Shown here in pieces: positions 1 to 64,000 of a DNA stretch of 64,000 nt; the stretch's first letter is position 1; each line of letters starts with the position of its first letter. Source of the stretch: Podarcis gaigeae. Its lineage: Eukaryota. Made by a program: the position numbers and the translations under genes. The stretch lies in NCBI GenBank assembly GCA_964106915.2, contig OZ066922.1; one strand, 5' to 3'. The notes beneath the pieces were generated by a model. That model was not told where the DNA came from, did no database searches, and worked only from the letters and a program-made list of their open reading frames with translations.

Positions 1-342
1 GGCTTGAATTATTTGCTTATGTTCTAGGTTAAATGAATGGCTAAAAGTCAATTAATCATGGTATTGTGAAAATGTTTTGAATTCATTGCACTTTGCAATC
101 TCCTTGTTTTTAATTGAATTTTAATTTGTTGTTTTGCAGTACAGCAGTATCTTTGTAGAGGCAGGGTTTACTGCTTTTGATGCTCACTGTGAAGAAGTAA
201 GGATAGATTAACAAAGGGACTTTTCATCAGCATCTTTGCAGGATTCACATATATAGAAATGTTACTATGGCCTTCATAGTAACATTTACTATGGGAAGAT
301 TTAAATGTGTGATGTTCTGATGTGTTTTGGTATATTCTGTTG

Positions 343-423
343 AAAGCCACTCTGAGTGGCTGGGGCAACCCAGGCAGATGGCTGGGGTACAAAATCATCT
401 ACTACTACTACTACTATTATTAT
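343..423 (+). mobile_element. L2-clade LINE 3' tail fragment
   Basis: aagccactctgagtggctggggcaacccaggcagatgg... plus (CTA/TTA)n tail; same as the 3' end of the copy at 26489-26938. Confidence 0.7.
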
Positions 424-2299
424 GTGCCTAGGTGGCTTTGAACAAGTTACTCTTTCTTGGCCTCAGTTGTCTAACTAGGCATAATGGTATTATAAGGATG
501 CTTGTGCTAAAAATATTGTGCAGAAAATGTTAAATAAGACATAGTGCAGCATTTGCTTTCAAACATTGGATAGTGTTGGCTTTCACATACATGCAACACC
601 AACATTTTATCCTTGGATTTAAGGGGCTGCATATTGGTAATAAATTATCTTTTTTTAGCAGTGGGAGATCTCAGAAGAGTTATCCTCCTTTTTTTAGACC
701 AAATGTGTGGCCTTTTATGCTAAAGGAAGAGGGAAGTTTTGGAACTCATAAGGGGATATTTTAAAAACTCCAACAGCCTATGTTTCTACATTTTACTTTG
801 CTGCATATTTTGTGATTTTAAATCTACAGTATTGGTGTTTTCTCACCAAAGAGTACTTGCCCCAGGAATTCCCGTTATACCTATTTTTTCCTCGTGCCAT
901 CAGCAGTTGTAGATTTTTGACACTAAGTCATGTGGATGACTCTTCCTGTTATTATTATTCCTATTTAAATGAGTAAGCCTCATATTGACCATATGGCTTG
1001 TCTTGTGCAATGAAGGGAAAATTAGCAACCATAATACAGCCAACAGGAAACAGCTGTTGTGATTTGTTTGTCTAGTTCTTTTTAGTTTTCTTGATGCATA
1101 AGATTCCTTGGTGTACAATAGATTTCAATCTCCCTGTGCTAAAAAAAAAGTTTGAAAATGCAATAATAGCATATCTGATGGGCTCAGAAAATTTCTAAAT
1201 CTCACTGCTTTACAAGGAGAGCAGGAGGGATGTGTCAAGTCTTTGCTTATGCCTAGCCATGTATCCCATCCCTTGTCAATGTACATTTTGAGCTATGTAA
1301 CCTGTACTCTGAGTTGGTGCTGAGACCATGTGCTAATTTCATTAATAATTTGGGGATTTCCAAAGCAGAGTCCGAGTTCTTCATCCAAGGGTGAGAGCCA
1401 GGACAATGTACTGGTTCTGTATAAGACAAAGAAGAAGAGCTCATGTATATCCCATGGTCCTTTGTCATTTTCCCTTGATGGAATACTTGGCGAACTTGCC
1501 AATCTGTCAGGAACAAATTGCTGAAATGCAAAATAAAACAATCAAAATATGTTGATAGGCAAGTGAAGACATGTTTAGCAGCAGCAGGCATGACCTGGCA
1601 CCAGAAAGCATTTATGCAATTATAGTTAATTATGTGCATATAAAATATGCAGATTGAATGGAGCCACAGAGTTTTGAAAGTGCTCCAAAAATAACCTTTG
1701 GTGCTGGACAGAATTGCCTAATCGCCTTGGTTTGATTTCAGCAAGATATTCCTGTAATATGGGACTTGTTAGGTTCAGAACTGACTGGTTTTCTACCTGG
1801 AGGTTGCTGTACTGTTGGGGCAACTCTTAAGGCATGAGAAACTGCCGTTTTCAGTATACAGATGTAAATCTTTGCTGTTGTTAAGTTTCCTCTTAGTCAT
1901 CCTGTTTAAATGTGTCAAATGTCAGAGGTGTGGACTTCAGCTGCATTGCAACATGCAAGCAGCACCAGCTTGGATGAGCATTTAATGCATTTTTGTATTA
2001 TTGTTTTACATTTTCTGGTTTTAATTGTTTTTATTTGTGGTATTTTTCTCTGGTTAAGTCACTTAGTAAAAAGAGACTAACGAATCAATATTAACAAATA
2101 GCAGCAACATCTTTACTTTCAGAATTTCCCCTTATGAATAAGTGAAACTCCTTCAGACTCTTCTTCTCCTTGCCCACCCCCAAATCCATTGTTGGGAGCA
2201 ACTTCACTGGTTACCTAGGTGTTGCCTTTCCTGCTTGCAGGCATGAGCATGAATAAAAGCCTGGGGAGTACTTAAGAGCGTGTAAGCGAACATAATTAA

Positions 2300-2497
2300 C
2301 TAGAAGATTCCATACTGCTGTATTTGGGGCAGTGTGTCTCTGAATACCGGTTGCTAGGGGATTCAATTGGGGATGATGCTGTTATGCTTATGTCCTGCTT
2401 GTGAGCATCCCTCAGACCTCTGGCTGAACACTGGGGATACAGGATGCTAGACTTAACAGGCCTTTGGTCTGATCCAGCAGAGCTCTGTCTTGTGTTG
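2300..2497 (+). mobile_element. Degenerate CR1-type 3'-tail retroelement (SINE/LINE remnant)
   Basis: caggatgctagac...ttggtctgatccagcagagctc; related copies at about 18190-18350 (-) and 21230-21362 (+). Confidence 0.5.
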
Positions 2498-3157
2498 TTA
2501 TTTTCACTTTTTCCCATCCACATCTAAAATAACCAGTCCATGATGCTGCTGAATAATTCTTTCTTCCCTCCTGCATTTATAACTTCCAGTGTTATTAAGG
2601 ACATCTGTCCTTTCCTCCCAGTAGATAGAAATCTATAGAAATACTGTATAGAGTTGGAAGTGACCCAAAAGGTTATCTCGTCCAAACAGAAGGAATGAAT
2701 TGGTGAAGAACACTTGGCAACGTTTTTGGCAGTCATTTGCAGCTGTTCTTGGGCTTAGCTCTGTACTGCCATTTCCTGGCTGTGCTCCTTTCCAGTGATT
2801 ATCCTGCAGTTGTAAGAGACTGGCATGCTCAAAGTGCCAGCATGCTGAATAGTCTTGAGTCAGGCCCTAATTTCCCTGCTGATTACTTCTTGTTCAAGTG
2901 CACTAACGGACAACATGGGAGTTGGGGAGAAGATTCACACAAACTCCACAATTTTTCTATAATTCTTGGTCAGAGATTATATCTTAACTGCAGCAAAAGT
3001 AAGTGGTGGGTTAGAGGGGAAAACAGGACACAATGTTCAAATTCTAAAGTCTGCAGGGTCTTTTGTTGGTTGGTTGGTTTTTGTTTGCATCCTGGAGTAT
3101 TTGCAAACTTGTTCAAGCTGCCCTACTGTGGCTTTTGAATTCTCTATCCCCCCTCCA

Positions 3158-4107
3158 ATTTTTTAATTCATTTTATAACACAAATAAAGGACACAAACAG
3201 AAATACAAACAGATTATTTTCTTATCCTTATTTTTCTAAACATTGTTAGGTGGGCTTCCCCAAGTCCCACCTATCTGATTTTCATTTTACTTCATCTTTA
3301 GCAGTTTACATATATCATAATTTCTAACCATCTTTTTTTTTTAATCACACTTACTTTAATCATAAAAAACTTCACATTTTATCACTTACAAATAATACTA
3401 TTTTAAAATACACTATCTTCTACTTCTAACCCCACAACCTATATCCACTTCCAAAGATATTCTTAAATATTAACATATTTTTTCAAATATTCCTTAAACT
3501 TACCGGTATTCCTATCTTTTCCCACCATCTCTTCTCTCTGATCTCGGAGTCTCCCGGTGAGTTTGGCAAGTTCAATATAGTCCATCATCTTCATCTGCCA
3601 TTCTTCGATAGTTGGTAAATCTTGTTTCTTCCAATTCTTCGCTAGCAATATTCTCGCAGCTGTTGTGGCATACAGAAAAAAAGTAACATCCTTTTTGGGG
3701 ATTTCATCGCCCACTATACCAAGTAAAAAGGCTTCTGGTTTCTTAATAAATGTGTTTTTCAACACTTCATTTTCAGTTCATTATAAATCCTTTCCCAGAA
3801 GTCTTTTACCTTGGGGCACGTCCACCACATGTGGTAAAAGGTTCCTTCTTTTTCTTTACATTTCCAGCATTTATTGTGAGTATGATACATTTTTGCTAAC
3901 TTCACTGGTGTTAAATACCATCTGTACATCATTTTCATCAAATTTTCTCTTAATACATTACAAGCTGTAAATTTGATTCCTTTTTTCCACAATTTCTCTC
4001 TCCCAATCCACAATCATGATATTGTGCCCCACATCCCTGGCTCATTCAATCATTACAGGTTTCACTTGTTCATCTTTTGTATGCCATTCCAGCAATAAAT
4101 TATGCAT
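3158..4107 (-). mobile_element. 5'-truncated L1-clade LINE (ORF2 C-terminus plus 3' UTR), frameshifted
   Basis: ORFs 3759-4013 and 3463-3765 give the CCHC zinc knuckle CWKC...HMWWTC and FLLGI...AARILLAKNWK; AT-rich 3' UTR towards 3158. Confidence 0.85.
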
Positions 4108-4354
4108 CTACCCCAATGGACCAACACAACTGTTTATGATTTTGATATGCAATATGAGATACTTCCCAGTCTGCTTCCAGGTTGTTGATTCTCACTTGGG
4201 AACCTGAAATCTTGAAACACCCATAGCTGCTTCTTGGCATGTTTTGCTTCTTTGATAGAGGATCATTCAAGTATAAGAGAGTTTGCTGAGCTCATGCTTC
4301 TTGATGAGTAAATGTGCTCAGCCAGTGATATGATTTCTTGCTTTTGTTGAGTAC

Positions 4355-4495
4355 ACACCATACATGTAAAGCACACGCCCCCAGCAAAGAATCCTGGGAA
4401 CTGTAGTTTAAGGGTGCTGGGAATTGTATGTCAGGTAAACTACAGTTCCTAGGATTCTTTAGGTGAGGGGAAATGTGCTTTAAATGTATGGGGTA
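4355..4495. mobile_element. Palindromic MITE-like element
   Basis: Imperfect inverted arms: ccatacatgtaaagcaca...aaagaatcctgggaactgtagttt / aaactacagttcctaggattcttt...tgtgctttaaatgtatgg. Confidence 0.65.
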
Positions 4496-5503
4496 CTTAG
4501 CCCCCCAGCTTCCTCTCCCCTATGGCAGATTGAGGCACTTTAAAAAACCTTGTGCACTGGGATTTTACATTCCTGGGCAGATAGCCAAGTTCACCACAAC
4601 ATTGCTTTGCCTTTCCACGAAGCCCTATATCAGTGGACATGTTCACTAAGCATGTTCCTATAAGACAGCGTGAGCAGCTTATCAAATATAGTGAATTACA
4701 TCAGATTCCCTCCCCACCCCCATTATGTACTGAGATCAAATTGCAACCACAAAAGCTAGAAAATTACTTTTTACAATGAAAGCTGATATTCTCAGAATGC
4801 TAAATGAGTGCATTAGGTGCATGGGGCTCACTTGTAGACCACATGATGCAAAGCACTCAGAGGACCATCTCAGAATGCTGGGTATGCATATTTTTTTGTT
4901 CTGTGCCTTCGTGTTTGAAAACCTATCTGTCTGGACTTTCAGGTTCTCTGAGGCTCATCATAGTTCGCGTGCTGAGCCTCTAACATTGCACCGAGTCTCT
5001 CTCTTCTAAAAGTTTGAAGCAGTTGACCCTGAGGGAAACACCTTACCAAACACAGCAGAGTTCAGCTAAAAAGGCTCTTCAACCCCCAGGGAACCTTATA
5101 AGGTGACTAACACTGGAGGATTCTTCGTGACAAAATCAGTCATGATTTTATTTCCTTTTACCCCTATGTGGGCATCGCAAGGCACACAGAGGAGCCTTGA
5201 GAGAGCAAAATGTTGGCACCTCAGTTAGACAGGAGGGAGTCAACCCAGATTTCCCTTCTTCATGTCCATCTAGCCCTGTATGCCCAACCCCAACCCCCCA
5301 GCCACCACCTCTTCCTTCTGCTGGTCCTGCTCCCCTCCTTCTTTTCCACTAGTAGCTGCCTCTTTCTCCTCAGCCACTGGGTCCATTTGTGACATTACAG
5401 GGAGTCTGTACCCAATGGCAACAGCTGGGGAACGATCTGCACAGCTTTCTATTATCTGTCTTGCGGTGGTGTGTGTGTATCGAACACTACTTAGATATAT
5501 TTA

Positions 5504-5847
5504 AAGATAAAGGGACCCCTGACCGTTAGGTCCAGTCGTGGACGACTCTGGGGTTGCAGTACTCATCTCGCTTTACTGGCTGAGGGAGCTGGCGTGCAAC
5601 TTCTGGGTCATGTGGCCAGCATGACTAAACCGCTTCTGGCGAACCAGAGCAGTGCACAGAAACTCCGTTTACCTTCCCGCCAGAGTGGTACCTATTTATC
5701 TACTTGCACTTTGACGTGCTTTCGAACTGCTAGGTTGGCAGGAGCTGGGACCAAGCAACGGGAGCTCACCCCGTCGCGGGGATTCGAACTGCCAACCTTC
5801 TGATCAGCAAGGCTCTGTGGTTTAACCCACAGCGCCACCCGCGTCCC
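5504..5847 (-). mobile_element. Sauria SINE, near full length
   Basis: - strand 5' end gggacgcgggtggcgctgtgggttaaacc, B-box gttcgaatcc, core gcaagtagataaataggtacc; flanked by tagatatattta/tagatgtattta (12-bp TSD, 1 mismatch). Confidence 0.9.
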
Positions 5848-6237
5848 GTCTAGATGTATTTAGAAAGCCATTTATTTAGAAATAGAAGCTGGGTTTCTTA
5901 AGGCTTACTGCTCTCTTCATTACTTTCATGAGTGGTCTATGGAAAAAGTTTGCCAGCTTCTGACAACTGTGAAAGGCACAAACATAGTGAGAGGGATGGC
6001 TACCATCCAGCAGCATCACCCAGGCATTTCCACTAGCTTCTGCCAATTTCATCCCTGACTTCAGCCGCCCAACTTCCACTGGCTTCCACCCATGAATGTT
6101 GACTGGTTCACGCATGCACCCTTCACCTGGAGAGCGGCCTCTTGAATGCGCAATTCCCAGGCACACCACATCCAGAGGGTGACCTATGCCGCCTCTGAAT
6201 TTACCCAGACACACACCATTTGTTTCAAACACATTCA

Positions 6238-6691
6238 AAGCCACCCCTCCCAGTTTGGTGTCATCTGCAAATTTGATCAGGATGCCCTTGAGTCCATCAT
6301 CCAAGTCGTTGATAAAGATGTTGAATAAGACCGGGACCAAGACAGAACCCTGTGGCACCCCACTAGTCACTCTTCTCCAGGATGAAGAGGAACCATTGAT
6401 GAGCACCCTTTGGGTTCGGTCAGTCAGCCAGTTACAAATCCACTGAGTGGTAGCATAGTCATGACCACATTTTACCAGCTTCTTTACAAGAATATCATGG
6501 GGCAGCTTGTCAAATGCCTTGCTGAAATCAAGGTAGGCTACATCCACTGCGTTCCCTTCATCTACCAGGCTTGTAGTTCTGTCAAAAAACGAGATCAGGT
6601 TAGTCTGACATGACTTATTTTTCAGAAATCCATGCTGACTATTGGTGATCACAGCATTCCTTTCTAGGTGCTCACAGACTGTATGTTTAAT
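6238..6691 (-). mobile_element. CR1 LINE internal reverse-transcriptase fragment
   Basis: ORF 5876-6706 N-terminal half: [16 protein letters not shown]...[13 protein letters not shown]...SGVPQGSVL...FNIFINDL...[12 protein letters not shown]; no stops. Confidence 0.92.
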
Positions 6692-6941
6692 ACTGTAGTA
6701 CATCAAACATTAAAAGCTTCCTTAAACAGGGCTGCCTTCAGAAATCAAAGGTGGGGTTGGAAATTGTGCTCCTTTTTATAGCTGAATGTATGTGCAGATG
6801 AGAGATGAATCTCCTTTCCCTTAGCTGTATCACTGTGGCTACTTTGCGACCTAATACAAACTGGGCTGGTGGGCGAATCATATGGAACACAGAACTTTGA
6901 GTTTAACTAGATCCACTCACCTGTGTACTGTGTTCTGTTGA

Positions 6942-7105
6942 ACAATAATAATTTAATAATAATAATAATTTATTATTTATACCCCGCCCATCTGGCTGGG
7001 CTTCCTCGGCCACTCTGGGCGGCTTCCAGAAAAATATTAAAATACTGTAGTACATCAAACATTAAAAGCTTCCTTAAACAGGGCTGCCTTCAGATGTCTT
7101 CTAAA
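6942..7105 (-). mobile_element. L2 LINE 3' end fragment
   Basis: (AAT)n tail then tataccccgcccatctggctggg...aaacagggctgccttcagatgtcttct; reverse complement of 26760-26938. Confidence 0.85.
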
Positions 7106-10100
7106 ATAGACAAAATAATAGACCCCTTCAGTTTTGTATCTAAACAGGGCAGGTAGAATAAGCATAGCTTACCTGGCTATGGGAAGGCAGAGCAAGAGCT
7201 GAGGGGGTGGGGCAGGTTTCAAATGTTGCCAAGGGCCTTGGGGGCTACATGTGGCTCTTGGACCACCCTGCCCTAAATGCTGGAGATAATGGATCTACCC
7301 TCCTTCCACTACAAACTAGCTTCTATGTGCAGGGATTTGTCTTCTGATTATTGATAATTATTATTTATGGAAGAGCATTTTAAAAAGTGGTACAGTCCAC
7401 AAATAGGTTTTCCACTGATATTTCTTATTAAATGACATTTTAAGTAGAGAAAGAGATGCATTGAGTTTTGTTGTTCTCTATCAGCCTCCAGATGGCCAAG
7501 CTATAAAAGGGGATTAATTATCCTGTATATGTGAACACAGAGTCTTTGTCTTAGCTCACTTCATTTATTTATTTTCTGTTTTGCATATGCCATGAGTTCT
7601 CTCTCTCCCATTGACTCACTGATGACCCCCGGGATAGTCTCATCTGTAAAATGGGCCATTTTCTTGGGACAGAAAGGAAAATTTACTATACATTTCCTAT
7701 GATTTCTAGTTGTATTTTGATAGGGATCATATTGCATGATGGCATGGAACTTGTGAGGATTTACAGTGCTTTTTGCAGATTCAGATTTCGCTTACAAGGA
7801 ATAGTTTTATGGTTCAGGAGTTTTGTGAAAGAAAGCTGTATTCAGTCTCTTCAGTATAGAAAATAAAACTCAAGCCAAGCTGTATTAATCAAGTATCTTT
7901 TAAAAAAAAATTAAAATGTATTCCTGACAAACCTACAAACAGGTTAAAAACTGAGAGAGCTGATCTTTTTAATCCATTGCTGGGGGAGGGGGGTTACTTT
8001 CTGGCAGATTTTCTCATTCCCCAGTCTTGATGGCAGCTGAGGGCAAATGCCTGCTACTATTTCAGCAATAAATGAAAAGAAAACAGGTTTAGTAACTAAA
8101 CCACACGATTGTGCAATAAACTACTAACTACCTTGTTTAAATCTGAAAAAGTAAATGCATTGGTTGGTAGTAGTAAACATGTATAGGACTGGGAGAAAAG
8201 TGTGGTCTCCTGAAAATGCCTACTCCAATCTTATACACACTGATTTGTGAGTAATGCCCATTAAATTTAGTGACTATGGTTCATGGGATGCAGCTTGTAA
8301 TTAAGGCTGTGTCTGCCCTTGGGTTGCCATTTTCTTGCTGGTTCTATTTCTGCCTCCCAGCTGCCATTTTGTAATTTACTCTGCTGGGGGATGCCAGGTC
8401 TCTGGTTAAAGAAATAAAATAAAATTGCACGACAGGGGGAGAGAAAGCAGTTGTTTCTGTTAAGTATTGTTAAAATATCACTTGGGAAAGAAGTATGATG
8501 TAATATTTAAAGGCTCAAGTCTTGATAGCTTTTTCTAAAGTCTAGCAGATTTGTAGTCCAAGCCTTGCTTTCATTCTCAGTGTGAAAGGAAACAGTTGGG
8601 TTTCTGCTGTGGCGGATCAGGCTGTTAATGAAGAAATCTTCACTTTTGGAATTTGGCTAGTATTCAATGCAATTCGTAACTAATTACAACGTGTTGAGCA
8701 TTGTCTCTTTGGAGAGCTGTTACTTGAGAAGATTACCAACAAGCTAAAAGTTGCATCCTCATTATTGAAGTTCTCAGTTGTGATTAACCTTATTGCATGA
8801 AATTGTAACGTCCCTAGCCTTCGGAGCACTTTCCACTTTCCACTGTTGCAATGGGAGTCTTTTTTAAAAAATTGTTCGTTGCGGGTTGGGGAGCTGATAG
8901 TTCGAAAGAATCATTAAGTCTTCAAGTCATTAAGACTTGAATTACACGATTCTGCAATAAACCTATGCATCACTAGCACATAACTGTACGTGTGCTTTTG
9001 GTTTGCCAAGCTACAGTAGCCTTGGTTGAAAGAAATAGGGACCCCCTAGATTAAAGTCACTTGAGTAAAAGTCATAAGAACCACAACATAAACCATTGTG
9101 GATTTTGTTGTTGCTCTTGTTGCTTCTACTGACCTCCTATGAATTATCACCTGACAGAGACTTGACTCCAAAGCTGACACATTATGGTGGCAAGTATGAC
9201 CAGTTTTCCAGGAAGCATAATACTGTATATGACTGGATTTTACTCTTGAATGTAGCAATATATGTAGCTGAATAGTTCTTCAGTCAGTCTAAAAGCGACA
9301 AAAAATGAGGGAATATCAGACTTCTGTGATCCATGCAAATCATGAAATAATACTGTTTTAAAAATCTCATTCTGTTTTGAACTTTCATCAGTTCCACTGT
9401 AAGTTATGCATTGCCCTATGCCAAGAATTCCATGGCAATTGTGATGCCTTGCAGTGGTGCCATATGATGAATAGAAAAACCTGACTGTTCCTAGCATGCA
9501 ACTGCATGTGATATGGTTTTCAAAACTTTAAATGTGTTTACCTAAGCACCAATATAGTAGTGTTTGGAGTAAATTGTGTATTTCCAGTTGAAGCTAGTAC
9601 TGTATATTAAATCTCTGATGTCGTACGTTTGCATGTTTTGGATCCATGTAATCAGACATATTTCATGGGAAGGTATGTTTCATTCATAAAGGTTAACCAG
9701 GCATCACTGGGGGTGGGGGGGATGAAATATTATGGGGATGTAAAAGATTTTTGTATTATCCAAGTAAAGCAGGGTGCTGGATGTAGGTGGCGGAGGCCTT
9801 GAAACAGAAGAAGACTTGAATTTCTCACACCAAAAGAAACCCACATTTTTAAGGTCCTCTCATGGAAGAAATTTACAATAATTAAGTTTCACCCCCTAAA
9901 ATGGTATTCCTTGCTGTGGCGTGTCAGATAGCTGCCGCACCTGCTACTCCTTCCCCTCCCTCTCCCAGGACGATGTCTACAAAGGCGCATTACAAAGGTC
10001 TCAGACAGTCCTGAGTTGAAGCGTCCATCCCTTGTCCTGTACCCAACTGTGCTAAGGCTGCCTCTGATGCCGATTGCTCTGCAGAGAATATGCATCAGAG

Positions 10101-10791
10101 GAAGAGCTGGTTCTTGAATACATTTTCAGCTTGACAAGAAAATGTTTGGGAAAGCGCTCACTGAAGCATTTTCTTCATGCACAACAAAGGCTGAAGAAGG
10201 GACAAGCAAGGTCAATGTCTCAAATTATGCTCAATTATTTATTACACTGTGCTCTTATACGAACAGAGTGTAGTTCAATATGTTAACGCCACACAGGCTA
10301 CACCTCCCTCTTATTGACTGAGACTAAAAACAAAAGGGGGTAGAGGGCTAATGGGTACGAATAGAGGAGTGGAGAGATTACTTACTCCTGGCCAAAGGAC
10401 TATGAACAGATGCATTTCCAGAGGAGAGAGATCAACCGAGTGCCTACTAAATGTTTCATTTTAATTACGTGGAGAAATTTCTAATGCTGGTTTGCACTCT
10501 GTAGTAACTGGAATGTGGCTATGTCTCTGTGTTGGTGGCGGTGTTTAAAAACATTATCCCAAATGTGAACCAGGATGTGGCGAGGCATGGCTATCTCCCA
10601 AATTAGAAGGCTGAGAAATGACCTGTGACTAGTTAACCGTTCAGATTGTGCATGGCCCGAAAGGTTTTGTGATGACTGGGTAAAATTGTGACAGATCAAA
10701 CAAAGAGCCAAGCAGTAAAGTTCTAGAAGAACTGATTTTAGTCAGTAGGGTGGATCTAAAGAATGGTGAATAGAAGAAGTAAGTTAGGGGT

Positions 10792-10829
10792 GTATCTGAA
10801 GAAGTGTGCATGCACACGAAAGCTCATAC
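10792..10829 (+). ncRNA. Minimal type-I hammerhead ribozyme motif
   Basis: GUAU-CUGAAGA-A-GUGUG(CAUG)CACAC-GAAA-GCUC-AUAC: helix I GUAU/AUAC, core CUGANGA and GAAA, 5-bp helix II, palindromic AGCU helix III, CUC cleavage triplet ending at 10825. Confidence 0.75.
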
Positions 10830-10923
10830 CAAGAACTGACTTAGTTGGTCTTTAAGGTGCTACTGGAAGGAATTTTTTTTGTTTTGACTATGGCAGACCA
10901 ACACGGCTACCTATCTGTAACTG
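10792..10923 (+). mobile_element. Penelope-like element terminal fragment
   Basis: ctgaagaagtg...cacgaaagctcatacc...ttagttggtctttaaggtgctactgga...gcagaccaacacggctacc resembles vertebrate Penelope terminal repeats as I recall them. Confidence 0.75.
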
Positions 10924-11260
10924 GAGCTACCACTGCTGTTAAGCACTTGTTTAAGCACTAGGAGAAGAGTTCAGTCAGTCAGTGACCAAGTTACCTATAT
11001 AAACTTGCCTTACATGCTGATTCTCTTGTTAATCTTGTCTCTTTCAAATTGCTCAGATTAGCACTTTAGTTTCACATCACCCAATCTAAGGCCGACAGTC
11101 TAGTCACTGTATCTTCAGGTTCTCAGATATTAAATATATCTTTCTTACCTGTTTTTTTTAATAAATAAAATGGGCTGGAATGTTCTGTTAAGTTCATGTA
11201 TCCATGTCTACCTCAAGACAGCAGTACTGTTCACCACTGAATTCCTTTCCCTCTCCCTAG

Positions 11261-11371
11261 GTCTTCTTGTGGGAACTCTTGATGTTGTGCTGGATTCAAG
11301 TGCAAGGGTAGCGCCATATCGAATTCTATACCAGGCTCCAGACTCTATGATATACTGGACTATTGCCTGTG
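11261..11371 (+). CDS. TBC1D9: TBC1D9 exon 2 (111 nt)
   Basis: ctctccctag|GTCTTCTTGTG...GCCTGTG|gtaagt; (G)[36 protein letters not shown]. Confidence 0.95.
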
Positions 11372-14300
11372 GTAAGTATTTTAATAGTGGCTAAAATTAC
11401 CAGTTTCTTAGAGGACTGGATGTTCTTTGTACAGTGGTACCTCTGGTTATGAACTTAATTCGTTCCAGAGATCCGTTCTTAACCTGAAACCATTCTTAAC
11501 CTGAGGTACCACTTTAGCTAATGGGGCCTCCTGCTGTCGCTGCAGCGCCAGCACACAATTTCTGTTCTCATCCTGAGGTAAAGTTCTAAACCCAAGGTAC
11601 TACTTCCAGGTTAGCAGAGTCTGTAACCCGAAGTGTTTGTAACCCGAGGTACCACTGTAGTTCATAGGAGTACTGAATTGCATACTGTCTTGATGACAGG
11701 CATCCCCTCACTTACATGGAGCCCCCACATGAATAAGTGAAATGACATAAAGTGGGGGGCACCCCACTTTGATAGGGAGGGTCCACAGGGAGGAGAGAGA
11801 GAGAGAGAAACTCATTTGTGCTGCTGGGGCAGCTGCCTGGAAGTCGCTAAGGGCCATTACCTGGCCGGTCCCAAGCCTTCTCTGGATCGGAGCCCTGAAT
11901 GGCGTGCCTTCCCTCCTTTCCAGGAAGGAAGGCCAATTTATTTATGCATTTTGCGGTGACCCATATAAACGTCTTCTGGGAAAGCGTGTAAATGAGGGGG
12001 TTGCCTGTACAGTGGTACCACAGGTTAAGAACTTAATTCGTTCTGAAGGTCCGTTATTAACCTAAAACTGGCGCTGTGGGTTAAAGCCTCAGTGCCTAGG
12101 ACTTGCCGATCGAAAGGTTGGCGGTTCGAATCCCTGCGGCGGGGTGCGCTCCCGCTGCTCGGTCCCAGCGCCTGCCAACCTAGCAGTTCGAAAGCACCTC
12201 CGGGTGCAAGTAGATAAATAGGGACCGCTTACCAGCGGGAAGGTAAACGGCGTTTCCGTGTGCGGCTCTGGCTCGCCAGAGCAGCGATGTCACGCTGGCC
12301 ACGTGACCCGGAAGTGTCTCCGGACAGCGCTGGCCCCTGGCCTCTTAAGTGAGATGGGCGCACAACCCCAGAGTCTGTCAAGACTGGCCCGTACGGGCAG
12401 GGGTACCTTTACCTTTACTTTTTACCACTTTAGCTAATGGGGCCTTCCGCTGCCACCGCGCCACCGCACAATTTCTGTTCTCATCCTGAAGCAAAGTTCT
12501 TAACCCGAGGTACTATTTCTGGGTTAGCGGAGTCTGTAACCTGAAGCGTCTGTAACCTGAGGTACCACTATACTGTGTGATGACATCGTACTTGAGTAGC
12601 AGGTCATTTATGAGATCCAGGCTCTGAAATGCTAAAAAGTTATTTCCCATTTAATCTTCTGTAACTATCAGACTGGGCGATTAACCCCATCAAAGTTTTT
12701 GTCTATAATATGACATTTTAAATCTGGATCTCCAGTAAATCTGGATTTTATCCAGATTTACTCATGCTTAGATTAGACCAGCTGAAAGCAGTGGGTACAA
12801 ATTAGTCATGACTAAACCCCATTGATTTGTATAAGTGTACTCAAAGCACAGCTGAGTCTGGATCCAACCCATTGTGTTGCATTGTAGCCTGTTGTAATCT
12901 AGTGAGATTATATTGAGCAATGGCTGTGGTCTATTGTAGATGTAATACTGTCAAACTCTTAAGACACTTAAGAACAGGATACCAAGCTGTGTACAGATAC
13001 CATTCCCCCATTTCCTCTCTTATGTGGAATTTTTTGCTCCCTTTCCTTGTAAGCATTGATTATGACAAAAGTAATAAACTCTGGCTAGTATTAGCTATTT
13101 TGACATTGTTGCAGTTTTATGTAACGATCAGCGCCCATTGGGGGTGATCAACATGACGATCAGCACCCATTGGGGGCCATTGGTGTGGTGATCAGTGTCC
13201 AGGGGGGCAGGGCAGCGATCCACCCAGGGGGATTTTGTCACCCCCCTCAGGGATGACACCTGGGGCACACCGCTCCCACCGCCCCCTTCCTACGCCCCCT
13301 GTGTGCAGGTACAGGTGGGCCACACTTTTCATTAGATAATGTGTCTCTTACATTCCTTCTATGAAAATATATTTGAGTGCCCCAATTGTCCTTCCCATAA
13401 CAGAATTGCTAGTGGAAAGAAGGGAACAAAGCTGAGAAATATTAGTATTTTTCTTTTTTGAAAAAATAATAATACATTCCTGTTTCAGAATAAATTAAAT
13501 TCCTGAGAATAACAACAGTAACAACAAAAAGTTTTGAAGTGTGACGGCAGTTGTATCCATATTTAGAAATAGTGAATAGTAACCTCAGCTTTAATAATCC
13601 ATATATAAAAAATAATTCAGATGATGACTGCAGAAGAGATACTGTGATGGTAATGGCATGGTAACTCTGCATTTTATTGCTCCACAGGAGGCAAGACATC
13701 ATCATTTTGCATCTCTCTGGCGATTTTAAGTGCATTACCTATATGTTGTGTTATGGCTCTTTTGTAGGTGTGTAAAAAGCTATGGAAAGAATAACTCGGT
13801 CTTTAAAGCCACATCCGGAGTTATAACAATACAATTTCATGCAGTAATTGCAAGCAAAGTCCAACATGATGATCACATATGGGCCTTTGCTGCTGCTGCT
13901 TAAATTATGTAGGCTCTCAGAAATGATTTGTGTTGAAAAGGCAGAGCAGAAATGCCAGGCCTCCCTGGAAGCTGCAGAGAATGATCTCATTCCTCATCAG
14001 CCGAGCTGAGCTGAAGATAAGCTTATGCTTGCAATTCCCAGGAAATCATTTCACTACTGTGTTAGCTTTCTAATTTTGTGGCTAGGAAATAATTGATTTG
14101 CACGTACCTATGCCTTCCTGGCACTGTTGTAGCAAGCTCTTGAGTGATTTATATAATATGTACTGTATAACTTCTATTCATTCAGGAGTTCAGTGTAATC
14201 TATGAGCATAATTCTGTTGACATGAATTACTTAAATCCCATTGATTATTATAGGAGGGAGTTAAGCCCACTTTCTTAGTAAGTCCACAAATTATTTTAGC

Positions 14301-17300
14301 CTTTGGGGGGCTAGCAGAGGATGGACTATGAGCTTTCTCCCTCCGCTAGCAGTACACTGTATTTTACCTTGGACACAGAGGATGGGGATTCTGTTTTCTG
14401 ACATGCTCCATGGTTTCTATGCTGGGTTTAAATGAGGGATGGAGCACTCACCTCCATGAAATTCATTGTCTGCCAGACCTAGCAGGCAAGTACTTAAATG
14501 CAAGACTAAGTGAGGTACACACTTAAATGTATCTGATTAAATTGTACCCTATTTACAGAAAGTATTTGCAGGGCAATTATTTCCAAAACTAGAAGAGGGA
14601 GCTTAGAGGTCTGTCCTTGTTTCTACTTTTGGGTCAGGGGGAAGAGACAGTGCTGCCAAGTTACTTCAACAATAATGTTCTAACTGCTATAATGCCATTT
14701 AGAAGTGACTCTAAATTATTACCATTCTAGGATAAAACCAAGGGCTCAAGGATAAGCAGAAAAATTAGTTTGCAGAAAACTGCCAGTCCACAGATCATGT
14801 AGGCCCAGTTGTTAAGATCATTTGGCCCCTGAATGCTGTTCTCATCTCTCCTATACTTTCATGCCCCTGGAAGGAAACTCACAAGCTTTCACTTCCTGTT
14901 TCAAACAAACCACAGTTTCCCACGTTATCCAAGTTCATATAACTCTGGTTTGTTTTAAACTATGAGTAGTAAGAACAAGCCAGGATCACACTATGGTTTC
15001 ATTTCCTGCCTTGTTTGGAAAGTATAGGCAAACTACACACCCTCAAGTTCAGACCTCATGAGGAACTGTGATTTGTTTAAGACAGGAAGTGAAAACTTAG
15101 CAAGGCGTGCTAAGGAGGGGAGGGAATGTACGGTTAAGTACGGAATATGGGGTTGTGACGTGATGGAAGCCAGAGCGCACGGAAATGCCATTTTCCTTCC
15201 CGCCCCAGTGGTACTTATTTATCTACTTATTTATTTATCTTGCTACAACTGAAGTGGGCCATGGTGTTCTGTTGAATTAAATTACTCTTCTGTGCTGGTT
15301 TGCTTTAAAATGTACAGTATTCTCTTTGTTGGGTTTGTTTTGTTTTGTTTTGTTTTGTTTTGGTTATCCAATAAACATACTGTTGCACACCTATCCATAA
15401 ATATATTTATTTATTTTTGCTTTATGATGAAAAAATTACAGACATGATCTAGCAGTTTATCCTGTTCTTGTCTTAGGTTGTTCAAGGAAAGAAATAACTG
15501 AGCACTGGGAATGGCTTGAACAGAATTTACTACAAACTCTTTCGATCTTTGAAAATGAAAATGACATAAACACATTTGTCAAAGGAAAAATACAGGTAGT
15601 GTATATATATTGTCAGCACAGTTAATTATCCTCATGACCAGGAAAAAACTATTATGCAAGCTTGTCCTTTATACTTGATTTGCTGGTTTGTGTACTTCTC
15701 TGTTTTGGTAAGCACAGATTCCAGGTAGCTTCATTATCTAGTTTGAGGAAGCAGGCATCAGTGGAAACAGATACATTGGTATTATCAAGTTGCATAGATA
15801 AGGGTGAGATCACATAACTATCTTCAGGTTTGTCAAGGGACTTATGCTGGCCACGTGGAATTTCAGAATTTTTATCTTGTAACATCACAACACCTCCCCA
15901 TCAACACATCACTCTTTTTTTCTTTTTAATCTTTTGCAATCAGTTTACCAAAACAGGTTTACCATGTGGCTTGTTTGAGAGGGAGTAAGGCCAGGTCCTT
16001 TCTTAGCAGAGAATATCTAGTGTGTTTGGTAGTTTAGGAAATCCATATGGCCAAGATCTAATCTCTTGAGATGCCCTGTGTAGGTTAGATTTAACAATTA
16101 AGGTTTTGTCTTGCAGCACTCTCCTCTTTGTTGCTTTGGTAACTTAGAATAGCAAAGAGCCTTGTGATATCTTAAAGGCTAAAATCGATAACACGGCAAC
16201 ACAGCTGAAATGACAAAAGCTTTTGTTTGTCTTTAATATGCCACCATTTGTTTGGCAACAAACTAACATGGCCATTCCTCTGGAAATTGTTAGTGTGATT
16301 TATGTGCATCCTGTGGTTTCTGAAGGCAATAGAACAGCCTTTCCCAACCTTGAGCCCCCAGACTTTCTTGGACTGCCATCACCCCTCACCACTGGCCTGA
16401 TGAGAGTTGTAGTCCAACAACAACTGGAAAGACTCCAATGGAACATATGGACCTGGACTACAGCAGTGGCAGACTTTGGGCTTTCAAATTTCAACAGCAC
16501 CCTGTGCAATGCCAAAATTCAGTGCCCCCCACCTCTTGCTTACTGTTTTACACCATTGTTGTAGTATCCTCTCGGCTCAGCGCCCATTGCAGGCAAACTG
16601 GTCACACTTTCCTAAATCCACCTCTAACTTCTGCTCTCATTATCCTTGACCATTAGCCATGCTGGCTGGAGCCTATGAGATTCCCAGCCCAACAATATCT
16701 GAACAGCTATGGATTCCCCAACCCTGATGCAGACTCATCTTGTCATTCTGCTAATTTGACTACAGCCCCATGTCACTGCAGTATGCCAGTTGGGTTGCAT
16801 ACTCAAAATGTGTTCTCTTCCTCTCCCCAAACCTTTTCTTTTTTAAAATGCTGGAATTTTGAACTCCATAGCACACATATATTTTGGGGGGAAGCCAAAC
16901 TGTCCTGTCTGATCTTCTGCTTCAGGGCATCATTGCCGAATTTAACAAAATTAATGGTATCAAGGAGGATGACGACACTGAAAAATTTAAGGAAGCCATA
17001 GTGAAATTCCACAAACTGTTTGGGATGCCGGAGGAAGAGAAGCTGGTGAATTACTACTCCTGCAGTTACTGGAAAGGGAAGGTGCCTCGTCAGGGCTGGA
17101 TGTATCTCAGCATTAACCACCTCTGCTTTTATTCCTTCCTCATGGGACGGGAAGGTATGAATGAGAGACTTCCGTTTCTATTGATCTTTGTGTGTGTGTT
17201 TTGAAGTTGGTGGTTTAGAACGATACACATAGTCATTGTTGGTGGACTTGATGTAGTGCAGGAACTGGCAACAGCACATGGACCACTAAACTATGTTTTA

Positions 17301-20300
17301 TCCTTCTAGTTAGAGTTGCCCATTCATTTTAAGTGTCACTTACGTGGAGACCTGAAACATTCTGGCTTTAGGCTTAGTGTTACGGTGGCAATATATGATG
17401 CCCCAGAAGTATGGCAAGGGGGCAAAGTGTCCCTTCCAAAAGCTGATCATGTTGAAGAAAGCCTGCTGTCACATCCTCATGGATGTTGAGCAGAGGGAAA
17501 AGTGGCCTGATGGTCTGAAGTGGCTGTGCTTAATCCTTATTTGAATGAGATTTCTTTGCTTGGGTTTAAGAAACAGACACTGGGTGATGTATTTGTCAAG
17601 GAGTGGAAGCAATATATAAGCAGTGATTACGGACAAAAGAGCTAAATTGTATACAATTGAGTTTGTTCATAAACAATTTTAGTTTCTGCCTCAGGGCAGT
17701 TGGTGATAACTCAGGCACACACACATTCACAGAACCTTCACCATTTGTGTGGTCACTCTCTATAAGATGTTTACAGCTTTAAACTGCAGAGCTATCTGAT
17801 TAATGGCACCTTGCCTGACGAGCAGTCGGCTCATCAACATCCTACTGTCAGGATAATTACAGACATTCTTACTTCCTGAATCCATCATGAGATTCACAGC
17901 AGTGGGGAACCTGTGGACTTAACATGTTGTTTGATTCAAAATTCCTAGCCGCAGACAGCATGCCAAGTGGTCAGGGTTGATGAGAGTTGGAGTCCATACA
18001 CGCCTGGAGGGCCTCAGGTTCCCCATTTCTGTCTATAGTGTCTTGTGGTATTTTTGCCTATAGTGGATTAAGTTACTGCATGGAGCCCTAGTACTAATTT
18101 ATTGTATGTCTCATACTTGTTTTTCCTCTTCCAACACTCTGGACTGATTAGAAGGAGGTTTCATTCTAGTGTACATTGAGTGTAGGGACAGCTGGCTGAT
18201 ATGAGAACATAAGCACATATTGCTCTTTCTGTAGTCCAGACAGATGCCTCCAGGAAGCTTACAAGCAAGGCATGAATGGGATAGCCAATTCCTGTTGCTT
18301 GTGCACAGCAACCTGGCATTCAGTGGTTATAATGCTGTTGTACTTGGTTCCAGTTAACTATATTGACTATTAATTGTAGAGAGCCTGATTTTCTTTGAGC
18401 TTGAGCTAGTTCACTTTTATATGGGGTGAAGCACAGCAAGCCCAAACAAAGCAACAGGCTCTTGCTCTCTCCCTCTTATCCTCCCTGGAAGGAAGAATTG
18501 CTAAGTTGGCTTCCATTTTCAAAGGATCTCAGCCTTAGAATGATGTGTGAACCAACCAAAGCTGGTTAGTTGTACAAGCTAGTCGAACAATCCTGTTTGT
18601 TCATCCATAGCTTGAAGTTGGCTTGTTTGCAAACTAAACATTGGTTGTGTAGAATTTTGCTTTTTTAAAAAAGAGAGATTATTTGAAACTGAAAGTGTGC
18701 ATGGCAGAATTCTTAATTATTGTTGTGTTTCTGACAAAACGGACCCACTAGCACCAAGTGCAGCACTGTGCTGAGGCTGCAGTCCTAAACACAATTAAAA
18801 TGGGGGGGAAACCACTGAAAGTAGTGAAACTTACTTCTGCATAAACATGCACTGTAGAGCCCTGAAACAAGATAATGGTATAAGTGCATAGTGTTGTTGA
18901 AAAGCTTGCTGTTTTATCACCAGTGGTTTTTGGATTTGAAAATGTTGAGTGGTCTTGTTCTCTGCTTACTCTTGATTTCTTTTCATTAGCCAAGCTAGTC
19001 ATCCGGTGGGTTGACATCACCCAGCTTGAGAAGAATGCGACTCTGCTTTTACCTGATGTGATCAAAGTTAGCACAAGGTCCAGTCAGCATTTCTTTTCAG
19101 TCTTCCTCAACATCAATGAAACTTTTAAGCTAATGGAACAACTTGCCAACATAGCCATGAGACAGCTCTTGGACAATGAAGGCTTTGAGCAAGACAGGTC
19201 ATTGCCCAGACTTAAAAAGAAGTCCCCCAAAAAAGTTTCTGCACTAAAACGGTAGGTTTCAAAGTCACTGTATTCACATATATCCCTGTATTTCAAAGCT
19301 CTGTATACAATAATAGCCCTGTGAAAATAACGACATTCTATTTTTTAAAAAATGAATATTTATTAGCATTTTCAAAAAAAGGAAAAAACATATAAAAACA
19401 AAATATAAACAAAAAGATAACAAAAATACAAAAATCCAAAACTTAAAAACAATTAAAAACACTTAAAAGTTCAAATACTTATTTTCTTTTAACTTGTTTC
19501 TCAGACCTCCTCGTGCCTCCCCTTCTTGTATTCCAATTTAAATTATTAGCTCAGCAAATCCTTAACTTCTCCATCTTGACTTAATTTAATTTATTCTAAC
19601 ATGTTATTATTTTACTATTCTTCTTTCTTCCATTTCCTCAATTTATATTTACAAACCTTATTTTCATTTAGTTTAGACCATTTTAATAACCAATTTTAAC
19701 TTATCCAAATTTACACATCAATATTTATACCTCATTATTTTTTCTTAAACATTTATCCTAAAGTCGACCAAAATTTCCCTTCCACGACTTTCCCAATTTC
19801 CATACCAATAGCAAAGCAAAGTAAAAACAGAACAAACTATATTTATATACTCTTTGGATTCCCAAACTCCACCCACCCAACATTCTACAATGGACTGTTA
19901 TAGGCCCTTTAACCTTAGTAGAATGTAGTTAGAATTAAGCATGTAAAGACTGAAGCTGTTTGAAATGGAGACTAAGGACTGGTGCACAAGGTAAGGGCCT
20001 TTTTCTACGGTGGCACCCTAACTTTGGAATGCTCTCCCCAGAAAGAGGAATATCAGATGTTGACACTACAAGCTTTTTGTTACCAGATGAAAACCTTCCA
20101 GGTGTTTTAAACACCTCCTGAACTTGCTTGAAGCTGGGGAAAGCCCTCCTCACCCAGCAAAGAAAACCGGTGGGCTTCTGGAGGAGGAATGGAAGGCTTC
20201 ATCCTTCATCCAGTGGCTTCTTACATTTTCATGCTGGCCTCTTCCTGTGCATCCAGTATAGAAAAGAAAAGGGCTTGTGGGTGGAGAGAAGGAGCAGGCC

Positions 20301-21851
20301 TTCCGTCCAATGGCAGTCCTCTTTGTTTATATGCACAGGAGGCAAAGCTTCATCCTGCATGGAAGTGCATTGGCTCAGTAAATAAGGAGGAGGAGTAGAA
20401 TGAATGCAGGGAATGCTCTGTTCTTCCTCCACCAACCTGCTCTGTTGCAATGTTTTTTATTAGCCTGCTTTTTACTCGTAAGGGTAAATAAAGAGAGCCA
20501 GCTGTCCTCTTATAAGTAAAAAGCAGACAAATATTGCAAGCTCGTGGCTGTTGTGGTGTAATTTATCTGGCTGACAGAAAGCATGAATATAAATGAAACA
20601 TAGAAACATCAGCACTGCTATGACAGATTTCTCCCATAGAATATCATTTCCTGGTGTTTTATTTGTGCTTGTGCAGAATTAATTTACAATGTACATTTAT
20701 CTAATCTGTTGAAGACATACGCATGCACATTGAATTTTAATATGAACAACGAAACTTTGAACTGCTCACTTCAGGGATCTTGATGCTAGAGCAAAGAGTG
20801 AAAGGTACCGTGCTTTGTTCCGGCTTCCGAAGGACGAAAAGTTAGATGGACATACCGATTGTACCCTCTGGACTCCATTTAACAAAATGCACATCTTGGG
20901 TCAGATGTTTGTGTCTACAAATTACATTTGTTTCACTAGCAAGGAAGAAAACCTGTGCAGCCTCATCATCCCTCTACGAGAGGTGGGTATCAAGTCTGGC
21001 CATTTTTATTATACCATGTAAGTCAAGTTCACAGGCTCCTTAGCTTCCAGGGAGCATCTCAGCAACGAACTCCATTGCTTGTGTAGTATAATTTACAACA
21101 AACTGGCACTGTCTCTGCATTAGCATCCCTCCATTTCTGGTCCTGTTATTATTATTATTATTAGTAGTAGTAGTAGTAGTAGTAGTGTAAGTCATACATA
21201 AAAAGGCCTATTGGGAAGTTTGCTGGGAATTGCAAGTGGGGAGAGTGTTGTTGTGTTCAGGTCCTGTTTGTGAACTTCCCATAGACATCTGGCCGGAGAG
21301 AGAACAGGATGCTGGACTAGGTGGGTCATTGGCCTGATCAAGGGCTACTTTCATGTTCTTAGGAAGGACTATTAAAACACATTCCCTTTTAATTGGAAAT
21401 ATGCATTGTTAATGTGGCTGTCTTGCATTATGAACAGATCTATAGCTTATATAAAGGAAGTAAGAACCTGGCTGGGAGAAGTATTAAGACAATATCATTT
21501 AAGTAACATAGCTGCTGATATTCCAATACAATTTAATAGGATATGTTAAATGAAAGGGAGGATGGCAACAAATTACCCTTTCTGCTAATGAAACATTAAA
21601 ACTCTGTAATAATGCTTGACCATAGATCATTAAAATAAAAAACCCTGCAAACTGAAACTAAAGCCTCTGTACATTGAAATGCCTATTATCCTGAAGTGCC
21701 TAATGCAATTTTTATTGCTTCTGATAAGCTATCTGGAAGCAGTGATTTAAAGCTTTTAAAAACTTTTCTTCATGGTCTTCAGAAGGGTCTTTGAGCATAC
21801 TGTTTTCATTTCTAACTAATGCACTGTTCCTGAAATGAAAATCTCACAACT

Positions 21852-21905
<54 letters not shown>

Positions 21906-24900
21906 TTACACAGTTAATTGTATATGAGCCAATGTTAAGACTTAGAAGCAGGACCATATCTCAGAAATAGAACCATATTTCACATACAGAAGGTCCTTGG
22001 TTCAGTCCCTCTCATCTCTAGTTAAAAGTGTTCAAGCAGCAGATGATAATGAGAGACCGTGTCGAATCATTGCCATTCAGGATAGGCAATATTGGTTTAG
22101 AGAGAGAAACTCTCTGACCTGGTATTAGGCAGTTTTCTATATTCCTGGCATTAGCACAGTTTGGGGCACGAGACTGTCACTAAATGAGACAACCTGTCTC
22201 CATACTACTCTTAGGTTTCTGCTACCACCTTGTACCTTGCTTTTGCTCTGGCCAGTTTTTTTCCTGAAATGCAGATTTCCTAAATGTCTGAAACATCATC
22301 GTTGCAAGGGCTGAATTGCTAAATCGCAGTAGTGCTCCTTTCGAGAGATATTTACTCACTTCTTTGCTGAATAACAAAATGTTAGAGCTCTCAGAGTTCC
22401 TGGAAGAAAATTGTACCTCTTCCCTTAAACCCTCACCCTTAGGTGCCTCTGGTAGACCTGCTCAGACTGATAGATCTCATAGATTATTTAGTCTTATATC
22501 ATAAGACTGTGATCCCTGTGCAGCTCCAGAAGTGTGCAGAAATGGATACATGGAAAGGCCATAAGATATTCAGCTTCACTGCTGTGAGGGTGCCTTAGAA
22601 AATGATTATATAATCCAATTGTATTTAAGATTGTGCCATTGCCAGATGTTGTTGGAATATGTTATTGGAATATGACCAATTGTATGTGTGTATTTTCTTT
22701 TGCCCTCCTCTCCCTTAGGTGACTATTGTGGAAAAGGCTGACAGCTCTAGTGTATTACCTAGCCCATTGTCTATTAGCACCAAAAATCGAATGACATTTC
22801 TCTTTGCCAATTTAAAAGACAGAGACTTTCTGGTTCAGAGAATTTCTGATTTTCTCCAGCAAACTACTTCCAAAATATACTCTGAAAAAGAGATTTCTGG
22901 CAGTTACAACAGCTCAGATGATGAGGTGAGTAGATGTTGTCAATGTCAGGAAGTATTCAGTTAATTTCAGATTAGTAAAATTATATAATTTCAAGTAGCT
23001 GCTCCCAAGTAATAAATTCAGTGTAAAGATTCCTTTTTGCAGAACTCCATTGACATGAGGCTGTTTTGATCTTATTAATGAATTGCTGAGGCATATGGTT
23101 AAACCCTCTCATGCCCATCTTCCATCTGAGAATGCACATCAACCATTGACTGTTTGGAAATGCTTTCATATAAGTCTTTTTCTGGACATGTAAAAATTGC
23201 ACATTGGGCAGAAGGCTGCTGCTGCATTCTGATAGTATAGAGTGTAAAATTGTCTATCATGTACTTCCCTTAAAATCTTATGCTGGCTTTTAAGAACATG
23301 TATGATCAAGGTTTTGTGGGAAAGAAAGCTGCTTGGACATAATAAATGCCCTCTGATATCATAATGGCACCTCTGATAGCTGCATCCAGTAATAGTAATT
23401 ATGCATCCAGTAATAGTAATTATGGGGATATCTATGGAAATATATGCTAGTCCATATGATAGAGGACATAGTCTACACAGAAAAAAGTCTTTACACCATG
23501 TTATCTACTTGCCACACAGTTGCCCTGTCACTTGCATGTATCAGAGGTGCCCGTTCACTGTATCAAAAGCCTTTTCCATGCCACAAAACTTATGAGTGGT
23601 GTCAGGGCTCCTAAAGTTATGCTTTGACTCAGAAGCCCTGTTCCCTAATACAAGAGGGTTTGGAGAGGAGCTGTGGCTACATTTAAGTAATGAAAAGAAG
23701 ATCTTTGCCCATAATTAGAGGCACTATCCTGTTGTTTCACAGTTTCTTGAAATCTGAAACAGATATCAGGATTGAGCTCAAAACAACCGGTATTGAATAT
23801 TTGTTTCTGCACTTTTCATGTAGTGCTGAAGGGCTATGTCAGCAATATGGGGAAAGCCTGTTTTAGCATGTCTTAATATCTCCCCCTCAAAAAAAAGGAA
23901 AAAGATTGCTTAGCTGATCACATTGGCCCAACTTGGCGGCACTATAGCTTACCTGGACAGGGCTGGGGGCAGGATGATGGCCTGCTCAGGTTTGTGCAGA
24001 TGCAACGGTGCAACTAATTTAGCACTCCTGGTGCTGCATCTGAACAGCCCCAACGTTACCTAACCATGCCAAGGTAAGCTGTAGCAAGGCCAGTGTTGGG
24101 AGGGTGGCTCTATGGCTCTGCCTCACCATACTGACCATTAGTGCTTTGCATACTTTGGTTCCCTCAATTATAAGTTTGCTTGGGTGTGTGGGAACCAAAA
24201 AACACATGGGCCAAATACTCGGGTGCCTAACTACAACCTGTGGTTTGATGTTGCATCGTAAACCACATCTATGTGTATATTTGAATTAGACAAAGACACA
24301 GTCTGGCGCATGGAGACTGAGTAATCTCATCAGCAACTGTTAACTCTGCATCCCAGAACCTTGGTTTCAGAAAAACCAAGTATCTTCTATTAAAAGAGGT
24401 TATCTGCTTTTAAGGTTAAATGTTGGGAAGGGGAGAGGAAATATTTACCCATATTCAGCAGATATCCTCTTGTCTGGAAAGTTGCCTAATGCTGGTGTCA
24501 GCAAAATGCCAGCTATTGACTGCTGAATGTATGCCAACTTGGAAATGAAATACAAGGCAATAAAAACCCAGCAGAAAGTAGCATGATGGAGTGTACATAA
24601 AATTGCAGTAATTAATTATAAAAGTAATTTGTTTATATTACAAATGGATTCTAATGAGCTTGGAGAAATGACCAAATGACCAAGACTGAAGATTTTAAGA
24701 CATAGTGGCTAGCTTGTCAAATCATAAAATTATGGTCAGATTTTTTTTTAAAAAAAAAGTGGCAACAAGCCATTTAAAAGTTCACCTCTTTGAATCAGAT
24801 GATTTAGTTAACTGTATTTGTCTTTTGACATGTGCTATTTTTGAGCATGACTGATTTAATAATGGCTGGAAGTATAAATACTTTCACAGTCTTGGAAAGG

Positions 24901-26896
24901 TCAGTAAGCAGTCAATGGTCCCTCAGTTCCTGCTTTCAGCTCAATATGGTCATGGGGCTTCTTTCAGCTGTGGGTCCAAACAACTTGTGATACACCAAGC
25001 CAGGTTCCCAAAGGGGTAGCCGTGTTAGGTTGTTTCAGCCAAAACAGCAGAATTTTGTGGTACTTTAAAGACTAACACATGTATCATGGTAAAGGCTTTT
25101 CCCACAAACTTGGGCAGACAGGGAAAAGCAACTAAGACAGTGATGATTTGTGTTAATGCTCAAGTGTGTGCAAAATAATTACTTAGATATTCATGAAACA
25201 CTGTTGATAACAGAAGCATCCTGGCATTGATAAATTAATTCAACACCTGTAGTGGGATTAGAACCTGTTATTTCAATTCAAGCCACAGGTGATAGATTGA
25301 ACATCTTCAAAGTGCTAATTCAGCAGCTTTTACCCTACCCTGAAATTTCCCATTGAAGTTCCATTGTTTGGTTTATGCTATAATAAATGAACTAGTCTCT
25401 AAGATACCACAAGACGGTTTGTTGTTTTCCCCACATTAAACACAATCCTCCAGGCATGGATGGCAGTAGACTTCATGCACAGTAAGCTTCTGCCTGGAAC
25501 TAGGAAGTCAGAGGGGACACATAAGGGCATTGAAAAGATAGAGACTTCTCTGTCTCTTTAAACACTTTTTTAAAAAGTCATTAAAATCAATTTAACTTAA
25601 AACGGCAGTGTTGAAAAGCTGTTCACCATTCTTGCTTGGAGAGCCTTTCTCGTTTCTGCTTCCCCTTTATTACCTCCCAGACGAATCTGGTTGCAGTTTG
25701 GCTTCCATCTTTTATGTTATTAAGGTGATCACTTTCACACTGTCTACAATTGCTAGTAGTGCAGAACCATGGTTTACCACTACCTGGATGAGACCAAGCA
25801 TGCTCCACTTCCTAGGGATCCTGGGTTATTAAGCTGGCCAATTAAACTAACCAGAGGTTTGTTGCCTTTGATTTTTGTTTCATTTTTAAAAACCAGGGTC
25901 CCAGGTTCACTCAGACTCATTCTGGCTCATCCACATAGAGCTAAACCACAGATTAGTGCAGCATATGAATACGGCTACTGTCCCAGGGACACAGTCTGAC
26001 AGATATGCATGGCGCTGCATCCATTGAATTGCCAGACTACTAACAGGAGGATATGATTACAGGAGGGCCACAAGAGGCCCACTGCAATATTGCTTCCCCC
26101 AACAAGCCGAGCATCTCTGATAAGAGAGCTGTTGCACATTTAGTTTGCCCAGTGCTTTTACCAATTAAGTTTCTGGGAGCTGTTATTTATACAAAGCTCC
26201 TCTTTAATAATAATAATAAACTCCGAAGGTGCAAATGTCTTCTGGCAAATAACTGCTCTGGCTTTGTGGACCACAATATCCTTCAGAACTAGCATAATTT
26301 TATTGCTCTTCTAAATCAGCTCTTAGATTGCTCCTAGGTACATATTTTTAATAACCTTGCCTGTGGAAGTTCATAAACATATTATGTTGCTCATTGAAAA
26401 CCTTCCACTTCCATTCAAATAATGTGGCATTGGGGTGTGGGATACTATAGAAAACGTTTAAAAAATATTTTATGGAAGGATTGAATGCTTTCCGAGCACA
26501 GTATGTTTCCGAGCACAATTCAAAGTGTTGGTGCTGACCTTTAAAGCCCTAAACGGCCTCGGTCCAGTATACCTGAAGGAGCGTCTCCACCCCCATCATT
26601 CTGCCCGGACGCTGAAGTCCAGCGCCGAGGGCCTTCTGGCGGTTCCCTCATTGCGAGAAGCGAAGCTACAGGGAACCAGGCAGAGGGCCTTCTCGGTAGT
26701 GGCGCCCACCCTGTGGAGCGCCCTTCCAGCAAATGTCAAAGCGATAAACAACTACCTGACATTCAGAAGACATCTTAAGGCAGCCCTGTTCAGGGAAGTT
26801 TTTAACGTGTGATATTTTACTGTATTTTTGGTTTTTATGGAAGCCGCCCAGAGTGGCTGGGGAGGCCCAGCCAGATGGGCGGGGTATAAATAATAA

Positions 26897-26938
<42 letters not shown>

Positions 26939-29807
26939 TTACTGCTTGGATGCATTTGTGCTCCTTGGAGCTTGTTTCTGTTGGCCGAATGTCGGTCCTG
27001 AAATCCACTGCAGTTTCTTTATGATTTTAACAGGAACTCAGCATTGCAAACAACCATGGTGCAGGCTTCTAATTTGAAGGGGTTGAGGCTTCTGATTCGA
27101 GTGCCGTGGGTGGGGGTGGGCCATGCCTTTGAGGCTTCATGGCAGAATACATTTGGCCAAAGTGGATTGTCTGCTGCAGTGCTGCAGTCTGGCTGCCCTT
27201 TCCTTTCCCACCCTCTGTAGTTCCAATTACTCGAGCTCAGCACAAAGGCTGGCAGCGGAGAAGGGTGGGCAGTGTGACAGGAGAAGAGGCGCGGGCCAAA
27301 CTGCTTCCTGACATGTAGCTATTTAAAAACTCAGAAAGCCCTTGTGTGCATCTGCAATTCGCAACTCGGTGGGTACCACTACTCTAGCACGGTGGAAACA
27401 AACTGATCCTTGCCCTTTTCCTTCCCGCACCTGAACAGTTCATAAAATTGTGGGGATTTCCCCCCTCCTCCATTCAGGTATATTCAAGGACAAGTAGCAT
27501 TCTCTCCTCAAGCCCTCAGAGAAGCCTTAGTTCCGAAGCAGATGGAGAGCGGCAGTTCAACCTGAATGGCAACAGCATCCCAACTGTAACCCAGGCACTA
27601 ATGACCATGTACCGGAGGCGTTCACCTGAAGAATTCAACCCTAAATTAGTAGGTCACGCCGCCTTCTTTCCTTTTTTTTTAGCTCTCATTTAGATTACTG
27701 CATTAATTGTTAACAGATGCAAACTATACCTTCCTCATACCAGCAGTGGGCAGGAACAGATGCAGGAGTGGGCAGAGCAAGGTGACTCTTACCTTGGCAC
27801 AGCAGGTTACACTCCAGCCCTGCCAAAGTGTCACAGGTTGCTACACACACCAGTCATCTTCCATCCAGGCAGGCGAAAGGCGTCATAGCAGCTCAAGGGC
27901 ACATTGTACCCAGGCAAAAGCACTCATGTGGTGTTTGGGATGGAGTGGGGCCAAAAAGAGATGCCTAAAAGGCTGCATTTGGCCGCTGGGCCTGAGGTTC
28001 CTCCCCACTGACTTAGACCTATTAATTTTCCTTATGGATTCTGTTGTCAACAAGGTGGAGGGAGAGATTGATGGGGATCCCAAGGGTGGGGGAGCCTCAG
28101 GCCCAGAGATTAAATGCAGCCCTCGAGGCCTCTCGCTGGCCCTTGGATCTCTCTAAAGGTTCCCCCCCCCCCCCCGCAGCAACATTCTTCTTGAGTGTTT
28201 TTGCCTGGCTGAAATGTGTCCTTGAACTCTCGTTATTCTCCATCCAGGGAAGCAAAAAGGGCTGAGAAATGGATGTGTGTTTGTGTAGGAAACTCACCTA
28301 CTACTGTACAAAGGTAATTTGCACACCTTGCTGTACCCACTCTTGCCGCTAGCCATGCCCGCCATGGGTATGTAGCCCGCAGAAGTTTTCCCAGAAGGGA
28401 ATGTGGCTTCTGGGTGGAAAATGTTCCTCGTCTGCATGTCATTTTAGTGTATTTTGAAATCATCGTGTCATAATAGTTAGTGCTTGTAGCTTTTTTGCAA
28501 ATACGTCTGTACATGGGGACATACATAAATGCTTAGGAGGCGACATCAAGATGAGAAAATGTCATGTTAAAAATGAGTATACTGAGAAAGCTTTGCTGAA
28601 ACACTATTCCTGATAATAAAATTAAGGATTAAATGACATTTTGGGGGGTGGCTTCTTCTTTTGCATTACAGGATTGTGTTACACAGCGTTTTTAGTTCTG
28701 TATATCGTACTCTCCATTATTTTTAAGGCAAAAGAATTTTTGAAAGAACAAGCTTGGAAGATTCATTTCGCAGAATATGGCCAAGGCATCTGTATGTATC
28801 GGACTGAGAAAACAAGAGACCTTGTGCTGAAAGGTATTCCGGAAAGCATGAGAGGGGAACTCTGGCTACTCCTGTCAGGTGGGTATCAGTAGATAACATT
28901 GTTTTATTAATGGTAAGTCAAAGGTTTCCCATATGATCTTTTTCCTTCTGTGGAGTTCATTATGTCAGTGCCCTAGTGGACATGTTGGCTGCAGATAAAT
29001 GGAGATTGACAATTGCAGTCCTAAGTGTGTTTACTTAGAAGAAAGTCTCTCTGTGGAATTTACTTGGTAATTGTGTTTAGGATTGTGGCCTAAATTGGTG
29101 AGGTATATTTTACCAACCAGTGAAAACAAAATAAGAGATTTGGAAGTTCAACTTCTTGGTGGGAAAGCTGGCTTACTATTCACTGCAGGAAACTGTTTTT
29201 CTTTCGGGTCAATCAATAGTGTCTTCCTGGCAGCCCAAAATAATTTTGCTTCAGAAGAAGTGTACAGCAAAGCATATAAAAGGGTCCTTCACGATTCTCC
29301 TCTGTGATGTAGGCCTAGGTGTCAAGTTCCACAAGGAATTTAGTTAACAGCAGGCAGGTGGACTAATGTGTACTTCATTAAATTGCTAGGGATTAACAGA
29401 TACTTTTTTTAAATTAGGGAGAAATGATCTTACCAGTTAAATCTGTTCTCCTGGGTTGAAAAAAGGAGCAGTGAGAGCTTTGTCCATGCACCTGAACAGA
29501 TACTTCCAATGCCCTACCTTTTTTGCTTTATATGCAGCACCAAGACAGAGAGAGACGGAACGATAGAATTCTCAGTTTGTGCAGCCAATCTGGGGTCAGC
29601 TGAGGATGCCTTGCTGAAGTGCCCCCAAATCATGGAGCCAGCAGTGGGACTTAGAACTCAAAGCAGGCTTTTTGTGGGCTTGCATAATAGGCGTGAGAAA
29701 CTATTAAGGGGATTGCAAATTTCTTATGACCTATTTATAAGTAGCTTACCACAGAACATAAAACTGCATTCTGCTATAGTATTTGAATGAACATTTCCCT
29801 CTCCCTC

Positions 29808-29859
<52 letters not shown>

Positions 29860-31561
29860 TGTACACAGAAACACAAACACACTTGTTAGTATGACTGTAT
29901 TTGGGGTTGTATACAGAATATCTTGGATCCCTCACAGTAGGCTTGCCACTAAGTCTGCAAAACTTTTCATAGAAGAGGAGGCAGGTGTGTTAACTCACTG
30001 GTAAACCAAAGGTCTATGACAGTTAACTTGAGCATGGGAGGTTTTGTAAGAATAGGACCTGATTAATGTACTCAGTGGGACGCAGGTGGCGCTGTGGGTT
30101 AAAGCCTCAGCGCCTAGGACTTGCCGATCGAAAGGTCGGCGTTTCGAATCCCTGCGGCGGGGTGCGCTCCCGCTGCTCGGTCCCAGCGCCTGCCAACCTA
30201 GCAGTTCGAAAGCACCTCCGGGTGCAAGTAGATAAATAGGGACCGCTTACCAGTGGGAAGGTAAACGGCGTTTCCGTGTGTGGCTCTGGCTCGCCAGAGC
30301 AGCGATGTCACGCTGGCCACGTGACCCGGAAGTGTCTTCGGACAGCGCTGGCCCCTGGCCTCTTAAGTGAGATGGGCGCACAACCCCAGAGTCTGTCAAG
30401 ACTGGCCCGTACGGGCAGGGATACCTTTACCTTTACCTTAATGTACTCAGTGGCTGAAATCCAAAGAATCACTTCAGGCACATTTGAATGGTGAGAGAGT
30501 TTTTTTATTATTTTAACAGCAAACCCTTATGCCATATCACAGACTTTGTGAAAACCTTCTTAGCTTCAAAAATGATTTGCCAATTAGCATTGCGGGTGGG
30601 GGGGGCATGTCCTTCTTGGGCATGCACAACTCACTGTGCAGTTGTTTTGGATCCTGGCCTATATCTGTAACCTACTTTCTCTTTTGTCAATTTTGCTCTG
30701 TTGCATTTTTAGGAGCTATTAATGAAATGGCCACCCACGCTGGCTATTATGAAGACTTGGTGGAGAAGTCTATGGGGAAATACAATCTCGCCACAGAAGA
30801 GATTGAGAGGGATTTGCACCGCTCTCTCCCAGAGCATCCTGCATTCCAGAATGAGATGGGTATTGCTGCTCTGAGGAGAGTACTAACTGCTTATGCATTT
30901 AGAAATCCAAACATAGGATACTGCCAGGTAATTCAAACTCATTTCATTTTGGAGAACCCAAATTCCTTCACTCATCCCTCTATTTATTGTTGCACACAGA
31001 GGCCAAACCTTCCATGCACTTATGGTAAATTTTGATCTAGTAGAGTAGGCTGGAAATTTTAAATCTTCCTGGAATTTAACAAGTGGGACTTGCAGCAAAA
31101 TGGTGCAATATATGATCCCTTATAACAGGAATTCTCCTTTTCAAAGTCCAGCCAAGCAGGACATTCAACTCTTCTCTCCTCCCCCCACACTTGGGTCTTT
31201 TGTGGTTTTCATTTCCAACTGACACTGCTGAATATACTCAGATGGTCATTGGGCTTGTGTGCATCTGGATGTTTAAGATTTTGTCTTTAAGATTTTTGGG
31301 GTGGGGTAGAACTTCTGCAAACCTCAGGGATCCCTTAGCATGCTGATATATCCATCTTGTGGCTACTACAGAACCACCAGCATCCACCACCTGGTTTGCC
31401 ATTAAAGGGAGTGACTTTGATTTAAAACTGGTGACTGATTTAAAACTGTTGTTATGTAGTAACACAGTAGACTACTTCTCCATTTTTAGTCACATATCTT
31501 GGACTTTGAAAAGGATGGCTTTTGCCTCTGCACATTTCCAAGGGAATGGGAAATGAGGGAG

Positions 31562-31623
<62 letters not shown>

Positions 31624-34600
31624 TGTGTGATAACTTGTTGACGTTGGCCAGGCTGCATGGTTCAACATCTTCGAAAAATACTTTGTGGAATCACTTGCTA
31701 CTTTCTGAAACTAGCCCCAAACTAGGGCTGTTGTTGATTGACTCTGTTATCTAGACCATTTAACATCTAGTATATGTACTTTTGAATGTACTTTTTTCTA
31801 GGCCATGAATATTGTTACATCGGTACTGCTTTTGTATGCAAAGGAAGAGGAAGCATTCTGGCTGCTTGTGGCTTTGTGTGAGCGCATGCTGCCAGATTAC
31901 TACAACACGAGAGTTGTTGGTATGTCAAAGGAGACTTGTAAGAGCATAATCACTGGGAATTTCCGACCTAATTCTTAAGCTGCCGGAAAGTGAGGTTTGG
32001 TCTGCCAATGGGGGAGGGATACTTGAATTCATTGATGCTGAATGACATTTGAGTGGCTGGGCTTCTGCCTTGTGTTTTGGAGAACTGCCTTTTATATCTT
32101 GTTTCACATCATGTCCAAACATAGCCATTCCCTATTTTGTTCCTAGTCTATAAAATATATTTTTTGTTTTTAGTCTGCAAAAGTCAAAATCAATAAAGAC
32201 CTTATGCTATTATGATGATCCAATTAGAGCAATAGGACCCAGAGTAATGGATTTTTGTAATGTTTGTCAGTTGCATGAAGCAGATTCTTTTCAATACATA
32301 AACCCAAAAAGTAAATTAATGATGAAAGGATGATTCCTGAGTGGCAATATATTGTAATGTAGTTCAGTGTAAGCTAATTGCAAAATGATTCCACACTGCT
32401 TTTCTAGATAGGCTTAAATGCACGTTCTATGAATCAACATTTCATATATGTCAAATACTGATTATGTATTGCAGGAGCTCTGGTGGATCAAGGTGTCTTT
32501 GAAGAGTTAGCTCGAGATTATGTTCCACAATTATATGACTGTATGCAGGACTTGGGGGTCATTTCCACTATATCCCTTTCCTGGTTCCTCACACTCTTCC
32601 TCAGTGTAATGCCCTTTGAAAGTGCCGTGGTTGTTGTGGACTGTTTCTTCTACGAAGGCATAAAGGTGATATTCCAGTTGGCACTGGCTGTGCTAGATGC
32701 AAATGTTGACAAGTTGCTGAATTGTAAAGATGACGGGGAAGCGATGACAGTGCTTGGAAGGTAAGTTTTGCCTTTGGGAATCTCATCTAGTCCAATTCCC
32801 TGCAATGCAGGAATCTCAACACGCAGCACCCCCTCCCCCAATCCAATTTGAAACCATACAGGACCCTGCTTAGCTTTTTGCAAATGTGCTAGCAGTTCTA
32901 TTGTTAACTAGGATGGTTAAATATTTAAATATCTCCCCACAGCTTCTTCCCAGCACTGTAATTGTTATGCATTAAGTCTAGACTATTTCATTGTAATGCT
33001 GAATTTATAAGATACGTATTGAACTGTTTTTTTGCTTTGTTTGAATTTATAATGTCATATAACAAATTTGCTTTTACATATTCCAATTGTTATATATGTT
33101 GACAGTAAGTAGATGTTTGGTGTGAGCTACTTTCAGCACAGTTCCATGTGGAAAAGCAGCATATACATAAACTAAGCTTAAAATATCTTGCAGTTGGGAC
33201 CGTCGTACATAATGCTCTTGCAACATACCACTCCCCTATTTAAATCAGTAACATTTCATTGCCAAAAGGGCTTTCCATGTAATAAAGGGAAAGCATAGCC
33301 ATTAAATGAATAACTTTGACTCATCGTGTTCTGTCTCCCTAATTAGCCACTAGCTAGCATTGGAGCACCTTTGCTCGAGTCTATTCCCCCCGTCTCTGGC
33401 ACTATGATTTGATTTCATTAGAAAGAGCTGCCTTAGAGGAGCCACTAACATGATTCAGTGCCACGTAGTACTGACAGTGCTGAACTGGCAACAGCACCCA
33501 AAGCAAAGTCTTTCCCAGCTCTGTTACTAAGGGCTGAGAAATCACCCTGAGAAATCACCCAGGGATCTCATGCATTGCAACTCAGTTATATGGCGCAGTC
33601 TCTTGATACAGACTGAACAACAGTCCAAGCAAGCCTATAGAATTTATTAGCCTCAAAAGATTTTACTAGCCTGTTGGAATGGCAGCTGCATTTGCATGCT
33701 GGGTGTAGAAAATGGGACTTTCCTCCTCTAGCAGCCCACTTGGTTTTCATGCTGGGTTGAGAGGAGGGATGTCGCACTCAGTCCATCCTCCACTAGCCCA
33801 CAACATTCACCCTGCATGGCATTCCTGATAGCCTATGGCAGGTGTAGGCAAACTTGGCCCTCCAGATATTTTGGGACTACAATTCCCATCGTCCCTGACC
33901 ACTAGTCCTGTTAGCTAGGGATCATTGGAGTTGTAGTCCCAAAAAATCTGGAGGGCCGAGTTTGCCTATGCCTGGCCTATGGCTACTAGGCTAGTGCTTA
34001 AATTCAGGTGTGTCTTATTCAGAGTTTAGTCACAGGATATGCTGTTTTCTGGGAAGCATTTTCTTCCACATGATTTTCTGTGACAATCCAAAAGCCAGAC
34101 ATCTTACGGCTTGACTTCCATCAACAAGCTTTGCCAACATTATTATTTTCATTTAGCTAACTGGAAGGGAGCAGCTGAATTGCCTTAGCTGAGCCATTAT
34201 CTCCCAGTCTCCATCACAAACACACAGTTGTTTAGTAATTGTCTCCTTTACAGGGTTGATGCTATAATCTGCAATCATTTGGAGTTCATTCTGAGCTGTT
34301 TAGGAACATTGGAAGCTGCCTTTATTCCCTCAGACCATTGGTCCATGTAGCTCAGTATTGTCTACCCTGACTGGCAGTGGCTTTTGAGGGCTTCAGGCAG
34401 GGGGCATTTCCAGCCCTTACCTGGAGATGCCCATACTAAGCACTGTAACAAACCTGAACTTGCTGGGTGTGAGTGTTTTTAAATAAATTTTGGGGGACAA
34501 ATGGAATGTACAGTGCTTTTAAGCTTGGATTAATTTTACACACAAAGACGTGCCTTACAGTGCTTCCATTTGATTCCTTTTCCCACCTGTAGGTATTTGG

Positions 34601-37600
34601 ACAGCGTGACCAATAAGGACAGCACTCTGCCACCAATTCCTCACCTTCACTCACTGCTCAGTGACGATGTAGGGCCTTATCCTGAGGTGGATATCTTCAG
34701 GCTCATCAGAACATCCTATGAGGTGATTTGAGGAAAAAATATCAGTGATTAAATGTAAAAACGTGAGGAAACAAACACAAAAACAAGCAACATGTTAGAC
34801 TCCACACTGTTCTAACTCCAGGTCATGTATGAGCATATTAAAAAGTGCAGGTCCCAATATTGATACTTCGGGAATCTCACTTCTCCCGTCGTTCCATTTT
34901 GAGAACAGTCCCATTTATTCCTGCTCTTTGCTTCCTGTTCTTTAACCAGTTACAGATCTGACTGTCTAGGTTTACAGCAAAGCTGAGTGATAATTTTTCC
35001 CTTTAGAAATTTGGAAGCATACGGGCAGATTTGATTGAACAAATGAGATTCAAACAGAGATTGAAGGTGATCCAGACTCTAGAAGACACTACCAAACGCA
35101 ATGTGGTAGGTTCTTGGAGTGCCATTTTAATCAATCGTCTCTTGAGTTTTGGTTTCTAATGCCTTACATGCACCTAAACTCTTTCTGCTTACAAATTTTG
35201 AAAGGTACGAACCATAGTGACAGAAACCTCTTTTACAATAGATGAACTGGAGGAACTCTACACCCTTTTCAAGGTAAATTTGAAATAGCTGTCTAGTTTA
35301 TTCATTGTTTAGTAGTATTATATAGGTTGCCTGTGTACCCTTCCATATATATTTTCTCACCGATTTCAGTGAAATTTCAGTTGATTGTCAAAACAGTTTG
35401 AAAAAGGAAAAAACTATAAGCTGTGTTTGAGTTCAACCCACAATGCAGAAGCAACTATTTCACTTCCACTTTGATGGTAAATATGTGGATGGAATATTTT
35501 AATTAAAGTAAATGTAGATTGGGAAATGAAACCAACCATATAATTGTCATGTAGATGCTCTTTCACATTGGTAATCACAAGTAATTTTTGTTCTTGTGGT
35601 TGTTGTTTTAAAAATCCAGTAACTTTTTGCAAAAATACCATTACAGAATATGTTGAAAAAGGAACTCAGTAGCAATCCAGAGAGCTCAGATCCATGACAC
35701 TAACTTTGGAGAGGCAACCCTCCTTTAGTTGTTGTTGTTGTGGCTGCTGTTGTTGTTGTTTTATTCATTTATACATACATACATACACACACACATACAC
35801 ACACCTGGCTGGGTTTCCCCAGCCACTCTGGGTAGCTCCCAACAGAATACTAAAAACATGATAAAAGATCAAACATTAAAAATAGGGCTACTTTCAGATG
35901 TCTTCTGAAAGTCAGATAGTTGTTTATTTCCTTGGCATCTGATGGGAGGGCGTTCCACAGGGCGGGTACCACTACTGAGAAGGCCCTCTGCCTGGTTCCC
36001 TGTAACCTCACTTCTTGCAGTGAGGGAACCACCAGAAGACCCTCGGAGCTGGACCTCATTGTCCAGGCTGAATGAAGGGGGGTGGATATCCTTCAGGTAT
36101 ACTGGGCCGAGGCCGTTTATGTCAATTACTGGAGCAAGGTGCCTATAGCCATTGTATAATGGAAGCTGAGATGTATATCAGTACATATGGCCGAATCTGG
36201 ACTTCACTCCAGTGGGCAGGAGCATCATCTGTGTGGAGTTCAACTTGAGGGACAGCCCCACTGGCAGAGGGTGGAAGAAACTGACTGAAACCCTCAACAT
36301 CACCTCCCATACTGTTATTGAGGGTTGGGGATCCTCCGGAACTGTGTAAGAGGAGAGGTGGCACTCCTTCTGTCGCCATCACATTACTAGTGGGATCCCT
36401 GCACTTGATCAAAAGCCTTCAGTGAATGGAAGGAGCCTTTCTGTCTGCAGAAGACAAAGTCGGGATAGCATCCTTTTCCACCTGCACAGGTTAATAAATC
36501 TTGAGTTCTAGACAAGAAAAGCAGGTTATAAATGTAATGAAATCAGTCAATCAATAAAACGCTTTTGCATAGATGCAAGATTTGAACCGGGCAAGCTGGA
36601 CTCTTCTTTTCCATGGTTGACAGTCGTGTCCCTGATCGTTACTCACATGTGTGGAGAGGGGGTGTATAGCCAGTGTTTCCATAGTACCTGTGAACTTTTC
36701 ATAATAGAAAAGATTCTGTGACTACAAAATGTAGATGGTGTAATCTTATTTAGGTTCTGTGTTACGGTTGTGCTTTATGGAGAAAGGGTCATCCTGGTAC
36801 ATAGGAGCCAACTCCTAGGGGCTGAGATTCCTTCAGCCACCCCAGTAAAATATTTGAGGGGGCCATTCCTTCCCCTCCCAGTTGATGGGCATTGCCATTC
36901 AAATAGTGTGCCTGTCATGTGACCGATTATGCAGGGTGGGGCTTACCTGGCTCCCCTCCCAATATTTTACTCAAGTTGACACCTCTGTCCTGGTGTAGCA
37001 GTAATAGTCCTGTAATGTTAACCACTCTGTGTGCCAACTCTAGGTCAGGTGGAATTTGTCAACAATTGCATTTGTTCAAAAGTGGCGTAAATCATGATGG
37101 CAGATGCTGCTGCCAGAAGAGATGTGAATATTGTCCTAATAATGGCAATGTCGTGTGCCTTGCTTTTCTTCAGGCAGAGCATCTCACTAGCTGCTACTGG
37201 GGAGGCACCAGCAATGCCACGGACCGCCATGACCCAAGCTTGCCTTATTTAGAACAGTACCGCATTGACTTTGAACAATTCAAGGGCATGTTTGCTCTCC
37301 TCTTTCCTTGGGCCTGTGGTACTCACTCTGATGTTTTGGCGGCACGCTTGTTCAGATTGTTGGATGAAAATGGAGATTCCTTAATCAACTTTCGGGAATT
37401 TGTCTCTGGACTAAGTAAGAAGAATGCATGTATTTAACTGCTTTAGTAAACCTGAGGCCTGTTTCTCCCAGTTGCATTAACTGTGAAATCATTGGCTTGG
37501 TATGCAGCCTTATGTGAGATAATTGCATTTTAAAAGGCTATATACACATGTGCTCTCATAACCTGGATATGTTTATATCATTTTAAAGCAATAGGTTAAT

Positions 37601-40600
37601 GGGAGCAATTACTATTCTCCCCCCCCCAAAAAAAAACCCCATTCAATTATATATTTTTTAATATAATAGAAGGGAAATATCAGAGCTTATACCTGTTAAC
37701 CTGCAGTTTTTAGTTGGATTTGGATTCTGCCATTAAATAAAATAGATATATATTTATTGTGTAGTAATTACATAATAAGCCACAATCTAAACACATTGGA
37801 ACACTTGAAGTGTGTAAAGAATTTGTCATCCCAAAAGCCAAGCAACATCTGAATTGCGCTCAGCACATTAATGCCTCAATATCTTGTGGTTAAGAATTTT
37901 AAAGAGGTACATTGTATGCCAGTAAAGCTTGCTCATGGCATATTGTCTTTTCTAACAAAAGTCCAGTTTATCTGATGCATGTGAAATTCTCATATAGTCA
38001 AAGTTTTCTCCAGCATGTACTCTGCTGTGAGATAATATGGCAACATTTTTTTCAGATTAAGGCAATGGTGGTGGGTGGATTCAAATAAACAGTAAACTGC
38101 AATTATGCAAATATATTCCTAAGCAATTGAGATGCATATTGGATGTGCACACAGTTTACAATCCCCAAAATAAAGCTAAAGTCCAGTATTTAACTGTTTG
38201 ATCCCTCTTCAGTAGTTAATTTGGAATACATGAGTTTGTGTCTTCAGACATGGAGTCTAAATTGTATCTATGTGGCCACATTGGATGGATTACTACATTA
38301 TAACCCTTGTTTTCTCTATATATAGCATCTAAAGAAGCAGGTAAATCCTTCCCCCCCCACACACACTGCATTTGCAATGTATGTTTGTGGAGGTTACATA
38401 TGAATAAGGTATAATTCCTTATTTAAGATAGATAAGTAATTTCTAAATGTCTGGGAGATTGTGTGTGCCGCATTAAAATATAATTAGTAATTCTGATACA
38501 GCAAATGTGACTTCTTCTAGGTGCAGCATGCCATGGAGATCTTACAGAGAAGCTGAAGCTACTGTATAAAATGCATGTTTTGCCTGGTAAGTAAGCAGAG
38601 GGCCATTCTGCATACCTAAAGATTCCGCTAACGGTGCCATTCTTGACTTCCTTAACATGAGAGTAAGACCCACTGAACTTGGTGGGGCTTACTTCTGAGT
38701 AGATATGCATAGGATTGCATCTGTTGATGGGACATTTGCTGTAACTCATCCACCAACCAGTATTGGGATTTCTATTTGCGCATACTAAATGGGAGGGGTA
38801 GCTGTGCTCTGAGGCATAGCCATAACTCTGTTTGTCATCAAAAAGATATGCACGGCAGTGCTAAATGGAATAAACATATAGACCAAAAATAAATACATAG
38901 CATCTAGTTACTATAAATAACAGGTGGAGACTGTGCGGCCATCTAGATCTTTTTGGACTCCCCAGTCCCATCAGCCCCAGCCAGCATGGCCAATGGTTAG
39001 GGATGATGGGAGTTGTAATCCAGCAGGATCTGGAAGCTACAGGTATGCAATAGTTTGTTGTTTCCATTATTATTAAAACATGTGCCATTAATGTCTAGGG
39101 CCCATCCACAAATTGCCCTGACATTTATGTGTTTGCCTTGTGATGCCCAGCACTGGACTTCCATGGTTTAACAAAGACCATAATTAAGCCTTTGTTCATC
39201 TAAATTGGCACATATAAGGACATCTGTGCCCAAGAATTTTATATCAGACATTTAAGACACAGTTTTATATAGGAAATGCTGTTTCATAAACCCATCCATT
39301 AGTAATTTATTATTGCCCTGAAATAGATTACTTTTTTAAAAAAAATCTGTAATATATATATTGGTAGTGGGAGGGGGTTTCGCATTTTTGATATGTACAA
39401 GTGGGTTGGTTGATCTGTCCAAGTTTGATGATGCTTGATGCTTCTATGCGCAGACCCATCCTCGGATCAAGAAGAGCCGGATTCTGCTTTTGAAGCAACA
39501 CAGTACTTCTTTGAAGACATCACACCAGAGTGTACACATGGTACTGGACTTTACCTCAGATCTTTCCTCTTTCATGACTGCATCAATTTCCCCTTCAAAT
39601 ATAAACTCAAAGGTTCTTGCACCCAAAATAAAACAGAAGCCAGCTGCAGTTTTCTCTCTGAATATCAGGACTGTGAATTTAATAAATCACCCTCTTCCCT
39701 TTGGCCTTCTGGAAGGGGAAAAAACCACATCAGCTTCATGGTTGGAGTAGTTTAAATTAGAGGGGAGTTTCAGAAGACCAGAAAGGTGTTGGATCCTTTT
39801 GGTGTACCCCCTCTGTGAACAAAGGTCACAGAAATTTACTTGATGTGGAGAGGGAAGGGTATATCCAATCACCTTCTCTGAGGTTGTGGCTCAGGCTGGG
39901 TTCCCAGTTGAGGGTGAGTAGGCACAGAATGGCGTATGGAGGCAGCTTCTTTTTTTTAATATAAGGGACGTTTTTTAAAAAAAGATGGTACTCAGATGAA
40001 TTGTGCCATCGTCTATGGTATATCATGCCCTCTTGTGTGGAGAGATCGCAGCAGGATGCCCACCTACCAAAAGTGTGATACTCGTCAGCTGTGTTGTGAA
40101 AAAAGAGAGCGATGAATTGCTACATGTCTGGAAACACCCTGAGAAGGACTGGCTGATACCAGCTTTCCTGGGCTTGTACTAATGTAACCAAATGTGTAAA
40201 TACAGAGGTGTCTCAAAGTGCATTAATTTTGTTTTTTCTGTGCATTAGTTGTTGGCGTAGATGGCAGGAACAAACATGGAGCAGATGAGGGTTTCGTTAA
40301 TGTGAGTGTGAAAACTGAAAAAGGTATGAAGTTAAATTGGAGGGGATGGGGAAATAATTTTTCATTATCCAACTTCTTCCCCCAAAAATAATCTTGCTTT
40401 TTGGCAAAACATTTGTGTTAGGTAAGAAGAACTCTCAAGATAATAGAAACTACCTTAGAATGTGGAGCCAAGAGAATAAAGCCAAAACAAAGAGTGCAAA
40501 GGACTTGCCCAAGCTCAATCAGGTAAGCTTTGTTAACACACAAAAAGGTGTGTAAGGTTTCAGTCCCTGTATCCAGCAACTAAGCGCAGGGTAGGTTGTT

Positions 40601-43597
40601 GAGTCTGCAAGTAGTGCATTCTGTAACATAGGTGGTATGTTAGTCCCTAACACTTCTAAATGCAAATAAAGGAGCCCCTTTCCCACTTCCCCCCAGCAGG
40701 CAATCAGTGATAAAGCTGGCAGCATAAGCCATTTTTTCAACAGGTGAATGCATGCAGCAACCCATACAATGATCTATGGATCAAATCCTTTAGTCATTTT
40801 TGTTCAAAAATGACTAAAGGAATCGCCTTTATTTTATTAGCAAGATTTGAAGAGGGATGTTGATAGAATATTGTTGATGTATTTGAAGTTCATTCATATA
40901 GAAGAGAAAAATGCACAATTTGATTGCATGCATAATCCTTTGGAAAAAGTTGTTTAAATTTCAGGTGCATAATGAAATGAAGATTGGCAGAGGTTTGTGT
41001 GAGAGGGAGAGATAAGAGGGAAGGGAAAGAATATGAATATAAAGTCAAGACACCACCAAATCCAAAGCCTTGCTTGTGTTGAGGGTGTTTTCTTCTTTTT
41101 TGACCAGTGGTTTTCTTTCTTTCAGAGTTTCCTCTCCCATTAGTCCCAGTAGCTTTCAAAATCAATAACTCCAGCTCCAGGACTGGTGCACTTTCTAATC
41201 TGTTCTGGGGACATGTCAGGGACTAGGAGAGTTGTTTAGATCTAGCACAGGCTTCCTCAACCTTGGCCCTCCAGATGTTTTTGGCCTACAACTCCCATGA
41301 TCCCTAGCTAGCCAGTGGTCATGGATGATGGGAATTGTAGTCTCAAAACATCTGGAGGGCCGAGGTTGAGGAAGCCTGATCTAGCAGATCCAAAGACGCC
41401 TGTGATCTCACTGACACCCCCTTTTCTTTTGCTGTTACTGCTATCACAGATGGCAGAGTGGTGCTGGTTTATGTGCCCACAACAGGGAAGTTTGCAAGGT
41501 TGGATCTCCTCCTCATAGATTGTTTAATTAGTCATCCAGAGTTGTCCTACACAGTAGGGGATCAGGGTGACCACTCTGGGCCCTGCAATTTCAGGGGTTC
41601 CACACCTTTACATGGAGGCAGCCTCATTCGGGAACAGGCCCCAAATGCTAAGTAACACTGGCCAGTGATTGGGCAGCACCCCTGGTTCACCTGGATCCCC
41701 TTTTACAGCCCCCAGAAAAGCAAGCATGGGAAGAGGGGTGTGCCTGCATTCAAAAGTCAGCTGGTGGCATCGCTTATTTCCCCCCCTCCCCTATTTCAAA
41801 AAACAAAGTCCCTCCCTCTGAAAAAGGCACATGTATGTGGATGAGAGAGAGATTGGTAGTTTTGTTTTCTCAACACATTCACATTCAACTGCAGGAATGT
41901 GGGGCAAATCCTGAAGTCCGTTAGTTCACTTAATGCTTAATTGCTTAAAGCCAAAGAATGTTGTAAGTAACCCTAAAGAAAAGCCTGCACTCTGAATATA
42001 GTTAACGATGAAGGTAATTTCTAGAGTGTACTCTGCTCTTTTCTGTTTTTTAGCAGGATGGGAACCCTAAGTAAAGTATAATTGAATCCCAAATGTCTTA
42101 AAGTTTTTTGCTGGCCTAGGCAAGTTCAAGAGGCACTTGCAGGGGGTTAGAAGCATGTTTTGTACGTATATAGTTTCCAAGTCAATCCCTGTCACCTGTT
42201 AAAAGCATTCAGAGTTCTTCTAATCTAGACATTTTCTTCAAAGACCTGGGAGTCTAGGCTCTCTGCCTTCTGGTTCAAATTTCAGAGGCAGATTTTCCCT
42301 GTGTAATACAGTGCACCCAAAGAACATGAGTTGCATCCTTCTTTCACCCCCTAGGGATGGCTCAGTTGTCACCTATAGTTACACACAGTTTCCCCTCGTA
42401 TACACATACTTTTTTGAGATTAAGTCCTGTGATTAATAAATGCCTAACGTTTAATCTTTTTCTACATAGCTTAAGGAGGGCAGCTTAGGCTGGCGTATGC
42501 ATTCTTTTGGGTAAGAATCTGCAGGAATCTGTGTTGCCATAATCTGCCTCAGAAAAGTTTGCTTGATTGGCATAATCACCAGATGCTAGTAACACTCATA
42601 CGAATTTTTTTTTAATGAACTGATTTTGTCAAGTTTAAATATATGTTGGTAATTGTTAATTTGGTATTACATGTCCAGGAATATACAGAGAACAATTGTG
42701 CCTTTCTCCTTTTCCTTTCCCCATTAATTCTCTTGCATCTCAGTCAATTAACTGGGAGCACCTAATACATGTTACTGCTGAAGCCAAGCAATGTGGACAT
42801 GGTCACGATCTAGAATGGGAGACAATTTGGAGCCCCATACAAAAGTATAATAGATATTTAAGAAACAAAACCTTGTTCCTCTCTCTTGCATCTAGGGGCA
42901 GTTTATTGAATTGTGCAAGACAATGTATAACATGTTTAGTGAAGACCCCAATGAGCAGGATCTTTACCACGCTACTGCAGCTGTGACAAGTTTGCTTTTG
43001 GAGATTGGAGAAGTTGGTAAGTTATTTAGTGCGCAGCCTCTCAAGGAGGCAGAGAGTAGCAGCAAAGCCATTCAGAACGCACTTCTTCAGAAGAAGGGAA
43101 GCCAGCAGTATCACCTTGGACAACGTGACCCTTTTCAAGATGGCTTCCTTGCGGATGAGGAAGAGAATATTTGTGGTGATGGTACACAGATGGAGGACAT
43201 CAAGCTGGAAGATTCTTCTCCTAGAGACAATGGAGCTGGTTCTTCCATGCTTATTTCAGATGACGATACTAAAGACGACAGCTCCATGTCTTCCTATTCC
43301 GTCCTAAGTGCAGGCTCTCATGAGGAAGACAAATTGCATTGTGAAGACATTGGCGAGGACACGGTTTTAGTGCGAAGCAGCAACCCTTCTCTACCCAGAA
43401 GCATGAGCATCGACAGAGACTGGGCTATCACCTTTGAGCAGTTTCTGGCTTCCCTCTTGACTGAACCTGCCCTGGTGCGGTATTTCGACAAGCCAGTCTG
43501 CATGATGGCAAGAATTACAAATGCCAAGAATGTGCGGATGATGGGCAAACCCATAATATCTGCAAGTGACTACGAAATCTCTGCTATGTCAGGCTAA
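11261..43597 (+). CDS. TBC1D9: TBC1 domain family member 9 (GRAM-GRAM-TBC Rab-GAP-EF-hand protein), spliced CDS exons 2-21; 5'-partial (exon 1 outside window)
   Basis: 20 GT-AG exons join in frame (3647 nt) and translate to a protein I recognise as TBC1D9 ([24 protein letters not shown]...; TBC motifs IERDLHRS and YCQAMN; EF-hand [13 protein letters not shown]; C-terminus [12 protein letters not shown]). Neighbouring ELMOD2 supports TBC1D9 rather than TBC1D9B/TBC1D8. Confidence 0.97.
11432..11657. mobile_element. Tc1/mariner-pogo (Tigger-like) MITE
   Basis: TA|CAGTGGTACCTC.GGTTA ... TAACCCGAGGTACCACTG|TA: terminal inverted repeats with TA duplication. Confidence 0.9.
12010..12570. mobile_element. 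Second copy of the same MITE, interrupted by a Sauria SINE
   Basis: TA|CAGTGGTACC...aacctaaaac [SINE] taccactttagctaatgggg...GAGGTACCACTA|TA; colinear with 11432-11657. Confidence 0.88.
12069..12422 (+). mobile_element. Sauria SINE (young subfamily), nested in MITE
   Basis: A-box tggcgctgtgg, B-box ggttcgaatcc, (ACCTTT)n tail; almost identical to 30077-30437. Confidence 0.92.
13120..13301. mobile_element. GC-rich DNA-transposon end fragment with short internal repeats
   Basis: Ends ttcctacgccccctg (reverse complement CAGGGGGCGTAGG, a TIR-like end); repeated acgatcagc.cccattggggg. Confidence 0.5.
14888..15092. mobile_element. Old palindromic (MITE-like) element
   Basis: ttcacttcctgtttcaaacaaaccacagtt / aactgtgatttgtttaagacaggaagtgaa inverted arms. 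Confidence 0.55.
15165..15228 (-). mobile_element. Sauria SINE internal fragment
   Basis: ccagagcgcacggaaatgccattttccttcccgcc...gtggtacttatttatctactt matches 5645-5705. Confidence 0.65.
15477..15595 (+). CDS. TBC1D9: TBC1D9 exon 3 (119 nt)
   Basis: tcttag|GTTGTTCAAGG...ATACAG|gtagtg; [39 protein letters not shown]; not in the ORF track. Confidence 0.95.
16926..17154 (+). CDS. TBC1D9: TBC1D9 exon 4 (229 nt; start of GRAM 1)
   Basis: ttcag|GGCATC...GAAG|gtatga; [11 protein letters not shown]...[34 protein letters not shown]. Confidence 0.96.
18990..19251 (+). CDS. TBC1D9: TBC1D9 exon 5 (262 nt)
   Basis: cattag|CCAAGCTA...AAACG|gtaggt; [26 protein letters not shown]...KKVSALKR. Confidence 0.96.
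19340..19880 (-). mobile_element. Probable L1-type 3' UTR remnant
   Basis: Strand-biased A/C-rich sequence with the same layout as 3158-3460; starts 90 nt after TBC1D9 exon 5. Confidence 0.5.
20775..20982 (+). CDS. TBC1D9: TBC1D9 exon 6 (208 nt; GRAM 2)
   Basis: ttcag|GGATCTT...CGAGAG|gtgggt; [35 protein letters not shown]...IIPLRE. Confidence 0.96.
21853..21903. repeat. (AC)n(AG)n microsatellite
   Basis: Direct reading. Confidence 0.95.
21948..22147 (+). mobile_element. Degenerate tRNA-derived squamate SINE (Squam3-like)
   Basis: tRNA-like head (cagaaggtccttggttcagtccct...catctctag) and tail aggcagttttctatattcct. Confidence 0.55.
22719..22925 (+). CDS. TBC1D9: TBC1D9 exon 7 (207 nt)
   Basis: cttag|GTGACT...GATGAG|gtgagt; [20 protein letters not shown]...SSDDE. 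Confidence 0.96.
25000..25430 (-). mobile_element. Degenerate Penelope-like element with inverted terminal segment
   Basis: ggtagccgtgttag...tgtggtactttaaagactaac is the reverse complement of the 10840-10920 type terminus; the same motif recurs in + orientation at 25375-25430; smaller relic at 16150-16290. Confidence 0.55.
26489..26938 (+). mobile_element. 5'-truncated young L2 LINE (ORF2 C-terminus, 3' UTR, (ATT)n tail)
   Basis: ORF 26525-26812 [15 protein letters not shown]...[15 protein letters not shown]...[10 protein letters not shown] is the typical L2 ORF2 end; CpGs retained; long pure ATT tail. Confidence 0.9.
27478..27648 (+). CDS. TBC1D9: TBC1D9 exon 8 (171 nt)
   Basis: attcag|GTATATTCA...AAATTA|gtaggt; [16 protein letters not shown]...[12 protein letters not shown]. 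Confidence 0.95.
28728..28878 (+). CDS. TBC1D9: TBC1D9 exon 9 (151 nt)
   Basis: ttttaag|GCAAAA...TCAG|gtgggt; [20 protein letters not shown]...RGELWLLLS. Confidence 0.96.
29797..29862. repeat. (CT)n(GT)n microsatellite
   Basis: Direct reading. Confidence 0.95.
30077..30437 (+). mobile_element. Full-length young Sauria SINE with perfect TSD
   Basis: gggacgcaggtggcgctgtgg...(ACCTTT)n; TSD ttaatgtactcagt at 30063-30076 and 30438-30451. Confidence 0.95.
30713..30927 (+). CDS. TBC1D9: TBC1D9 exon 10 (215 nt; TBC R-finger)
   Basis: ttttag|GAGCTATT...TGCCAG|gtaatt; [15 protein letters not shown]...[15 protein letters not shown]...NIGYCQ. Confidence 0.96.
31563..31619. repeat. (AC)n(AG)n microsatellite
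   Basis: Direct reading. Confidence 0.95.
31802..31919 (+). CDS. TBC1D9: TBC1D9 exon 11 (118 nt)
   Basis: ttctag|GCCATGAAT...GTTG|gtatgt; [39 protein letters not shown]. Confidence 0.96.
32475..32760 (+). CDS. TBC1D9: TBC1D9 exon 12 (286 nt)
   Basis: ttgcag|GAGCTCTG...GGAAG|gtaagt; [19 protein letters not shown]...EAMTVLG. Confidence 0.96.
33839..33974. mobile_element. hAT-family MITE (URR1-like), 136 bp
   Basis: Long inverted arms cagg..taggcaaact.ggccctccaga / tctggagggccgagtttgcctatgcctg; 8-bp TSD gcctatgg (33831-33838, 33975-33982). Confidence 0.9.
34300..34432 (-). mobile_element. Squam3-like SINE 3' part
   Basis: taggaacattggaagctgcct...gaccattggtccat.tagctcagtattgtctac.ctgactggcag...cctggagatgcc; reverse complement of the 21948-22147 type. 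Confidence 0.65.
34593..34722 (+). CDS. TBC1D9: TBC1D9 exon 13 (130 nt)
   Basis: ctgtag|GTATTTG...TATGAG|gtgatt; [43 protein letters not shown]. Confidence 0.95.
35007..35105 (+). CDS. TBC1D9: TBC1D9 exon 14 (99 nt)
   Basis: ctttag|AAATTT...AATGTG|gtaggt; [33 protein letters not shown]. Confidence 0.95.
35205..35273 (+). CDS. TBC1D9: TBC1D9 exon 15 (69 nt)
   Basis: gaaag|GTACGA...TTCAAG|gtaaat; [23 protein letters not shown]. Confidence 0.94.
35805..36119 (-). mobile_element. L2 LINE 3' fragment
   Basis: ORF 35850-36059 EGLLVVPSL...[15 protein letters not shown]...FRRHLK; same family as 26489-26938. Confidence 0.88.
36800..36987. mobile_element. hAT-like MITE
   Basis: cataggagccaact / agttgacacctctg imperfect TIRs; flanks tcctggta / tcctggtg (8-bp TSD, 1 mismatch). 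Confidence 0.7.
37174..37414 (+). CDS. TBC1D9: TBC1D9 exon 16 (241 nt; EF-hand)
   Basis: cttcag|GCAGAG...CTAA|gtaaga; [11 protein letters not shown]...[19 protein letters not shown]. Confidence 0.96.
38521..38586 (+). CDS. TBC1D9: TBC1D9 exon 17 (66 nt)
   Basis: ttctag|GTGCAGCA...CCTG|gtaagt; [21 protein letters not shown]. Confidence 0.95.
39454..39540 (+). CDS. TBC1D9: TBC1D9 exon 18 (87 nt)
   Basis: gcgcag|ACCCATCC...CATG|gtactg; [28 protein letters not shown]. Confidence 0.94.
40249..40323 (+). CDS. TBC1D9: TBC1D9 exon 19 (75 nt)
   Basis: cattag|TTGTTGGC...AAAG|gtatga; [24 protein letters not shown]. Confidence 0.92.
40422..40522 (+). CDS. TBC1D9: TBC1D9 exon 20 (101 nt)
   Basis: tgttag|GTAAGAAG...AATCAG|gtaagc; [33 protein letters not shown]; phase closes correctly with exons 19 and 21. 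Confidence 0.92.
41248..41378. mobile_element. hAT-family MITE (URR1-like), 131 bp
   Basis: caggcttcctcaacct...aggttgaggaagcctg perfect TIR; 8-bp TSD atctagca (41240-41247, 41379-41386); degenerate relatives near 16335, 16600, 17900, 38920, 45330, 52610. Confidence 0.92.
42896..43597 (+). CDS. TBC1D9: TBC1D9 exon 21, coding part (702 nt, ends TAA)
   Basis: tctag|GGGCAGTTTATT; [18 protein letters not shown]...[16 protein letters not shown]...YEISAMSG*; matches ORF 42911-43597. Confidence 0.97.
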   Translation, partial: GQFIELCKTMYNMFSEDPNEQDLYHATAAVTSLLLEIGEVGKLFSAQPLKEAESSSKAIQNALLQKKGSQQYHLGQRDPFQDGFLADEEENICGDGTQMEDIKLEDSSPRDNGAGSSMLISDDDTKDDSSMSSYSVLSAGSHEEDKLHCEDIGEDTVLVRSSNPSLPRSMSIDRDWAITFEQFLASLLTEPALVRYFDKPVCMMARITNAKNVRMMGKPIISASDYEISAMSG

Positions 43598-45165
43598 GTG
43601 GGCCCAGGTAGGGAGGGTTTTTAAAAAACTATTTTTTTGGTTTTTATTACATATTTATTACTGCCTGGCACAGGTCCTGGTGTTTTCAAAAGGTGGTAGT
43701 TCTTGCTTATGTGAACATGTTATATTGAACTTTCTCTCGCTGTGGGAAACATTATCAGAATGCTTGTCTTATCGTCAATATATAGGGGGGGAGGGCATCA
43801 TTGTCAGTGGTGGGTATGTTATTAGTATTGCTATCCATGGATAAATGGTGACAATTAGTACAATTTTAAGTCTAGAAATGAACAAAGTTTGTGTATGTTT
43901 TAAAAACGGGCCTGAAATCCTGGTAAGGAAGAAACTGGAAGAACTTAAAAGTGGCAGAAGCATTGTGTGCTGCAGCGTGCACATGGAGTTCCTTTGTCTT
44001 TGCCATTCCCCTTGAGGGAGGTAGCACAATGTTCACATGCCTTTGGCTCACGCAGAGCTGCTTCCCTCACTGCCGTGAATGGGGAAGCAGAAGCTGCTGC
44101 AGGCAGGGAGCACCATGTGTGCACTGGAACCCGATGCCTGTTACAAGATTAGTAGGCTGCGCTAAAAATAGAAAGGGATGCTGTCAACTTGTTTAGGACT
44201 CAAAAGTAAGTTCTGTGCAGCATCCCTGGTGGATGTCTCTTGATATAATTTTTTTTTTTTTAAAGAGAGGCCAGTGATTCCTAATACTTTTTAAAATACA
44301 TTCTTCAGGGATACCGCCATGGACTTGCCTTGACACATGCCAACATCCTGACCTAAACAATTCATAGTACCCCTTTTAAAAATGAGAGGGTTTTTAATAA
44401 AATTCTGTAGATAATTGTATGTTGTTGAACATTTTAAACCTAGTGTATGGTAGATTAAGAATTCATAGCTTAAGTCTTCATTTTAAAACAGTTATTAGCA
44501 GGAATGTAATGGGGGGGGATCTGCAAGGAAATGTAACAATGTTTGAAAGTCTTAATGAAAACACTGTCACTTTATTATAGATGAATAATGTATAATGTAA
44601 TTTACTGAATGATACGTTGAATGACAAATGGAGCACCTGCACTTTGAATCTTTGCTTCTTTTTCCAAAACATTAAATGGCGGCACAACTCACTTCCATGG
44701 TGCACATATTTCCTTTGCTCAGAGGGTTCCAAAACGCTCAAAAAGACCCATCCCCGCCCCCAGCCAACCTCAAACACACTATCTGTACGCATGCCCGTGT
44801 CTGGGGGTGGGGCAAAGCTCTGTTGATACTATGGGAATCCTCTGAATGTGCCTGTGATAGGACTGGATTGTGCCTAATATTTTTTAAATTTCTTAGGTGA
44901 TTAGGTCCAAATCATTCTTACATGCCTGAACTATATTTGCTGCCTTCAAAAAAATCTTTCCACCTCCTTTTTGTTTTTTTATATATTGTATGTTATGATC
45001 ATGTAACTTTTCCAGGTGTATTTTTTTTTAAGCCAAAGCTATTGCTTTAATTCTTATTTAAGATACTGAACTGTCTGACGTGGTTTTAGCCACAGTAGGT
45101 AAATGTAATCAAGGCTCTTTTTTGTTTTTTGAAAGAGATATTAAACTATTATCAGATGGAAAATT
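43598..45165 (+). other. TBC1D9: TBC1D9 3' UTR (end inferred)
   Basis: Follows stop codon; AU-rich; candidate signals AATAAA 44396-44401 and ATTAAA 45140-45145. Confidence 0.55.
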
Positions 45166-45195
45166 GCAACTGTCTTTCATGGTGTAACTCTTTTA
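45140..45195 (+). terminator. Candidate TBC1D9 polyadenylation site
   Basis: ATTAAA at 45140-45145, upstream UGUA and U-runs, downstream GU/U-rich tgtctttcatggtgtaactctttt. Confidence 0.5.
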
Positions 45196-45480
45196 GCTTG
45201 ACTTCCACTGAGTTAAGTAGCAGAGAAATCAGATTTATTGCAGGGGAGTGAGACTTTCTCTACAACAGGGGTAGCCAACATGCAGTCCCTCTACAGCCAG
45301 GTGATGCAGTCCCACGTCCCATCATATAGATCAGGCCTGGGTAACTTGTGGCCCTTGCAGTTGTTGCTGAACTCAAAACTCCTCTCATCCCTGTGTTCCA
45401 CAAACAGACTTAGCAAGTAGTACTCTTGTAACACAAGTACTCTTGTAGCAACATTGGAACCTACAAAGGGGACTGTGAAA

Positions 45481-45537
45481 ACAATAAATACAACATACCT
45501 GAGCAAAACAAAGCTTCTGATCAACTTGATCTTTATT
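45481..45537 (-). terminator. Candidate distal ELMOD2 polyadenylation site
   Basis: AATAAA on - strand at 45537-45532 followed about 25 nt later by strongly GU-rich ctttgttttgctcaggtatgttgtatttattgt. Confidence 0.5.
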
Positions 45538-48500
45538 TGCTAGCAGTCATTCCACACCCAAACAAGAATCACATTTTATTGCTTCCAAACTACACACAGT
45601 TAGTAATGGGCAATGCTCTTGCTCCACAAAGGTTTACAAGTCACTGCCCATATGTGTTCCTCACAGTGGAAAAGGGCAGCAACAGAAAAAAAACTGTCAC
45701 CAGCCTGAGCACCACAGAAGTAACCAGTACAAGTGCACATCATAAGGACAAGAAACAGTAAGTTATCAGTACAGGCTACAGAACCTTACTAATGCAACTG
45801 TAATTATGACACTTTTGACATACATTTGGAAAGCTAAAAAGCAGGTTGTTATAGAAGAGGATTCTGTGGTCTCTATTTCTGCCTCTTGGATATTTTTACA
45901 TGATCTTTTAGTGCATCTGTGGCTATGGTAAATAATCCAATGAACCCGGACACCTAAATACAGCACAACCAATAATATGGCCTCTCTAGTTTATGAATAG
46001 TGTCTGTGATAGTTGGCAATTCCAGATTGAAGCTCCACTACAAGTTTAAAAGTATACCTTTTTTCCTAGAGTTTTTCATTTGCAGGCATTCAACAAATTT
46101 TGTGGCTCATATTGCTATAAGTGATTTTTGTAATTTGCTCCCTTTAAGGAAGCTGTTTACTACTTGTTTGTCTTATTAAGATATTTTAATGCTTGCTTCA
46201 TTTCCTAGTTGAGTCCAGCAATATGCACTCAAGTGCCCAAGATTTTTATGAAATCCATTTTTTCTATAAGCCAAACTTTAAGTGTTATTTGGTTGTGCCG
46301 TAGAGCTTAATTTGGAGATAAATATTTTTTCCAGCTAATAGCCATTTTTGTGAGAATGCAATTTGAAACGTTGTGGGTTAGATCCAGATTGATGAGCAGA
46401 ACTCTGCTCCCATAATGGGTCTCTGCTGGCTCATCCCCCAGCACTGCTCCCCAAAAGCAACTACAAAAGTCAAGGAACCAATCCGGAATGGATAGGGCAG
46501 GGAAAGCAGTGCTTAGAATGAGAAAGTGGGAGAATTCAGTAGGACTGCCTTGAGCAGGTGGAAATGCAAGAAGCCGCCTCTGGTTTCAAGTCTGTAAAAG
46601 GAACTTTTATGCGAGCAGCTGGATTTGCCTTCCCACAATGTATCATACAGTCACAGGTTCAAAAGCTTTTGGAGAAACGTTGATAGTGAAAGTGATACAC
46701 ATAGATGTCTACATGTTTTTCCATGTAGCCCTCTCACCTCACACCACATAGAGAAAAAACAATGTGAACAGCTATGTGAAAAAATAAATGGCTGCTTGTG
46801 TGTTTTCAATGTGTATTTGTTTCTTTCTAAAGAAACAGTGCAGATATACTAGTATATTGTCTTACGATTGTCACAATGCAATATTTAGTGAAAAACCCTG
46901 TTTTACAACATATTTCTATCTACTACCAGTCTCTTTAGGTTTTCACAGCTCAAAACTAGAGTAAGTGGTTCAACTACAAGTCTAGAATGAATTATTCTCA
47001 AAAAGAAATGGGCAAATATATATACAAGCTAAACAGCTACTGGAATACATTGGTCCAGTTCAGTTGTAGCCATTTGTCTGATAAATCATAGGTATTTGAC
47101 CAGGAGCTACTGACTCATGCATTTTCCCCTTCCCCCTAGTAGCCATCTTCAATAAAGCTTGCCTACTTTCTTTAAATGTTTCCCAGAATGTCTGCACATG
47201 CAAACTGTGGCTTAAGGGCTACCTTCCAAATTAGCTTCAAATTCTTTTTTGGAGGTAATCTGAATGTCCAAGAAGGTGGTAGTTTAAGAATTCAAGAAAA
47301 CTTTGCCAAACTGAACACATGAGGCGCAGGGCAAGAGATGGTTTGTCTCTTGTCCAATAAACTATACTTTAGCAGACCAGGATCATTACAGCTGAATGAG
47401 ACCAATGTATTTAAAAACCAATGAAGAATGGCCTTATTAAGTTTAGTTATTATACCTAAGCATTACAGCCATATAGGATAGCTACATCAATATCTGTAAT
47501 TAAGGAAAACAGCTTTACAAAAAATCAACAATACATTTAAAGAAGGAAGATACAAATTTGTTCCAGTAAGGAATGAGAATTTCAAAATATTTACAACACA
47601 ACTGGTGGCTTCAAAACTTTAGAAACCTCTTTCCTAAAAATTGTCAACTATGATTGTTAGCACCATTGAAAAGAATATTTATACTGCCTGAAACTGGGTA
47701 TGTTAGCATTATATCACTTTGTGCTCTGTTGATAATCATTTTCATTTAATATGTTAGTTTTTACAAAAATAAAATAAAACCCTAAAACTAGTCGGTTTGC
47801 TGGTTTATATTTTAATTGTTACATAATCTAGCCCAGAGTTTTGGTAGAATGACAACTCAAACATTCCTGGAGTGGAACTATGGTTCCACTCATCACTAGC
47901 ATTAGGGAGTTGACAAAGTTTATAATCTATCAGTCTTCCTTAGGTTTATCATCTGACAGGAAAAGATGAACTCGTTAAAAAGAAAAAAATACAGATTGTA
48001 CTGGAAGGGCTCAGGTAGACTCAGCCTACCAAATTCCTACAGGTCCAAATTGATGAAATCACAGGAACAATGTAGATGCTACTATTCACATGCACAATGT
48101 TGCATCAGCTTTATTTTTTGCAGAGCCATTGATTCTTATTTAATACTATTGTAGTAAACAAATAATGTGACAACTATATATGAATACATACCTTAAAATC
48201 TTTTCTGGTATATTTTCTAGAATTTTCTATTGCCTCTATATTTAAAGCATTTAGTATAGAAGATCAAGGTTTCTTTTAAGTAAAATAAATGAAATTTCTT
48301 AAATTAAAAAAGGTTGTCAATTAAGCCATTTCAAAGAAAAACCCAAATGGAATCAAGTGTGCAATAAATGTACCTTATAGCATACAGAAAAGGAAAATAC
48401 ATTTACAACAGTTTCAGCCAGGAATGATTTTTGTATACATTCTGATACCATGAACCACTAGATGCAGTGCTCATATATAACCAGGTACACACTTCTCTGT

Positions 48501-50094
48501 GAAGACAAATCTCCAACTAATGGGAGAAAATAGGGTTGTCCCTATACAGAGAGAGCTCATATGGACTTTTTCGATTGTACCCCAATGCATTTTGCAGATA
48601 TCACATTTCTCTTGAAAGATTTCTTGTATTGCACAAAAGTGATCAAACACCTCTAAAAATAGGTGTAGATACTGAAAAGAAGCCCTCTGTGATCCACTCC
48701 ATCTCTCTTGTCAGGGCTCTACTGCTCTGGTAGAAAGGAACTTCAATAAGCATTTTATTTCCCATAAGTTAGATATCATCAATTTTGCTTTGTCCTTTTT
48801 TTTACTGTTCTAGATAAATTATTACTTTTAGATGTCACAGGTTTTAGATAATACTTCCAGCATATGTAATGCCTACAATGTTGCCATGTGGCATCATATG
48901 TTCTTCCCATGGCTTTCTGCTGCACTCTTCTTCCTTATCAGCAGTCTAATTAGTCGATTATCAGTTAGTAAAATGAAATAGGAATTTGCTCAATTCCAAT
49001 ATCAATTCTTACAACTAAGCCAGCATGTTTCAGGAACTGACCAGCAACGACTCAGTCTCAGCTTCAGATTTGAAGCGCACATGAAGTAAGTACAAGGCAC
49101 TTTAAAAAGATTAATCTTTGAACTAATTACCCTATCCCTAAAGCAAGGCTACCTGTAACTAAAGTTTGATTAGAAGCATTTTAAACATGCTTATTCAATA
49201 GTTGAAGAATCTTTAGATTGTCTCGGAATATGCCATCTGAGTTGCCTTCTTCAATACAAAATAGCAGTGTATTAAAGAAAATTTACTTAATTGCCCAATT
49301 ATCTTCTACTGAATATTTGGAGCTCTAGTATTCTTAAGCTTTAGCTGTGAACTTAAGTGACAAAAGAAAGAGGGAAATAGAGCAATGGTTGATATGTGAA
49401 GGCAGTTACAACATCTTAAATAAAAATAGTCTAGTACAGGAAAATATATTTAACTTAATATATTTATGATTAAATGCAAAGACCTATTTAAAAACAAAAG
49501 TTTTAACTCTGGCAATGTTTACGCATGCTGCCATGAGAAAAATCAAACAAATAGTCTTCAATAAACAGAAGTAAAGCTTTTTTCTCATACACCCAAATCA
49601 TTTAACCTGCTAGTGTGTTTCCCCACCCCAGTAGTGTAATAATAAAAGACCATGTGTTCCAGGTTAGAAGAGAGAGAGTGTTCCAGGTTAGAAGAGAGAG
49701 AAAATACAACCTAATTCATTTAAAACAAAAGCTATTTCTGTTCAAGAAGTATTGCAACATCTCTGGTTGTAAGCTAACACCAGTCAAATATGGAAAAGAA
49801 GCTATTGCTAGAGAAAATGTAGCACAACAAGAACCTGTTTCATCTGCTAGGTATACAAAAATTCTGAGGATCTGTGGTACAGAAAGGATCTTTGTCTCTA
49901 AAAAGTTCTTACCTTCAGCAAATAGTATACAGACCTAAGTAAGTGTTGATTGTCCAAGCTCTCTCAACCACTTTTTAAATAAAAAAAATAGATGTATAAA
50001 ACTTTGTGATCACTAAGTGAAGTTTTTGGTTAAATATGAGAATCCCAGTCAAGTGCATAATTTTTATAGACAGAATCCAAAGGAATGCACATTA

Positions 50095-50246
50095 CTATAT
50101 TTCGTTTCTTAAGGCAAGGACTACATCGTAATCCAAAAGATGTTTTTTGACTTTTTCATGAAACTTCTCTCTATACTGGTTGAAGTACATAATACTTTCA
50201 GGCTTTTCTTCAAACCAAAATTTGTCAAATTCGTAAGCCAAATAAC
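50095..50246 (-). CDS. ELMOD2: ELMOD2 last exon, coding part (152 nt; TAG followed by TAA)
   Basis: ttacag|GTTATTTG; YLAYEFDKFWFEEKPESIMYFNQYREKFHEKVKKHLLDYDVVLALRNEI*. Confidence 0.96.
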
Positions 50247-53200
50247 CTGTAAAGACCAAAACATAGAAAGTGTATTGAGACAACACATGAGTTTGCCTCT
50301 AAGCAGCTTAAGAGCCATTAATTTCAGTATGTCTACTTGAGTAAATCTTAGCTGAATACCACCAAAGAGAGCTATTTCAGGCACATGCAACCAAAAGCTT
50401 GGACACTGGCACTATTTTTGAAATGTAGAAGCTATACCAAATTACTTTTGAAATTACAGTTTCAAATTTGGTATGCTTTGCATAAAATATGCACTTATAA
50501 GGAAAATCAATAATCTTGTATTTCCATATACTGTATGTATGCAACAAAGAAGAGGACACATACAATAGCATACTAAGCTTCGGGGAACACTACAAAAGAA
50601 TTTAGCAGTCATTTGTTTCATTTCCCATTATTATTATTATTAGTAGTAGTATAATATTCTATACCCGTAGATTATGGCTTGTTCATATAATTTATATATT
50701 TGTTCATATGACCATCTCTCTCAGCTTAATAACCTGTTAACCATAGATTCCCAAAACAGACAAAAGGGGGGACCATAGTTAACCGAAGACTTCCTGGTTG
50801 GTTTGTTCACTTGAAAGGGCTAAACACAAAGCCATAGGGTTCACTCCTATCTTGGGTTATTAAGCAAATATATTATTTTTGGAACACATGCAATATGTGC
50901 CAAAAAAGTCAAAGCTTACAGTGGTGTGTATGGTGCCACTCTTCTGTAGACAAATACACATAATAGACGCTTGATTACATTTATTTCTTCTCCAGTAGTG
51001 TAATGTGTGTATAAGTGTATAATGTGTGTATAAGGCCTTTGAAATTCATCTTTCATTTAAATATAGAGAAGCATTATTTTTCCTGAAAGCATATTGATAC
51101 TCCTTACTTGCGCCTTTGAGATGCAACAGCATTGACAGGAACATGGTAGGATTCAAAATGTTTTCCAGAAAACACAGCAGATACTTTTTTTAAAAAAGCT
51201 CTCTCCAAACGTTATGGTTGAACATATTAACAAAATAGAGAGAACATTCTGCCTCTAACTAAGTTCAGAAACAGCAGCTTCCAAACCACTGAAGTTGTTA
51301 TCCATATATAAAAGATAGTTGAAGATACTCACAATAAAACTGATGGAAGTCTTTCATTTGTGGTTCACCAGGAACCAAGTTGTAGAAGTGAGTTCTTAAA
51401 TGTCCATTCTTCAATAAATTGTAAGCCATTTCTGTCAAATTGATCCCAACTATTGCATAAGAATATCTGCAATACACAGACATTATAATCATTATACAGT
51501 GGTGCCTCGCAAGACGAAATTAATTCGTTCCGCAAGTTTTTTCGTCTTGCGAGTTTTTGTCTTGCGAAGCACGGTTTCCCATAGGAATGCATTGAAAATC
51601 AATCAATGCGTTCCTATGGAAACCGCCTTCAGACCAGGTCCGGGGACAGTCTGTCCCCCGATCTCTTCTGAAGGCTGGGGGGGGGGGACAAGGGCTTTTA
51701 AATCGCCCCAGGACAGCGGAGAAGTCCTCCGCTGTCCCGGGGTTTTTTAAAATGCTGGCGGGCGGCAGCAAAGGCTGCCTTCGAAGCCTGCCTTCAAAAG
51801 CCGTCCGGGATAGCGGGAAGCACTTCCCTGCTATCCCGGACTGCTTTTAAAATGCTGGCGGTGGGGAGCAAAGCCTTTCGGCCCCCGCCGGCCTTCCTGG
51901 ACCTCTTCTGAAGGCCAGAGGGGGGGAAAGGCTTTGCTCCCCACCGCCAGCATTTAAAAGAGGTCCCCGGAGATTTCCCTATGGGCTTTCTTCTTGCGAA
52001 GCAAGCCCATAGGGAAATTCGTCTTGCGAAGCAACTCGCAAACGGAAAACCCTTTCGTCTTGCGGGTTTTCCGTCTTGCAAGGCATTCGTCTTGCGGGGC
52101 ACTACTGCAGTTTTTGATTTCTGCATTTTAAGCAGTATAAATGTCAAGGATAACCAAAGGCAAACTATTTACCTTTATGATTATTTTAGAAGTTTTGAGA
52201 CATCTTCAGTGTTAACAATTTTTTTAAAAATATAAATTTATTCATTCTATGCATAACCTCCTAATTTAGCAATACTGCAATGTCTGCCTATTGTTCCAAG
52301 ACCATTCACTGGGCCCTAGTGTTACTAAAGTTAAACATGACTCCCATGTCCAAACACAATTTTCAAATTACTAAGAGAAGTGAATATAAGATACTTAAAA
52401 ACACCATTAAAACTACACTAAGGTAATTCAAATTATGCAATGTGTTCATATTATGCAAATTAAGCAATTTGCCTTTATTTGACCATTTTGCAGCATGTAC
52501 TCATTTGCTGCTAATGATAGGATGGGGCAAGAAGCTATTTGTATCTATGGGGTGTGTGGTGTAGAATGACAGCCATTTAAAAATGTGTGCTATTATCCCT
52601 CACCTAAAACAGGCTTCCCCAACTTGGCAGTCTCCAGAAGTTTTGAACTATAACCCCCCATCACTTCCAGCTAGCATGGTCAACAGTCAGAGATAATGGG
52701 AGTTGTAGTTCAAACATTTGGAAGGCACCTGGTTGGGGAACATCTCTTATGACATGGAAAAAATAAATTAAAAATTAAAAAACATTTATGAAATAGGCTT
52801 TATCTAATAATGATAGTGAGAGAAACAGTATCTTAAGCTTCAAGTACCAATTCACACTGCAGCAAATATTTTAAAATTAAGTTTAAAAGGCAGTATTGTT
52901 GAGGACAGCATTGCTATTTCATTTGGCTTTACTTTTAGGATTTTATGTGGGTAGAGCACTATTAAGGACTGCAACCTAGCAATCTGCTATGCTTACTGAT
53001 CCTGAAAAACAGGAACAAGGTATTTATAGACAGCCTCCAACTTGACATGCTTCCCATTTGCTCACATGCGTACATCATGTGGATGGAAGACACTGATTGT
53101 GTTTGTTCAAAACTACAAAGCAACATTTAATGCAGTTCCTTTAATGTAGGTGTCTAGTCCAATTTTACTGGATGAGTTTCAGTTATTAACGCCCAAGAAT

Positions 53201-56200
53201 GTTGATAAGATGCTTGGACAGGTTCAGCCTAATGGAAAATCCCTAAGGTTATACATATACAGTAGAGGAGCAAGAGAGAAAAAGTTACTAGGGTCTTTTG
53301 TGTGAAGACATCAACAGGACCACACACAACAGAGGTACAGTGGAAAAGTGAGATAGGACAGGCATAAGGCTAACATGCAGTGAAAAAATATTTTCGCTTA
53401 TGGGATCCCTAGAAATTACTGGATTACGCTCACAAATATAGAAGAGGAGGTGTAGAAGATAAATATACTTTCAGATTATTTATTAGAAACTAAAGTAATA
53501 ATGATAGCTTTGCTTTTTCAGGTTTAAGAGTCAATTATGACAGCAATTTTATTAAAAAGTAGCTTACCCCAGTTTTGGATTATTTGAGTGAGAAAGGATT
53601 TGACGAGCTTCACGGGGATAGTGTTTACTAAAATATCTGAAAATATATGTACACACAAAGTAACTATGTTTGCAAGAGACTGCTTATACTAGCAATGATT
53701 AAAAATTACTTTTCTAAACATTCACATTATAACCACGCCTTGCAAAGTCAATTGCTCTACAGTATAATTAATGGTGTTAATAAATTCATGAACAGTAAGA
53801 CAATAGCTTTTGAAATAAGATAGATTAATAACTAGATTGGCAGGTTGTTGAAGACTGAACCCAATACCCTCTTTTTAATAGCCATTTACATCAGCAAAAG
53901 AATACCCACTGTTATATAATATTTTTGACTTACAGGAGATTAGTTAATCCCAGCATGCCCATTCCTCTGAAGTCTGTTTTAGGGTCATCACCTTGGAAAC
54001 CAATGTCACACCACTGCTTCGTGATTCTAGCCTTCAGTTTTTCATGGGGCATCAACAAATTCCAAAGCTGTATAAATATGCTACTGTTAACAGAATTATC
54101 AGTATTTCCCCCAACTCATTCTAAATACAAATAGGTATCATTAATGAAACTGGATGCCATACAAAATGGCAAAATGGCATAAGCATCCTGAAACACAGGA
54201 TGCAAAGAAATGTATTAACAAGGAAGCTTTTTTTTTTCAGTGTGGCAAGCGATAAAGAGCTTTCATGGCAATCTGCTTTGGGCATGAAACTCTCCTGTGC
54301 ACATAGGAAGGACTCCCTGCTCATTTCAGTGGATCTAGGAACACAGTTTTCCTCCTCCTATTGAATTCAATGTAGCAGTTAGTCCAGAACTCCACATAGG
54401 CACCAGACTGAATGAACTTGTATTAAAGCATATGGACTCACAACCAACAAATATAAAACTGCAACCCACCAAAGTCACACTTGCTTTGCAGGTGTTGTCT
54501 AGCAGCTCACTAAAGAATGGCTGTTAAATTATCCCCTCCAGTCCAGCATTTTGTATCTGAGCTATCCCATGTGTTCTAGGCCTCAGTAACTAGAGTCATA
54601 CTACTATTAAAAATCAGATTGCAATTTTTAACAAACCTGGAAAAACACCAATTATTTTTCTAACCACCTCTCCTAATCTGTTTAATTCCTTTTTAAAGCT
54701 ATTTAAACAAGTAGCTATCATTGTATCCTGCCTGTGGCAATGAATTCCGTAAATTAAGTATGCTGTGTGAAATACTTCCTTTTGCCTTTTCGAAACTTAA
54801 TGCTAAATCAATTTCATTGGAGGGCCTTGTGTTTTAGTATTATTATGGGACACAACTTTCACCAATCCATTTCTTCACATCACTCATAACTGCATGAACT
54901 TCTATTGCAGATAAGAGTTGCTGATCTAGTGGCCTTACTACATTAGCCGGGCAATTTTAACTTCAGTAGACTGAGTTCATAATTGATGCTTGTTTCTAAC
55001 ATCACAAATTGGACATTAAATATGCCATAAGGGCACAAAACCTAATTTTTTACCTCCATTAGTTGCTCTTCATGTTTATTATTATCAGAGTTATATGGCT
55101 GTTTTCTCAGCTCTTCTACAGCCAAATAAAGTTTCTTACATCCTGATATCTGGAGCAAACTTAATTGCAGCTTTGAAGCAAACCTATAATATAGGAAAAC
55201 ACAGAGAGAATTATAATTAACAGCTGCAATAAAAGAGCACAGCTGTTAGTACCAGTTGAAAATCATATAACCTTCATTTCCCAGACCACCTTGCTTACCA
55301 TTCTAAACTATGACAAATAGGCCACAGAAGTTAGGGTATCCCTGTCCAGATAGGAGTGTGGCTGGACCACCAGCCAAAACTGACAGAAGGCACTCTGCTC
55401 CACCAAGGCCACCTGGGTCTCAAGCAACAGTAATGGATCCAGGAACACCCTCAAGCTACATACCTGCTCCTTAAGAGGGATTGTACCCTCCTCAAGAGCA
55501 GGAAGTCTCCCATCCATCCAGTCTAGGGAACCACCCACTAACAATGCCTTTGTCTTATCTGGGTTGAGCTTCAGTTTATTGGCTCTCATCCAGTCCACTA
55601 CCAAGGCAAGTCTAGCACATCCGTTGCCATGCCTCTAGATGTAAAGGATAAATAGAGCTGTGTGTCGCCCGCATATTGCTGACAACAGACTCTGAAACTC
55701 CAGGTGACTCCACTCAGCAGCTTCATATAGATATTAAACAACATGGGAGATAGAATTGAGCCCTCAGCAACAACACAATGAAACCCCAATGTTGCCGAAA
55801 AACATTTTTCAAGCATCACTCGCTAAAGATGACCGAGTAGGACCAGAACCACTGCAAAGCAGTGCTGCCCACCCCCAATTTAAATAGCCTCTACAGGAGT
55901 ATACAATGGCCAATGGTATCAAAAGGCGGGCACATTGCCAAAGTCTTTCTCCCAACAGAAGTCATTATAAGGTAATCAGGGCAGTTTCTGTGCCAAAGCC
56001 AAGCCGAAATCCCAATTGAAATGGATCTAGAAAACCAGTCTCCTCCAAGAGCACCTGGATCTGCTCAGTGACCACCTGCTCAAGAACGTTGCCCCCAAAA
56101 GGGAAGTTAGCAACTGGCCGGTATTTCCTTAGGTTCTCAGAATCATGTATTTTAGATAACGAATGTTACTGTGTATCATTCTATCTTCACTGAAGTCCAC

Positions 56201-58760
56201 AGCAAAACTGCTGATTTCAATGAAGTCAGACTCAGATTATTGCTTATTAACACACTTTTAAAAATAGTTTTTAAGCAAATCTCTTAAGAATCACATTACT
56301 ATGTATGAATTACAAGATAAACTAAATGCATTTTATGAAGACTAATTTGAATGAATTACTAATTCTCAGTGTCTATTTGAACAAAACACATTTTCAATGA
56401 CCTCAAAGATAAAAGTTCCAAACAAGGTATCTTTAGAACAATAATAGGCTTACACTGCATCCTTTTGTGTATTAATCTTCTTTTGTTCTATGATGAGTGC
56501 CACACATTTTTCCACGTCATCTTTAGAAGAATACACAGCCCTTTGTAAAGCCTGATAAATACAAGTAAAACATCAATCTTCTGACACAAAATATCATCTG
56601 TTTTAATAGCAGTTACTTACATTTCAGGAGAAGATTACTATGAGCAGGGACTCCACAACCTGTTCTGGATGGAGTCATACTCCCTCAAAAGGATCAAGTT
56701 CACAGTTTGGGAGTGTGGGAATAAGCTGGCTGGTGGGGCTTGTGAAGTTCAGTGCACAGCGCTTTAAAGACACCACCGAACAGCTGACTGCAATGTCTGC
56801 AAACTTCTTCTGACTCTGCCACATCTTTACCCTGCCTCACACCTTACATGTTAGGCATAGGACAGGTGGGTGTAGTTTGGCCATAGGGGTCTGGGCCAGA
56901 TGGGAAGGCCAAGCACATTTAATTAGACCTAAGGACCAGAGGTTTCTCAGCACTGGTATATGAATACACAGTTTCATTAACAGCAAGCCAAAAACTGTAC
57001 CACAGCAGTGTTGTTATAACTGCAGATAATGTAAACTAAGCAGGCTCATAAATCAGACTTGATCTAGTTTGCATCCAATCTAGTTCTTGACTAGCCTTGG
57101 TTGGCATATCATTTCTACAGCAATGATAAAGCCAATCTTGTGCACATTTACTCAGAAGAAGCCCAAATTATAATATTGGCCCTCTTTTTTTAGAAAAATG
57201 ATGAGGATCCAAAGATCAGTTCTGTTTGCTTTAGAGCTGTGTTTCTTACATAGTGCCTTTCATGAATGTAACTATGGAGGTTTTCTAATCAAAGGTGGGG
57301 AGGGAATTGGGCTTGACTTTACATGCTGGGCATAATATAAAGTTAACCTACCTTACACTTTGATGATTCCAATGAATGTTCTGCATTAAGATAAAACATG
57401 CATGTTTTAAAAGAAATTCATAGACCCTAGATTCTGATTTCTAAAATTACACAAGACAATTGAATAAGCATGATTGTAACCGTGGTTTAATACCTCTAAT
57501 TTATTTATTTCATGTATTAATTGCTTCCCATAAGTGATTTAACAATAAAAACAACTATATATAAAATTTCTAATCTAAGAGAGTTAAAAACTAGAATAAA
57601 AATATCAGTGTAAAAGGCTTGTTGGTGTTGGTTTTCAACAGACACCAAAAATACAGTAAAGACAGTGCCTGTCTGGTATGGAGCAGAAGGGAGTTCAAAT
57701 TGGAAGGCGCCACCACAATAAAGGTCCAATTCCTACATTGTAAGGAAAAGACCTCCCAGTGTACTGTTGAAGCATGCTAACCACACATGTAATCATACTT
57801 CAACAGCTAGCATGCAATTGCAGATGACTCCACAAGCACTATTACAGTAAAATGAATAGGAGTTCAGGAGGATTACAAGGGCAGGGAAACAAAAATGTCA
57901 CACACATAAGGTGAAAGCATCCCTATCCCCTCTCTGATTTGAACATCTCTATGCAAATAAGGCATGAAATGCAGCAGGGGAAAATGGCATGGCTGTGTTT
58001 CAAGTCACAAGTGTAAACACACCCTTAGCCTTTTGCAGCAAAAAAAAAAAAAAAAAGGAGATCCATGTGGAGTTACTAATCTCCAAGAGAGATGCAGGAA
58101 AGACAACAATGCCTAGAAGAACCAGGAGGCTATAAATGCAGGCGCCAGGATTTCAAGAGGCAGCAGACCAAGGGAATGAATCAGATTAGAAAATTAAGTT
58201 TGAGAATGAAAGGTCCAAAGGAATGAAAAGAAAAGACCTGAAGAAAGAAACGGGATGAGAATGGCTGGAGCAACTGAAAAGGCAAGGAACCAGTATTTTA
58301 ATTTGAAATAACTATTTGTCTATAGGACTTTATTTTACAGCTACTGTACCAGCTTACATACTGAACAGGGAACACACTGCAAAAGACAAAACCACAATAC
58401 ACTACATTGTATATATTGTCAGCTGTCTCCTCTGTTGAATCAATAGCCTTATCTACATGAATTTTAGCCACCCAAAATTAAGGACATAGAAGGAAGGTAA
58501 ATATTTATGGAAGGTGGAAAACCTGAAATTCTCTCTTGTTCTGTGGTTGTCAAACTAACTTTGGAAATTGAACATAACAATTTATGTATAAGCTTGTATA
58601 TTTCAAATATATTACCTATCCGTAGTGTCCTTTCTGCTCTTTTCATTGAGCCATCACAGATACGCTGCAGTTCACATTTTCCAGTCAACTGTCTCAAGAT
58701 CCATTTTAGCCAAAATCGAAAGATATTTCTATACAAATAGCTCCATAAGTGTGCAATCAT
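50095..58760 (-). CDS. ELMOD2: ELMO domain-containing protein 2 (ARL2/ARF-family GAP), complete spliced CDS, 8 coding exons, 891 nt, 296 aa
   Basis: Exons of 145+29+98+130+134+69+134+152 nt join in frame; MIAHLWSYLYRNIFRFWLKWILRQLTGKCELQRI...; GAP motif WCDIGFQGDDPKTDFRGMG with the catalytic Arg; ...EFDKFWFEEKPESIMYFNQYREKF. Confidence 0.96.
51333..51466 (-). CDS. ELMOD2: ELMOD2 coding exon 7 (134 nt)
   Basis: ttgcag|ATATTCT...TATT|gtgagt; YSYAIVGINLTEMAYNLLKNGHLRTHFYNLVPGEPQMKDFHQFY. Confidence 0.96.
51497..52107. mobile_element. Tc1/mariner-pogo (Tigger-like) non-autonomous element with internal hairpins
   Basis: TA|CAGTGGTGCCTCGCAAGACGAA ... TTCGTCTTGCGGGGCACTACTG|CA; CpG-rich; repeated cgtcttgcg subterminal motifs. 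Confidence 0.88.
53568..53636 (-). CDS. ELMOD2: ELMOD2 coding exon 6 (69 nt)
   Basis: tttcag|ATATTTT...CTGGG|gtaagc; YFSKHYPREARQILSHSNNPKL. Confidence 0.94.
53934..54067 (-). CDS. ELMOD2: ELMOD2 coding exon 5 (134 nt; GAP motif)
   Basis: atacag|CTTTGG...CTCCT|gtaagt; LWNLLMPHEKLKARITKQWCDIGFQGDDPKTDFRGMGMLGLTNL. Confidence 0.96.
55054..55183 (-). CDS. ELMOD2: ELMOD2 coding exon 4 (130 nt)
   Basis: ttatag|GTTTGCT...ATGGAG|gtaaaa; FASKLQLSLLQISGCKKLYLAVEELRKQPYNSDNNKHEEQLME. Confidence 0.94.
55310..56135 (-). mobile_element. Old L2 LINE reverse-transcriptase fragment
   Basis: ORFs 55598-55819 (GSILSPMLFNIYM...QYAGDTQLY) and 55308-55604 (WMRANKLKLNPDKT); frameshifted. Confidence 0.85.
56454..56551 (-). 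CDS. ELMOD2: ELMOD2 coding exon 3 (98 nt)
   Basis: tatcag|GCTTTACAA...GCAGT|gtaagc; ALQRAVYSSKDDVEKCVALIIEQKKINTQKDA. Confidence 0.92.
57352..57380 (-). CDS. ELMOD2: ELMOD2 coding exon 2 (29-nt micro-exon)
   Basis: atgcag|AACATTCATTGGAATCATCAAAGTGTAAG|gtaggt; (E)HSLESSKCK; required to restore phase. Confidence 0.9.
58616..58760 (-). CDS. ELMOD2: ELMOD2 first coding exon (145 coding nt; acceptor 3 nt before ATG)
   Basis: ttatag|AAAATGATTGCA...ATAG|gtaata on - strand; ORF 58464-58760 N-terminal part. Confidence 0.94.
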
Positions 58761-59007
58761 TTTCTATAACACCCCCCCAAAAAAAATCACAAATGGTGAC
58801 TGAGTATAACAAATACTCAAAAATTCTGTACTATGTTAATTTAGAAGGCCCATGCAGCCTAATGGAACATATTCCCACGCAAGTGTGCACAGAATTAAAT
58901 GCAAACCTTAAATTCCAGTACTAGCTGCTTCAAGCCATTAAACTATTGGGGCACTTCACCCAAAACTAAATAATGCTGAAATCCTAAATTCAATTATTTG
59001 GGAGTAA

Positions 59008-59078
59008 GACAGGAGTGCCTGGCGTGCTCTGGTCCATGGGGTCACAAAGAGTCGGACACGACTAAATGACAACAACAA
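59008..59078 (+). mobile_element. BovB/RTE LINE 3' terminal fragment
   Basis: gacaggagtgcctggcgtgctctggtccatggggtcacaaagagtcggacacgact + (CAA)n tail matches the BovB 3' end as I recall it. Confidence 0.8.
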
Positions 59079-59929
59079 AAATCTAATTGAATTCAGTGGA
59101 GTTTACTTCTGACTAGAGATATACAGAGCCTGCAGTGTACTTAAGAATTTGAAACCAACAAAATTAGGGTTGCATTTGTATCACAGTTACTTGGGAGCAT
59201 GCCCCATTGATGTCTCAATACAATGCCTCAAACTGGGTTTTGCTTGCTTTTTAAAAACTGCTCCTGCTCTCATTTTCTTGCAGACTAGAGACATGAAGGC
59301 GGGGGGGGGGGGGCATTTAGGGAGAGGGATAGTTTTCCCCTTTTTCCGTCCCCCCCGTTTTGTCTTCACATCTGTATTGCAGACAAAGTCCTTATTCTCC
59401 CAGGCTTTCTAAGTTTTGAGTTTTAGTTGCTGGGCTTACTGTCCATTCAGCACTTGGTTTGATTTCATGCTGTGCTTACTGTCCAGTCAAACTTACTTGG
59501 TTTGACTTCATGCTGATTTTACAGTCATTTACCATTCCAGAAAACATCTGGTTAAACTCTTAACCATTAAAGGATAAACATATAAACACAAAATATAAAC
59601 ATTTAAGAACATCCTAATCCCTTCACCTCCGCTAGCAGCAAAGGTATCAGTAACAGAACGGTAGTTTTAAAAGGCAATTTTATTGCACGGGAGTTACTCT
59701 CATGATTGTGAGCTCACTGCTGTCTTGCTGCTTCTTCCCGAGCTCATAAAAAAAAGGAATACTCAAGCGCCAGCTTTTACTGGCTTGATTCTGGCCAGCA
59801 TCTTCTCTAGGGTATCTCCACAGGACCTAAACATTTGCAAATATGTTTGTACTGTAAAACCTGCAGGGATTCATTCATATACATATATATATATAAAAAA
59901 AAAAAAGATCCCGTCTTAGTGTACGCAGT

Positions 59930-61600
59930 CACAAACAAGTCCTCCCGCCTACCGGCTCCCTATTGAACCTGATCCCGGAAGCGAATATCGGGCCAGAGAA
60001 GAGCAGCTGGTTTGAAAGGGGACGAGCCTATAGGCGGCATTGTCCCCGCCGCCCCCATTTTCCGGGGTCCTCTCGCCGTCCCCTCCCCTGCACGCTCCAC
60101 CAGACGCTCCACCTCCGCCCCCACCTCCCCGCCCTTAAACGGTACCAAACTCTGGTCACACCATCCCAAGCGAGAGCGCAGCAGGCCGGGCAGCGGCCTC
60201 ACTTCACCTTCACGCCAGCAGCTCCCTCCCACGGCCCACCATAAAAGGAAGTTGCCTCCCCCACAGACCCGGAAGTGAGTGATGTGGCCCGAGATGGGGG
60301 AGGGGTTGGGTTGGCTGTTTATAAGCGTCCTGTCAGAGAAACACGTCCCTTAACAAACCATTCCCAACTCCTTTCCCCACCTCCTTAGAAATGACATGAG
60401 CGTCCGTGTCCGCGGGGGCTTCCATGGTGCCCACCAGGCGAACGCAGACCGGCCCGTGAGGGCCGAAAAGGGCGGAGCGGGGGGATGGGCGGGTCTTCCG
60501 TTATGTCCGTTTAACGACGCCGAACGGGTGGGCGGGTCTGCCCACAGCAGCAGGCCGGGCGTCGAAGGCGTGCTGGCGGTCGCCGCTGTTACCGGGGCAA
60601 CAGACGCTGGCGACGGCCAAAGAGGGCGGGGCGTCGCTGCCTTGTCTCCTGCGTGCCTAGGCGCCGCTCTGACAGTTGGGAGGCGGACGCTGTTTGGGCG
60701 CCTAGCTGTCAACTTTTCCCTTTTCTTGCGAGGAATCCTATTCGGAATAAGGGAATTTCCCTTTAAAAAAGGAAACAGTTGACAGTTATGGTTGGGCGGC
60801 GGCTGGTTTCTAAGCCTTAAAAAGGGTTTCGGAGAGCGGGCGGGCGGGCGGCGCAGTCCCTTGCCGACCCTTCCTCAGGCATCCTATAAAGCGTGAGGGC
60901 TCCTGAGGGAAGGCTGGGACAGGGAAGGAAGCGGCTTGCTTTCTTCTGAGTAGAAACCGCTTGGGGGGAGGGGTTTCTTTTGGCAATAAAGAAGTATAAA
61001 AATGGTGCCAAATGAAAATTGGGCCGTGGGGTCCTGAAGATTTTATTTTTATTTTTTTGAAAGCGGTGGGGTTAATGTGAAACGAGGAGAAGAATTGAAG
61101 AGACACAATGGTCGCTGCGCGTGCCCCGAAAGGAGCCAGAAAAGACTCACGTACACACTTGCCGGTCCTCAATTAATAATAAATAATTTTACTAGGACAT
61201 ATATATAATTTAATTAGTGCCAGTAAACGAGCACGGAAATGAGACACATTGGCCGGTTCTCGTGAATAATATATTATCCCATAATAACCATCAATTAAGT
61301 TGGGTTCGAAATAGGGGGAAACGAGGCCGCCGGCTGGAGCTCGCGGGCGCAGAGGAGAAGCGGAGGCGTCTCCTGCTGGCTTTGCGTCTTGTGGCCACTA
61401 GGTAGCTCCGTCGCGGCTTCTCTTCGTTCAGGTGTTCGCAAGGTTTGTACAGGCCGAAGGGAGAGAAGGAAAAAGGAGATGGTGCAGGTTAGGTCTCGGG
61501 CGCCAGGCACCGCTTCCGGCGACACGTCCTACTTGGTTTATGTTCCGTGTTATTTCAACTGATTTACGCGCCGCCCAATCGGAATCCCAGGACTTTCCAC
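59930..61600. promoter_or_regulatory. CpG island / ELMOD2 promoter region with non-coding first exon(s); possibly bidirectional
   Basis: Abrupt GC- and CpG-rich stretch about 1.2 kb upstream of the ELMOD2 ATG; ETS/GABPA motif CCGGAAGTG 60269-60277, GC boxes (GGGCGG), CCAAT near 61575; candidate - strand donors at 59953|59952 (CCG|gtaggc) and in 60199-60208. Confidence 0.8.
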
Positions 61601-63464
61601 AACAAAATATCCATAGCTGTCTGTCTGTTCAAAACTAGCTCAACGACTGCAGATGGGTCTCGGGCAGAGGTCTTTCCCCATCACCTGCTATAATATCCTC
61701 TCTCTTTTTTAATAAGCTGAAAATGCCGGGGAGTGCAGCTGGACCATTTCCATGTAAGGTACCTGTCTTGCTGTGCCAACAGCACTGTTCTTCGGCCTGA
61801 AATACAGTTATACAGTAGTCCCTTTCTAAAATAAAAAACAAGATGATGAAATAACATCAACCCATGCACTGCTCTGTCTTGTATAAAACATTTGTCACTG
61901 TAGATGCTTGGTGGCTGCTGTAATAGATTTCAGCTCTATTGCTTGAAAGCAAAGCCCTCTAACTTCCAAGTTGGATTGTAATCCTTTGTACTATTATTTC
62001 TGAGTGCATAGGATACAGCAGCACATTTTAGGATGTCTTTATAAAGGTTTGTGGTTTTCCCCCCTGACATTTGTGTAAAGAGAGATGTTGCAGTTCACAT
62101 AGGTGAGCATCCTGATTCAGATACAGTCTTATTGATAACCATGTGTTTTCAAGTGAACTATTGCTGGTTAATAGCTGAATTTGTATTCTAATACAGCTTA
62201 GCTTACTTCAGTTGGAGACTATCACTTGTAATACATACTTACACCACATATTTTCCTATATACATAAAAATGGAAGGCTATAATCATGTAGCCCCCATTG
62301 GAGGATTGTAGTGCTGCATCACAATCCTGGATTTGCATGAAGTCAGGGCAAGATAGAAGAGCAAAAGTGAAGGCAGGTTTGCATAACAGCAGCAGCCATG
62401 GTATGGGAATGAGGAAGGAGCGGCACTGATGCAAAAAGTGGTAGTTTAAAATAGCAGTTGGTGTCTGAGTAAGGCAGAAATGAGATAACTGAGAGGGAAA
62501 TTGTGGTTTTAAACTATGGTGGAGGTTTGAGCAAAGTACCTTCACACAATGGAGTCCTTGCACTGGCAATAATGCTTCACCATACAGTATGTCCCATTTC
62601 AACAGCCTGCTTGCTATTGATCACTAACAACTACCAAACCAGTCATGATCCCTCTTTCCTATACTAACCCCTATTAAAGGAGAAACCATACAGAAAGAGC
62701 ATTAACTCCTTGTGTGCACTATGCTACACTGGAAGTTGGACCATGCTGAATAGAGGCATTATTTCCTGTCTCCCCTCCATCTCCACTTTTCACAAACTGT
62801 TTGTTTTCTTTTCCACATTTTTCTCAAAACTGTGATTCCCACCCCATCCCACCCCACCAAAGCTCGCATCTGCATTTTCTGCATTCTCCCCCAATTAATT
62901 GTTTTCCCACAGGATCTTTAAAACTCCCTTACCCTTGCAGCACAGCAGTGAGTCAAAGCTGGAAAGCACTTCCTGTACATAATTTCAGGGGTAAGAAAAG
63001 AGACTGTTGCCAGGCAAAGTTGAAAGCGTTAGCATGATCAGTCAAGCCTTGAGAAGGGTTTGAATTTTGGATAATAAACCATGGCTTAGTGTTATGTGTG
63101 AACCAGGCCAGTGGAAACATGCATCCAAAAATACATGCATAGGATTGTATTATTGACTTAGTTTTGGCTGGTAAGCCAGCTGTGAGTTTATAGAAGTTAT
63201 TTTGGTCATTATCCATACGCTGATAATATCTAGGTAAGATTACTGAAATATGCTTTCTATACATTTGCCTCTAAAGAGTGTCCAGATATTTTAGTTGGCT
63301 CATATAGATGCAAAGTTGTTAAATGAGGAATCTATCCAACAACCATAATAAGGTGAATAGGAAGCTGAATGGCAAAGAACAGAGGGAGGACAACCCCATT
63401 TTATCTCCAGGAAGTCAGGAGGGGGAGAATCATAGGTGGAGAAGCATTCAGCAATCAAAAGGCA

Positions 63465-63587
63465 TAATAATAATAACAATAATATTTATACCCGGCCTAT
63501 CTGGCTGGGTTTCCCCAGCCACTTGGGGTGACTTTCAACAAAATATTAAAATACAGTAGTCTGTCAAACATTAAAAGCTTCCCTAAA
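63465..63587 (-). mobile_element. L2 LINE 3' tail fragment
   Basis: (AAT)n then tatacccggcctatctggctgggtttccccagccac...aaacattaaaagcttccctaaa. Confidence 0.8.
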
Positions 63588-64000
63588 TATAACAAAGTTT
63601 GGAGCAAACATCACATAGGCACTGGAATCAAGTGAGAGAATGTTTTCTCATCCATTCTTATTAGGCAGAACCTGATGGATACTTTAGATGTTTCCAGTCT
63701 GCAATCTTACTTATTTCTGGAACTCCTTCCCTTTGGAAGCATAAATGGTGACAACATTAATGGCTTTTTCTTGGCTGGTGAAAACCCATTTGTTCTCACA
63801 AACCCTTTGGAGACTATCTTTCCCCCCTCTCTCTTGGCTGTTTGGTACTGCTTATAAACGGAATTGCTTTGAATTATGTGTGTTTTAATTGTATATTATT
63901 ATATTTATGTCATTATTATTTGCTGTAGAAACTTAAACAAAGATGTTCAGCACACTAAATGATGAGACAGATTGCCTAATGTTGGGCACATTGAGTTGGG

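Follow-up and report, generated by a model that had tools for sequence, protein, structure and literature searches.

A minimal hammerhead motif in intron 1 of a Podarcis gaigeae GRAM-GRAM-TBC gene lies in a recent Penelope-like leader insertion and is probably an inert passenger

The window analyzed here, a stretch of 64,000 nucleotides from Podarcis gaigeae (contig OZ066922.1 of assembly GCA_964106915.2), contains exons of a GRAM-GRAM-TBC gene, which match GRAM (twice) and RabGAP-TBC in a domain search. This host gene is putatively TBC1D9, as against its paralogues TBC1D9B, TBC1D8, and TBC1D8B. Coding exon 1 begins 5,116 nt upstream of the window and coding exon 2 lies at 11261-11371 on the same strand, so that what stands between them on this strand is the sense strand of intron 1. 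An earlier note, made from the letters of the window, had described there an intact minimal hammerhead ribozyme motif about 435 nt before exon 2. Read letter by letter, positions 10792-10829 (GTAT CTGAAGA A GTGTG CATG CACAC GAAA GCTC ATAC) contain all of its parts, the two exons bear out its strand and intron, and the predicted cut falls 435 nt before the exon 2 start at 11261. The features of the locus are:

10788-10926, plus strand: 139-bp insertion of the pseudo-LTR (pLTR) leader ('R' plus tail) of a Penelope-like element (PLE), delimited by empty-site contigs
10788-10789, plus strand: GG at the 5' junction, present in neither the empty site nor the element template (CA)
10792-10829, plus strand: minimal type-I hammerhead motif, core intact; genomic copies have their 5' junction most often at G10792
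10792-10795 with 10826-10829, plus strand: helix I, GUAU/AUAC, 4 bp
10796-10802, plus strand: CUGAAGA box (core CUGANGA)
10803, plus strand: extra A between positions 9 and 10.1
10804-10808 with 10813-10817, plus strand: helix II, 5 bp, CAUG loop; G10804-C10817 is the G10.1-C11.1 pair
10804-10817, plus strand: helix II region, a perfect 14-nt palindrome whose predicted intermolecular duplex is far more stable than the double-hammerhead fold
10818-10821, plus strand: GAAA box, the second core box
10821-10824, plus strand: palindromic helix III (15.2-16.2), AGCU, no loop
CUC triplet ending at 10825, plus strand: predicted cut 10825/10826, with U16.1 and H17 present
10830-10886, plus strand: remainder of the PLE leader, with a T-tract at its end; first 3'-end cluster of genomic copies at 10879-10886
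10887-10924, plus strand: PLE 'tail' of about 38 nt; second 3'-end cluster at 10918-10924
10925-10926, with 10786-10787, plus strand: AG at both ends, a 2-bp target duplication or microhomology
11261-11371, plus strand: host coding exon 2, acceptor AG 11259-11260, donor GT at 11372

Other young interspersed repeats also lie in the host gene: an inverted-repeat element at 11428-11659, just past exon 2, and a pair of 300-bp repeats, 98% identical, at 12069-12368 and 30087-30386.

A loose core pattern matches the window 7 times against 5.7 expected, that is, at chance level. The full descriptor (helix I of at least 4 bp, helix II of at least 4 bp, and a palindromic helix III) matches the window once, at this site; none of the six other loose core matches satisfies it, and it had no match in 60 Markov-simulated 64-kb windows. 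That count speaks against the idea that short motifs in a repeat without ribozyme ancestry have come to resemble a hammerhead by chance. So does the agreement with the published features of minimal hammerheads, together with the location in a PLE pLTR, the setting from which such motifs have been reported (Cervera and De la Pena 2014, PMC4209133). The idea draws on an Rfam scan of 9500-12000, a check that the earlier note had proposed, which matched no hammerhead family up to E=10, and on the folding energy of the motif region, unremarkable relative to shuffles (z = -0.44); the predicted fold includes helices I and II. It also draws on a search of this genome for hammerheads with a different helix II, in which no compensatory changes turned up among 103 matches, nearly all of them single-base variants of one young family. 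Taken together, a chance origin seems scarcely credible.

The age of the motif is constrained by the orthologous site, compared in contigs from 8 of 24 listed runs. The site is empty in all six related organisms compared (B-G; samples X4, X5, X6, X9, X10, and X12, from five studies): in each, one contig runs from 10785 straight on to 10925, without the 139 bases between them, and the flanks differ from the window by about 1-3%. It is filled only in two samples of organism A (X1 and X2, one of which may be the source of the assembly), whose contigs enter the element from both flanks and for which no empty joint was listed. The insertion is therefore recent and lineage-restricted; both organism A samples carry it, and it may have gone to fixation. 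Because the 2-bp AG fits either end, the insertion may equally be written 10786-10924, and the GG at 10788-10789, supplied by neither target nor template, is likely untemplated. The target flank at 10777-10787 resembles the reverse complement of the element at about 10832-10845, with predicted pairing; as this flank is present in empty alleles, the likeness is either chance or a hint of homology-guided targeting. In the same intron, the organism C contig carries an insertion at 10555, with 19 bp that the window lacks.

The insertion belongs to a large family. When the genome was searched with 10600-10900, matches began only at about 10789, with identity up to 100%, and the block common to genomic copies ended at 10919-10929; 134-138 nt of the insertion match other copies at 99-100%. 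The exact 38-mer of the motif, whose genomic copies the earlier note had proposed to count, occurs 9,021 times (4,512 forward and 4,509 reverse), its reversed control has no genomic match, and a 26-mer from the 3' part of the insertion occurs 8,075 times. Longer copies take in, upstream, boxes resembling CCAAT and TATA and then the last part of an ORF, 78 copies run downstream into the start of one, and one locus (L131) holds, in order, the leader, a 915-aa ORF, a 3' UTR of about 180 nt, and the hammerhead again, as part of the next pLTR. The full element is thus an ORF, a 3' UTR with CCAAT-like and TATA-like boxes, the hammerhead, the leader, the tail, and the next ORF start; the tail holds the first in-frame ATG (10890) of the ORF, with the frame taken from L131. 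The L131 ORF matches the reverse transcriptase (RT) family RVT_1 (PF00078, E=5.6e-12), and its translation carries a CX4CxxC linker and, visibly, a Cys/His pattern of a putative C-terminal endonuclease; its match to GIY-YIG (PF01541) is weak (E=0.0033, 18.1 bits, below the 22.6 cut-off), and a PDB search with the element protein returned weak RT matches only. The Penelope origin proposed in the earlier note is borne out by this layout, by the RVT_1 match, and by the position of the motif within a PLE pLTR.

Copy structure was examined in the first 90 listed of the 8,075 26-mer copies, all in the first 9.6 Mb of contig C1. An inverted arm lies upstream in 59 of these 90 (hand count), an arrangement usual for PLEs, and partial tandems are found among element copies. 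A different PLE-like ORF end, GIY-YIG-like and without the Cys linker, lies at L067:1-1150 (G000:C1:2381082-2385682), a few kilobases from a copy of the hammerhead family, and a second PLE family in the genome is likely. Beside another leader copy, at L130:543-3892, are long gag-/pol-like frames of an LTR retroelement.

By its features the element would be of Neptune type or, given the same linker, possibly of Nematis type. It shares with the endonuclease-bearing Neptune-clade PLEs (Craig et al. 2021, PMC8557442) the RT and the CX2-5CxxC linker, as well as partial tandems, an inverted 5'-truncated copy, and a tail of 30-40 bp; their C-terminal GIY-YIG may be present too, by the weak match. With Poseidon PAc of Anolis carolinensis, as described by Frangieh et al. 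2024 (PMC11167929), it shares a hammerhead at the junction of pLTR and ORF, two 3'-end clusters separated by a tail of 30-40 nt, and probably an uncleaved RNA template. However, the PAc ORF starts inside stem II, whereas here every part of the hammerhead is some 60-100 nt 5' of the first ATG, and unlike PAc the ORF here has a Neptune/Nematis-type Cys linker.

The motif itself joins the known minimal PLE hammerheads. Those described from Metazoa in PMC4209133, including turtle and snakes, have the same core boxes, extra base between 9 and 10.1, G10.1-C11.1 pair, palindromic 15.2-16.2, and 4-bp helix I, occupy the same pLTR position, and are mostly single dispersed copies. The minimal type-I, dimer-dependent architecture claimed in the earlier note agrees with these sequence features and with that description. 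Helix II differs: here it has 5 bp, closes a CAUG loop, and is palindromic throughout, against 7-8 bp in Schistosoma. The lizard family hardly varies, in which it resembles the young D. virilis family, and the published minimal hammerheads are not known to be placed at a transcription start, unlike the one here with its proposed start. The animal non-LTR retrozymes (bioRxiv 10.64898/2026.07.22.740005) are likewise short non-coding units derived from PLE pLTRs with type-I hammerheads, and many are reported to be monomers, with 42-44% of Xenopus copies in introns. Active retrozymes, however, are described as tandem arrays with at least two hammerhead units, whereas this is a single unit with one copy in 84 kb. 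The family may be listed in the supplements of PMC4209133 and of the retrozyme preprint.

Several intronic hammerheads of amniotes, in RECK, C10orf118/CTCL, and DTNB (PMC6155905, PMC10761166), are likewise type-I. As reported there, these are conserved across species, active as single motifs, and self-contained in fold with a helix III, whereas the motif here is minimal, multi-copy, without a helix III loop, and missing from the orthologous intron position in the six relatives. The existence of these apparently domesticated ribozymes (PMC6155905), together with the sense orientation, the intact core, and the palindromic helix III, is what could be said for the role proposed in the earlier note, that of a functional cutter of the intron, dependent on RNA concentration, which controls the host gene by pairing in trans with other Penelope RNAs. 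The empty sites speak against it, as does the fact that this is one of 9,021 identical motifs equally divided between the strands.

Conservation of the core across copies does not favor such a role either. Of the 90 copies, 53 span the motif ungapped (37 were dropped as truncated or rearranged), and in 46 of these all 11 core positions are intact. Core positions carry 7 substitutions in 583 (1.2%) and flank positions, after removal of five subfamily-diagnostic columns, 16 in 2014 (0.8%; Fisher p = 0.33, a test of low power on young copies); four of the seven core substitutions are at G12, in a CpG. Dispersed copies thus show no extra protection of the core relative to the flanks, within the low power of the test, which is half of what the earlier note had said would refute its proposal. 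Older-looking subfamily members retain the motif despite differing flanks, most of them having been selected by exact motif match.

The 5' ends of the copies bear on whether the element RNA is cut before it is copied. If cleaved RNA served as template, junctions should pile up at 10826. Only 2 of the 90 copies start there, and genome-wide, with two non-template letters required before the position, there are 65 junctions at 10826, while the control positions 10828 and 10824 have 25 and 31. In contrast, the genome has 2,524 copies that begin with the first base of helix I (10792) and 1,336 that begin at 10790; the patterns used for these two positions were longer and admit older subfamilies, so that 2,524 against 65 is not an exact ratio. 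Cleavage was therefore rejected as the source of copy 5' ends. The cut-site count is about twice that of its neighbors, and 27 of the 65 junctions start AG-ATAC (hand count), as expected from microhomology with an inverted element start; similar microhomology is seen at 17 of the 31 control junctions (hand count). A further 14 of the 65 start GT, a type that cleavage-ended cDNA could also yield, and 8 of these 14 are the paired arms of four perfect palindromes centered on the cut (G000:C19:49599972, C26:49201749, C28:6024437, and C33:1521262). These four insertions are possibly rare products of cleaved RNA.

A splice junction, as in D. virilis, was considered as the cause of the pile-up at 10790-10792 and rejected: in 20 copies with G before the 10792 junction the letters further upstream reveal no fixed exon, and only 1 of the 90 copies starts at the base after the AG. 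The base before the 10792 junction is G in 70, A in 16, and C in 14 of the first 100 listed copies (hand count), an excess of G with p = 8e-14 against one third; before the 10790 junction it is mostly T, with no surplus of G. In four copies (L218, L230, L231, and L232) an inverted arm precedes the G, and the next base of that arm would have been a different one, which indicates that the G is untemplated. Untemplated 5' G in L1 and SVA insertions has been attributed to cap copying (PMC3287187), and by analogy the extra G here is probably a copy of the cap. It could alternatively arise from a one-base fold-back of the cDNA on the helix I complement or from terminal addition of C. The base beyond the extra G in the 70 copies is A in 33, T in 32, and C in 5, and this lack of a T excess argues against a longer fold-back without excluding it.

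A TATA-like box lies 30-33 nt upstream of 10789-10792. From the DNA junctions we infer that transcription starts some 30 nt past this box, on the base that opens helix I or no more than 3 nt away from it. D. virilis Penelope, as described in PMC2377424, instead has a TATA-less internal promoter. Since junctions pile up at the start of helix I and not at the cut site, the copied RNA is likely an uncleaved, capped leader, from which cleavage would remove the cap. In the open-licence literature we found no mention in PLEs of a cap-derived G, a TATA-adjacent hammerhead, or a ribozyme at the cap site. The 3' ends of copies cluster at 10879-10886 and 10918-10924, and 76 of the 90 tail-anchored copies end at 10918-10924; the two clusters are spaced as the PLE tail would have it, and like the pair of RT start sites described in PMC11167929. 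Many 5' junctions (for example those of L082, L013, L142, and L043) carry several short re-copies of the first 10-30 nt of the element, repeated template jumps at the RNA 5' end that are reminiscent of repeat addition by the related telomerase RT. The 14-nt palindrome at 10804-10817 is a frequent fold-back point of inverted copies, 6 of the 90 mapping to 10804.

Could the motif in the host intron cut at all? Having no loop on helix III, it requires a partner, and minimal PLE hammerheads are reported to be inactive as monomers and weakly active as dimers (Cervera and De la Pena 2014, PMC4209133). No second copy of the motif is found in the 84 kb covering the host gene. In folding predictions, the pair probability of helix I falls from about 0.7 to 0.16-0.18 with 100-200 nt of intron context. 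For two copies, the predicted energies are -30.6 kcal/mol for the dimer MFE, -28.0 for the palindrome duplex, and -11.1 for the double hammerhead, which places the double hammerhead about 19 kcal/mol above the MFE by nearest-neighbor energies that ignore tertiary contacts. The preferred predicted dimer would thus be a 14-bp duplex of the helix II region and not a double hammerhead, and the 14-nt palindrome could serve as a dimerization site. The distance of the double-hammerhead fold from the MFE counts against a regulatory cutter of the host intron, as do reports that slow hammerhead cleavage of introns does not block splicing (PMC2995048, citing Dye 2006 and Fong 2009). Together the empty sites, the 9,021 copies, the core with no excess conservation, and the single copy in the gene leave a cutter role in the host unsupported and, in our judgment, very improbable.

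A milder alternative is that the passenger is occasionally cut, for example in the germ line, on binding of the element protein or of a further RNA from the element, and that host mRNA is hardly affected, if at all. The core of the host-intron copy is intact, so that activity may persist; near-identical family members and at least one full-length ORF are present in the genome; the anole PLE hammerhead is reported to cleave once the element protein is added, and only then (Frangieh et al. 2024, PMC11167929); and there are the four perfect palindromic junctions centered on the cut site. However, the anole protein binds the first 172 nt of the ORF, while the stub holds about 35 nt past the first ATG, which by analogy may be too little, and the dimer predicted to be preferred is the helix II duplex. 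Occasional cutting seems to us improbable, if less so than host regulation.

We therefore favor, with a probability of roughly 0.87, the reading that the locus holds a 139-bp PLE leader insertion, absent from six relatives, and that its hammerhead probably sits inert in the host intron as a passenger. Under this reading, a capped element RNA would start at the hammerhead, behind the TATA-like box. By analogy with the anole Poseidon element, reverse transcription would begin inside that RNA, some 95 or 135 nt away from the 5' end, and run off that end, often adding a G that is probably a copy of the cap. The cDNA would then join the target, as at 10788-10926, or switch template to give inverted or tandem arms, and the outcome would be thousands of short promoter-less stubs, the copy in the host intron among them. 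In the host pre-mRNA, helix III of the lone motif could not close and would have no partner within the gene, and the motif would be spliced out uncut; without a partner, the hammerhead of the stub would decay neutrally.

For the host gene the insertion is probably without consequence, one of thousands of recent transposon stubs. For the element family, the junctions counted across the whole genome are in line with the in vitro work on the anole element, in which the template was uncleaved RNA; there, cleavage was dispensable for in vitro insertion, and RNA-seq showed no ends at the cut site (PMC11167929). What PLE hammerheads do has been called unclear (PMC8557442), and a ribozyme at the inferred cap site suggests a possible role in decapping. 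One could speculate, doubtful as the proposal is, that the hammerhead, as the first 38 nt of a capped, TATA-driven RNA, acts as an off-switch, cleavage licensed by dimerization of the palindrome or by the element protein removing the cap. If so, cleavage would limit translation or copy number rather than process the template, and the thousands of genomic junctions would record only the copying of uncut RNA. The PLE family also offers a useful natural experiment, in which filled and empty alleles in very close relatives serve as a control for any effect of a lone intronic minimal hammerhead.
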